Assembly: GCA_012026655.1 (NCBI GenBank)
Contig: JAAILG010000235.1
Coordinates: 1 to 64,000, forward strand
Reading direction: 5' to 3'
Origin: Hydrolagus affinis
Taxonomy: Eukaryota
Length of the DNA: 64,000 nucleotides
The notes under the pieces were generated by a model. That model was not told where the DNA came from. It did not search any database and worked only from the letters and a program-made list of their open reading frames with translations. The position numbers and the translations under genes are program-made. Each line of letters starts with the position of its first letter. Position 1 is the first letter of the stretch. Shown here piece after piece: positions 1 through 64,000 of the stretch.

Positions 1-934
1 CAATGATTGATCGAATAAATACAACACAATAATAATTTGGTCACTCAGTCCACGACAGTGTTTGTGGGACACTGCTGTCGCGCTTCACCCACAAAAGACA
101 GTCATTACATTTACAGTACTTTCTGTAACGTGCTCTGAGGCTGCTCAATAATGTGATAAGGTGTGAAATCAAATGCAAGGGTTATTATTATTCAGACTTC
201 TAATTGGAAATGCCAGCTTTTGTTTATTTTCTGCAATGATCCAGTGCTTTGCTTTATGAAGTTATTTATCTGTCCTTGAAACTATTATCAATTCTCGCTG
301 CAAAACGCATCCAACAATAACGTTAGGATGAAATATTACCACTGCAGGGAATTAGATGATTTGCTGGGTTAGTGGATCAGGAAACATTTCGATGCCTGGG
401 TCTCAAGTAGATACCGTATTGTATTTATCCTGCTACAATCACATTGATGCAAACACAGTCACTAAATTTCACAGTAAATCCTGTTAAGTCCTTTGAGATA
501 TTTCAATGATACGATAAGGCACTTTATCAAGTATAATAATCCTTGATACAGCGCCTTATCATCTTGTTAAGAGTCTGAAAGTTTTTCACGGAATATACTA
601 TAAAGTAGACTGTATATTTTTGTGAGCGAAACACAGTAGCCAGTTGTCCACAGCAGTGTCCCACAAACAGTCGTGGATTGACTGACCAATTCTTTTTTAA
701 AGCGATCCATCAATCGAACGGTAACCAGGTTCGGACTTACTGCTCAGTAAAAACAATGTTTATAAAGAGACTGCTTTCCTTTCTATTTCAGAGCTGGCTG
801 TTGGCATCTTTCTGGTCTTGCCGGTGAGAATACTTTGGGCTGCCTATGTTTATATAGGTACTGTATATCAGTCAATGCCACGGATAATAAGGCAGATCTG
901 AAACACAGCTCTGAGATCATTGCCAATATCAACC

Positions 935-1315
935 AGAATAAAATTACACTTGTATAGTGGCTTTTATGTTGGGAAGACGTCCCAAGGCACTGGATAGTCA
1001 ATGATTCAGACCCAAGCTGAGGTCGAGGACAGGAAGGGTGGGTATTTGGGGGTGACTGATGGGACCGTCGAAGAGGAGGGCCTTGAGGCGAGACTTGAAG
1101 GAGGCCAATAAGAGAGCGAGGCGGACAGACTGCGGGATGGAGTTCGAGAGGTTGGGAACAGATGGCTGAAGGCTCGCTCGCCAATGGCTGAGTGGGTGGG
1201 TCGGGGGACGTGGAGCAGACGGCAGCCTGCTGAGCGGAGGGGCAGGCAGGTTGGTAGGGGGTTAGGAGGTCGCAGAGGTAGGGTGGGGGAGGCCATGGAG
1301 GGCTTTGAATGTGAC
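935..1315 (-). mobile_element. L2 LINE 3' fragment
   Basis: Minus ORF remnant SHSKPS/GERAFSHL..; L2 tail at ~940-990. Confidence 0.8.
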
Positions 1316-1590
1316 AATAAACCAGTAGAAATACGTGACTAAATATTTTATTGGGGCTTTATTTAATTGACTGTTCATTTCACCTTCAACTATGTGTCAA
1401 TTGAACCCTCGCTGCAATCTTCCTGAATATCTAGGATTGTGAACACATTGTCAACACATCTCACTAAGAGTATTGTAATGCAGGCATATTGAAATGCATA
1501 TGTCATTTCATCAGAGACTAATTGTGCTGAATTTTCTTTTAGCGAAGACGTTAAGTAATTAAGTCTCTGTGCCCGGCACAATGTTTTACT

Positions 1591-1725
1591 AAACACAAAA
1601 TACTACAGATGCTGGGAATCTGAAACAAAAACAAAAGTTGCTGAGGAAACTCAGCAGATCAGGCAGCATCCATGGAGAAAGGAAAATGAGTCAACATTTC
1701 GGGTCTACAACCCTTCGTCAGAACC
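1591..1725 (-). mobile_element. Short Penelope-like non-autonomous element with 12-bp target-site duplication
   Basis: CAATGTTTTACT at 1579-1590 and 1726-1737; related copies elsewhere in the window; contains a hammerhead core. Confidence 0.7.
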
Positions 1726-1726
1726 C
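1688..1726 (-). ncRNA. Minimal type-I hammerhead ribozyme motif
   Basis: Minus strand reads GGGUU-CUGACGA-A-GGGU(UGUAG)ACCC-GAAA-UG-UU^GACUC: both conserved core boxes, stem II, and a 5-bp stem I. Confidence 0.65.
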
Positions 1727-2179
1727 AATGTTTTACTGCACTGCTTTTCATGTTAATGTTTCAAAGCGCTTCACAGGATATACTTTACAGTTAAGTGTCG
1801 TGACTGTGTAAGACCAGATTGATGGGGTTCGCTTGCCCTGTTCACAACATAACGTTATTAAGCTTTGGATCTTTGCTTCAACAATAGGATCCGAAGACTG
1901 GAGCTGCTGAGACCAAGGCAAGCCAGTTTGATTTTGACGCCCATTGTGGAGTTTGGCAAGAATTACCACTTGACAACGAGCAATGAAATTAGCTCTTGAT
2001 GAACTGCCATCAGGTCCTCCCTTCCAATCAGCCTTTGAGATATTTCCAATCAGCACACTGTGGCTTTTGAAACCACGGGAAGTAAACACATAGGCACTTT
2101 CCTGGCAACATTTCGAGAGCCTCTGTAATAGAACACAGCTGTGAAACGAATGCAGTACATTAACGAAGCAAAGCATCGT

Positions 2180-2560
2180 CGTCCGAACAGGATAAGATGA
2201 GAAGATGAACAGTGGGGCTAAATTCCAAATACTACTACTACAGCGAACACAGGTTTGGTGGTTCCAATTCGGAAAACAACAACAACAACATAATTACACT
2301 TGGGATAGCGCCTTTCACGTCAGGAGGATGTCCCAAGGCACTAGTTCCAATTCGGAAAAACGACTTCAGTGAGCGAGTAGTAAATGCACGGAACAGGCTC
2401 CCTAGGGAGACCATGGAAGCAGAAAATGTCGATTCTTTCAAGAACAAGTTAGATCGATCTATTTTGGAAGATAAGATTTGGGGATACAATAAATAATTTG
2501 CGGCCGCCCGGATGGTGGAAGGTAAACTGGACGGACCTCGGTCTTCTTGGCCTATCAGAT
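2180..2560 (+). mobile_element. CR1-clade LINE 3' fragment interrupted by a short L2-tail insertion (2277-2343)
   Basis: RKNDFSERVVNARNRLPRETMEAENVDSFKNKLD is a CR1 ORF2 C-terminal signature; 16-bp duplication GTTCCAATTCGGAAAA. Confidence 0.8.
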
Positions 2561-4889
2561 GCTTATGTTTTTATAGTATGTATACTCCAGTACTGTCATT
2601 AGAACTCCATTAACTAAGTGAAATTCTGTGACTGATTGGACATTAATCAGAATTGCCTGATGTAACCTGACGCTTTTCCTGTGTATCTTTCCATAGAAGT
2701 TTGGCTGTTTTCCTGTGAGCTGTGCCCAGAGTACAAGCGAAGATACGAGAAGAAAATTATTGAAACAGTACACTCGGTAACACAATTGTGCTCCAACAAA
2801 TAATTATCATCTGTTCAATAATATAGAGTGCTTTTATAGAGTGCCCGTCACGCCAGACGGCATCTTAAATAAATTCACAATGATGCTCAAATACCAATGA
2901 ATTGAAGTGCAACAAAAGGTCTTTAAGTTTACATATTGTTTAACTAATATACACTTCTGGCCAGGATAATTTATTACTGTGTAAGGAGGTACTGTACTTC
3001 TCTTTTATGGTAGTAGTAAGCCAACAATAATAATGGTAACGAAGGCTACGATACCAGCATTATGAGCGATTGCTATATATCATCTGGATGTCATAAGATA
3101 AGGCAAGGGGGAGTGGGTGGGTGGGGTGGGGGTGGACGGTGATGGAGAGACAATGTTTATAATGAAAACTGCTGCAATTTCAGTTTTGAGAGCAATATAT
3201 TTTATCTCTAACATTGTAAATGATGTACTAAAAGAAAACATTTGAAACAGATAAGACACAATACTGCAGATGCGAGGAAAAAAAAAAAAATGACATCGGC
3301 TCAGTTTATTTAAAAAAATTATTATAACGTTTTTTTTTTAAAAAGTGACAAGCCAGATCCATTATTGATATCAAGCACAGCATTCACAGCTAGCAAAGCA
3401 TAATCCATCAACCTATTATGAAGCAGAAAACCTCCCACAGTTTTCTGCGCCCACAAGGGAATTGTACACTACACTTTTCAAAGTTTGTTTTCTTTTTCAA
3501 AGAAAAATCTGGTATGTTCGTCCCCACGGTGATTGCAATTCACTCACCACAAACTTTTTGCAGAGTGAGACGTGATTTTTAAGATGCTCAGGGTTCTCAA
3601 GTACAAACATTGGAAGAGTTGGGATTAACGTTTTGCCCACAAATATACAGTCAGTTCACTTTGCAGTGGAATCTGTGAAGCGCTTTGAGGCGTCTAGAAG
3701 ACGTGAAAAAAGCGCTGTGTCAAATGCAAGGATTATTAGAATTTTGCAATGACTGTGCAATTCTGTCCAGAGATTTGTTAAACCTCGGCAAAAAACAGAT
3801 GCATGGACCAACAACAAAAAAAACTACATTTGTATTTCACATTGGGAGGTCATCCCAAAGAGCTGGGGGTTGAGATGGATGGCAGGGAGGCCACGGGTAG
3901 GGGGTGACTGATGATGCCATCGAAGAGTAGGTCTTGAGATGGAGGCAATGGAGGGACAAGGAAGAACTTGAAACTCAAAGAATATAGAGAAGTGAAGGGT
4001 GCTGTTTGGGTGCCTTTGAAATTTCATCCCACAATCCCTCTGCCTCACCCCCGCTCTAGCCTCCTTCAAGTCCCACCTCAGCACCCTCCTCTTTGACAGT
4101 GCCTTTGGTCATTCCCCCCCTTTAACCCCCTTCCCTTCAACCTCCCTGACCCCAACTCCAACCCCAGATCGGGTCTGAAACACTGACTGTCCAGCCCCTT
4201 GGGATGTCCTCCCCAAACTTGCTGTTTGGCTTGACAAAATCTCATTATTGTCAGGAATCACCCATTATCTAACCTGGTTTCAATATTATACCGATGGAAT
4301 TATTTGACACAAAAAACACTGACAGAGGACCGTTCCCAAGGGCAATATTCCGCTGCCGTTTGAAAAACGTTTTGCAAGAAACTTTTGCAAACCCATGTAG
4401 AAGTTTTAGTCTCTGAGACGCTTGCTTTGAACTGCTCTTTGCCATTACAGTCACACATTGGATGTCATAAAAAAAGATCTTCGCTGTTGGATTATTAAAG
4501 TCTGCACGAGGATATTATCTGCACTTCTGATTTCACATTTTAATAACTCCGATGACATTTGTGCCAAAACATATCAAGCAGCTGAAAGAGCAAAAACATT
4601 CAAGCTCATATAACACTTATCATCCAGCTTATTGAAGAAAGTTCGTGACAAATGACAAGCGATTAGATGTTCCTTTCAAGGCAGCTTTTCAATATGGAAA
4701 GCATTCAATGAAAATATGCTGTCAATCAATCCATCGCAAACGAATGCATATAAGCACTAATAACCCAAGACCCTGTAGAATTTCAGAAGCCATGTTATTA
4801 CAGTTTATTACCGTGTCGGGCATTCAACGCAGCAGTCCTGGGAAAATGCAAAGAAATATTCTCGTAGCTCAGTTTCTTTCTTCTTCGGC

Positions 4890-5140
4890 AAAGATTGGAG
4901 ATTAAACGACTTTTGTTGGGAATCTGTCCCGCGTATTCACTGCTTTGTGAGGTTAAAAAAAACGACTTGTCTCGCTTAATCCTTGTTAATTCTGTACCTC
5001 TGTTCTCTCGTCTGTCCTCATATTCCAAGACAAAAGGTCTGCTAGTATCAACATCATCCATGCCTCTCAACATTATCTCTGCCTCCCTCATAATTTTCTT
5101 CTCCATTAAGAAAACTAGCAACAGAATCACCTCTTCAGGA
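4890..5140 (-). mobile_element. CR1-clade LINE ORF2 C-terminal remnant
   Basis: IMLRGMDDVDTSRPF..RG.. followed by FF.SQ(R.VN.W) type motif with frameshifts. Confidence 0.65.
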
Positions 5141-5171
5141 CTTAAGAATGGCTCAGAATCATACTCGTTTG

Positions 5172-5250
5172 TTCCTGCCTGACCCGCTGAGGGTTCGCAG
5201 CGACTTCTGTTTTTGTTTCATATTTACAGCGTCCGCAGTATTGTGCCTTC
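5172..5250 (+). mobile_element. Partial copy of the Penelope-like element
   Basis: ctgcctgacccgctgagggttcgcagcgacttctgtttttgtttca...cagtatt. Confidence 0.5.
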
Positions 5251-5589
5251 TTGTTTTTTCCCCTCCAGTGCATCAATAATAATAAAAATAATAAGCCTCG
5301 CATTTGACACAGAGCCTTATCACACCTTCGAGACGTCTCAAAGTGCTTCACAGAACAAGCTGAAGAGTGGATTGATGGTGTGCTCTTTCTAGTGGACGCC
5401 AGGCAGCAGACAATTGCGTTTGTTTTGAAGATTGAATTCCGAAATGATTGAGACTAATAATAATAATAATAATAATAATCCTTGCACTTGATATAGCGCT
5501 TTTCACATCTTCTAGACGTCTCAAAGCGCTTCATGGAATATACCGTAAAGTGAATTGACTGCATATTTGCGGGCGAATACTCCCAGCAC

Positions 5590-6050
5590 CTTCGTGCATC
5601 AGTCGCTGGCCGCATCAACCTCCATGGTTGCTCACTCGACCTCACCAAGCCAGTCAGGAACCTCGGCGTCTTGTTCGATCCTCAACTGTCTTTCCTGTCT
5701 CACATCCAAACAATGACTCACTCTGTCTTTCCCCATCTCCGCAAGATTGCCCTACTCCGCCACTACCTTACACCCAAAGCCACTCCGTGACCCCATCTCC
5801 CCCATCCTCGCCCGACTCCATTGGCTCCCCATCATCCAGAGGATCCAATTCAAGATCCTGGACCTCACATTCAAAGCCCTCCATAACCTTGCCCCATCCT
5901 ACATCCGTGACCATCTAATCCCTTACCAACCTGCCCGCCCGCTCCGCGCAGCAGGCTCTGGCGAGCGAGCCTTTAGCCACGTTGCCCCGCAGCCTCTGGA
6001 ATTCCGTTCGGCAGTCCCTCCGCCTCGCCCACTGCTCAACAGTCCCCTTC
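5590..6050 (+). mobile_element. L2 LINE fragment with internal deletions
   Basis: VRNLGVLFDPQLSF..., ISPILARLHWLPIIQRIQFKIL. Confidence 0.85.
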
Positions 6051-6361
6051 CATCGCTCCATGTATTTTTTAAAATCTACGACGTTCACTGTTGCTCTAAG
6101 TTTCCCCTAAAAGCAAATACACATTTCATCGCAATCCGACACTTCAGCAAATATCTCCCACCACTTGTTATTGAGCCTTTTTTTATATACCTTTATCGGT
6201 GTTAATGAGACACATACACAAATACCCCGGATATGGGCGTGCCACTGGGTGCTAATGAGTGCTTACAAGTTTCATTAAACAGAACCACAGAACATAGCCG
6301 CTTGACAATGTTTGGCAACGTTCGGAAGCTATTGCATAATCTTCGTCTGGGCTGCAAGGAG

Positions 6362-6528
6362 TTAATATTTCCCTCCCTTTATAGGAGGCAGCTGGCAAAC
6401 TGAAGGGGGTTTGTACCAGTCTTTCAATTTAACTTTCTTTGCCATCAGAGACACACAGATGGAAACCCAGTTGTAAAGATAATGGGCTAGAACTGAGCCC
6501 TCCTTCCATGCGTCCGAATACGTGATTT
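6362..6528 (-). CDS. EFCAB5: EFCAB5 last coding exon (ITYSDAWKEGSVLAHYLYNWVSIC...GGKY*)
   Basis: cctgttttctag acceptor in phase 1, TAA stop at 6364-6362. Confidence 0.88.
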
Positions 6529-9500
6529 CTAGAAAACAGGGAAAATTAGCAGAATGAGATAATAATAATAATAACAATCCTTGCATTCGATCTAGCCATT
6601 TTCACGTCTTCTATACGTCTCAAAGTGCTTCACAGAATATACTGTAAAGCGAATTGACTGTATATTTGTGGGCAAGACGCGGCAGCCAATTGCGCACAGC
6701 GGTGTCCCACAAACAGTTGTGGATTGAAATTACCAATTTGTTATTATTTTATTGGAGGGGTTATTATTAGGCGTGTGTGTGGAGTAAGGAAACTTGTCCA
6801 AAGTTTCGCCCTGAATTGCCTGGATTCAAACACAGGTCTCACGCTTGTAAGGCGAGTGCTCTAACCACTGGCGCTTCAAGACTTCACGTGATCAATTTAT
6901 TATTGTTTTACAGCTGGAAATCATTTGTAACCTTAGCTACATATATGGTCACTTATAAATACCCAGTCACCACACTTTATAGAAACTTTGTGAAGCGTTA
7001 CGAGACTTCTTGACATTAAAGGTGCCGTGTCAAAAGCTTATTTATTGTTATCCACATTATAGTACAGTAGTTTGAGACACATTGATAAAATGTGGAATAA
7101 AACTAAATAATGTGGCATAATGTGTCAGCTAGTTGATTTATTTTGTATTCAGACGATTTGTATGAGTCTGTGAGTCTTTCAAGACACTATTTGAACCCAT
7201 CAAATGCAAGGATTACTTCCTACTGAACCTTCTCTCTGTCTCGTGCAAATCAGTTCTGTACACACTATGCGCTGGCAAATGACAGTGAGAAGAAAGCTGG
7301 TTGTAAAAAATCTTTGGCAAGTGAGAATCAATCATGAGTACATGGTGCTAAATGGTGGATCAGCTCTGCAATCTAACATTAGCGTACAGCTAACATACAG
7401 TTTATTGGTAAATGTGCATAAATCACTTAGGGTTTAAAATTTCCAGTATCACACGATAACAAAAGCCTGAGTAAATTCACTGCTCATCAAGTGATGCATA
7501 GCACCCCACATGTTCAGACAATGTTATTACACGCGTAGTTCAACAGTGAATTTGAGACTAGATTACCGGTGTAATGGGTTTTCTTTACACCCGCAAAATA
7601 CACAGTCACTTCACTTTACAGTATATTCTGTGAAGCGCTTTATAATAATAATCGTTGCTTTTGATATAGCGCTTTTCACGTCTGCTAGATGTCTCAAAGC
7701 GCTTCACAGAATATACTGTAAAGTGAATTGACTGTATATTTGTGGGCAAAACACAGCAGCCAGTTGCACATAGCAGTGTCCCACAAACAGTCTTGGATTG
7801 AAATGACCAATTTGATTATTGAGACGCTTTGAGATGTGTCAATGACTTGATCAGGCGCTATTATCTGATGCAAGGATTCTATTTATTAATCTTTTCAGTT
7901 CAGAGCGAGCCTTCCTGCCCGTATACTCCATATCAGCAGGAGTGGGAACTGGGAACAATTCAAAATAATTATTTACAGGGCAAACATGGATAATTTGTTT
8001 GCTCCTCACTCGAACGAATTGCAAGCCGCTATCTCGTCGTGGCTGAGACCAGTTAACTCAGCGCTGACTTGTAGTCGAATGATCATGTGCTATATCAGTG
8101 TCTTAACCTACTCAGGGATCGGGAGGGTTAGAAGATCTCATGCAGACTTACTTTGTAGCTGTTCTCCCACAACAAAACGGTCAACTGTCAGATTCGATGC
8201 AGTGGGGTCAAATTTGACAATCTGTTCAATAAATTTATCGTCCAGTTTCTGCAAAGAGAGGAAAACTTTCATTAGCATTTAATCATACCTCCAACCTGTC
8301 CCCAACTAGAAAAGAACTGCAAGACTGTACTCAACCAATCAATCAATCAATCAATCAATCCTTACATTTATATAGCGCCTTTCACGTCAAGAGGACGTCC
8401 AAAGGCGTTGCTTGAGATATTGTCATAAATTAATCAAGCTGATTAGCATTACAAAATCAGTACTGGATCTCCCTTTTCTTATCAATAACAACTTGAACTT
8501 ATATAGTGCCCTCCCCAACCCTGGATCAGAGTCAGGCTCCATCCCTCTGAGGCGCTATCCAGCCTGGAGGGTGTTATATAAGTGCAAGTTGTCGTTGTCA
8601 GTGGTGGTTAGTGAGTGTCTGCTCATGTTTAACAGGTTCCGGACTCCAAATTCCCCTGTGTGTGGCTGGCAGACTTGGATTTTTTTTTTAACCTGTTTGC
8701 ATTTTTCCCAGGTGAATTTAGCTTTCCATTTCGGTTCAATGAGGAGCAGGACTGCGGTGATGATTTTCTGGATCGCCAGCGGAGGCCGGTTGTAATCCTT
8801 GATCTTTTCAATTAACTCCGGATCGAGCCGTTGGATGTTTTTCCTCAGGTCCATTAGCATGCAACGCTCAAACATAATCTTGATTCGCTTCTGTACGTGT
8901 TTCTCTTCGGCCTCTAAAAAATGAACAAACAATTAAAGAGGAAAAAAAAAACGCAGAATGTGAATCCGTTAGAACGAATGCATCCTAACTTGACCTGTTC
9001 CCCACATTTATCTTAATCCCCACTAACAGCTAAAGTAAAATATGCCTCAACCACAGTTGCAGGAAAGGAGAACCCAATTCCTGACAACCAATTTGATCAA
9101 TGTAGCAAGTATAAAGCACAATATATGCATAATAATACAATGTCAATAGGAATTAAAACATTAAAAAATATCGCCTGTACAGTATTAGTATTTGTATATA
9201 GTGTCCTTCATGTCAGAAGGCTGTCTCAAAGTGCTTCGCAGGTTACAACAACGACAACAGAATTACATTTATAGAGCGCCCTTCACATCAGGAGGACGTC
9301 CCAAGGCCCTGAATAATTAGGGGGCCCGAGCGGGGGGGTGGGGGAGGAGGGGAGGGTAGGAGTAGGGGGAAGGGGAAGGAGAGTAGGAAGAGTTACGAGG
9401 GGAGCAGAAGGCACGGTCGAAGAGAAAGATCTTAAGACCGGCCTTGAAGGAGGAAAGGGAGGAAGTGAGGCGAAGAGATTGCAGGATGGAGTTACACTGT

Positions 9501-12500
9501 AAAGCGTAGAGACCATGTATTGTTTTTTTGCAGACAAAAGTCTACAGGTTGCGTCAGGTATGGGGCTCCAGAAGGATTGATTTGAGTTCAAGATGTCTGC
9601 CATCTGCCAGAAACAGTTGAAATTTGACGCTCATTCATACTTCTATCATTTTGTTATACGCTTAAAATGTGAGCCGGAACAATGTCCCCGGTTAGGTTAG
9701 GAATGCTCTAGGACGGCTAGTTAACCCACTTGAACAACAACAATAAAATTACACTTGTAGAGCGTCTTACGTGTAGGGAGGATGTCCCAAGGTGCTGAAC
9801 ATTCAGAGGTCAGGATCCGAGCATGTGGTGGTGGTGTAGCGGGGGGGGGGGGGCAGGGTTGGGATGAGGGAGGGCAACTGAAGGCACGGTCAAAGAGGAA
9901 AGTCTTGAGACCAGTCCTGAAGGAGGCAGGAGAGGGACCAAGGCAAAGGGATTGTGGGATGGAGTTCCAAAGCGTGGGGGCAGAGAGGCTAAAGGCCTGG
10001 CCGCCAATGGTAGGGTAGGTCGGGCGGGGGACATAGAATAAGACGGAGCATACTGAATGGAGGGAGTGGACAGGTTGATTAGGGGTTCAGCAGGTCATGA
10101 GAGGTACGAGGGGGTAAAGCCCCGGAGAGCCTTGAAAGTGAGGACAAGGATTTTGAATTCGAGTGAAGGGTGCTCTTTAAATGCAAGTTGTTGTAGTTGA
10201 GTAGGAATCAATATCCGATACCTAAAACTAAGACTCTTGAGTTGGGATCATCAATCTCCTTCAATATCTCCAGCGTAGACTTCTGAAGTATTTCCAACAT
10301 TTTAAACATGTTCCTGCATTCAAGCTCCGTCATCTCTCTTTGGCTTCCAAGGTTAATGACAATGACAGCAAAAGCTTTCGCTTCCAAGTTCCGAAGAGGC
10401 ACAACGATGAGCAGTTCTTCTTTTACCACAGTTATGATCTGCTCAGAAAACGCCGCACATTTAAAGAGGTAGTCTCTGTAGGGATGTGAAAGGAGGACAG
10501 CACTGAGGAAATGCGCCAAACAGCCAGATTAAATGGTCTCTTTCTACAAGGTATATTTCATCATTTGCTTCACTGATATGCTTGTGCATACAGTTCGCGT
10601 TATCGTCACATCTGTATAACTAAAAGCTTTGTATTATTGTTTCACAATGTTGTCCAGCTTAGAGAAACCCAGGCAAAGAGCCACGATCTTATAGAAGGGC
10701 GGAACAGGCTTGAGGGACCGAATGGCCTCTTCCTGTTTTCATGTTTCGATTAGATAGCAACTATGCCTCTGGGACTTTGAACCCCGACTCCCAACTCATA
10801 CACCTGAAACAACCAAAAGAGTGAACTTCCAATCACAGGTAAGGTTTGTAGATTTGTTCCATACTCTGAGTTTCGGGAATGGAATTTGGACTTGTCCAAA
10901 AGAAGTCCCTTTCAGCTGGTCTAAACCATCCATACTTTAAGTCATGTAAAGCCAGAGCAGAACTTTACTGTCTTACCAACCTGAACAGATTGTCCTTCCT
11001 TTTCAGTATAATTGGAGTCGTGTGCACGTCTACGGTTCCTTTGACATTATCTGCTGTCATACTCTTCTGCAATATGAACTCCTTTGGGTATGGGAAAGAG
11101 AGGGGTTAGCTGAGAGGAACGTGGTTGATGATTGCACTATACCAGCTAGCTCCCTCGGTCATTGGAACCAGAGTTTTAAGCATCACGATTTTCCCCCCTA
11201 AGATGTAAGAATGGAACTCAATCACCAGCTTAGAAGCTCCAGCGGTTGAGTAATGTACCAGAGCTGCCTTCAGTGAGGTTCTGTGAGTTTCAATTGCTCC
11301 CTTAATAATACTCAGATTTAGATCCCTAATAAGAGGTTTTAACAGATGAGGACTTGATGTACAGGCGTTCATCCTCAATCAATCTTACCCAATTTAGCAG
11401 ACGTGAAGTTGACTAATACACTGAGAAAAGGTATGTTGAAGGGAGTACCTTAGGACTAACACAGTCAACGAAGTACAGATTGAGAGATTTGATGGTGGTT
11501 GACCTTTGATGGATCCAGGACAACGCAGCTTCCAAAACTTGCAGAACGCTCCTCTGGGTTTGCACATAATGGTAGGCAATACTAAATGCTTTGGTGACGC
11601 CCTGAAGAATAAATTCCAAAAAGTGACTGTGAATTTTTAGCATCAAACATTATACAGTACCCTTGTGTGCACTGCATGCTTTGCTCAGCACAGTGATACA
11701 GTCTGTGGTACCCCCTGTGTTAAAACATTGTCATTGCCATTAGCCTCTTGGTACCAAATTCTGTACCAGGATTCAAATGCAGTAGAAGAGCATATTAACA
11801 AAACAGCTGGACTTCAATTTTGCCTCCAGGACAGCAGATAATAATAATAATGCCTGAATTTGGTACAGTTCCTTATCATTGAGACATCTCAAAGCACTTC
11901 ACAGAATGTATTGTAAAGTGAATTGGCTGTTTATTTTGTGAGCGAAACCCGGCAGCCAATTGTGTGCAGCATTATCCCACAAACAGTCGTAGATTGAGTG
12001 ACCAATTTATTATTATTTTTTTTTGAAAGGGATGATTTCGTCGGCCAAGTTCTGGGGTGGGGGGGTGGGGGGGGTGGGGGGGGCGGGTAGGAGGAGTGGG
12101 GTGGTGGGGTGGTGGGGGGGAGGGAGAATGGCCTAATTATCAAACTTCTAAATTACCAGCGTGTCACCTCGTAACACATTTTGTGTAATACTGCAGTTAT
12201 TAAATGGTGAAAATTCCACACAGGAACCTGACCTCAGCCTCACCTGGTAAAAGTTGATCTCATGATTCATGAAGACCTTATCCTTACAGGGGTCTCTAAT
12301 CGTGTCAATCGCCAAGATTCCAAACACTCTCCTATTCAAATCTTTTATTGGGATCACAATGAAGGCACCTTCTACTTTTTCCCGTTTGCAGTTCCAACTG
12401 TGGACACCTCCATGATCCTGAATTCGGGGAATATAGATTGTTTTCCCTTCGTCAACTGCATGAAAGCTGGGTTTAAAAAATAAGCGGGGAAAAAAAAAAA

Positions 12501-15500
12501 CACAAATTTATTTTGACCGTAGATACTTTAAGAGATAAATTGACAGACTGAATTTACACGCCATGAAATGCAAAGAAAATGTTTCCTTCAGGTTCCTAAT
12601 AGAATTGGAGGTGAGGCACATATCGAAACCAAAGCAGAAGTGTTTTCGGAATAGTGACACTTGAATAATTAACGTGAAAAATATTTTCAGAAATAGTCGC
12701 AAACTTTCTGATCCATAAGACAGAAAGGGCTTCCGTGAAGGGTGAGATACAAGCCAGAGTCAGAAGAGATGAAGCTGGACAAGATTTCACGATCAAGCCG
12801 AGTGTGGCCATGGGAGATTTTTAAATTGGAGAAAATAATAATAATCCTTGCATTTGATGTAGCGCCTTATCACATTATTACTCTCCCCAGAAAGCAATTG
12901 GCCAATCGTCTAACAACTGTGTTACTACTTACTGCTAGCTAAATAGAGGCATCTGGAGGAAGGCAACTTGCCTAAGGTTTCGTCCTGCCAATCTGTGGAG
13001 AATTTAAGGCTTGGTGGGACTTGGCAAGGTTGGGCTGTAGGATGTGTTGAGCAAATAGATACCACCCAACTCAATCAGCTCCTCACAATTTTGTATCAGA
13101 AATGAAGAAACAAAGGGAAGGAGAAAGGAGCCAGGTGTCAAGCAGGAGGAAGTTGGAATTGCTCCTTTGAATCGAGATGCAAGAGAAAGATTTCGACCCA
13201 AAGCACTACTGGAAGCAATTGCGTTTGCAGTAAAATAGAGTTTCTCTCTCTCTCTCTCTCACCTTACAGTTCGTTCATTTCTATAGAGTCCCTGGTTCAG
13301 GATCAGGTTTGCATCTTCCACAGTGCAGGCGACGTAATGGAGGAAAGTGTCACCCTTTTCTGGCTTGTGATAGTTATGCTTTAAAAAAGCTATTGAAGAA
13401 CTGATCTTCTTATTATCACCGTGACCTTCTACATCCTGTTCCAGAGATAAAGTCTGTGTTAAAAGCTCGAACTGACATTGGCAGTGAAACTCTTTAGTGC
13501 AGCTGGGCCTAAAGATTACACTTAAGCCAGTACCTCAGGTTTCGAGCAGGGAAAGGAACATCCATATGCTTATTTATGGTGATAGTAATGCGCAAGGCCA
13601 GGGTGAATAATCTGAGAAACGTGTTTCACTCTCTGAAAATGATGCCGTGTTAAGATAGCAATTAAAGTAGGACACAAAGTCTTTTCAGCTGGATTCGGAG
13701 CAGAATTCGACGGAGGGAGATATTTCAAAGATCTTAAACCCGTTGTTTCATACGGAATACAATTTATAAAAACAATAGTAATCATTGCATTTGATACAAC
13801 GGCTGATCACGTCTTCGGGACGTCTCAAAGCATTTCACTGGATATACTGTAAAGTGAATTGGCTGTATAATTTGTGATCGCCAGTAACAGCAGAGAGGAA
13901 TCTAGGCCTTTGTGGCATTTTAACTAAATTCCAGATCGTCTTAGACACAGGCTAACACTACAAAGCATCATACCTTATAAAGACACTCGAAAACAGCTTT
14001 ATAAACAGGACCCATGCTGGCACCTCCGAGCCGTGCTGCTTCTTTGATAGAGTAAAGCCATTTCCTCCTGGCGCTGGCCCGTGCCTCATTATGGCACGAT
14101 TGTGAAGAGCTGGTCGACAGAAATTGCACAATGCTGTCAAATGCCTCTTCATCATCGGCGATTTCATTAACGATGGCTTCAATGTACGACCTGAACTCCT
14201 GTTTGGTCAAAACAGTTTCCCCACTCCGGCATTTCTGGTTCATATTCAGTCTGATGTGAGCTGTTAAAATAGAGTCACACAACGTAACAAAGCACTACAC
14301 GCAGCTCCATTTCTCTCGACCTCATAATCCGAGCAATTTTTAAACAATGAAAGTTAAATGCTTCCCTCGTTTTTTTTCTCCTGGAAATATAGTGCTTTTC
14401 ATCTGCTGTCATCTTGATTGAATTATTTATATTGAATTGTTTGAAGCCAAGTATTTGTCCAAAGCTTAAGAAGAATAATAATGATAATAATCCTTCCATT
14501 TGATATAACAACAACAACTTTGATTTATATAGTGCCCTCCACGCTGGACGGCGTCTCAGAGCGCTTTATAGTGCTTTTCATGTTGGGAGGATCATAACTG
14601 TGTCAAAGCATTACACAACTTATCGTAAAGTGTATGAGACACTATGTATCTTCTATACTATGTGGAGCTCCTGTAGCTAGGGGTTAGAGCACTCGCCTTA
14701 CAAGCGTGAGACCTGGGTTGGAATCCAGGCAGATCAGGGCAAAACCTTGGGCAAGTTGCCTTACTCTGCACGCCTAATAATATTCCCTCCAGATAAAACC
14801 ACAATAATAAAAATTAGTCATTTCAATCCACAACTGTTTGTGGGACACTGCTCTGTGCAATTGGCTGCCGAGTTTCACCCACAAATATACAGTCAATTCA
14901 CTTTACAGTATATTCTGTAAAGCGCTTTGAGACATCGATAAGATGTGAAAAGCGCTACATCAAATGCAAGGATTATTATTATTTATTATTATCTGGTAAG
15001 CCTATTTGCGCACAGACAGCCGTGAAGTGAATGATCGATTTTACCTGGGTATTTATTCTCTAGAAAAACTCCCTTTGCTTTTCAATAGTGCTACAGGATC
15101 TTTAAACGACTACCTGAGCAGGTGGAGGGGACCTCCATTTATATCTCATTCAAAGGACACCACCTAGTAAATGGCAGAGTTCTCCCAACATTGCACTTGA
15201 GCGCAGCCTAGCTTTTGAGCTCAAAGAGCCTAACCTTACCTCACCCCAAAAGCTGCTGAGACCCTGGTCCATGCCTTTGTCACCTCTGGGCTGGACTATT
15301 GCAACGCCCTCCTCTCCAATCTCCCCTCCATCACAATCCACAAAATCCAGCTAATCCAAAACTCTGCCGCCCGCATACTCACCCACTCCAAGCTTCGCTC
15401 CCCCATTACCCCAGTCCTTGCCAGACTTCACTGGCTCCCTATCCCAGAGAGGGTCGACTTCAAGATCCTCACCCTTGTTTTCAAATCCCTCCACTCCTCT

Positions 15501-18500
15501 GCACCCACCTATCTCTCTGATCTCCTCTCTCCCCAACCCAGCACCCGCTGCCTTCGCTCTACCGAGTCTGGCCTCCTCCATGTCCCCCAAATCCTCCGCT
15601 CCACCCTCGGCTGCCGTGCCTTCAGCCACTACGCCCCGAGGCTCTGGAACTCCCTTCCTCACTCCCCTCGCCCCCTCTCTTCCCAGTTTCAGGTCACAGC
15701 TGAAGCCTTTCTCTTCGACCGCGCCTTCGGTCACCTTTTTGCCCCTGCCCCTGGCTCAGTCCCGGGATCCGCTATTGTAAAGCGCTCTGAGACGCCGTCC
15801 GCCGTGGAGGGCGCTATATAAATCAAAGTTGATGTTGCTATTGTTGTTGTTAACATGCGGCTTGCACCCCACAACTGGAGAGGGAAAAATGCTTCCACCT
15901 GAGCCAGGTTTTCGCACTGACTGACCTTTCATGGCAATGGTCTTCAGTGAAAGTCCAAAGAATTTAGGGCACCTGATCATAGATTGAAATCTCTTGATAT
16001 CAGGGTTACAGGATTTGACTGCAAGTAATTTGGCTGTTTCATACTGTGTTGGTACAACATTGGTCACCAGGGGGCACCATCATACCAAAGATGTGAAGAA
16101 ATTGTTGCTGGAAAGAGTTTGAAATCATGAAAGCTGCTTGTTTGAAAAATATTTAAAAGTTTTGCTCTACAGCAGTCACTGTTACACTAAGTCTAGTGTG
16201 ACACTGAAGTAGCTCTTTACAGCACAGTATCCAGGCCTTTTTTGGTCCACCGAATTTGTGCAGGTAAATTTCTCCACATAATAAATAAACAATAATCCTT
16301 GCATTTGATATAGCGCTTTTCACGTCTTATCGACGTCTCTCAAAGCGCTTCACGGAATGTACTCTAAAGTGAATTGTCTGTATATTTGTGGGCGAAACGC
16401 GGCAGCCAATTGCGCACAGCAGTGTCCGCCACAAACAGTCGTGGATTGAAATGACCAATTTTTATTATTGTGGTTTTTTTGGAGGGATTATTATTAGGCA
16501 CGTGGAGTAAGGAAACTTGCCCAAGGTTTCGCTCTGATCTGCCTGGATTCGAACACAGGTCTCACACTTGTAAGTCGAGTGCTCTAACCACTGTCTCCAC
16601 AATGACATATCTCATCTAATGCCATTCTCCCACACACTACTTCATGCCTTTTAACATTATCCCTTTTCAACCATCTATTTCGTTGCCTTTTAGAACAATG
16701 ATGGATTCTGCTCCAGATGCACTCAGCTCTTGCAAGTTAAATGATGAGCTGTGTGCACGGCCTGCACACGTTTCTAAGTTCTAAAACCAGCGGGCAGCTT
16801 CTGAAACTCAAAAAATGAGCTCGACATCGCGACCTGGCCAACTCTTTTGGAAAGGCCGTTAAGGAGTTGGCAGAACCGGCTCGAATAGTCCACGTTTATC
16901 TTTTTTATGTGGTCGCTGTCTGGACTCGTGAAATGAAGCAATGGTTAAAAATGGGATGGTTAATTATTGAGTGTTGATTACCCTTTGGAATTTGCAGAAA
17001 AGTGGGGCTGTTTCTTATTTGAGCCTCTGAAATCGCTAGCGCCTGCTCTTTAAACAAATTGCGTAACGCAACCACATGATTGTCCAGCATACCAAACTCC
17101 CAGTATTACCTGGAACAAATAATACAGTACTGCACTCGGTTCAGAGTTCAACGCAAGTCTAAATCTAATGAAGTTTAGTTTGTGCAAGCCTAAACACACA
17201 GCCCTTGAAGGCCTCAAAGCAAATTCTCCAGTAATACTTCTTACGGTGGGAGGTGCAAGAATGGGAAAGGGGAAAAGCAATTTTCAATTGCCAACTTCAG
17301 TTTGCAACTATTCGAAATTCCTTTTCGGATAATCTGGGCTAAGCATCTTTGAGGAATTGTTATCGTTCCATCCTTGGCTCCCCCCCCCACCCCCCCACCC
17401 ACCCCACAGTTGTGCCAGACTAACAGCACTGAATGAGTCAAAATTGCAAAGGCCACGCGAGCAATTTATAGAAAGTCTCCTCTTCTTTTTTCGCTTTCAT
17501 GCTGGAATGCGCCCCTATGGTGTGAAAGTGCCGCAGGCGAACCCTTTGATGTGCTTGATGGAGTTTATGAAAGCACATTGCGCCTTGCTAATCACCTCCC
17601 CCTCGGGGCCTTGCCCGCGCCTCGGCTATTTTCCGTGCCGAGGTGAGCGCAATGAAGCCACTTTTGGAAGCAACGGGGGAAGCGAGTGAGAAGAGAAAGG
17701 TGCAATGCCTTTCGAGCGCACAGCTTGTTAAAAATCAGACCAAAGCCATGTCACACTGGAATACAACAGCTGTATCTCATAAAACAGGAACCTCCACGCT
17801 AAATCCTCTCACATTCATTTTACTCAGTTGACAGAAACCAGAAGACCTTTAACCTGAAATATGAACTTATTAACTCAAGCAGTCCGTATTCTAAGAATAG
17901 CGAGCTGTTCAGATACGAGCATGAGGGAAGGAATAGGGTCGTGGGAAAACCGGGTCTGAGCTATAAACAGCAGCTGGGTTCCTTTGAATAGTTGTAAAAT
18001 GCCTAATTTCGCTGACGATATATTACGCCTCAGAAACCGATGCTCTCAACTTTTTGCCCAGTGACGGCCTTTTCGAATCCGCTGCACTCCTAATGGTTGC
18101 GGCTCATTGGAAACGGGGAATATGCCTTAAAAACAGCACGCGGAATGCAGTCAGACTCATGCAAAACTACCAGCATTATGAAATCCCATTTGTTGTGATT
18201 TTGGAGTGGGGTACAGTGGTGCTGGGGGAATAGAATTGAAGCATCCCTGGGCTGCTACCCAATGTGAAGAGAATTTAATATAGCACTTTTCACATCTTCT
18301 AGACATCTCAAAGCGCTTCACAGATCATACTGTAAAATGAATTGACCGCATATATGTGGGCGAAACGCAGCAGCCAATTGCGCACAGCAATGTCCCACAA
18401 ACAGTCGTGGATTGAAGTGACCAATTTTATTGTTGCTGTTTTTTCTTGAGGGGTTTTCTTGAGGGCTTATTATCAGGTGTGTGGAAGAAGGAAACTTGCC

Positions 18501-21500
18501 CAAGGCTTTGCCTTGCCGGGAACCAAACCCAGGTCTCTCGCTTGCAAGGCGAGTGTTCTGACCACTGAGCTACAGGACTCCACAATATGGACTCTGCATT
18601 GTTGTAGAATAAATTTACTGTTGGAGAGGTAAGGCAGATACTAAATTTACTAAGGCCAGAGGTTGGGTTGTGTTGAGGGGAAGAGTAAGTGATGTATGAT
18701 TGTTTATTGTCCCCCTTACTGATCTTTGCGCGCAAGGACGTTTTTTTTTCGGAGTTAGTACATTCATTGGTCTTAAATAGAGGTTTCCATGATGGGGGAA
18801 AAATTGCCCTTGGATTAGTAATTCCCCCGATCAGTCAAGAAGTATTGCACGAAGATTATTTCCTCAACCAGTAAGTCAATGAGTCGGCTTTAAAATTACT
18901 GAAACATTCCTTGCACTCAATCCTTATAAGGGAAAATTTGGCATTCCAACCTTAGGGGACTAGTGGCAATATTTCAACGATGCATTAGGCCACCTCTAGA
19001 GGGTGTACGTAGTAAAATTAGTAAAATAATTCCAACCATAGCAAAGTTTCTGGCAAAAATAAAAGCATGTTGGTTCAGTTTCACCTACCTTTCCTTAAGG
19101 CATTCTTCTCCATTCCGTCCTTATATTTGGTCAAGGTTGTGGCCAGTTCTGGCATGTCAATGAAGCCCGACTCATCGAGATCCAACTTCTGAAACAATGA
19201 GTCCAGGACAATCTTGTGCTTGTTTGACAATTTGTTGTTCTTGGCCTGAGAACACAAGCGGAGATCGTGAAAGGCTACTGTGCAACCGAGGAAACCCACA
19301 AAAAAAGGACGGGACAGTTTTGCACTTTATCGTAGAAACTCCAACACAGAACGAGGATAGTCAGATAGAAAGAGGATAATAATAATACTCAGAAGGAAAC
19401 ACCTTTGAGCTCCTGTGGCTCAGTGGTTAGAGCACTTGTCTTGCAAGCTGGGGAGACCTGTGTTCGAATCCAGGCAGGTCAGGGCGAAACCTTGGAGAAG
19501 TTTCCTTACTCCACACGCCTAATAATAATCCCCCCCCAAAAAACGCAATAATAAAATTGGTCATTTCAATCCACGACTGTTTGTGAGGGACACTGCTGTG
19601 CGCCATTGGCTGCCGCGATTCGCCCACAAATATATACAGTCAATTCACTTTACAGTCAATTTGGTGAAGCGCTTTGGGACGTTGATAAGATGTGGAAAGC
19701 ACTATATCAAATGCAAGGATTATTATTATTATATTATATTTGATGAATCTTTGCGCACAAAATCGTCAATTCACTTTACAGTATATATTCTGTGAAGTGC
19801 TTTGAGACGTCTAGCAGACGTGATAAGGTGCTACATCAAATGTAAAGATTATTATTGTAATCATTCTTAACATTATCGTCAGCCCACTGAGCCTATGCCA
19901 GTGTTAAATCTACCAATGGAGCTCTCCACTCTAATCCCAATTCTGGACTCTTTTCCCATAGTCGTTCTTAAGTTGTTCTCTTCAAATATTTATTAAATGT
20001 ACAAACACATGAATGCCGTTAACCACCTCGGATCATAGGGAAATAAAGTTTGGTTTGGGGAAGCGTCACTGAGAGGAGAATAACTCTTAGAAGTCAAAAG
20101 CTTTGACTCTCGTGTGTTTACATTGTGTTGCTGAGCTTGAAACTCATATAACTGCACTAAAACTCCGCTGACCTGATCAATGGAGGGGTTGGAGGGGGTG
20201 GGGTGAGAGGGAGTGGTGGGGTGTGGGTTGGACCCAGTCAAGTCTAATTGTAATTAGAATAAAAATCCTAACATTTGATATAATGTCTCATGATGTCTTC
20301 GAGACGTCTCGAAGCGCTTCACAGAGTATACCGCAAAGCAAATTAACCGTATATTTTGTGAGGCTAAGCCACGCTTGAATCTGCAAGTAGAAGACAGTGG
20401 ATAAGCTGTATTGTGTTCGCGGGATCCAAACCGAGTTGAGGCCGTTAATTTTTTCGGAGTGGGGCAGGCCGAAATCTGCACACAACCGTTCTTGCAGGAA
20501 TTTCTTTTAATTTCTCTGTTTCATGCACGGTCTGGTTTGATGTGAATTGCGGATACTAGGAGTCTGGTGAGCCAAGTGTTTACTGCATATACACAATAGA
20601 TATATAAAAAAATGATAAAATTGGTCATTTTCAATCCACGATTGTTTGTGGGAACACTGCTGTACGCAATTGGCTGCCACATTCTGCCCACAAATATACA
20701 GTCGAATATATACTGTAATATACTTTACAGTATATTCTGTGAAGAGCTTTGAGATGTCTAGAAGACATAAAAATCACTATATCAAATGCAAGATTATTAT
20801 TATTATTATTACAGATGGACTGGAGCTTGATATCCTTTTGATTGAATTTGCAATGATCCCTTGACACATTTATTGGGTAACTGGATTTCTCAAAGACAAG
20901 AAGTGAATGTTAATGAACTCTGAAGTGAGTTTTGTCAGTTCTAAATGATTTATGTCCTTGCTAAGGGTCCCCCTTTTGCAAGACTGTCCTTGAGTAATGG
21001 GGATTATATCAGTACCCAAGTATACATAAGAGGTCCATTGATCATTGCAAGGGCTATGGGAGCATCTGAAATCCATCCTGCAGTGTTTCAATAAAGCTAA
21101 TCATTAATGTTTTCTCAGTCGAAATCTCAGTCAGTTTCTAGCTCACAAGGCCATTCGGCTTTGAGTTGAGAGACTTCACAGTAATAATAATAATAATCCT
21201 TACATTTGATATAGCGCCTTTCACATCGTCTACACGTCTCAAAGCGCTTCACAGAACATACGGTAAAGTGAATTGACTGTACACTTGTGGGTGACAGTGT
21301 TAAGTACCTATGCCCCTCTCCTATTTTTGCCCAAATGTATACTTTTTTTGTGTCTTGCCACAGTTGTTGAAACTGCTCATTTATGCTGTAGGAAAATTGG
21401 CATCTAAGAGGCAAAAAAAAGATGAAAGTAACTGCAATCGGTGTGACATTTCAATGTTCTAAGCACTATATCTTAATGCAATCCAAGACTGTTTGTGGGA

Positions 21501-24500
21501 TGCTGCTGTGTGCAATTGGATGCTGTGTTTCACCCATAAAATATGGAGTCCATTCACTTTACAGTGTATTCTGTGAAGCGCTTTGAGACGTCTAGGAGAT
21601 GGGAAAAGTGCTATATCAAATAGGATTACTATAATTATATAAAAACACACATTGATGTTTTGATATGGGAACAGTACGTAGGTATTTTTCAATACTGTTT
21701 AAAATTTCATAAACCTTTACAAAGTCCCTTCTGGAGGGATGAGATCAGATAGGCCAAAGGCCCTGATTCAAATGAATTAATCTTGTGAGATCTTGTGATG
21801 CAGATCAGTTGTATGTTTATGGTGAGCTCTGTATCTGCTATACTGATACTATGTCGATAAGATGTGAAAAGCGCTATATCAAATGCAAAGATTATTATAG
21901 ACAGGTGAAAGTCATAAGCAATTTACCTGAGTAAATCTCGCTAGCCTTTCTTCCGTAGTCTCTTTGTAATGTTTCCTAATATAACTTGTAAGGTGGCTTA
22001 AAGTTTGATTTGAGGAAACGGATCCAGCAAATGTCATCATCATCTGGATAAATTGTCCGGTATTTACGACAGCCTTATCAAAAGCGAATATGGTGTCAGA
22101 GAAATCTTGGTCCTGAATGGCATGCATTAAGGGCTTCAGTTCTGTACAAACACACATAAACAAAGGCATTATTCATTCGCAGTATGACTCAAAACTCTGC
22201 ACGTTCAACCAGAACCACATTCTGCATCATTAAATTTTACAGTTTACATTCTTTCTGTCTTTCCTAGCAAGTTATTTTCAGATGGTTTACATGTGTGTGT
22301 GTTGATTGTGAGGCAGTAATAATCTCACTAAGACGTTCCTCATCATTTGAGAGCAACACAAGCAAGCTACAGTAATGAATATGACTTCAGGAAATTACCT
22401 ATGAATTTAGATCCTGCCTTACTCCATCCCGTCTCCTCTCCAGTGGAAGAATCAACCTGAAAATCTGAAATTAATTAGAAGGTATTAAATTAAAAGGCGA
22501 AGTGATGCTGGTAAGATGTTATTAAACTAGGCTAAATACACTCACAGATCAACTCTCAAAAATCTATCTTGCACATCAAGATTACTTTGACAATAATCAT
22601 ACATCACATTCAAAAGCTGTAAGTCAGTTGTAGCCAAATGTTTCTCGAAACTGCATAACATTTGAGATATTATGGCATATAATGGAGTCAAAAAATGCAT
22701 ATCTAGACTTGCACTTCTGAACCTTTTTCTTAAAACAGTGTTTTGTCGTTGGATAGCAACACGTGTGATTCTGTATTAATTACCTAGATTTCCTGGGGTT
22801 AAGATCGCTTCAGGTACCATTGGTGACATAGCCTCTGAAATAACACAAACAAAAATCGGAACATTCAAATATAAACAGAATCCTCTTCGAAGCGAACTGC
22901 GCAGAGCCAAGCCACCTTCAAAAGTTCACCATTCCACCTGGAAAGCGTTCGATCAAGGCATTTTGGTACTAAATTCAGCTCTTGGTTCATTTCGTAGCAT
23001 TTTATAGCGCAGAAGAATTTTATAAAGGTTCAGGTTGATGAAACTGGGTTTGGACGTAAGGTCTTGGACCTGAACCGTGAACTCACTTTCCTCTCTCCAT
23101 AGATGCTGCCAGACTTGCTACGTGTTCCCAGTGACTTCTGTTTTTATTTCAGATTGGAGATATCTGCAGTAGTTCGCCTTCTCTTAAAGATCTACCCATT
23201 TAATCCACTCCCCCACCTCTTTCTCCATAGGTTTTTCTATTCTTGTCTAAGCAACTTAGAAATGCTTTCAGTGTCTTTTTTTTAGTGTTTTTAGTCCGAC
23301 ATAAAGGCAATCTAAATACACTAGTTTGTTCCTAGTATTTACTGCCTATACTGTTCCACTCCATTATAACATTATTCCTAATGATTCTATTGCTATACTT
23401 TACACCCGAAGCCAATTGCTCACTTGAGGCTGGTGGTTCCTGTGGTGTTTCTGCACGTCTCCCGTCAGGTGTTGATTCACCCGTCTTCAAATCATCTTTT
23501 TGGTCGACAGTCTGTTTGTGTTTGTCAGCGGGCTGACCTGCGCTGTGGACTTTCTGCTTCGCCTCTTCCTCCAGAGATGTTGCTGCTTCTTCCGCCTCAT
23601 CAATTGGTCTCACTTGAAGGATCACTTTTTTACGTTGAAGGTCAGGAACAAAGACTATGTCGTTCAATTCAGCAAGGTCAAGTACAGGCCCTAGTGAAAA
23701 TGCACACAATAATAATACACTTACATTCGTTATAGTGACTTTCACGTCGGAAGGACGTCTCCCGGGGCTTAACTACAAAGAGCAGTGACCGTGTATTTTT
23801 TTTAAGTAGGCAAGTTTCACATAATCAGTTTTTTTTAATTATACCCGTGTGATTTTTTTAAAAAAATTCAGTGAGTATAAAAATCTTTGCATATGATGTA
23901 GTTCTAAAATGTTCCAAGTGTTTCACCATTGATTTGTGTAGTGATCGTGTGTTCAGACGGTCCTCAGTTTAGCATCTCTTTGAATGAGGCCACCTTTAGC
24001 AATGCAGCAGTCCTCCTTCACTGGAGCCTAGACTGTAAAATGGAAGTTCAAAGCCCCCAAATAATTTCAAACCCATAAACTCTATTATAATAATAATCGT
24101 TGAGACATCTCAAAGTGTTTCATAGAATACACTGTAAAGTAAATGACTGTATATTTTGTGTGCAAAACTTGGCAGCCAATTGTACACAGCAGTGTCCCCC
24201 AAACAGCCATGGATTGAGTGACCAAATCATTATTTTTTATTAAGAAATTATTGCCCCTGGAAAATTGATCTGCTGGAAAGTTGGTGTGCTGTCAACTGAA
24301 CCAAGGTGACCCTTAGAATACAGCTTATTACAGAATGTTTATAGAGAATTAGATCTATTTTAAATTTGACACGCCACCACTTTGTTTCTCCACTATTGTT
24401 TATCATCCATGCCTACAGTTACTTTCCCCTTCCCCTCCCCCTGGCTCGGCCATCGTTAAGCGCTCTGAGACGCTCCTGGCATGGAGGGCGCTATACAAAT

Positions 24501-27500
24501 GCAAGTTGTTGTTGTTAACCATCTCTTATTCTCATGACACTCACATTCCCTCGGATTACGTAACTGATTTTTAACTTTGCTTGAGCTGTTGTCATAGAGG
24601 TTCTCAAATAACTGTAACATCATCTTCCGATTCAGGGCTCCACCCTACAGAGAAAAAAAAATTGAATTTTATTTAACCCATTCATATACTCATGCATAAT
24701 ATAGCCCCTTATTTTTCATTTTGTTAGCGAAACTATTGATAAGAGCAGTACGATATGTAGGATTCTCCAACATTCTTTGTCTGAATTCAGTTCCCTTCAG
24801 TAATAATCATCAGTCTTAGATAAACTGCGAAAGCAAAAAATTTGCAGTTCATCATAATAATCCTGGCATTTCACATAATGCTTTATCATATTTTTGGGGC
24901 GTCTCAAAGTGTTTCACAAAGTATACTGTAAAATAAATTGAGTTTATAGTTGGTCAGTGAAACGCGGTAGCCAATTGTGCACAGCAACGTCCCTCAAACC
25001 ATTGTGGATTGAGTAGCCAAATTCTTCTCTTTATTTTGGTGCCTGATACTTGAAATATTGAAATATCCTAAAATTGCTTCACAGGTAATTACTGTCAAAC
25101 CTGGCTGACTATTGTAGGCAAAGTATCATATGACAGCAAGCCTGCTCCAGTATATCTGTGCTGTAGATTTGCAATGGTTTCCATTTTGTCGAATATACAC
25201 GTTGTTTTCTTGTGCTCTTTCCTTTTCTCTCCGAGTCAAAAGGTTCTATTAGTGACAGATGGTTTGTGCTCTATCTCATATGTACTGGGAACTTGATTAA
25301 GGCAAGAGTGGTAGAGTGGTATAGCGTTGGGGGAATGCTCATTCAATCCCCATCGCATTTCAAATCTTGTCCGCGTGGCTTGTGGCAAACACGCTGGAAT
25401 GCAGCCAACTTGCTCATCACAAAGCAAGAGAAAAATCAAGAGGAAAACTGTCCCCAAGGCAAGTGGAGAATGCCAGTGGAACCAAATCAAATCAAATCCC
25501 ACCCCTGACCCCACCATAACCTTGTTAACTATTGGTGATCTTTGATTAGTAAAGATATTATTATTACTGTTATTATTATCATCACATATCACCAACAATA
25601 ACAAAGTTACATTTGTATAACGCCTTTTACGTCGGGAGGATGTCCCAAGGCGCTGGAAATCTGTTATTAAAAATGATTCCACCCAATTATGTTTAACATT
25701 CAGCTTTTCTGCCCCCAACCTCTGGAACTCCATTCCCAAATCTCTCTGCCTTGCCCCCGTGTTTCTATCGCAAACTGCATAAACAACAACAACAAATTAC
25801 ATTTATAGAGCGCCTTTCACGTCGGGAGGACGTCCCAAGGCGCTGAAAGCTTGGCTTTGCTTCACTGTTCAACTTGCCAGACTATAGTTCTACACCAAAT
25901 TAAGACTGTTTGAATAGATTTTTGACTTGAAGGATCAATTTTTCTCTGTTCTTAAGCAATTCCTTAAAGCCTTCTGGTCGCCCCTTTGATTTCATTCTTG
26001 ATGGTTATCTGATTCACAGATAACCTGCCAGTAACTTTGGAACATGGGGAATTCGGAAGAGTTCACAGGCTTATATATTACAATTGTTAATCCCATTTAG
26101 CCAAGTTTCTATCCGTCCGTTTCTTAAATGCCTCCAGCTATGGACTTTCAGAGGCATTGCTCCATCTCTCAAACTACCACAGTACAAGTCACAACATGCA
26201 CAAAATAGCAGGCATGTTTGTTTGGTCACTATAGTATTCAACCGTCAACCACTGCTTTGAGATAGGAGAAGGTGCTGCATTAAAACTGCATTAAAAAGTA
26301 CATTTTTACTTATTTAGTTCCTTCTTTCCAACAAGTACATAGACTTGAATATGCAAGAATGGTTTAAGAAGACTGTCAAGAATAATTCAGAGTCTGGAGA
26401 TGGGACTTGTTTTTTTCTAGCACTGCTCCATCATGCATTCGGTTATGCAGAATTAATTCTACTTATCGTTTCACCCATCGGCGTATCTCTCTTAAACAGC
26501 TCTCAATCTAAGCACTGACCTTTCCAATGTCACATGATGAAAACAGCTTGGCGAATTTGTGTCTCAGCGCATATTCTTTTGCTGCATCTTGCAAAATGGT
26601 TACGCACTCAGAAATATGCGAGAGGAACTCCTCAAAAATGTCAGGCGGCTGGTTGTTCATGTAACCATACAAATACTGAGGGGAAAAGAAAATATATGTC
26701 CGGTTAAAAAGAAACAATATTTATCGCTCTCAATTTGCCATTAACGTCACTGGGTATCGGAGCCATTCTCAGCTGGACAGCACTGTATAAGCAATAAAGG
26801 CGTATAAATGGCACATTTCACAAAGCAACGTTATCATCAGCCTTACAACGTATCAAATGCGACTTTCCATTGAAATCAATTGTCCACGGTGAAGAGTAAG
26901 AACGATGAGAATAATCCTTGCATTTTGATGTGGTGCTTTTTCACGTCTTTCGGGCGTCTCAAAGCGCTTCACAGAGTTGACTGTATATTTGTGGGCGAAA
27001 CGCGGCAGCCAATTGCGCACGGCAGCGTCCCCACAAACAATGAAGTGACCACCTGATTGATGTGCACAGTTGGCAGCAATTACCTTTGTTACTAGCAAAC
27101 TAGGGTAATTTTAATACTGTATTACAGTACTTAAACGGTAACATTAAGATCAGAATGTTTGGGGAAGCTGGGGAGGGTGGAAATTCAGTCAATACATGGC
27201 TCAAGTCCCAGCAACGCTTCAGTGCAATGTTTCTTGGAGGAACCTAATATCTATTTAGAGAGAACCATTTCAAACAATCTTCTAATGGCCTAATCTTCTG
27301 AAAGCCGAGGAGACTACAAATGTGCTTGAGACAATTTCTGCTTGTGTTAGGAATGCGGCCGAGATGCCTTGCGAATCAAAAGCTTTCTGTTGCGGTTTGC
27401 TTTAATTCCACCCACTCACTTCCTTTGAAGCGTGTTGACATTTTGACATGGTTAAGAGAAAAGAACTATGTTGTTCATTTTGTTTTTGACAGTTCTTAAT

Positions 27501-30500
27501 CGTAGAATGCCAACAGAACAGACGCTCGTTCAGGTGCTGACATGTATGAAAACAATGTTGTACTTCGGCTTTCAGTAGTTCAATGGCACAAAAAGAACCA
27601 CACACAGTGTGTATTTAATAGTAAAAATAATAATCCTTGCATTTAGTATAGCACCTTACCATGTCTTTAAGACCTCTCAAAACATTTCTCAGATTATACG
27701 GTAAAGTGAATTGACTATAGATTTGTGACCAATATACAACAACAACAAAAATTACGCTGTATAGCACCTTTCATGTCGGGAGGATGTCCCAAGGCTCTGA
27801 CAAATGTGTTGAAAAACACAGCAGCCAAATGCACAGAGCAGCGTCCCCCCCAAAAAAAATCACGGATTAAGTGACCACATTTTTTTTAAAAAAGGGATTA
27901 TTATCCTGGAAGAGCAATCTGGCAGTCAACTAACAACTGCGTTCCTATTTATTGCTAGATAAAGAGATTTATTGCTAGGTAGAATCAGGTAATGAGCCTA
28001 AAATTTCGCCTGGGAATCCTCTGTCTCGTGAGGCGAGTGCTCCAACCAATACACGACCGGAACTCCACGAGTATTTCAGAATACAGCAGATAAATCCGGC
28101 TCAATTCAATGACCTCTTATATCTCCTTTGTGATAAATTTGTGCTAAATCACAAGGAATTACTGCGAGCCTTGCACGTAGCTGGCGAGTAGAATCCATCA
28201 TATCTGAGATTCGCAATCAATTTATATTGTTTCCGTCGCTGATCTGCAGCAACATCAAGCTTTATGCACGAGATTTGCACAATTTGTTTAAAAAAGCAAA
28301 CTTGTCCCGACACAAGGTTGTTCGATGAATTTTCTCACGTCCCCTATTGGAGGCATTCAACTCTCTGATGTCCAAGCTTCTAACCGCTTAACTGTAATAA
28401 CATCACCATTTCCTCTGCAGACACAAGCTGGGACCTCTGCAGGTCGAAAGTTGAAGCGGTTCAAAGAACAACATCCAAGAGTTACCACATCCACTCGTCA
28501 CGACTGGGCGGGAGGGCACCACGCAACAACAACAACAACATATTCATATAGCGCCCCCGCACGCCTTAACCCGGCATTCGTTAGAAGAGCCAGAAGCTGG
28601 GGCCCACTGTGCTTTGTATGGGACACTTAAAGCACCGTTATGTGATCTTCAATATCTGCCTGTTCATCTCTGGCAAGCACATAATTATTAAGTCGTTCCC
28701 ATTATAAAATCACCATGCGCCTATCACCGAGTGTGTGCGCGGAATCCATTTGGCAATGCCTCGTTCCCCAGAGCTGATGTCATTTTTCCGTCCCTCCTCC
28801 TTCACCATTTCCAGTCTAGTAACAGCAGCTTTGCGTTCAGTGATAAGAGGGTGTCAAATTGAACCATCAAGCTCCAGTAAACAGGGTCTATTGAATGTCA
28901 ATGCCAAGTGGTTATGCGGAAGAAAAAACTACTCATGGATTTCAACTGTTTTATACAGACCCTAATCCTCACTAATCACAAAGGGTCACGGCAACTGGTT
29001 AACTACATGCAAATTAAACTCTTACGATTGCTTTTGCTGAAAGTAATTTCACTTGCTAATCCCCAAACGGATCAGTTACAGCACCCCGTGGTACTGCCTT
29101 AAATGTCTGTCAAGTTGCTGAGGAAGAGACAACAGCTGTAGGGACACAGCTGCTGAAAGGCGTTACCTGGGCTCGGGGACACAGGCGTATATCCAGGATT
29201 TATGTCTACCTCAATTCTTGTGCAGAGACAGAAGCAACTACTGTATTGTAGGAGATCCAAACTTTCAACTGGTAGAATCACCACTCATTGGGTTGGGTTG
29301 GGAGAGTCAGACAAATGGGTTGGGTTGAATCACCTAGTCCTTGCTGGATTTCCAGATTTTTTAATCCATTTTTTTAATGTAAAAAGTTCATTATAATGTC
29401 TTAATTTTACTGCAAATAAACGACAGAAAACAACTGATAGAGAAAAATGCAAACAGGAACAAATGGTACTGGAATACAGAGACACATTTACTGTGGGTTA
29501 AAATGGTTTGAAAAAATCATAGATCAGAAATAATATTTTTAATCTGTAAAAGGGCCATCAGATTCACTTATAGTCAAATCAAGGCACCAACCCTCGAAGG
29601 GGAAAATTCCTGCGTGTTTCTTTGTCACACACACAGCAAATTCATGTTGTAAATGCAATGGTTCCTTTCATGAATACAACATGATGTTGCCAATGCCTTC
29701 ATTCTGTGCATTTAAGGAGCTTTTTAATATCATAAAAAAAACTGTCCAATTAATCTCCAGGTATCGTGGAGGCCTTCACAATTTCCCCACAGACATAATT
29801 ACAGTACATTTACGATCTGAAGAGAAACCAGTGTATAATCTCTTTAGTTCCCAGATTTATGCTGGATGTTATGTACAATCATCAATGCTTCTGTTCTATT
29901 ATGAAGGAGGAAGTATAAGCAAAATGCAGCAATAGCGAAAAACTTTTTTTTAAAAGTACATTGTTCCACATTTTGTTGTTTCTAAATCAAAACAATTTTC
30001 CTTTGCCCACAAATGTACAGTCAATTCACTTCACAGTATACTCTGTGAAGCGCTCTGAGACGTCTAGAAGACTTGAAATGCGCTATCTCAAATGCAAGGA
30101 TTATTATTATCTACAGTATTATGAACAAGTTGTCTTTTGGCTTTATCAGGCAAAAGTAGTACTGCCGCTAGTGCCATTTGTGTGTAACATTCCCTTGGTA
30201 AATGGAACCTTCTGGACAAAATTATTATTTGTCATTTTGCTTTTAAAACGCAGTTGCTATTTTTCCCAGGACTTTACACCACCACAAAAATCTGAGCAAT
30301 GTTCTGCTTTTCCAGGTCAGATGCTCCGACTTGGAGATGACTTTGATGCAGATGCAATGCCCCCAAATGAAAATGAAATGTGTTTTTAGTATAATTTAAA
30401 CAGCTCATCCTATTCTGTCCCGTCTTGAATGCAGCCAATTTCTACCCCATCACAGCTTCAGCTAAATCTTATCCTACTCACACAGCCCACTCATTATTTT

Positions 30501-33500
30501 GGATTGAATTGTAAAATGCTAACAAAAGCTGCAGCCAACACCAGCCCACACACTGCTGACAAATATAGAGACTTTAATCAATATTACCAACAAAAACAGT
30601 ATTTCAGTATACCCTCGATGTACCGAAAGTCATAGAGACTCAAGTTCTTTCACATCCCTTCTGCCTCTATTTCTTGATATTTCTGGCTTGCTCTGATGCA
30701 TGAGAATGCACTGTAGTTAAAGCAACTTGCAAAAACACTAAATATTGTAACAAGGCTTCTAGGTTCTGAAATTGCACTTGGTTTTAGCCTTAAGACTATC
30801 GCCTACAATTTCAGGGTGGTGAGGAACCTTGGTAAATTCTTACATTCAGTTTCAATTTGGATGTCGAGTGTCAAGAAAGTTGTTTTTTTCTACAAAAATT
30901 AAACATGAATTTGAACATTATCAACAAATGGAATTTATGATTAATTTTTAAAATGATTGTCTGCAGGCTACGACAGTGAAAAATGTCAGGCCAGCTGACG
31001 AGGTTCTATATTTTTCTGGTGTGAAGATACACCAATAAAATAACACAGCAAAATACTGTACTTACTGTACTTAGTACTACAGTACTAAGCTAGGATAACT
31101 CTGGTTGGTAAGCTGTGGATGGTCACTGTTATCAGTGTTATCAAATATTACCAATAACTGACACTGAGATGGGAAGAGGGCAGATGATAAGGATGCTCTG
31201 ATACAGGGATATGATAATAATAATCCTTGCATTTTACATAGCGTCTTATCACATCTTCGAGACGTCTCAAAGCGCTTCATGGAATACACTGTAAAGTAAA
31301 TTGACTGCACACGATGAAAGATTGAGCCGTCCAAAGCAATTGTACAAACAGCAACTGAAGAATGAGCTCATGAGATAAATGATCAACTGTGGCTAAGAGC
31401 TTGGGCAGGATGTTTGCTTGCGTTCTTCACCAACCAATGATGTGTGATTCAGAGAGACTCGAAGTGATGGCAAAATTATATATCATTTTAAAAACGTGGT
31501 GGGTGGAGGGGGGGGGGTGGAAGGAAGAAAAAAAAACAGGTACAACATCAAAGAAAGCACCTTTGATGGATAAAGCATTTTAAAGGATCCTAAATTATGT
31601 GTTGGGAAATAACACCCACTTGCAATTGCCTTGCAGAAAAACTTAACTGCTGACCTGGCTCTTGCAGCTCAAGTCACTGATGGGTTATCGATGTGGAGAC
31701 AATGGAAAATTACTGACAACTACCAAAAAGGAAGAGGAAGTATTTGTAAACAGCAAAATCTTTGTACACCGCCAGGAAAGGAAACGGTGCATCCCCCCAC
31801 ATAACAAATCCCAGCAGACTGGCGGAACTCTAGATTCTCTGGGAGAGAAAAAAAACAGAAGTGTGACAAATAAAAATACAGGAAACACAGACTGCTGCGG
31901 TAAAAAAGAGAGATAAGGGGTGCTCAAATAAAGCCCAAAGCTGTAGAGGAAATGAGACAGACTGCAGTAAAACCAACAGCTAACATATTTAGAGTCAAAG
32001 GCTGGCTTCTGGCCTACAGCAGTTCAATTAAAAAGAAACACAGAAGTAAATAATTGTAGGATTCCACAGAGGAGAGAGTGCGCTTGCTCCCTGTCCTCAT
32101 TACCAGGCTCTCAGTCAGAATGTTATCTTTCTTCGGACCTACTGAACCTTGACTTCCAATTCTTTTTTTAATGCTGCATTTCCTGCTGTTTTGGAATACT
32201 CAATTCGTAAAGTGAAAACAAACTATGATGTTTGCCTTGTGAACAAACTGTGGTTTGCGGGCGGACAGAAGGTGGGTAGGGTGGGGGGGGAGGTGGTGAG
32301 GGGAGGGGGAATTACTGCAAATGCCTGTTGCTATGCTCTGTGTGTGTGTGTGTGTGTGAATGTTTTTATTTCTATGCCCCGCCATCTGCTCTACCACATC
32401 TCTTTAGTGGCTCGCTGCTAAATGGAAGAGTGAGGACACAGTTTACATAAATGCTGCAGATGTAATTTAAAGTGATTCGTGCAAAGCACCCAGCACAACA
32501 CAGAATACTCCTTCCCCCCTTCCATTTCACCCTTACCCCCCACCACCACACCCCTCCCCAATGTATGTATTTCATAAAAGTGTTGCCTTTTTTTTAAAAA
32601 AAGAGTCTTCTTCTGGATCCTTTCTTTGTTGTCAGCCAGATGATTGGCACATGTAGAAGTTCACTGCCACGCTTAAGAGCATCCAAACCAGACTGAGATT
32701 CCCACGTACTCACGGGCAGCCTCCCCACACCTCCCCACCACCTTTCCTGTATCTGAAATAGAATATGAACTCTTCTCCTGAGAGGAGACACACCCTCTTT
32801 ACCTAATCCCAGAAAATATTTAGATGCAGTTTTGGGAAGAGTCAAGGCATGGAGATCCCAAAGTGTGTGTGTATGAGTGCTTGGGATAATGTTGAGGTTT
32901 AGATCCCAAACTTGACAACACTGTTGCTTATGTTCGGAGTGTTGTGTGTGAGCCTAGTTGTGAATGTCGGTAGGTTGTTTTTCACAGGACTGAGGCATTA
33001 TAGCTGCGTGCTTGCACAATGTCCATGCATGGCACCCTGTTGATAATGACCAAGAGAGGAAACCTTCATTTATTTCTTCTCACTAGCCCAGCAACACCGA
33101 GGCTAACTGTGTGCCACATACTGCTTTGGGAGGGAGGGAGGGAGGTGCAATTGAAGGAGAAAACAATGGCTTGAAAAAAAGGAAATGGTTAGTATCACCA
33201 TGGTATTTTCTGAACTTCAGATGAGATTACTGCCTTGCAATCTATACAAATCAAAAGCCAGATACACGATCAGAATATGATCTCATCAGATGGGTTAACA
33301 GCCATGTCATCTTGAAGTGCCCAGCTAAAAGGATTCATTTTGATCTGTGTGTGTCAATAGAAGATATGTTCAGGCCTAACTGCTTTATTACAACAAAAAG
33401 GGTAGAGTAAAGGCTTGGAAATTAAAGAACAATTTAATCAAAGTACGGATACATGTACATACGTACATACAGCACCACATTACCCTCAAATACAGCAAAG

Positions 33501-36500
33501 AAACTGTGGTACTCTGATGTCAACCAGGGTTATTAGCTAAGAAAACATCGCCTGCAAAAGATTTCTGAGCCTCTGATGCAGATCCTCTTTGTGCTCGCTA
33601 CGAAAAAATAACAATTTTATCTTGCAGTTTGTACAAACAAAGAACCAAGATCCAATCGAGCATTCCTGACGACCTCCAACCCAGCTAAAGGAGGAGCCTT
33701 CTCGGTAAAGTCAAGGTCACTGTCTACAGGGGAAATAAAAAGCCACTTGTCTGGGAAAGATTACGAGCCAAAAAGCAATCACTAGCTGGCAGTAGCTCAA
33801 TATTGAGAGGACTGTTGTCCTGGTGGCAATTTGTCACTTGGTCTTTGAGTGTGATGGTAAGGCTACAAATAAATTAATGAGTTGACATGCTGCGTATCAT
33901 CCTATTTATCTGCCTTTTTGACCGTAATTTTGTAAGTCAAAGAACGATGATCAACTGATGAATTAAAAAGGACATCTTGTCTCCTATACATTCAATTAGA
34001 AACAAAAATATATGTGTATTCAAATGGTCAGCGTGAGCTGTTGCACTCTTCTCCCTCCCCCATCACAAAAGTAGATTATTCAACGTTAATAGACTGGCAA
34101 AGCCGTTTCTCACCTCTGTAAACTCTTGTCCATCTATGCTTTTTGATGTTGTATCGGTTTCCTCCATTTCCTTTGCAAATTCTATACCTACATAAAACAT
34201 CCAAATCAACACAGAGACAGGACAGGCTGACACACTGCTCTCAGAATAGAAATGTGACGCAACCTGTTTTAATAAAACACTAAACAAAAAGTTACACATC
34301 TACATGTGTACTCACAATAAAACAAGTTAATGTGCCTATAAATTCTGTGGAGCCTAGGGATACAATTGTTTGATTCTGGGCATGGCTTTGTGACCACAAC
34401 AGACTATTTTGACAGTATTTTAATTCCCGTAAAGTGCCTCGAGAAGTTTCAACGTGATTAGACACTGTTCCTCCGTCCTTCTTTTCAAACGGATGTGCCG
34501 GAATGTATTTCTGGCTCACGACAGTGAGGAAACAAATCTAAAGCCAAAACCATACTGTACCATCCAAGTCAAACAGGTGAAAAGAACAATCTTCGAATAA
34601 GCAAGTGGAAGGCAAAGTGCCACTTTAAACAGGATACGAGTAGCAATTTGTTTCATGCTGAGAGCAGACATTTTTGCAATGTAGCATTTGTATCAAATTT
34701 ATATCGACCGCCTCTGGACTGATATGAACACGGACAATACATTTTTTTCTCCCCTATACATATATATATATATACACACAATGTCAATCATTTTTTCTGT
34801 CACATTACCCCCAAAGAAATCTCACCCCCTCCATTATTATTATTATTAATAATGGTGCCATTATCATTTCTGAGGCTCAATTTATAATTATGCTAAAATG
34901 AGGGAGATGTATAAATCAAGCTTCCATTTCTACATCTCCCCAGCTGGAAGAGAAGCAGCTTTAACCCAAGCACTTTTATTTCACTCCAAAGCAAATTAAA
35001 ACATCAATTTGTAAAATATGGGGAAAGGGGGCAGGGGGAGAATTTGATACTTTGGTGGTTCAATATCGCTCTATCTAAAACTTACACTCATGTTTGAAGT
35101 GGTTTCTGTCCTACTTCATACAAAACTCTTATGGCTAATCCCTTGAGGTCTAGACATTTCATTTCCATGCCAAACTGGGAAGAGTATTGAAATGGATTAA
35201 GACAGTTTGACATTTTTATCCACTTAGTCTTCCTGACCTTACCTTGGAAGGACTCAGCAAGATGATCCAAAAAGGATGTTAGAAAATTTTGAACCTAAAG
35301 AGAAAATAAAGCTGTCAGAAATCATTTGTGAGATTCACATTTCTCACCTTTCCCACAACCCAAAGCCCTGGGGGTAAATAAAGGGAGATTTCTTTTTTTT
35401 TTAGGTCCATTTTCTATAAAATGATGCCCAACTACAATAACAAGTTACATTTATATACATACAGTTGTGTCTTTCACGTTGGGAGGATATCCCAAGATAC
35501 TGGAAAGTCAAGCATTTGCACTGAAGCTGAGGGTTGGAGGCTAATAGGGACTGGGGGGTGGGGGGGGTGCTGAAAGATAACCAAAGGCATGGTCAAGGAG
35601 GAAGTTGTATTAACACAGGAAGATAGTTAGTCAGTCAGTCACTCCGACAAGCCATTGCAGTATACAGTACCATGTGTCCAGGTTATGCCATGCTAAAACC
35701 AAGCTCATCCTATGTCTGGTACAGTATTAGCAAGCTAAAAGTGTTGCTTTCAAATGAAGACCGAATTTAAGAATTATACACAATTTTACATTTGAAGAAA
35801 ATAATCTGAAAGCTAAGAGTATAAAAAAATTGCTGGACCTCTGGGATCAAGCAAATTTCTACTAATCAATGGAATTTTACCACAGCAAGCTTTAAGGTTC
35901 CACCGAGGCTCAGAATGCACTCTTCATACTTTGCCAGCAAAAATTCTTTTATCCTTTTTTCATTTGACAAGCATTTTTTCTCCTCCTGAATCCTCATCTG
36001 GTTTCTCTCCTTTGTTTCTATTTTCAGCTTGGCAAGTCTGCGATGGAAACAAATCATCATTAACACTACCAGTTTCTGAGTGATTTCATTCAAACTAAAG
36101 CAATAAATTCATGATTACAATTTCAGTAGGATAACATTCTCCTCAATAAGCCATGTGCTTTTGACTCTATTACATCCCATATTATAAATCTTTTTTCTAT
36201 CGTAATTTGGATGTACAACAAGAACAACAATAAAATTACACTTATAGAGCACGTTTCACGTCAGGAGGACGTCCCAAGGTGCTGAATGAGACCTCTTCTG
36301 GGAGCTGAATAGATGATGTATAATCACCTACTCAGGTCCCAGATAAAATCCATTCCCCGAAGCAAATTATATTTTAACCTAAGGCCAAAACTACATGGCA
36401 ACAAGTTGCTGATAGTATGGTATTTGTCTTCTAACAATGACATTTCCAAAAAATGTTTCATTCCAATCCTGTAACATTGTATAGTAATTTAATCGATTCC

Positions 36501-37463
36501 AGCATGTAAAGGATTTACAAATACATTTTTTGGCTATGAGAGGCTGAGTAAATATAGACTGTATACTCCCAATACAATAACAATTTTCATGAGCGCCGCT
36601 CATGTCGGGAAATCGTCCAAAGATGGGTGTTGGGTTAAGAAGAGGCCTAGTTTCCACTGTGATGCTAACTATGGTGAAACTGCCCACCAACAATCATTGT
36701 CCTCAAATGGATAGGTCTAATGGTCACTTTGTTAGCCTACCTCCCCCTCCCTCTCATTGTCAGACTCTGCCTCATTGTGAAGGGCGCTATATAAATGCAA
36801 GTCGAGGTTGATGTCAGCTGGATGTCAGCCAATTCCAGCGAAGCTGAACCCCAACACTCAGAACCTTTAGGGGGGGAGAAATTGGAATAACACTGACCTG
36901 TTATCCTTGATGTCGACAACATGATCTCTCAAGTCCTCCAGCACTTGTTTCAAGCCACGCATATAGGGAGATGTTTCCGGAAAGTTACAGTGATGAGGAT
37001 TATTCCTCATTAGTTGCCGTGCTAAGAAATTAATTGGGTTAAAGTATGGATGTGGCTTCTCCACCACTGTCAAATTATTTTGTCTAACTTCTATTAACAG
37101 CCTCTCCAGGCTTACAATCAGAGCAGGCAACAAGTTTTCCAATGCATACAGACGAGCGTGCACTGTCAATTTATTTTCATTGAACCAATCCCTTGTCAAC
37201 AAATCTATTGGGATTCTCTTCTCTATTATAGCCTTTTCTTCTTTGTAAAGGTGTGCAATGTATTTTTTCTTTGCCTGCAAATAATTGACCCGCCTTTGTA
37301 CTTTACGATTAAACTTTTTCTTCCAAAGCATTTGACTTGATGAGGTTAGGTTTTCACTTTCTAAATTGATATCTAGTCCGTCAAGTTCTGAAACTTGAAA
37401 AGAAGGTCTTCTACTTTCAGAGGATTCAGATGAAGAATCAAGTTTTTGTCGCCTCATAGACAT
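6362..37463 (-). CDS. EFCAB5: EF-hand calcium-binding domain-containing protein 5, spliced CDS, 19 coding exons, ~1183 aa
   Basis: Exon peptides match remembered vertebrate EFCAB5 motifs (FNPINFLARQLMRNNP, LRNPREWP, LDLDESGFID, ARRKWL, VDEGK, FGILAIDTIRDP, HEINFYQGV, RDYLFKC, WEKCK, FDPTA, LYNWVSIC). All junctions are GT-AG and phases chain to a multiple of 3. Head-to-head with SSH2, as in other vertebrates. Confidence 0.93.
6560..6872 (-). mobile_element. tRNA-derived SINE, near full length
   Basis: tRNA-like head, Deu-like core GTTTGTGGGACAC..GCTGTGCGCAATTGGCTGCC, L2-like tail plus (ATT)n. Confidence 0.85.
7590..7885. mobile_element. Nested SINE fragments: a minus-strand copy (~7641-7818) interrupting a plus-strand tail
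   Basis: The plus tail stops at gaagcgcttt (7640) and resumes cgctttgagat... at ~7825. Confidence 0.75.
8152..8248 (-). CDS. EFCAB5: EFCAB5 coding exon 18 (KLDDKFIEQIVKFDPTASN...EQLQ); not in the ORF track
   Basis: ctctctttgcag acceptor, A|gtaagt donor, phase 0->1; FDPTA motif. Confidence 0.88.
8332..8359. repeat. (CAAT)n microsatellite, tail of an L2-type fragment
   Basis: Read directly. Confidence 0.8.
8693..8913 (-). CDS. EFCAB5: EFCAB5 coding exon 17 (AEEKHVQ...RPPLAIQKIITAV...WEKCKQ)
   Basis: tttttag acceptor, CAG|gttaaa donor, phase 1->0. Confidence 0.88.
9245..10165 (-). mobile_element. Two L2 3' fragments (~9245-9490 and ~9733-10165)
   Basis: (AAC)n-aattac..agagcgcc..cgtcccaagg tails and purine-rich antisense ORF2 ends. 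Confidence 0.8.
10222..10475 (-). CDS. EFCAB5: EFCAB5 coding exon 16 (DYLFKC...IVVPLR...RVLVL)
   Basis: ccctacag acceptor, TAG|gtatcg donor, phase 2->1. Confidence 0.88.
10685..10746 (+). mobile_element. CR1-type 3' tail fragment
   Basis: gatcttatagaagggcggaacaggcttgagggaccgaatggcctcttcctgt. Confidence 0.65.
10981..11081 (-). CDS. EFCAB5: EFCAB5 coding exon 15 (EFILQKSMTADNVKG...RKDNLFR); not in the ORF track
   Basis: Manual translation; CAG|gttggt donor, phase 0->2. Confidence 0.82.
11449..11601 (-). CDS. EFCAB5: EFCAB5 coding exon 14 (GVTKAFSIAYHYV...DCVSPK)
   Basis: attcttcag acceptor, AAG|gtactc donor, phase 0->0. Confidence 0.88.
12244..12466 (-). CDS. EFCAB5: EFCAB5 coding exon 13 (FHAVDEGKTIYIPRIQ...HEINFYQ), GAF-like region
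   Basis: acccag acceptor, CAG|gtgagg donor, phase 2->0. Confidence 0.9.
13263..13435 (-). CDS. EFCAB5: EFCAB5 coding exon 12 (DVEGHGDNKKISS...YVACTVEDA...); not in the ORF track
   Basis: Manual translation resembles mammalian DAEAHGNKKISAH...VACTLDDA; AAG|gtgaga donor, phase 0->2. Confidence 0.88.
13974..14260 (-). CDS. EFCAB5: EFCAB5 coding exon 11 (AHIRLNM...ARRKWL...FECLYK)
   Basis: attttaacag acceptor, AAG|gtatga donor, phase 1->0. Confidence 0.9.
14664..14991 (+). mobile_element. tRNA-derived SINE, full length
   Basis: GGAGCTCCTGTAGCT..GGTTAGAGCACTCGCCTTACAAGCG head with A/B boxes, core, tail ...AAATGCAAGGATTATTATT. Confidence 0.88.
14995..15225 (-). mobile_element. Older Deu-domain SINE fragment (SacSINE1/AmnSINE1-like)
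   Basis: Minus strand ctaggctg..cagtgca..ggtgtcctttgaatgagatataaatggaggtccc..ctcaggt..aaagatcctgtagcactattgaa resembles the remembered Deu central domain. Confidence 0.65.
15226..15851 (+). mobile_element. L2-clade LINE 3' end (ORF2 C-terminus remnant, 3'UTR, (GTT)n tail)
   Basis: Encodes ETLVHAFVTSGLDYCNALL..KIQLIQNSAARILT..ITPVLARLHWLP..RVDFKIL, typical of the L2 RT C-terminus. Confidence 0.9.
16288..16598 (-). mobile_element. tRNA-derived SINE, near full length
   Basis: Reverse-complement match to 14664-14991. Confidence 0.88.
18275..18582 (-). mobile_element. tRNA-derived SINE, near full length
   Basis: Same family; head ends ...accactgagctacaggactcc on the + strand. Confidence 0.87.
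19089..19245 (-). CDS. EFCAB5: EFCAB5 coding exon 10 containing the EF-hand loop DLDESGFIDMPE
   Basis: tgtgttctcag acceptor, AAG|gtaggt donor, phase 0->1; canonical D-x-D-x-S-G-x-I-D-x-x-E loop. Confidence 0.9.
19407..19856 (+). mobile_element. tRNA-derived SINE (19407-19737) followed by a second tail fragment (~19765-19856)
   Basis: gagctcctgtggctcagtggttagagcac head, core, two tails. Confidence 0.87.
20255..21900. mobile_element. Cluster of 5'-truncated SINE copies in both orientations (~20255-20360 -, 20615-20810 +, 21182-21292 -, 21478-21635 +, 21850-21898 +)
   Basis: Shared tail GAAGCGCTTTGAGACGTC..GTGAAAAGCGCTATATCAAATGCAAGG. Similar fragments at ~28-192, 445-695, 3630, 5275-5580, 11838, 13780, 24080, 24855, 26910, 27625, 30003, 31213, 45830, 49765, 50138, 63520. 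Confidence 0.8.
21927..22141 (-). CDS. EFCAB5: EFCAB5 coding exon 9 (ELKPLMHAIQ...EERLARFTQ)
   Basis: tttgtacag acceptor, CAG|gtaaat donor, phase 1->0. Confidence 0.88.
22784..22834 (-). CDS. EFCAB5: EFCAB5 coding exon 8 (AMSPMVPEAILTPGNL), symmetric 51-nt exon
   Basis: gtgttatttcag acceptor, TAG|gtaatt donor, open frame, phase 1->1; no homology support. Confidence 0.6.
23045..23180 (+). mobile_element. Degenerate copy of the Penelope-like element
   Basis: ggtcttggacctgaaccgtgaactcactttcctctctccatagatgctgcc...tttcagatt...ctgcagta. Confidence 0.6.
23343..23690 (-). CDS. EFCAB5: EFCAB5 coding exon 7 (WPVLDLAEL..., acidic low-complexity); donor position uncertain (23343 or 23406)
   Basis: ttttcactag acceptor in phase 1; two candidate phase-1 GT donors. 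Confidence 0.75.
24545..24644 (-). CDS. EFCAB5: EFCAB5 coding exon 6 (GGALNRKMMLQLFENLYDNSSSKVKNQLRNPRE); not in the ORF track
   Basis: Manual translation; tttctctgtag acceptor, T|gtgagt donor; joins the next exon to give conserved NPREWP. Confidence 0.88.
26520..26675 (-). CDS. EFCAB5: EFCAB5 coding exon 5 (YLYGYMN...LFSSCDIGK)
   Basis: ttttcccctcag acceptor, AAG|gtcagt donor, phase 0->0. Confidence 0.88.
34114..34187 (-). CDS. EFCAB5: EFCAB5 coding exon 4 (IEFAKEMEETDTTSKSIDGQEFTE)
   Basis: ttttatgtag acceptor, GAG|gtgaga donor, phase 1->0. Confidence 0.85.
35243..35294 (-). CDS. EFCAB5: EFCAB5 coding exon 3 (VQNFLTSFLDHLAESFQ)
   Basis: ttttctctttag acceptor, AAG|gtaagg donor, phase 0->1. 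Confidence 0.85.
35881..36037 (-). CDS. EFCAB5: EFCAB5 coding exon 2 (LAKLKIETK...GTLKLAV)
   Basis: cgcag acceptor, GTG|gtaaaa donor, phase 2->0. Confidence 0.88.
36898..37463 (-). CDS. EFCAB5: EFCAB5 coding exon 1 (MSMRRQKL...VVDIKDNR); the exon starts at acceptor 37480 with 17 nt of 5'UTR
   Basis: Acceptor ttttatttcag, in-frame TAA just upstream of accATG, donor CAG|gtcagt (phase 2). Confidence 0.9.
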
Positions 37464-38221
37464 GGTTTACTTTTTACTTGCTGAAATAAAACATACAATA
37501 TTTTATATGTAATGGAAGGCATGGAATCATACAAAATTATGAATGTAAGTCTTATTTCCAAATGGCATCTCAATATCTCAACAACTCAGCAAACTCTTTT
37601 TAACATTAAACATCCATTCATGAAATAGCCCATAATATTCATCTCCCTGGGCTAACTCCACATTTGAATCATTTTATTTATACGCGAGGTAGTCAAACCC
37701 GTCTACTCATCTTCAAAACTCTTGGAAAGAAGTTGAGACTCTGATCCATTATTTTAAATCCCTTCACAATATTGTATAACAAAAGATATGACATGTTTTT
37801 GTGGTAAGATATCTCAAATGCTTCACAATAATTGCCATAGTGATTGTTTTTGGGAAAGCAAATGCGGGAGCTACTTTGCACACAGTATAGTCCCACAGTG
37901 ATTAAATCTGAAGGAACTGCCAGAACACCAGAGGAAACTCCCTTCTCTTTTAATATGAACTGAAGCAGACAAAATCTTGCGTTAACATCCAGTCCAAAAG
38001 ACGACACTACAACAATCAATGCCCACTGGATTGTTAACCTTGATAGTAAATACAAACTCCAAAGATAGTGGTTGAACCAACAATCTTCTAACCCACTCAG
38101 TTTGCTTCCAAGTTGAGCCAGACTGTAAATTTGTCTAGTGGTGCTCCTCACTTCAAGTTTGAATTTGACTTGAAATTTAACCGTACTGTGACCACTCTGA
38201 CATTGACAACCTACACATTGC

Positions 38222-38523
38222 GTCCTGTAGCACGTGGTTAAAGCACCCGCCTTGCGAGTGAGAGACATAGGTTCAATTCCAATCAGGGCAAAACCTTGGG
38301 CAAGTTTCCTTACTCCACACGCCTGATAATAATCCCTAAAAAAAACACAATAATAAATTGGTTATTTCAATCCACGACTGTTTGTGGGGGACGCTGCTGT
38401 GCGCAATTGGCTGCCGCATTTCGCCCACAAAATATACAGTCAATTCACTTTACAGTATATTCTGTGAAGTGATTCGAGACGTCTAGAAGATGTAATAAAT
38501 GCAAGGATTATTATTATTATTAT
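38222..38523 (+). mobile_element. tRNA-derived SINE, full length
   Basis: Same family. Confidence 0.87.
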
Positions 38524-39020
38524 TTACAATCCGGTGTGGGAGCCGGCATCAGCACTGACACAACATTCACGGAGGCACTAAATAATGATTCGATTTCTTG
38601 ACTAGATTTGTAAATAGAATATATAATGTATGAATACATTGCGTTTCTTAAAGCATAAACTGCAGATGGTGTGACGAACAAAGGAAACTTTAAAATCCGC
38701 CATTCGCTCCCCCCCAACCCCACCACCCCCCCAAAAAAATCGTGACGGAAACTAGAACTCCCACGAAATTAAATGATTGAAAAAGACCCATTTTCGTCGC
38801 AATCCAAATGCAACCCACCCAAAAAAAAGAGAAAGGTTTGCCTTTAATTGGTGAGAGCCAATTAATTGGGAGAAAGCATTTAATTATTTTTGATTTGAAA
38901 AATAAGAGTAGCCAGTAATAGCCCAGAGTGGGGGGAGTTTCACGACTTGGAATAACTTATCTGCCAAAAGCCTGCAGTCCAGACTTGGTTGAACTTGGAG
39001 GAGTTTACTTTCTTACTTAC

Positions 39021-39100
39021 TTGGTTAGTTAGTCAGTTAATTGGTTAGTTAGCAACAATCGAAGCGTTTTCATTTTTGTTTGGGTGGGTGGGTTGGGTGG
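39021..39100 (-). promoter_or_regulatory. Probable non-coding first exon / proximal promoter of EFCAB5 with an RFX X-box-like motif (39044-39056); upstream boundary unknown
   Basis: Strong minus-strand donor CAA|gtaagt at 39021/39020; GTTGCTAACTAAC X-box-like motif; coding exon 1 begins with an acceptor, so an upstream exon is required. Confidence 0.5.
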
Positions 39101-39362
39101 GGGGTTCCTTCTCTGGAGTTTCCAACAGATGGTGGTGGTGGTGAAGAGGAGCAGTGGGGTGGGGGGAAACAAGACTCTTGTTAATGGAGTTGGGGAATGC
39201 GGATTTTGGCTCAGGTGTCTGGCTGGGCTGGGGCCAGTATGGTAAGGATTGTCTCAGTTCAGCCCCTGCTTTTGGGGGAACGTCACAGGCGACGTCCTGC
39301 ACTGTGACAACATCACCACTGATAGTGACCTGAAGTGAGCCCAAGGGGTGCCCTGATACCAG

Positions 39363-39393
<31 letters not shown>

Positions 39394-40729
39394 AAGATGT
39401 CTTGTTTTGGACAGGACTTTGAAGTCCCCAATCGCCGGATCAACCCGAATTCGTGCATTGCGCATTTCTGTTCCATCTGAAATGATATATTCATGCAAAA
39501 TGTTCGTCCTCGGTAACTGTATTTATAAATTTCCACTGGAGAATTCCTCCCCCCCCACCCACCCCCCCCTTCCCTCCCAATGCAATAGCCCACAAGTTCC
39601 TGAAAAGCTAGTGTATTCCGATTCAAGTTTTTGACACGTTCCCATTTTTCTCCTCGGCTATTTTATTCAACTGCACACACATATCCTGTTTGCCGTTCTT
39701 CCAATTGAGCAGATTCACAGATGGTTGAGTAAAATAGAGCCACGAAAACCATCTGGGCTCTGGCTGAAATTATTGTTGGCTCCAGGATTTGGGAATGTTG
39801 AATTGGATCCCAAGTCAGTATAATATGATCGCTGCTGCAACCTCGCAGGAATACTGTCTAGCTGTAAATGTGACTGGATTCGAAATAACTACTTCAAATG
39901 GTTTGGATTCGCAGCTTGGCTCTCGATTCAATTGGGATTTTGTTTTCCTGGCACAGAACGATCTGCAAAACAAAACTGGTGAATTATCTTCACGATGTTA
40001 CCTCACTTTGGGTCTTTGGGGCTGATTTGGAAAGAGTCGTTTCATACACAAGGCAACCACAGTATAGTTTGTATTTTTTTCCCCCCCCAATTGGGATCTC
40101 ATCGCACCGTTGTAACTAACTCACCTTTGAAGTGGCAAGTGAACGATTAAAGCAGCTTCCTCGTTCAATTTAGCAGACGAGGGAAACTATTCCGCCTACT
40201 TATTGATCTGTAACAGGGTTTGTATGACACCAATCCTGAATGGTTCAGATGTAGTGGTTATATAGAAAAGTGGTGGTGCAAGGATTACCCGTTAATACCG
40301 CAAAACGTGCGTTAAAAATATGATGTTGCATCCATTGAACAGTGGAGGGGTAACATGCTTTTCACGGGTAGAGTGCTACATACAGCAGATGTGAGTTATT
40401 AGGGAGGACGGGAGGTTGACACTGAACAATGGGAAAGCCCATTTGCAAACTGCACCTCGCAGATTATGAATGGTCTTGTGATTAAAAAGCACCACATCCA
40501 TAGAGTGGAGAAATTTACCACAGAGGTCAATAGGTGTCAGGATTAACACCCGGGTTGTGTCGAGGTGCTGCAGCTGATCTCAGTGGGGAGCATTGCTTTA
40601 GTACTTACTCTTCGACTGAGGAACAAATCAAAGTTGCTGAGTCACTGACAGGCAACCCTGTGGGGGGTGTACGTGTGGGGACATTGGATTTGGCTCTCCT
40701 TGCATTGCTATCCTTCAATGACCCGGTCT

Positions 40730-40856
40730 TAAACAAAAAAACAGAAGTCGCCGGGAGCACTCAGCAGGTCAGGCAGCATCTATGGAGAAAGGAAAGTGAG
40801 TCTACGTGTCAGGTCCAGGACCCTTCATCAGTCGAAGCATCTGCGGTATTTTGCAT
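40730..40856 (-). mobile_element. Second copy of the Penelope-like element; hammerhead core mutated (GAAA->GACA)
   Basis: ctcagcaggtcaggcagcatctatggagaaaggaaagtgagtc...cccttcatcag, homologous to 1591-1725. Confidence 0.65.
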
Positions 40857-41564
40857 TGTGTTAGGCTTGAGAGTTGTTACAGATTGTGAAACTACCCAAG
40901 AATCTGACCCGGCAGAAGGCAAGGCAATTGATTGCAAACAGCATAAAGGAGATTTTTGGTTTGATTTTAGCACAATTTTGGTTTTTCAACTCCATCCAGT
41001 GTCTGTGGCTACATAGATATGATCATGAGCTGCCATTTGTTGAATTATTCAATTGCATGTGCTTACCCTGAGTGTCCAATGCACAAGAGAACCCCCCCCA
41101 CCCACTATGCCAATAATAATAATTCTTGCATTTAATATAGCACTTTATCACATCAGTGAGATCTCAACACTATCAACTAAATATGTTATCAAGTGGATTA
41201 ATTAATTGACTAATTGGATTGCCAAAATAGGCTTTTTTTTGCTGAACAATTGCTGAATTAACATGTGTATATGGAGACAGTTTGCTTCCAGTCTCATTTT
41301 TTAAAGTTACTCTCCCTTTTACTTATTTACCTGCTATCCACCCTTTGGCTGTGAATTTACCACTACCAACACCTTGTTTTAAACTGATGTGAGAGATCTT
41401 GCTGCACTGATAAGCCAACAAAACTCTTAAGGCAAAGAGAAACTAGTAAATAAAAATGATTATGTATTTTGGTATTATGCCTGTAAGTTCACGTGTAATT
41501 GTTGTGAGGCAATTGTTGTTGTGCTTTATTGTAAGTAAACGTATGAAGCCAGGGCTCACTGCCA

Positions 41565-42232
41565 CAAACTTGCATTTAATATCATACCTTTTACATGGAA
41601 AACATCAAAGCACTTCATAAGATTTTACTATAGTCTGTAGGCAATCAGCCAAGCCGCACACATGAGTCATGAAGTGAAACACCAATTTTACCTGGGAGGT
41701 TAGTCAGGACATCGGGAGAAATTCAAGTCTTCTCGTTGAGCTGTGCTTTGGGATTTGCAATGTTCACTTGAACAGGCAGATGAGATTGGACCTCAGTTGA
41801 ATATCTCATCCTGAGAGATGAGATGAAGCATATCCCAAAGTACTCTACTGCATTAGTGTCAGCCTATGCTAAGTGAGTTCAAAGGATCAAACATTCCTGG
41901 CAGATCGGGGCAAAACCTTGAGCAAGTTTCCTTACTCCACACGCCTGATAATAATCCCTCAAAAAAAAAGAAATTGGGCATTTGAATCTACGACTGTTTG
42001 TGTGGTACTGTTGTGCTCAATTGGCTGCTGCGTTTCGCCCACATGTATATAACAACAAAATTAGATTTATAGATTGCTGAGAGTCAATTCACAGTATACA
42101 GTCAAATCACTTTATATATTATTCTGTGAAGCACTTTGAGATGTCTAGAAGATGTGAAAAGTGCAAGGGTTATGATTATTATTATTAAACCCTTTTGCTG
42201 CAGAGGTGAGTTCTACTAACTGAGCCAAGCTA
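41565..42232 (-). mobile_element. Older Deu-domain SINE split by the younger SINE insertion; tRNA-like head remnant at ~42187-42232
   Basis: Homologous to 14995-15225; L2-type tail at ~41567; actaactgagcc A-box remnant. Confidence 0.6.
41893..42186 (+). mobile_element. 5'-truncated SINE copy inserted into an older Deu-SINE
   Basis: ggcagatcggggcaaaaccttgagcaagtttccttactccacacgcc... tail. Confidence 0.8.
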
Positions 42233-43984
42233 TCACCATCTGTCTGTTCATTGGCTAAAAATAGTTAACAGCTGTATCGCCTCAGTTTATTAGCTTTGTG
42301 TAAATGTATAGCCATAAATTATATTTGCTCCTTGTAATCAAAAAAATTCTTATCGTACAGGTGTGCAGGACAAGATGAAAGTGAAACAGCTCAGCCAGCC
42401 CACATTCCCAAATAGGCAAGTTCTAATTGAGATCTACACCATCACCACCAACCTTTGTTTTACCAGCAGTAGGCAATAGAATAGAACATTATGTCATGCC
42501 AAGTTCCAGCTTTTCAAACAACTATCTTAGAGAACTTGCTTTACATCAGTAAACATTTGGTGTTAAATGGTAACTCCAGTCTGCAAGTTTAAAATATGGA
42601 GCTCAGCCAAGATTCCCAACAACAGAAGGGATGTTTTGGCAGTCGGTCACAACTGACCATCTGGAACACACATACTGTCTTTGGTTATGGGTTCTGAATA
42701 TTCTAACAACATGTTATTTCCTGCTGTTTTGGTACAGCTGTTAGGGCATAAATACACCTTTACACATTTAGAATTGCAGTGGTAAAGAGAATGTTTCAGC
42801 AAAATTCTTTTGCATGTTCTACCTATAATGTCTCCATTGACACTCCTAAAATGGTTGAAAATAAAGCCTTTTATTTGTTATTCCTTAGTTTTAAATACAG
42901 TACATTACAAAATATCGGTCAGAAAAACAGGTCAGAAATCAATAAGATTAGAGTTACAGAAATTGACACATTTCTCCGATAAGTCTAGAAATTATTAAAT
43001 TATTGAAATGTTTTGAAAACATTACACTAAAGACATCGTTCACATTCATAACAAAACTACTTGTATCTGTGAATTCATGATTGCTTTGCAACATTGCATT
43101 GATAAATAAACTTCCAGCAAAAGATGGTATGGGAAAAGGCAGGTAAATTGCACAGAACTACAATGTTCTTTTGTGCTGTAAATTTCTATGGTAGGATTTT
43201 CCATAATTTATGTGTATTAGAGGTACTTAAGTTAAATAATAATGTGTATCAAAATCTGAGTGGGTTACATAAGTATCAACTTAAATATAATTTCCTATAA
43301 ATGTAGTTAATGTCTGTTCCCTCCCTGGACACATATTCTTTTAAATACCTTGTGGTATTTGGTTTCTTTGTGCTTAGCACCAAAAGGTAACCTTATCCAG
43401 AGGTGATTAGTTACTTCTTCTTACTGCAAGGATCACATTTGGTTCTGGCAGAGGGATTTCCATGTACAATTCAGGTTACAACCTTTCTAATTATGTTTGA
43501 AAGCTGTTTTTCGTTCAAAGTTACAATATACAATACAGATATTCTCAAAGAGCATCAAGAGAGTGAAAAAAGATTCCAAATGTAAAAGGAAGTTTTACAG
43601 TTTTTTTTATATACAGCATTTCTCTGTGTTTTACCCACAGATATGCTGTTATTGTTTAAAAAAGTACAGATTTAAAGTCGCAAATAACAGTTTCAGGAAA
43701 GACCTGAGGCAGTATTTACATCAGGTAATTTAACAACCACAACTGCAAGGTTACCAGTAGGGTGGTTGAGGCCAGGACACTGGACTCATTCGAAAACAGT
43801 GTTATGAAGTGATTGGAAGGAATCATAATGGACATTCTGTAAGGTCAAGATCAATGAGCCAAAGCGTGTTCTTCATCTGGACCAAATCTAGCACTCTGGT
43901 GTAGTGCTTCGACGCATTTCCACTGTACAAGCACAATATCAAATGTAGCAAGTAGCAACTTTAAAATAGATTTCGTGAAGCACT

Positions 43985-44560
43985 CCGTGAAGGGGTTGGT
44001 TGGGGGAGAGGTAGTCGGTTGAAGAGAAAGATTTTCAGAGGGAAGAGAGGGGGCAAGGCGGAGGGATTGAGGGAGAGCATTCCAGGGTATTAAGGGATAC
44101 AGGGAGGCGGTGAGAAATTGGAATTGATAGGATTAGGATTGGTTCAGATCAGCCATGATCTAACAATGGCAGAACAGGCTCAAAGGGCTGAATGGCCAAA
44201 CTCCTATTCCTATGTTCCAGAGTTTGGGGACGCAGTGGCTGAAAGCGCAACCTCCGATGGTGGGGCGAAGGGTACGGTGGACCAGCGGGAGGATGGTGCC
44301 AGTTGAGCGAAGGCACCAGGTGATGGTTTGGGGAGTGAGGAGATCGGAGAAGGTAGGGATAGGGGGAGGGAGGGAGGAAAGTTGGGGAAGTGCCAGGGGG
44401 AGTGAGAGGATTTGAGGAGGCGTGTGAGGATCTGGAAGTCGATATCTTCGGCGAGTGGAGCCTGGAGAGAACCGGCGGGAGACGTGGGCCTGGAGTTTGG
44501 TCATGGCCTCTCCTGAGATCCTGGAGGATTTGACTAACCCCGGCAAAGAGTTAATAGCTG
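43985..44560 (-). mobile_element. L2 fragment interrupted by a plus-strand CR1-type 3' tail (~44086-44214)
   Basis: CR1 tail cagatcagccatgatc..aatggcagaacaggctcaaagggctgaatggcc..ctcctattcctatg flanked by a TTCCAG duplication (44080-44085 / 44215-44220). Confidence 0.7.
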
Positions 44561-45300
44561 GCTTGGTTGACAAGCCGTGGGCTCTCTCCTCCCCCCCCCG
44601 GCCTCTCTCCACCATGAAACGTCCTCCTCCGCCGTGGGCACGCACATGCGCACTGGCGCCGCCCCGCTCGAGCCAGTGAGTCAGTTGAAGAGCGAACGAA
44701 CGAGCGCGCGAGTGACTGACTGAGTGACTGAGGGAGCGGGCGGCAACCGTCGGTTCCCCTTATCCATTCACCGCAAACAATCGGGGAGTGGTGGGGTGGG
44801 GGGTAAAAGAGAGCTGACGCTAAGGAAGAAGCAGCGAGACGTTTCATCTCTCGCTCTCCTGAGGAGAATGAAATCTGTATCCCTCGGAGCTCCATAGATG
44901 GCTCTAGTAACGGTCCAGCGGTCGCCGACGCCGAGTACAACCTCCAGCCCCTGCGTCTCGGTGAGGCATTTTCTTATTCTCTCTCTGTCTGTCTCTATTT
45001 GTCTGTCTCTAGTCAACTTGGTTCCTGTTTGTGTCGCGCGCGAACGCTCGTCCGCCGGCCGGCAAAGGCACAAGAAAAGCGCATGCGCCACTTCTTCCTC
45101 CTCTTTCTTCCCCCACCCCCGTCGCTAGCGTCCATATAAGGGCATACTCACGTGATTACATAGGCTTCACGGGCTGGGGTGAGGGGGGTTGAGCTCGGTT
45201 TGAAAAATAACCGTTAAACCGTCAGTTCCCCCACCCATCCCGTTTAATTGAAGTATACGTGAGTCGAAGCGGGTTTTATTTATTTATTGCCGACGGTAAA
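44560..45300. promoter_or_regulatory. CpG-island-like SSH2 promoter/5' region with NRF1-like sites (44642-44652; perfect GCGCATGCGC 45079-45088) and E-box TCACGTGA (45148-45155)
   Basis: High local GC and CpG density compared with the AT-rich, CpG-poor flanks; motifs read directly. Confidence 0.7.
44898..44960 (+). CDS. SSH2: Protein phosphatase Slingshot homolog 2, first coding exon (MALVTVQRSPTPSTTSSPCVS); remainder lies beyond the window
   Basis: Near-identical to the remembered SSH2 N-terminus (SSH1 differs: MALVTLQRSPTPSAASS); 63-nt coding exon followed by gtgagg donor; adjacent to EFCAB5. Confidence 0.92.
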
Positions 45301-47353
45301 TGGAGATTTTGTTGGAAAAAAACCGTTGTTACGAGGGTTCAGCATCCCCGCCCCCCACCCCCCCTACACTCTAGACTTCTATTCCGCAAACACACCACAT
45401 CACACTCCCTTACCTCCTTCTCTTGCCTCCCTCTAAAGTCCGACCTAAAGGTCATCCTGTTGGACTGGACTGTGCTTTGGGCTACCTGCCCTCCACACCC
45501 TAATTTCCAGCTGTGGGCCAAAGACTGTCCAGCTCCCTGGGATATCTTTCTAACGGGTAATTTGTTGTGTTGTGAAGGGTCGCTAACCTACGGAGGCGTG
45601 GGAATGTATTGGGGAGCGTTTGTCCGCCCGATTGGCTTCTGGGTGAAGGACAAGCCTTGAAGCACTTTGAACAAGTTTTTCCTTTCTACTGCCCTTTCCG
45701 GGTTGTCTTGCCTTTTGCGTTGTATTTTTGTAGGTCAAAGAACAAAAAAAAAGAGACTTGTTTGCCTTTCATTTTAAAAAAAAGAAGCCTACTTATATTT
45801 TAAGCTGTATTTTTGATTTTCCCATAAAATAGACAGACAATCCACTTTACAGTATAATTACACTTGCATTTTGTACAGTGCTTTTATCACATCTTCAAGG
45901 CATCTCCTAGCACATCACAGAATATACTGTAAAGTTAATTGTATATTTTGTGGGTGAAAATTGCCGCCAGCCAATTATGCACAGCACTTTCCCACAAGCA
46001 GTCATGGATTGAGTGACCAAATTATTTTTTATTTGTACTGTATATTCCATGAAGAAGAGCTTTTTAAGATGTTTAAGGGACGTGATAAGAAACTATATCA
46101 AATGCAAAATTATTTCATTTTAATCCAATACAGATTATTTCAACAGCTGAAATTGGAAGAAGAGACAATAATCAAAGTACACTGTTTATCTTGATGGAAG
46201 TTATTAATGCTGAAATCCTGTGTTTTATCTGGAAAAAAATTCCTCCAACTTTAGTTTAGTTAAGTTTGTAGGCTACACCAAGTATAGTGATAACTTTTTT
46301 AAAAAAAGCTTTGGTTTGCCAATGAGTGAGTAACCCTGTCTTGAAAATTTTCAGTTTTTTTTTTTTGTTTTACGTACAACTACCCTTTTCCAGATCCAAG
46401 TCGAGATAGTTATTTTGAATTTCTTACTTAAGACTGTAGACCAGTTAAAACCTGAACAAATGGCCCCATTCATTTAATATCCGAACATGTAAAATGCAGT
46501 TGTTCTATCTCAATTTCCTCACTGGTCAAGTTACTTTTAGGTCATCATTTCATTCTTTAACCAATAATGCAGTCGAATCAGATTTTTGTTATGATATTAA
46601 TTGAATGCATTACATCTAAAATGTATTGGTTACTGCCTTGGAAAGTTTTTTTTTTGCAAAATATGGATTGATAAATACAGTGCATAATCTATTAAATTTG
46701 TTAAGTACATATGATCTACCGATTTGTTTTAATTAAAGATTTTATCGGCAGATTAAATATCAACATGATCAGCTACATTATTTGATTAAAAGAAATACAT
46801 AGATACATCAAAACAGGAGCCTTACTGTACATAGAAACACAGTACAGTACATAGAAACATGGTTGCATTGTGATAACCTCTTCATTTATACTGCTTGTAA
46901 AGAGGTTGTATTTAGTTACAAATGGTGCTTACCAATTCATGTGCAGTAAGGTGAATACAGTGTATAGAATTTTGTTAATTGTTTACAGGTGAATCTTTCC
47001 CCCCTGGCTAAGTGAGCTTATCCAGTGAGTTGTGGAGCTATACAAACTGGGTAGGTCCTATCTTTTTATGCAAGAGAGATGAAGGACAAATGGTCTGTCT
47101 GTGGCCCTGTTCCTAAGTGTTGCAAGCTTCAGTGAGTTTTTGGGTCATATGTAAATGTTTCATAATTGTTTTAAGCCACAATACTGCAGTACTGTATTTA
47201 GAATTCTGTTTGTATAAAGAATGAGTTTGTCAAATTTCCCTGGGTAATGTTTCACATAATATCTAGTGAAAAATAATGACATTCAAACTTATTCACCCAG
47301 TAAAGCAGGGAGGGTGTCAGTTTGACTGTGAACCACAACAAATTACGTTTGTG

Positions 47354-47784
47354 CAGTAAAACCTCGATAATCTGACATTCCGAAAGCTGGTAACTCCTCA
47401 AAGCCGGCAAGATTTCAAAATACATATACAGTAAAAGCCCGTTTATCTGCCATCCTCAGGACCTGGCCAATGCCGTTATAAAGCACCTGCCGGATATTTG
47501 GCCGAAAACGCAAAACAAAACCCCCAAAAAAAATTTCAATGCATTTTTCCGGATAAATTCCGGTTAATCGAATGTGGATTTTTTTTTGCGATGTCGGTTA
47601 AACGGAAGTTGCGGTTGATCGGGTGCCGGATAAATGAGCTTTTACTGTACTACTAGATTTTTTTCTGATGTCCAGCAAATTGACTGAAGTTTGAAACAGC
47701 TGCTTGTAGTTCATGGTGTTGCTGACATACTCCAAAATCCGGATGTGCGTGGGTCCAACCGTGCTGATTATCAAGGTTTTATTG
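47354..47784. mobile_element. Tigger/pogo-like MITE (outer), host of the inner MITE
   Basis: CAGTAAAACCTCGATAATC ... GATTATCAAGGTTTTATTG inverted repeats (17/19 match). Confidence 0.72.
47429..47647. mobile_element. Tigger/pogo-like MITE (inner), TA target-site duplication
   Basis: TA|CAGTAAAAGCCCGTTTATC ... GATAAATGAGCTTTTACTG|TA terminal inverted repeats. Confidence 0.8.
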
Positions 47785-48521
47785 CTTTTACATTGGGAGG
47801 ATGTCCCAAGGCATTGGACAGCCAGGGATTTGGATCCAAGTGGAGGGTTGGCATCTGGGTCATAGGAGAGTGCGCAAAGAGGAGGTTCTTGAGATGTGCC
47901 TTGACAGATGCAAGGGAGGGAGCAAGTCAAAGGATAAGACAGAGAGGTTGAAGGCTTCAAAGGCGAGGATGGGGATTTTGAATTCTATCCTCTGGGACAT
48001 GTGAAGCTGGGCAAGGATGGGGTTGATGGGATCTTGGAGTCTGGTGCAGGAGAGTACATAAGTTACAGATTGCTTGCTCCAAAAGGGGTGCTTTTGACAA
48101 TGCGAATCCTGGTTGATTTTAGTTTTTGCTAGCCTGAGAATATGGAGGACAATTATAATACCTCACAACTGCCTGGCTGTGAGATAAGGTAACAGAATCA
48201 AGGCCATAAAATTAGATTTTCCTTTTGCAGAAGACTAATTTTTGCTGGGATACAATTTCATTCAAATAATCATTCTTCATGTGTGAATCTAGAAGTTAAG
48301 TATTGGCAAGTTATTTGACTGGGAGGTATTACAGCTGCGCCTAAACCTATTCTCATGCAACTTGCAAACATACATTGGCTAGCAGAAGTCAATGGTTAGT
48401 AAGACCTCTGGTTGATTTCTCCTCTCTCCCCTCTCTATTCCTCAGCCCCTTGAATAATAATAATGAAGTTCCGTTAATGCTGCTCAGAATCGTGATGAAA
48501 ACTACTGCTGGGTACAGTAAA

Positions 48522-48630
48522 GGCAAAGTACTGCAGATGCTGGAAATCGGGTAAACACAGAAGTCATTGGGAACAACATGCAGCAGTTCAGGCAGCATCC
48601 ATGGAGAGAGGAAAATTAGTTAATGCCTTT
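48522..48630 (-). mobile_element. Degenerate copy of the Penelope-like element
   Basis: tactgcagatgctggaaatc...caggcagcatccatggagagaggaaaa. Confidence 0.6.
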
Positions 48631-49009
48631 TGGCATCACTGAAGCGTTGAAGTGAGGTGGTGCAAGGCAGGCTGCATTCTTTACAAGGGTTGTAAACCCA
48701 CTCATGACTTATCTTTAAGAGGCCTATTTCTAAATTAATTATTTAGAATGAATGCAGCTGCATCTAATCTGTTTGCAAACATTGTGGATCTTAACTGATT
48801 TATAAACAACAACTTGCATTTATAAAGCACCCTACATGCCAGACAAAATCTTGGAGAACTATAAATAACATTCCCTAAATGTTGACAGCACATGTGGAAT
48901 TTACAGTGTCCTGATAATACTGCATCTCTTCCATCTGTTCCACACTCACCAGTTTTTCAATTTCAGATATTCTCCCAGCCCCTCATTTTATGAGGATTAC
49001 ATTAATCTT

Positions 49010-49331
49010 GCTTCATGTTTCCCTCGCCCCCCCCTTGCCCCCCGCTCCCCCCCCACCCGTCACTGGCGGGTGGGCCTTCAGCCTCCCTCCCTTACCCCTC
49101 TGGAACTTTCCCACAGTCCTTCCACCTTGCCCACCCCCCCTCCCCCCCATGCCTCCTTCAAGATCTTCTCTTTGATTGTGCCTTCGGTCATCTTCCTACC
49201 ACTTGCCTCCCCCAATTTCAATCCCTCTTGATACCAATCACCAGCTCAGGTGCAGATTCCTGACTATCCAGGGCCTGGGGTCTTCCTCCTGACGTGAAAG
49301 GTGCTATACAAATGTAATTTGTTTTCTTGTT
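49010..49331 (+). mobile_element. L2 3' fragment
   Basis: gggccttcagc..ctctggaac..ccttcggtcat..gacgtgaaaggtgctatacaaatgtaatttg. Confidence 0.75.
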
Positions 49332-51105
49332 GGAGCAATACTCGATTGCTTCCCAGTTCAGTTGTACAAGGCGTTTCTTTTGCTTGTCCACTAAGTTGCA
49401 GTTATTTATTGTGTGTCCTTTAGTTTAAGGATCATTAATCAGTACAAATGCAGATTAGTACATGTTTTACTGCAAGTTGGTGAGCTTCTGGATGAATGGG
49501 TAAGCATTTAACAGGAAGCTGATAACATGAAGTCACATTGACCAACATCTTGCAACAGTCAGAAACCAATCAATGTTAAATTAAAGAATCAACCTCTTTA
49601 TTAAATGCAATATATTGATTGTTGGCCTGAGAGTTCCAAGATACCACCCAAGTCAAGGATGCTGTATCAATGCAAATTGTTGTATTCATCAGTTAGGATG
49701 AAAAATCCTGCTGTGTCAGCCTGCGTTACTGAATTGCACTGTTCATGGAGAAGCAAAATATAACAATAGTCCTTGCGTTTCATATAGCACCCTATCTTGG
49801 CTTCAAGACATCTCAAAGTGCTTCACAGATTGATACAGGGTTTACTGTAATGTGTAGTGATTGTATATTGTGGGTGAAACACGGCAACCAATTGCGCACC
49901 ACAGTGTATGAGTAGCAGAGGACTTTAATTTGTTCTAAATGTATATTTGAGGAAGGGAAGTGAAGATAGATGAAAGAGCTGCTAGCAGAGTTTGAACTCT
50001 TAATGCCACCTTCTGAAAAATAGATGCTATCTTCAATTAAGATAGCTGCTTGAGAACATGGATAAATTCATGTTTTTCTGCCTTAAGAAATAATATATTG
50101 AAATGCTGATTGTAGAAAGTTGAAACCAGGGATAGTTAATAATAATAATAATAATAATCCTTGCATTTGATATAGCGCTTTCCACATCTTATCAACGTCC
50201 CAAAGCGCTTCATAGTTTTGTTTCTCAAGCCCTTGTGACAGCTGAGAAATTACAACTAGTCCCAAGTGGGAACAAAGACTCTTGGAATAGTTGGGACATC
50301 TCACAATTTGATAAAGATCTGTTTGTCCTGGAGAAGGTGAATTGAACTATCCATGATTGAAGATATATCCATGATTGCCACACCACATGAGTGATGTTGA
50401 AAATAATCTCTCCTTGGTCAGTTCTCTACCCACTTAACACCCTCAGCCAGCTGGGACTTGAAAAACTATCCTTTAGGGACAAACTGGGGATGAATATTTG
50501 ATGAGGCAAGGTTCCAACATCAAGTATCATTTGTTGACTACAATGCTGCATAATTGTAGTTATCAGACAGTTAATTTTTTACAAAAAACATTACTATGAT
50601 GAAAATTTAACACTTGTCTAACATAGCTGTAACATGAGGCTGTGGCTTTCAGGTTGCAGTTAAGTCACTGTTGAAAGAACTCATATAGAACATTGTGGAA
50701 GCTGCAATGAAACTGCCAGGAAAAACTTCTGCTTTTGCAACTTTATGAGAACCTAATTTTCCAGATGATAGATTTTAAGGTAATCTGCGTGCATTGAAAA
50801 ATGCTAAAAAAAAACTGGTAATTTGTAATTCACCTTTTTGTATGATTCAAAGTATCTGAACTGAATATTATTTTCAATATATTTAGGGTAGAAAAGTGAA
50901 ATAATTTTGATGAAAACTCTTTTGAGGACTGACATCTTTGTAATGTCTATCGAGCTAATGAGTTAAAATGATATTGAGCTTTTGTATATAGTGCTGCAAC
51001 TAAGATTATATACAATGGTATGTAAATGAAACAGAAGGTGCAATGATAAATTTTGAATTAAACGTTCTTAACCAGAAATTGCTATGTTAGCTTTGTTTTT
51101 GCTGG

Positions 51106-51153
51106 TGTTTACTGATTCAACTTTGTTTACTGTTTACTGATTCAACTTTGTTT
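51106..51153. repeat. Local tandem duplication, 23-bp unit
   Basis: TGTTTACTGATTCAACTTTGTTT twice. Confidence 0.85.
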
Positions 51154-53261
51154 GTATCGACTCCTATTCTGTTACAGTTAAGCAGCTTCATCAGCCCACA
51201 CAGCTCACCTCAAGTCAGCAAATCAAACCCACGGTTGTCATAAGAATTTCAGTAAAGCGTAGTGTATGAAAATATTGTCCTTCGTGAAATTGTACAATAT
51301 TGTGGGGAAAAAAGGTCCTTTGTAGCACAGTTCAAAATCTTATAGTTTCAAGCTTACGATATGTTTGCAGGGAATGTTTTAAGATAAGTCTATAAGGTGA
51401 AAAAGGGTGATACTTTTAGTTGAAGGATTAATGCTCAGTTTATTGTGCTTGAAGCACTTTGTTATTGCTTCCAGCAGTGCAGCGATTTAAGGAGAGATTA
51501 GTTTGAATTTCTAACAGTGGCTTATACAGTACTAACATATTTTGCTTTGACTAACAACAGGAAAAACAAACGAAGGTTTGCATATCAAACATGCGTAGAG
51601 CTCTCCTCAGCCCCAGCAAGCAGCCAAAGTAGTTCAGGGGTGTGAATTATAAATCAGGCTTTCTATTCCTAATTTTGGAAAGTGTTCATAATCATCCATT
51701 AATTTAATACTTCAAATTGCTCCCACATGTTGTAAAAGTATATTCACTCACATACAGTACAAACATTACAAATTTTTGGGCGGTGAAATGAAAAGGAATC
51801 ATTTTTGAGCTGAGGCCATTTGAACTTTGTCTGCATTTAAATTATAGCAGTTCTAATTAATGTCCCTGTGAAACAGAAACCACCTTCTCAAAGTGATCTC
51901 AGCAGGTGGTTTCCAATGCAAAGTGCTGCACCTCAAACATCATTTATATATGGTACTGTGTTTTTCCTAATTGACTCAAAAATACGGTACATACCCACCA
52001 ACAGAATTTGATGCTGCATTGAAACTACAGGAATTTTATAAATAAACCGGTGAAAATAATATAAACCTTAAAAAACAAAAGAGCAAAAGAGAATAACAGA
52101 AAAAGAAGAACCCAAAGCTATTGGTGTTCATGAGAAAGATATTCCCTTCCCCATTTTGCTTGCTATATACTTGTCCTAATAATCCATGACTGCCTGCTTC
52201 ATGTCCTCCTGCCCTATCTGTCCCACTATCAGCAGGTGAGCTTTCATCCATTCTGAACTCTATCCCAAAGTGCCTGTGACTTATTTGTTTGACTGTTCCT
52301 TTGGTCATCTTCCATCCACCCCTCTTCAGCTCCCATCCCGGATTAGATATCCTGCCAGCAGTGAAAAGCACTTTGTGATGTCTTCCGGATGCAATAGGTG
52401 CAATAGAAATGTATATTGTAAAACCCTTAACAGTTCTGGTTATTTGGATATAATCCTAGATGTAAGTTGCAAATGAAGATTCCAAAAGGTTTAGTTTAAT
52501 ATTTACTGGGACAATGTGTATAATATATATAATAGCTCCATGAGAAATTCTTGTCAGTTTAATCACCAAGAAATGAAGGGGGTGTTATTTTTGTCCTTTG
52601 CATTCAAACTCATCAGATTGTACCAGATTGAGACAAGATATCTGATTGAATTTTGTTTACTTGCATTACTGTTTGCAAGTGACAGTCGCCTTCATCTGCA
52701 AACACATGGTTTCAACACTTTACAGTCGCAAGGCTTTATTTTATTGAAGAAGAGCCACTACATCTCCCTATGTCTAAATTTTGATCAAAATAAATTATCC
52801 CTAAATAGGAAATTTCGATCTAGAAATATACAAACAAATGAATTCTGTATTTGAGTAGTCCGCTTTAATTTTCTGGCATTATGGGTATGCTGTTGGCTTC
52901 CTTGGTGTGCTGTATTCTGGGAAGGGTGATATTGTCATCAAATTTGGCCATGTAGCTTTGCTTAAAGAAAACTTTCCAGAGAATGGCTCTAAAGTAAGAA
53001 AACATTTGACCATGTGCCAAATGTCTGGGATGTTTTATCCCACAATTACCCTGTATAAACTGGCTAAGGGGAGGTCATTCAACCTGGATTGAACTACATT
53101 GAGATGGGGGTGGATTATTTTACAGACATTGCTGGAAGTTTCATTTTGTAAACAAACTGATTAAAATGACTGTCTAAAAAAAATGAAGAGCTACTGTTGG
53201 GGTAATAGTATTGTTCTACTCTCATACATTTCCACAGAATAGATTTATAATGCTAATTGTT

Positions 53262-53981
53262 AAATATCCCGCCCCGACCTCATCATCCACAGTTTGCTAA
53301 ATGCAACAACCCTTGCTAACCACGGTTTATAACCCTTACTTATCCACGGGTTTTAACACTAACGTTTAGCTAGGACCCAGTTGCATCAACCAGCCTTGAT
53401 GTCGCTTCGCGCTAGCATATAGCACTAGGACCCAGTTGCGATGTTGCAATCAACCAGCGACAACGCTTCTCTCTTAGGATTAAGGTAAATAACATGAATT
53501 TATTGTTGCTTCTCCGCAGCCTAACTAGTAAGTTTGGGAGCATTGGCTGCCAGGATCCCCAGAACTCTCTCTCTCTGTAAGTGTATCTGTCCCTCTCTCA
53601 CTTCTCTATTTCACCTTCTCTTTCCCCCCCACCCCCCCTTCTCTCTCTCACCTCTCTCTGACTCATCCCCAGCCCTCTGTGTCTCTCTTTGTGTAGATCA
53701 GTCAGTCAACAGCCTCGCGGATTGCCTCTGATGCACCCAAACTTACTCCCCATGTATATTATAACTGTATGTGTTTTTTTTGTGTTTAGTTCTACGAAAC
53801 GCGAATTTACTTTCTCTATTCCCATGTTTACCATAGGGCCCTGCATTTTCCAACCACAAAAAAGCAAACATACTCCCACTATCACCATGTTTCCCATAGG
53901 GTCCTGCATTTTCCAACTGCGATTTTACCAACCGCGGAGGTTTAGAGGAACGTATCCCCCGCGGTTGGGGAGGGATACCTG
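53262..53981. mobile_element. Tigger/pogo-like non-autonomous DNA transposon with internal direct repeats
   Basis: Right end GCGGTTGGGGAGGGATACCTG|TA; degenerate left end TATCCCGCCCCGACCTC; internal repeats CTAGGACCCAGTTGC x2 and CCATAGGGYCCTGCATTTTCCAAC x2. Confidence 0.6.
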
Positions 53982-54001
53982 TATTTCAGTTAAATAAGAT
54001 G

Positions 54002-54313
54002 TGGATCTCCTGTAGCTCAGTGGTTAGAACCTTACAATCTGTATTCAAATCCAGGCAGATCTGGGCGAAACCTTGGGTAAATTTCCTTACTCCACATGCC
54101 TAATAATAATAATCGCTAAAAAAAATCACAACAATAAAAAAAAATTGGTCATTTCAATCCATGACTGTTTGTGGGACACTGCTGTGCGCAATTGTATGCC
54201 GCGTTTAACCAACAAATATACAGTCAATTCACTTTACAGTATATTCTGTGAAGCGCTTTGAAACGTTGAAAAGATGTGAAAAGCGCTATATCAAAATGCA
54301 AGGATTATTATTA
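54002..54313 (+). mobile_element. tRNA-derived SINE, full length with small head deletions
   Basis: Same family. Confidence 0.87.
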
Positions 54314-55842
54314 TATCATAGAGATGCTGAATTCTAATCCTTCTACCTGAGCAGCTTCTACCTGATCCAGCTTTTGGTCAGTTTTTTTCCCCCTTCCCAT
54401 GGCTCGGCCCCCGGATCCGCTTTGTGAAGTGCTCTGAGACACCGTCTGGTGTGGAGGGCGCTATATAAATCCAAGCTGTTTTTGTAAAGCATCCTGAATA
54501 ACTTTTTGAATAATTCATTTTTTTTTGTCAGAAAGAAAGAACTGAATCTCAGTTGACATTTTGTTAGTATTCACCATCACTGAACTCTGCACAGCTCCCC
54601 ACTCTCCTAATAATCTGTTGCACCATCTACATTTGCTCACAGCTGGCAAGGCACAATAGCTCTTTTTTTTTTGCAAGTGCACACTGCTCATTCCCATTTT
54701 CTTTGATTGTATTTTCTTTTTATAAAGCTCATCCAGCCACCTTGTAACGAGAGCAAATAATTGCACTTGCAAACCTGTCAGGTGTTTTAACTGCTGTTGA
54801 GTGGAAAACTTGGTAGACTTACAAAAAAATCTAATACTCAAAAGAACTGACGCGCCCTTAAAAATATGATAAATACGATCACTTAACAGAATCTGCAGTT
54901 TTGCCCTTGAGGTAAATGGCCTCCACAATTTTTTAATAACATTTTTTAAAAATCATGTGACCAGATATTTCTCCACAGATTGGAAGTGGTGCAGTTTAGC
55001 TGAACATCAGCAAATTTTGAACCATGACTATAAATATAGGTACAGTACCATGATGTAGTTTCATGTTTCAAAGAAGAATAAAATTACACTGCACAGTTTG
55101 ACTGCCCTATCCATTAGGGGTTGGGCTCATCAGGTTGTGGACATGTCTTCATCTCCAGGTCAGCTGTAGATTATGATAGACCTGCCTGACTTTGTTTGGA
55201 ATGTCTTCTCAGAACCAATTCAGCCCTAGGGTATCCTGCTTACGCAATTTAAAGAACACAGTGCCATGGGCTAAATTCATAGGTCACGGAGCAATTTTTT
55301 TATTTTAAAAAACAGTCCTAGCTGTTGTCAAAATAGGTTTTCATTTTTGAACAACGGTATTCATTTTAAGCCTTGCAACAGCTGTCAAAAGAAGGGACCA
55401 GTAAGCAGTACAATCCTATCTATGATGGTTTAAAATCCCTGCTGCAGAAGGAAAAAAACACCATCCAGTATTTTATTAAAATATAGACACTTTTTTTAAG
55501 TCACCTTTAGTTCGGCTTTTATATTTGTTTCTTCTCAATTTGTGTTTTATGGTGGGTACCACAGTACAATCTCCTGCAGCATCTGCTTATTTGGAGAATA
55601 TTAAGTCGTCATTGAGGCTCAGACCACAACACTTAAAATGTATGTATGTGGAACTCTGTCTGGTTTGGATCCTCCGATGCATGGTGATGGTTTTCTGCAT
55701 GTGTCCAGCATCCAGCTGAACAAATGAAATCTACCTTCCTTAGGCATTTAAGATATATTGAACTTTTCTTTGGACAAAGAATGTAGCTGCCGGAGTCTGT
55801 ATTTGAAATTGCAAAACCACATTCACTCCATTATTAATTACT

Positions 55843-56285
55843 AACAACAAAATTACATTTGTAGAGCGCCTTTCACATCGGGCGGACGTCGTAAGGCTCT
55901 GAACAGTCAGGACAGGACCCGAGCAAGGGAGAGGGGCAGGGTAAGAGGGAGGGGTGGGAGAGTTGGGAGGGGAGAGAGAGAGTTGGGAGGGCAGCAGAAG
56001 GCACGGTCGAAGAGGATGGTCTTGAGACCAGCCTTGAAGGAGGCGAGGGAGGGAGCAAGCTGAAGTTCCAGAGTGTGGGGGCAGAGAGGCTGAAAGTCTG
56101 TCCGCCGATGGTAGGATAGGTCGGACGAGGGACATGGAGCAGGCAAGAGCCCACTAAACGGAATGGGCGGGGAGATTCATAGGGGGACAGCAGGTCAGAG
56201 AGTTAGTGGGGGGGGGGGGTGGGGGGGGGCAAAGCTGTGAATGGCCTTGAAGGTGAGGACAAGGATCTTGAATTTGATCCTCTGG
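55843..56285 (-). mobile_element. L2 LINE 3' fragment
   Basis: Same family as 9733-10165. Confidence 0.8.
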
Positions 56286-56925
56286 TGGAGTCTTTCATTA
56301 ATGTGCCTTCAGCAAGTAATGTGGCTAAGGTGTGTGTGCATTATAATATAAATTTTATATACAGTATATATAAAACAATACATATATTTTTTCCCACACT
56401 GTGGTTTTGCTGCATAATATACAAATGATTTTTTTTTTAAAAAAAGCTCTTTATTGGAACTCGGCATGTGTTCAGTGTGGTTTTAGAAGCCACTCGTCTT
56501 GATTCCTCTTTCCAGCTGAGCAGTTGACTCGTTGGGTCAGCATTTTTCATGGTTACTGTTATTAGCAAAAATTGGTGGGATACAGTCAAAAAGCCTGTGA
56601 TTTGTTCTGCTCGGAAATGCAAGATAGTAGCTCTGATGGTTAATTAGGTATGCTTTACTCACATTTCTTTCAGTCAACACTAACAAATCCTCATCTAGTG
56701 AGTTATACCAACAGCATTCAAGCATTTCCAACTCCTGCAAATAGTTTCATTAGCCAATAGAGGCCTACGAAATAGAATCATAGCATAGTCAGAAGCACAA
56801 AGTACCTAACAGGCTTGGGTAGATAGTGTTTTACCATTTTTTGGGGGGGATAAAACAAAATCACCCGGAAAGAAGCTAGAGTACTAAGGATCTGCTCCGC
56901 ATATCACTTAATTCCTTTTCAAAGA

Positions 56926-56988
56926 GGGGCTAAGATGATTGAGCAAAATGAATTCTCAATGGGGGCTAAGATGATTGAGCAAAATGAA
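56926..56988. repeat. Local direct duplication, 27-bp unit, period 36
   Basis: GGGGCTAAGATGATTGAGCAAAATGAA at 56926-56952 and 56962-56988. Confidence 0.85.
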
Positions 56989-59711
56989 ACGCTCAGAGGG
57001 TTAATTGACTCTCAACCCATTTCTGTACTGGAAACCAAAATTAATTTGGCATGACTTTTGGCGTTCCTTCTTCTCAGGACTCATTAGACCTGTTAGACAT
57101 GGAAAAGAAACAGTAGAAATTGATACTTGCCGATGGAATTAATGCATAATGTAAATCAAAGTGTACTGTAAACACTTTGATGGTTGAGTCCTCTGGAATT
57201 AATTTAAGCTTAAAGGGATGGGAAAGGAATCTGCTCCAGTTCCTCTTCAATTAGGTATGCAGTGTATTGTGGTGGGTTTCAGACTGTGCAGTAATTATTG
57301 TTAAGATTTCAAGTGTATTTATTGATGGTGAGCAGTGTCTCTTGCGAATCGACATCCGGAATATGTTGTACATAATCTGGAAACCTATCAGCTTTGTGCT
57401 TCACTATAAATTTTCCATTATTGTGTTTAATGCAATGAATGGAGAGTGGTATTCCTGGTAAATAGAACATTTTTTCCTCTCTGCAATCTTACCATTGAAC
57501 ATTTTCTAGGTCAAACATAAAAATGGCTGAATTCAATGGCAAATTCCTTCTCCATTACTGAGACAAAGCAACCACAATCCCAACTTTGTTATTTTTGTGA
57601 CTTATACACAGATCATTCCAGATCTCATTTGAGGTTGGTGTGTATTGAAGCTCTGTTCATTGCTCGGAGATGCAGATTTGAAAATTCAGATTAGGCACTC
57701 CATTCACTTATTCTGCTTTCAATATTTGAGTTCTTCGTTGCCAAGTTTGAGTACTCTGACCTTCACCTCACTTCTAAACACTGGCTATCATTATAAACCG
57801 AGCCATTCCGCCCTATGGCCATGAAGCACAAGGCTGACAATAGTGCATTTACAGTTTAGTATGAGTAGGAAGTGCAAATTTAGAAAAATTAATACATCTG
57901 CAGAATTTTAACAGAGAAAGTTCTTTATTTCCACCCCATCGCTCCCTCACTCATAGCCAACATTGTGCCGGCGTAAAAATCTGATCGAATCACTATGGAT
58001 AAAAAGCCCTAAACACATCAAGAGCCTTGTTACATTCAATCAGATGGATACAGTCGTGTCCAGGCTAGTTTACCATTCTGTCTGTACTGAATGGGTTATC
58101 GTTCTTTGAATTAAAATGTTGAAAGTGCTTTTCTTAGTCTATGGATTCTTACTTCGCCCTTCAAATGCTTAAGCAGAAGTAAATATCAATTCTCCACCAG
58201 TTGTTTTGTTAACTGAACACTATTCACTTTTTTTGTTTTAACTGATTCTGCCATCACATGGCTTCCACATGCACATACCAGCAACTCACCTGACAGTTGT
58301 AAGACAGGAGCCGACCTGGTTCCCATCACCCAAATTCAAGCAGCTGTTGAGGCCAAATTGTAGCATTCATATCAAAGCTAAACTTGGAGGACATTGCTCC
58401 ATCCCTGGATAAAATGATCTAATGAGTCAGTAATGGGTAGGGTTCATAGAGGATACTAGGAAGGCAGTAATTGATTTTCCTAAATTGTACATTGAAAATG
58501 AGACCAATTGCCTTTGATTTTCAATTGGGTCGTTTTTAGATAGTTGCTGTGATGTGTGAAGGATAAATAAAGTTCAAAGAATCAGAACAATTTGCTACAA
58601 GAGCCTCATTAGTAAGACACAGTCTATAAAACCATGTTAACAAAAATCCTTCATCATTAAGATAACCTAATATTTTTTAAATCAGAATTTTATTTTGATA
58701 TTGAATTTATTTTTTAAATTGTGAGTTGCTTCCCTTTTTGTAAGGTGATCAAAGCTGCCATCATTGACTAGAATTGTGCACAGACTAATTTCATTGGATT
58801 ACCTTCACAATCTGTTTTTTTTAAAAAAAATTAATCCTTATCTCAACAGATGTCCTGGTCTTTATCCAGTTGGATTGATGTGATTTCAATGAGACACGAT
58901 TTGCTGGCTGTGGCGTAGACAGAATATTGCCCTTACCATAGATCACAGATAATTGTTTTTGAATATTTTCATGACTTATAATCTACTACCAGTTATATTC
59001 TTGCTAGGCTACTGCATATTGTAGTATTCTATTAGAAATTCTGCAATGTATGCAATAATATGTTTCAAGAGACATCCTCTGTATAATCTGTAGATGAGGG
59101 AGGATTTTAATTCAATTAATTCTGGAGAGAAAGTGGAAGGATTTGAGGTTTTGAAATAATGTATAAAACAACTTGTATTTATAATATTGTGCCCTTCACA
59201 AATTATACTTTATTGGAGATCTTTACAATGACTGAATCAGACATGCAGCATGGGAAGGCGCTTTGAGACGCCATGAAAAGCGCTATATCAAATGCAAGGG
59301 AGTGGTGTCAATAAGATAGATTTTAAGGAGAGAGATGAAGATAGGTAGAGTTAAGGTCTGGTAGGCAATAGTGGAATATTTTTCAAATGTGAATAATTGT
59401 AACTGAATTTTTTATAGTTGTGTGTGTGTATGAATTATCTTCAACATTGCTTTGTTTTCACCTCTGATACCTGAACAGTTGTTGGCAGATGGTTTATCCT
59501 TTATGTTTTAAACACAACACAAGGTATCCAATAACATACAATTCTGGCATTTCGCTTCTGCAATCGAGTCCAGACAATTGCAATAAAAATGTATTCTGTG
59601 AGTTTGTAATAGTAATAATTATATTAAGGAAGTGAAAAAATAGTATTTGCAATTTATCTAGTTATTCTTTGTGCATCCCATTCCTCATCCAACTTTTTTC
59701 CGTTGGATTAC

Positions 59712-59990
59712 TAATAATAATAATCCTTGCATTTGATATAGCACTTTTCACATTTTCTAGACGTCTCAAAGCACTACACAGAATACACTGTAAAATGAAT
59801 TGACTATATATTTGTGGAAGAAACAAGGCAGCCAATTGCGCACAGCAGTGTCACACAGTCATGGATTGAAATAACCAATTTATTATTTTACTTGAAGGAT
59901 TATTATTTGACGAGTGAATCTTGCCCAAAGTTTCACCCTGCATGGAATTGAACCCAGGCAAGTGCTCTAACCACAGGGCTGCAGGACTGA
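59712..59990 (-). mobile_element. tRNA-derived SINE, diverged
   Basis: Same family. Confidence 0.8.
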
Positions 59991-60554
59991 TTTGTAAATG
60001 CCTTCCATTTGTGTATACATTATGCAGTACTGTATGTTCAAAATGAAACAGTTCAAATAATTTTTCTCAGAGTTCAATTATTTCACTGTTTTCCTGAAGG
60101 TACTAACTTGTACCGCTGTAGTTCAGTGACCTCCCTTCAGAACATCATCTAAATGAGCCAAACTAATTGATCACCATGGGCATCATGGCCAGACGGTTCT
60201 ATCATGAGCCAGCAGTCATGCGTTTGCTTTGAAGCAGTAGAATAGGAAACCTAGCTAATATTTTCCTCCAAGCCGTAGGAACTTTGAAGACAATCGAAGC
60301 CTCTCAACTACTAACTCAGCAAATACTATGATTGTACCTTTGGGTCTTTACCAATTAGTTGCTCGCTTGATTGTGACATTACACATTGAGATTGAGCTGT
60401 AGGGGAAGTAGAGTTCATTATTAGAACAGTAGAGAATTACATAAATAAAACTTATGCTGCTATTTAGATTTAATTTCAACCCTAACAGAAGTAATTTTTT
60501 TTCTATGTCTATTTTACTTCAGTCTGAATAATTAATGCTGCACAAACAGAATCT

Positions 60555-60840
60555 AATAATAGTAATAATTCTTGCATTTGATTTAGTGGTTATCACGTCT
60601 TCTGGACGTCTCAATGTGCTTCATAGAATATACTGTAAAGTGAATTGACTGTAAATTTTGTGCACAGCAGTGTCCCACAAACAGTCATGGATTGAAGTGA
60701 CTAATTTATAATTTTTTAAAAGGGATTATTATTAGGCATGTGGAGTAAGGAAAATTGCCCAATATTTCGCCCTGCCCTGGAATCGAACCCAGGTCTCTCC
60801 CTTGCAAGGCAAGTTTCTACCACTGAGCTACAGGGCTCCA
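60555..60840 (-). mobile_element. tRNA-derived SINE
   Basis: Same family. Confidence 0.85.
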
Positions 60841-63627
60841 CAATCTATGCACAAACTACCATATCTGTTGCATGCGTTTTTTTCCTAACCTTGTTAACAA
60901 CGCCAAAATGACATCATAGTAATAAAGAAATAACAAAAAGAAGTTGTGCTGTTTGGCTTGACCGTGGGAGGCAGCAGAATAAAGCTGCAAAGGAACTGTA
61001 TAAATAGATTGATCAATGAAACTTGGGAAGGAAGAGGGAATGGACCTGATAAGGCTGCCAAGTGGAAAGATAAATAAATAACCTTCTTCCAAACAGCCTA
61101 CCTGAAAAGGCTTATTCATATGTTAAATTTGGGTATTAATAGTGCTCTTATCAACTCGGATTTGGATTTGCCTTCATTTGCATCATGCATTCCAGCCCTT
61201 AAAACAACCAGAGGAGAGGAAGAAGAATCCATGTTTGTATTTTGTGATAAACCTCAAAATCTAAAGCAAGCAGCAGTTCAGTTCAAAAATACATTTTCCC
61301 CTTCATCCTTCTGAATGAGCTAGGCCCAATGGGTAATATTTCAAGAAAATCCTTGTTGAAGGATGGATAAGTGACCTTTCCCCTGATTCTTGGGTACAGT
61401 ATATCTTACATGATAGTTCTCACAGAAGTCTATTGAGGGTTTAGAGACCTTGTTAGTTTATTGCTTGGGGTTTGTAGGTTGGGGTATTTGTTTAGTTATC
61501 AATTGCCAGCATGATCTAATGATTTTGGAATTCATTCTCTTGAGATCTGCTAGGTGTTACTATCAACTGCAAATCAATCAAATAATTGCTATCTAGAAAT
61601 CATAATTTAAACCATGCCACTGATTTATTGTCAGAGCAACAAAAGAGAGGAATCTGTCATAGCTTTTAAAACCGAATTGACCAAATATTTGAACAAATAT
61701 TAAAGTGTAATGGGGAAATGTAAAGTTCAGAGTGTCCAAATCTTTTTTTTGCTCTATCCACTCCCCTCTCGTTCCCCTGTACGAGGAATAATTTTTATTC
61801 AATGTGTACTTTACAATTTCATTCATTTAAACACATACAAAATGTATTTGTGGGGCAGGAGGAAATCGATAAATGTTGATGTGTATACAGTTGTTTACTG
61901 AATTGAATATTTAATAAATTGGAACCACAGACTGAAACTGGTGAAACCTTAGGGATCTTAGAATTTTACGACAATTGTTACCATGAATCTGGCTACTAAA
62001 CAAGGGACACATTATTCCTGGCTTGAATTTGTGCAATGGAATGGAATTTAAGACAGTTTGGAATGGAACTTTTATTTCCCCTCAAATCTAATATTGCCTG
62101 CTAGAGATTTCCCAACCAGGAAGATTATACTTGTTACTTTGAAGAGTTTCAGTTCTAAAATCCTTGGCAAGACTTGTTTAAGAATTAAAAATCACCGAAT
62201 TATAGCAGTGCAGCAGAAGCCATGAACTGGACAGAGCTCTTGCTGTTGTGAGTTTGAACTCCAGCTGTGAACAACAATCCTGTCTTATCTAACGCAAATT
62301 GAATGAATGTCACCAACTCATTCCCTCCGCTCTAATATGTGAGGATCCCACTTGCAGGAAAATAAATCTTGCTTTGCTGCAAATGGGCTCATTTACAATT
62401 TACACAGTAAATCCTGCCCAGGGCTTTGAATCATCCTCCCAGTGCTTTGTCAAATGAGAGGATGATTGTTATTTTCTACCTCCCATCACCTTGAGTAAGG
62501 AGCTTAAAATTACTTGGAAGTGACTGTGCAGTTTTTAATTCTTTTATCCTTATACTACACCAATGAAGAAATTGTATTGGTGTAAATAGTCTGCATGAGA
62601 CATGAATATAGATGAGACAAATTAGGAAATTATACATCTTTCTACAGAATAAAATGTGCCTGGAGAATTGTATTTGCAGAGTGTACTTGCATGGCTATAA
62701 CGATAAACATACTAATACTAAAAGATTATAAGTAATCTTTTTAAACGTTTGTTGCATTTTGCTCATTTACAGAATGAACAATATATTTGGGTCTCCCTTG
62801 CCAGATTTCTTCCTAAGAAATAGGTACCTATACTCATAAAATTTTAAAAACATCACCACATTTGAAGTTTTAGCAATTCAATTAAGACATCTGCTAAACA
62901 ATAGTTCAAATTAGATTCCAGTATCAAATGATAGTGTTGACTGCATAAAATGATTTTAATGTAAAATTCTGGTTCCCAGAGATTCTGAAACAAGTTAAAT
63001 CTTATCCTTTAATTTTCGATCACCTGTTTATCCATGACTTTCTAGGTTGAAATCAGTTACTGACAAAGCAATGCATTTGTTTTGTGTGGCAAAAATATCC
63101 AAACCCTTAAAGATTCTATTTGTCCTAAGAGTCTATCTCATGCCTACATATGGTGGCCGCACATGGTGATGATTGCATTTAGGTAGAGAGCCAAATATGC
63201 TTTTTAAGCAATAACTCGCAACGTTGCAAGGAGTAATTAATAACTGGTCACTGTACAGTTACAAGTTGAAACAATCTGAATATTGGTTATGGAAGCAATC
63301 CTTTTCTTTCCAAGTGCCACATTGAAGAAACATGATTTGGAAATTTCTCAGTAATATCCACACTGTATTTTCCATTGAATTGGAGGAAACGTGTAAATAT
63401 CCCCTTCTAATGCTGCTCTCTGGTGGTACTCGAGTGTAAACACAGCTCCGTGGCTTGGTTGAATTGGAAGTTTTTTTTAACTTCTGAGATTACAGTACTT
63501 AAAATAAAAACAGTTGTTGATAATAATAAACCTTGCACTTGTCATAGCACCTTAGCATATTTTTGAGACATCTCAAAGTGCTTCACCCAATGCACCATAC
63601 ACTGAATTGACTTAATTCTGTAGAAAG

Positions 63628-64000
63628 ATGTATAATTTCCTCCAGCTAAATGTTGGCAAGACGGAAGCCATACTGTTTGGCTCTCGTCAACATCTTCAAT
63701 CACACGGTTCTCACCTCCTCCACCTACCTGACCTGCCCCTAAAAGTCTCCGAACCCGTAAGGTTCGGGATCGACCCCCAATTATCCTTCGTCCCCCACAT
63801 CTGGTCCCTCACCAGCACCGCTTTCTTCCATCTCTGATGCATCGCCCACCTTCGCCAATATCTCACCCCAAAAGCTGCCAAAACCTTGGTGCATGCCTTT
63901 GTCACCTCTCGGCTGGACTATTCAAATGCCCTCTTTGCCGGTCTCTCCTCTGCTTCCTTTCATAAAATCCAGGTCATCCAGAATTCTGCCGCCCGCATTC
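63628..64000 (+). mobile_element. L2 LINE ORF2 fragment, degenerate, runs off the window
   Basis: NFLQLNVGKTEAILFGS..., KTLVHAFVTSRLDYSNAL, IQNSAAR. Confidence 0.9.

Follow-up and report, generated by a model that had tools for sequence, protein, structure and literature searches.

A predicted dynein microtubule-binding-domain-like fold behind a GAF domain at the C terminus of the radial-spoke protein EFCAB5 of Hydrolagus affinis

The microtubule-binding domain (MTBD) is usually regarded as part of dynein motors only. It lies in the middle of Pfam PF12777 in the dynein heavy chain and, like the C-terminal domain of EFCAB5 described here, consists of a six-helix head between two stalk helices (PDB IDs: 3ERR, 5AYH, 6KJO, 6RZB, 8I3J). 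The salt bridges of the yeast dynein MTBD to tubulin are assigned to K3117, E3122, R3124, R3152, R3159 and R3201 of helices H1, H3 and H6 (PMC7042235). EFCAB5 is described from bull and mouse as a component of the stalk of radial spoke 3 (RS3) and of the RS2-RS3 bridge (PMC11779644, PMC12423330); in bull sperm its DPY30 motif pairs with AK7 on CFAP91 and it binds RGS22 of the RS2 head, which yields the bridge (PMC11779644). This binding is Ca2+-independent (PMC12423330), loss of Rgs22 abolishes the bridge (PMC13443885), and Efcab5-null mice show reduced motility and no hyperactivation-type increase in bending but are only mildly subfertile (PMC12423330). RS3 is described as having a protein set of its own, different from that of RS1 and RS2 (PMC11779644). 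The closest system in those other spokes is RSP2 (PDB IDs: 7JTK, 7JRJ), in which a Dpy-30 motif, a GAF domain and an MTBD-like domain follow one another as they do in EFCAB5; RSP2 belongs to the neck and head of RS1 and RS2 and shows one GAF fold, whereas EFCAB5 belongs to RS3. At its C terminus RSP2 has an extra part that extends to the surface of the spoke head, and the mammalian DYDC proteins do not have the long RSP2 C-terminal part (PMC10774353); mammalian DYDC1 and DYDC2, with 159-177 residues, contain neither the GAF nor the MTBD-like domain, unlike RSP2. A motor-less MTBD-like fold resembling that of EFCAB5 is also found in the Toxoplasma chain 9ya2_L (Z 11.4, rmsd 2.8, 122 aligned residues, 12% identity), which is likely ICMAP2, judged from its residue range of 1207-1457 and the 162 of 1,678 residues resolved. 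The Toxoplasma chain forms a dimer that lies between protofilaments on the surface of the microtubule, with an 8-nm repeat (PMC12819142).

The window, meaning the whole stretch of 64,000 nucleotides of Hydrolagus affinis DNA that was analysed, carries an EFCAB5 gene on its minus strand, the last three coding exons of which encode the domain of interest. With helix labels taken from the alignment to the model, the third-last coding exon (8693..8913, 221 nt, GT..AG, phase 1 in and phase 0 out) encodes a short CC1-like helix, MTBD-like helix 1, the PP loop and helices 2 and 3 with the conserved W; the second-last (8152..8248, 97 nt, minus strand) encodes helix 4, the conserved F/Y-D-P loop and helix 5; and the last (6362..6528, 167 nt with the stop included, minus strand) encodes helix 6, the conserved S, a CC2-like helix with its W, a short tail and the stop codon. 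The two introns within the domain and the one upstream are all bounded by GT..AG (3/3), and joining the three exons gives an open frame of 160 residues followed by a single terminal stop. The original prediction, made from the DNA letters, had placed an MTBD at 6362..8913; its outer coordinates proved exact, with three minus-strand exons in one open frame, and the anchor residues that it had listed for the MTBD pattern are present in the spliced domain. Further upstream on the same strand, a second GAF domain directly precedes the MTBD-like domain (10222..11625, three exons at about 11625-11449, 11090-10980 and 10489-10222, corresponding to residues 18-194 of the Callorhinchus milii EFCAB5 protein P0058) and adopts a GAF fold in the model (for example, Z 10.9 against the GAF domain of PDE6). 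It is preceded by a first GAF domain with the helical region before it (12166..14261, approximate ends), located by tblastn with shark and amphioxus EFCAB5 and by Pfam GAF on residues 1168-1252 of protein P0002, by an EF-hand exon (19084..19263, approximate ends) located by tblastn and matching EF-hand_5 just under the cut-off (E 6.4e-6), and by an exon encoding a Dpy-30 docking motif of the EFCAB5 type (36882..37400, approximate ends) that matches residues 103-255 of the bovine chain 9fqr_Xl with E 8.4e-22.

The identity of the gene was established from this arrangement: the Dpy-30, EF-hand and GAF exons were placed in order by tblastn along 37.4-6.4 kb, giving the order of Dpy-30 motif, EF-hand, GAF and EFCAB5_C found in EFCAB5 orthologues, and the Dpy-30 exon also matches 22 proteins, most of which are named EFCAB5 or EF-hand proteins. 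The nearest relative found was Callorhinchus milii EFCAB5 (P0058), which is 69% identical over 137 residues of the domain and has the same exons, the second-last exon 8152..8248 corresponding to its residues 267-305. All seven matches of P0058 to the genome fall inside the window and therefore no second EFCAB5 copy was seen. Among four sequencing runs, a contig across the domain exons was obtained only in X2, a run taken by guess to be RNA, and the raw run X4 has zero depth there. This contig (contig 9), which comes from a related organism with a similarity of about 85-88%, covers 10222-10478, 8696-8879 and 6249-6522. Its two unaligned stretches are 34 and 106 letters long, exactly the numbers of exon bases predicted there, the stretch of 106 letters fitting the second-last exon; the exon joining proposed originally thus agrees exactly with the register of this presumed transcript. 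A pseudogene or mis-splicing was ruled out by the X2 contig, the exon match to P0058 and the open, GT..AG-joined frame, and a fragment of a dynein gene was ruled out by the tblastn and P0058 matches that place the exons in EFCAB5.

Sequence relationship to dynein was assessed using a profile of 16 EFCAB5 C-termini that was free of dynein sequences (profile A1). Against the PDB this profile returned bovine EFCAB5 first and then the yeast MTBD (6kio, E=2.9e-9) over profile positions 18-129, encompassing helices 1-6; dyneins made up most of the 60 best rows, a designed helical protein also appeared among them at E 9.3e-7, and a deeper alignment (A3) matched dynein MTBD with E 1.2e-13. Identity between the EFCAB5 domain and dynein is 12-21%. 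The third-last exon alone returned dynein MTBDs as four of its five PDB matches, at E 0.06-1.7 only, and none of 95 candidates at E<=0.001 among longer proteins. The joined window domain scored 125.5 bits on the family profile and 48.8 bits on an MT-type profile, a value reached by 0 of 2,000 shuffled sequences (1,680 reported, best 10.2 bits), although it was the EFCAB5 profile that had originally turned up the 20 repeats behind the latter profile, which makes this control partly circular. Pfam MT (PF12777, gathering cut-off 24 bits) matched none of the three window exons; across ten single exons of the gene Pfam gave no MT, only the EF-hand coming near the cut-off, and none of the 55 genome matches to MT lay at the EFCAB5 locus. 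Two of the 16 family members were found by Pfam MT, the best at E 0.039, and the comparison with Pfam that the original prediction had proposed as a check stayed below the cut-off, while the dynein-free profile succeeded against the PDB. MT clusters were returned by language-model features for 28 of 30 matches, a weak indication because the recognition value was below the tool's threshold. Across 85 rows, conservation reaches 90% or more at the W, D-P, S and PP positions, and the PP loop after H1, the W at H3, the F/Y-D loop and the S and W in H6/CC2 are features common to EFCAB5 and the dynein MTBD. Pfam 38.1 names the domain PF28481, EFCAB5_C.

For structure prediction the domain of the shark orthologue, with an alignment of 85 rows, was folded by AlphaFold and stands in for the window copy. 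The resulting model (pLDDT 92.4) comprises eight helices in the order CC1-H1..H6-CC2 and, in a search of 48,161 chains, superposed on the mouse dynein MTBD (3err/5ayh) with Z 16.7 and an rmsd of 2.0 Å over 132 aligned residues; rows 1-11 of that search share the MTBD fold, and the first unrelated row had Z 6.1. Foldseek E-values with the same model were modest, the best for a dynein being 9.8e-4. The superposition and Foldseek search by which the proposed likeness was to be judged therefore both returned dynein. A model of the Callorhinchus domain gave Z 14.2 against 5ayh (rmsd 2.8, 136 aligned), and a model of its GAF and MTBD-like domains together reached pTM 0.88, which suggests that the two form a fixed unit, with stalk-like helices at 200-221 and 312-337 (about 22 and 26 residues). 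This two-domain model aligned with residues 1136-1498 of bovine EFCAB5 (9fqr_Xl) at Z 27.2 over 338 residues, and the bovine domain (1336-1494) with the shark model at Z 14.8; since the deposited bovine model was probably built with AlphaFold, this agreement is not independent. The shark model is nearer to the low-affinity (6kjo, Z 16.1) than to the high-affinity MTBD (6kjn, Z 13.0), a likeness that may only be AlphaFold's default. Taken with profile E-values of 2.9e-9 to 1.2e-13, the Z of 16.7 bears out the dynein-MTBD homology originally claimed, and common descent of the EFCAB5 C-terminal domain and the dynein MTBD can be regarded as virtually certain.

The domain was originally described as stand-alone and motor-less. 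It is motor-less, being flanked by a GAF domain before and a stop codon after, with no AAA ring; a Walker A motif was found in none of five named or reference EFCAB5 proteins, and its pattern matched only one of the 66 long matches described below. It does not stand alone, since it forms part of a protein of about 1,400 residues with Dpy-30, EF-hand and GAF elements and lies directly behind GAF. The dynein heavy chain, in contrast, has an AAA+ ring, a long coiled-coil stalk and the CC1 proline, where EFCAB5 has none of these, helices of only ~22 and ~26 residues and a GAF domain in front; no row of 86 has a proline at the dynein CC1 position, and 14 of the 86 have one two residues before it. 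Bovine EFCAB5 (9fqr_Xl, 1,509 residues; PF28481) is an orthologue with the same succession of Dpy-30, EF-hand, GAF and MTBD-like domain. Mammalian EFCAB5 carries insertions at the H1-H2 junction, beside helix 1, and the fish copy has none there. The supposition that such an insertion replaces the PP motif in mammals holds in part: the insertion is real, PP is absent from two mammal-like rows and the Tasmanian devil has a longer repeat insertion, but in cattle the PP pair survives within about 19 inserted residues. Nor is the homology obscured in mammals, contrary to what had been supposed: the bovine chain aligns at the Z of 14.8 given above.

An EFCAB5 profile found 605 representatives at E<=0.001. 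Among the 150 of these 605 matches listed, 66 were proteins of at least 700 residues; the Dpy-30 region of EFCAB5 was also matched in 54 of the 66 and some N-terminal part of EFCAB5 in 61, the profile count being used for Dpy-30 because a strict pattern caught only 25. Named members among 20 matches looked up came from Polychytrium, Allomyces, Synchytrium, Chromosphaera, Cyanophora, Gloeochaete, Ploeotia and Pygsuia; chytrids, glaucophytes and a euglenid are among those with the layout of Dpy-30, GAF and MTBD-like domain. We take these organisms to span several eukaryotic supergroups. Chlamydomonas RSP2 (7jtk_C, residues 452-591) aligned with the shark-domain model at Z 12.6 (rmsd 3.2, 136 aligned) and ranked second in Foldseek (E 1.6e-4), its GAF region (101-334) aligned with the Callorhinchus model at Z 9.6, and it also contains the Dpy-30 motif. 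By sequence the MTBD-like domain of RSP2 matches weakly (E 0.42), and a Z of 12.6 is near the chance range for helical bundles; the placement of the domain relative to GAF also differs between RSP2 and EFCAB5 (rmsd 30 over both domains). The agreement of fold and of the order Dpy-30, GAF, MTBD-like domain suggests that RSP2 has its spoke-3 counterpart in EFCAB5. In Pygsuia, protein P0185 has a DYDC-type N-terminus (E 2.2e-12) with the MTBD-like domain immediately behind it. In a quick tree of 116 rows and 122 columns, with SH-aLRT support only, 2 dyneins and RSP2 itself left out, a branch with 97% SH-aLRT divides the EFCAB5/RSP2-type domains from dynein and the tandem MT repeats, and two DYDC/RSP2-type rows lie on its EFCAB5 side; the tree loosely supports a separate, old EFCAB5/RSP2-type lineage.

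The tubulin-contact residues of yeast dynein were mapped onto the family through the alignment of profile A1 with the yeast MTBD. At K3117, E3122, R3124, R3152, R3159 and R3201 the window copy has P, K, K, E, D and E, so that one contact of six is kept (R3124 as K) and four of the six positions are charge-reversed; many family members, the window copy among them, have a K/R at the position just before R3201, and a one-residue shift in H6 would raise the count to two of six. When 86 rows were grouped by names and similarity (a grouping in which the tree puts six of the 'other' rows with animals and the window row is mis-framed in helix 6), E3122 was kept in 5/11 vertebrate-like, 24/26 invertebrate-like and 43/49 other rows, K/R at 3124 in 11/11, 23/26 and 39/49, and K/R at 3201 in 0/11, at least 4/26 and 36/49; the median core charge was +2, -1 and +13, respectively, the last group being mostly non-animal. 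The dyneins of the Hydrolagus affinis genome vary too at K3117 and E3122, and Dictyostelium dynein is without the H3 arginines (PMC7042235). True dyneins thus vary at the contact positions and the residue test is therefore soft. These alignments suggest, though not decisively, a tubulin face that fungi and protists have preserved and vertebrates have largely lost; since non-animal members keep the basic face, tubulin binding by the domain may be ancestral.

On balance, the fish EFCAB5 domain probably serves the sperm RS3 bridge as a rigid module for protein contacts rather than gripping tubulin. The domain (residues 1336-1494) is present in the deposited bovine spoke model 9FQR. For vertebrates the microtubule tether first proposed is not supported: EFCAB5 is described as an RS3 protein that bridges to RGS22 (PMC11779644), it makes the RGS22 interaction independently of Ca2+ (PMC12423330), and one of six tubulin contacts is kept in the window. 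By analogy with mammals, the Dpy-30 motif of fish EFCAB5 would pair with AK7 and dock on CFAP91, and the protein would bind RGS22 of the RS2 head; the GAF and MTBD-like unit would then be the rigid end-piece of an RS2-RS3 strut that limits spoke tilting, the former tubulin face meeting a spoke protein. EFCAB5 and RSP2, the latter with its truncated mammalian relatives DYDC1/2, would descend from one old Dpy-30/GAF/MTBD-like spoke protein, the domain of which may once have bound tubulin.

Set against this module is the reading that helices 1 and 6 of the domain still hold tubulin, so that it would be a static grip without a motor, in vertebrates too, with an affinity that GAF could tune. The predicted fold is complete from H1 to H6, the E and K/R of H1 are kept in most of the family, 36 of the 49 other rows have K/R at R3201 together with a median core charge of +13, the same fold occurs on the microtubule in Toxoplasma 9ya2_L, likely ICMAP2 (Z 11.4; PMC12819142), and RSP2 extends to the surface of the spoke head with its extra C-terminal part (PMC10774353). 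We nevertheless judge it fairly unlikely, given the four charge reversals among six window contact positions, median core charges of only +2 and -1 in vertebrate-like and invertebrate-like rows, the mammalian insertions at H1-H2, a model nearer the low-affinity state (which may be an AlphaFold default) and a domain that would have no stalk to reach the lattice from the bridge; sites such as the central pair, or a grip during spoke transport or assembly, are fairly unlikely to the same degree. A further unlikely reading is that, in fungi and protists, the basic face binds glutamylated tubulin tails or an acidic partner other than tubulin, the animal domain being a degenerating structural remnant that does little by itself. 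The charge split between animal and non-animal groups, the long branches and insertions of vertebrates, the mammalian DYDC proteins without the long RSP2 C-terminal part (PMC10774353) and the mild subfertility of Efcab5-null mice (PMC12423330) are in keeping with decay; against it stand the conservation of 90% or more at W, D-P, S and PP across 85 rows, the retention of the domain in lineages from chytrids to mammals and the 69% identity of the window and Callorhinchus copies. A broader scheme, in which spokes have carried a motor-less MTBD sister and a GAF sensor since the last common eukaryote ancestor, RSP2 and EFCAB5 giving a direct, ligand-gated contact with tubulin of the central pair or the doublet that would supply a missing physical link in spoke signalling, and mammals having trimmed the RS1/RS2 copy (DYDC) and remodelled the RS3 copy, is quite unlikely as a whole. 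That the dynein likeness is a convergence of small helical bundles or a chance motif match is very improbable: it could account for the 12-21% identity, for Pfam MT finding two of 16 members (best E 0.039) with none of 55 genome matches in the window, and for the designed helical protein at E 9.3e-7 with profile A1, yet it was rejected on the co-linear H1-H6 profile match (E 2.9e-9 to 1.2e-13) and the gap between Z 16.7 and the Z of 6.1 for the first unrelated fold, with the MT clusters for 28 of 30 matches, weak and below the tool's threshold, pointing the same way.

A literature search found no paper tying EFCAB5 or RSP2 to the MTBD, those consulted on mammalian EFCAB5 dealing with its position and knockout rather than with the origin of the domain, and the figures of spoke-structure papers or the PF28481 entry may name the likeness; 'MTBD' was not found in the supplementary files of PMC11779644 that were searched, passages found in which EFCAB5 is mentioned together with the dynein microtubule-binding domain concern dynein f, and no mention of EFCAB5 was found in a mouse RS3 preprint (bioRxiv 2025.05.19.654877). 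Gene and domain are both known, and what appears to be new is the MTBD ancestry of EFCAB5_C, its placement in radial spokes and the link of EFCAB5 to RSP2/DYDC. This places an MTBD fold in two structurally solved radial-spoke proteins, one of them tied to mouse sperm hyperactivation, and it provides a domain so far without explanation with an evolutionary origin and with a surface that mutations can target. A link between EFCAB5 of RS3 and RSP2/DYDC of RS1 and RS2 emerges as well, despite the distinct protein set of RS3, and the orthologue-like proteins of chytrids, glaucophytes and a euglenid suggest that this 'sperm-specific' bridge protein is ancient. The stalk protein RSP17 (98.5 kDa, with a GAF domain; table in PMC3383722) might be the algal orthologue of EFCAB5.

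Structure comparison placed a domain resembling the dynein microtubule-binding domain (MTBD), the fold of the EFCAB5 C-terminus, in Chlamydomonas RSP2 (PDB ID: 7jtk_C), where it spans residues 452-591 and lies C-terminal to the GAF domain; no mention of this likeness to the dynein MTBD was found in the literature searched. The same fold was identified by structure comparison in a Toxoplasma intraconoidal microtubule protein (PDB ID: 9ya2_L, residues 1207-1457), which is likely to be ICMAP2. In the text passages searched in the paper on this chain, dynein is named solely in a reference title. An unnamed T. brucei axonemal chain (PDB ID: 9e5c_2e), of which 507 residues are modelled, was matched to the EFCAB5 domain over residues 137-417 with a Z-score of 9.4 and an RMSD of 2.3 across 136 aligned residues, the matching region containing a large insertion. 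For the bovine EFCAB5 chain (PDB ID: 9fqr_Xl, 1,509 residues), the copy of the PDB sequence file that was used gives the name 'A-kinase anchoring protein 14', apparently a label mix-up.

Among the proteins matched by the EFCAB5 C-terminus profile, five (P0057, P0100, P0135, P0182 and P0186) carry three to five MTBD repeats in tandem, above the Pfam MT (PF12777) cut-off, and no Pfam domain besides MT was found in them. In a quick tree (116 rows, 122 columns, two dyneins, SH-aLRT support only) these five proteins clustered with dynein and not with EFCAB5. Three near-identical MTBD-like repeats also occur in a Pinctada protein (P0119), following a KY-like transglutaminase and an Ig domain. In a Pygsuia protein (P0185) the MTBD-like domain is joined directly onto a DYDC1-like N-terminus, without a GAF domain, and this protein may represent a link between DYDC, RSP2 and EFCAB5. 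Two unnamed proteins (P0179 and P0180) bear a hydrophobic, membrane-anchor-like segment N-terminal to the MTBD-like domain.

Within the window, an open reading frame starting MALVTVQ (44898-45128, plus strand) lies head-to-head with EFCAB5 in a GC-rich stretch at 44-46 kb. It is presumed to be the start of the slingshot phosphatase SSH2, a gene syntenic with EFCAB5 in human. The introns are filled by a very abundant short interspersed repeat, with copies at 6568-6870, 7600-7870, 11860-12000 and 12830-12880, and repeat copies dominate the read depth.
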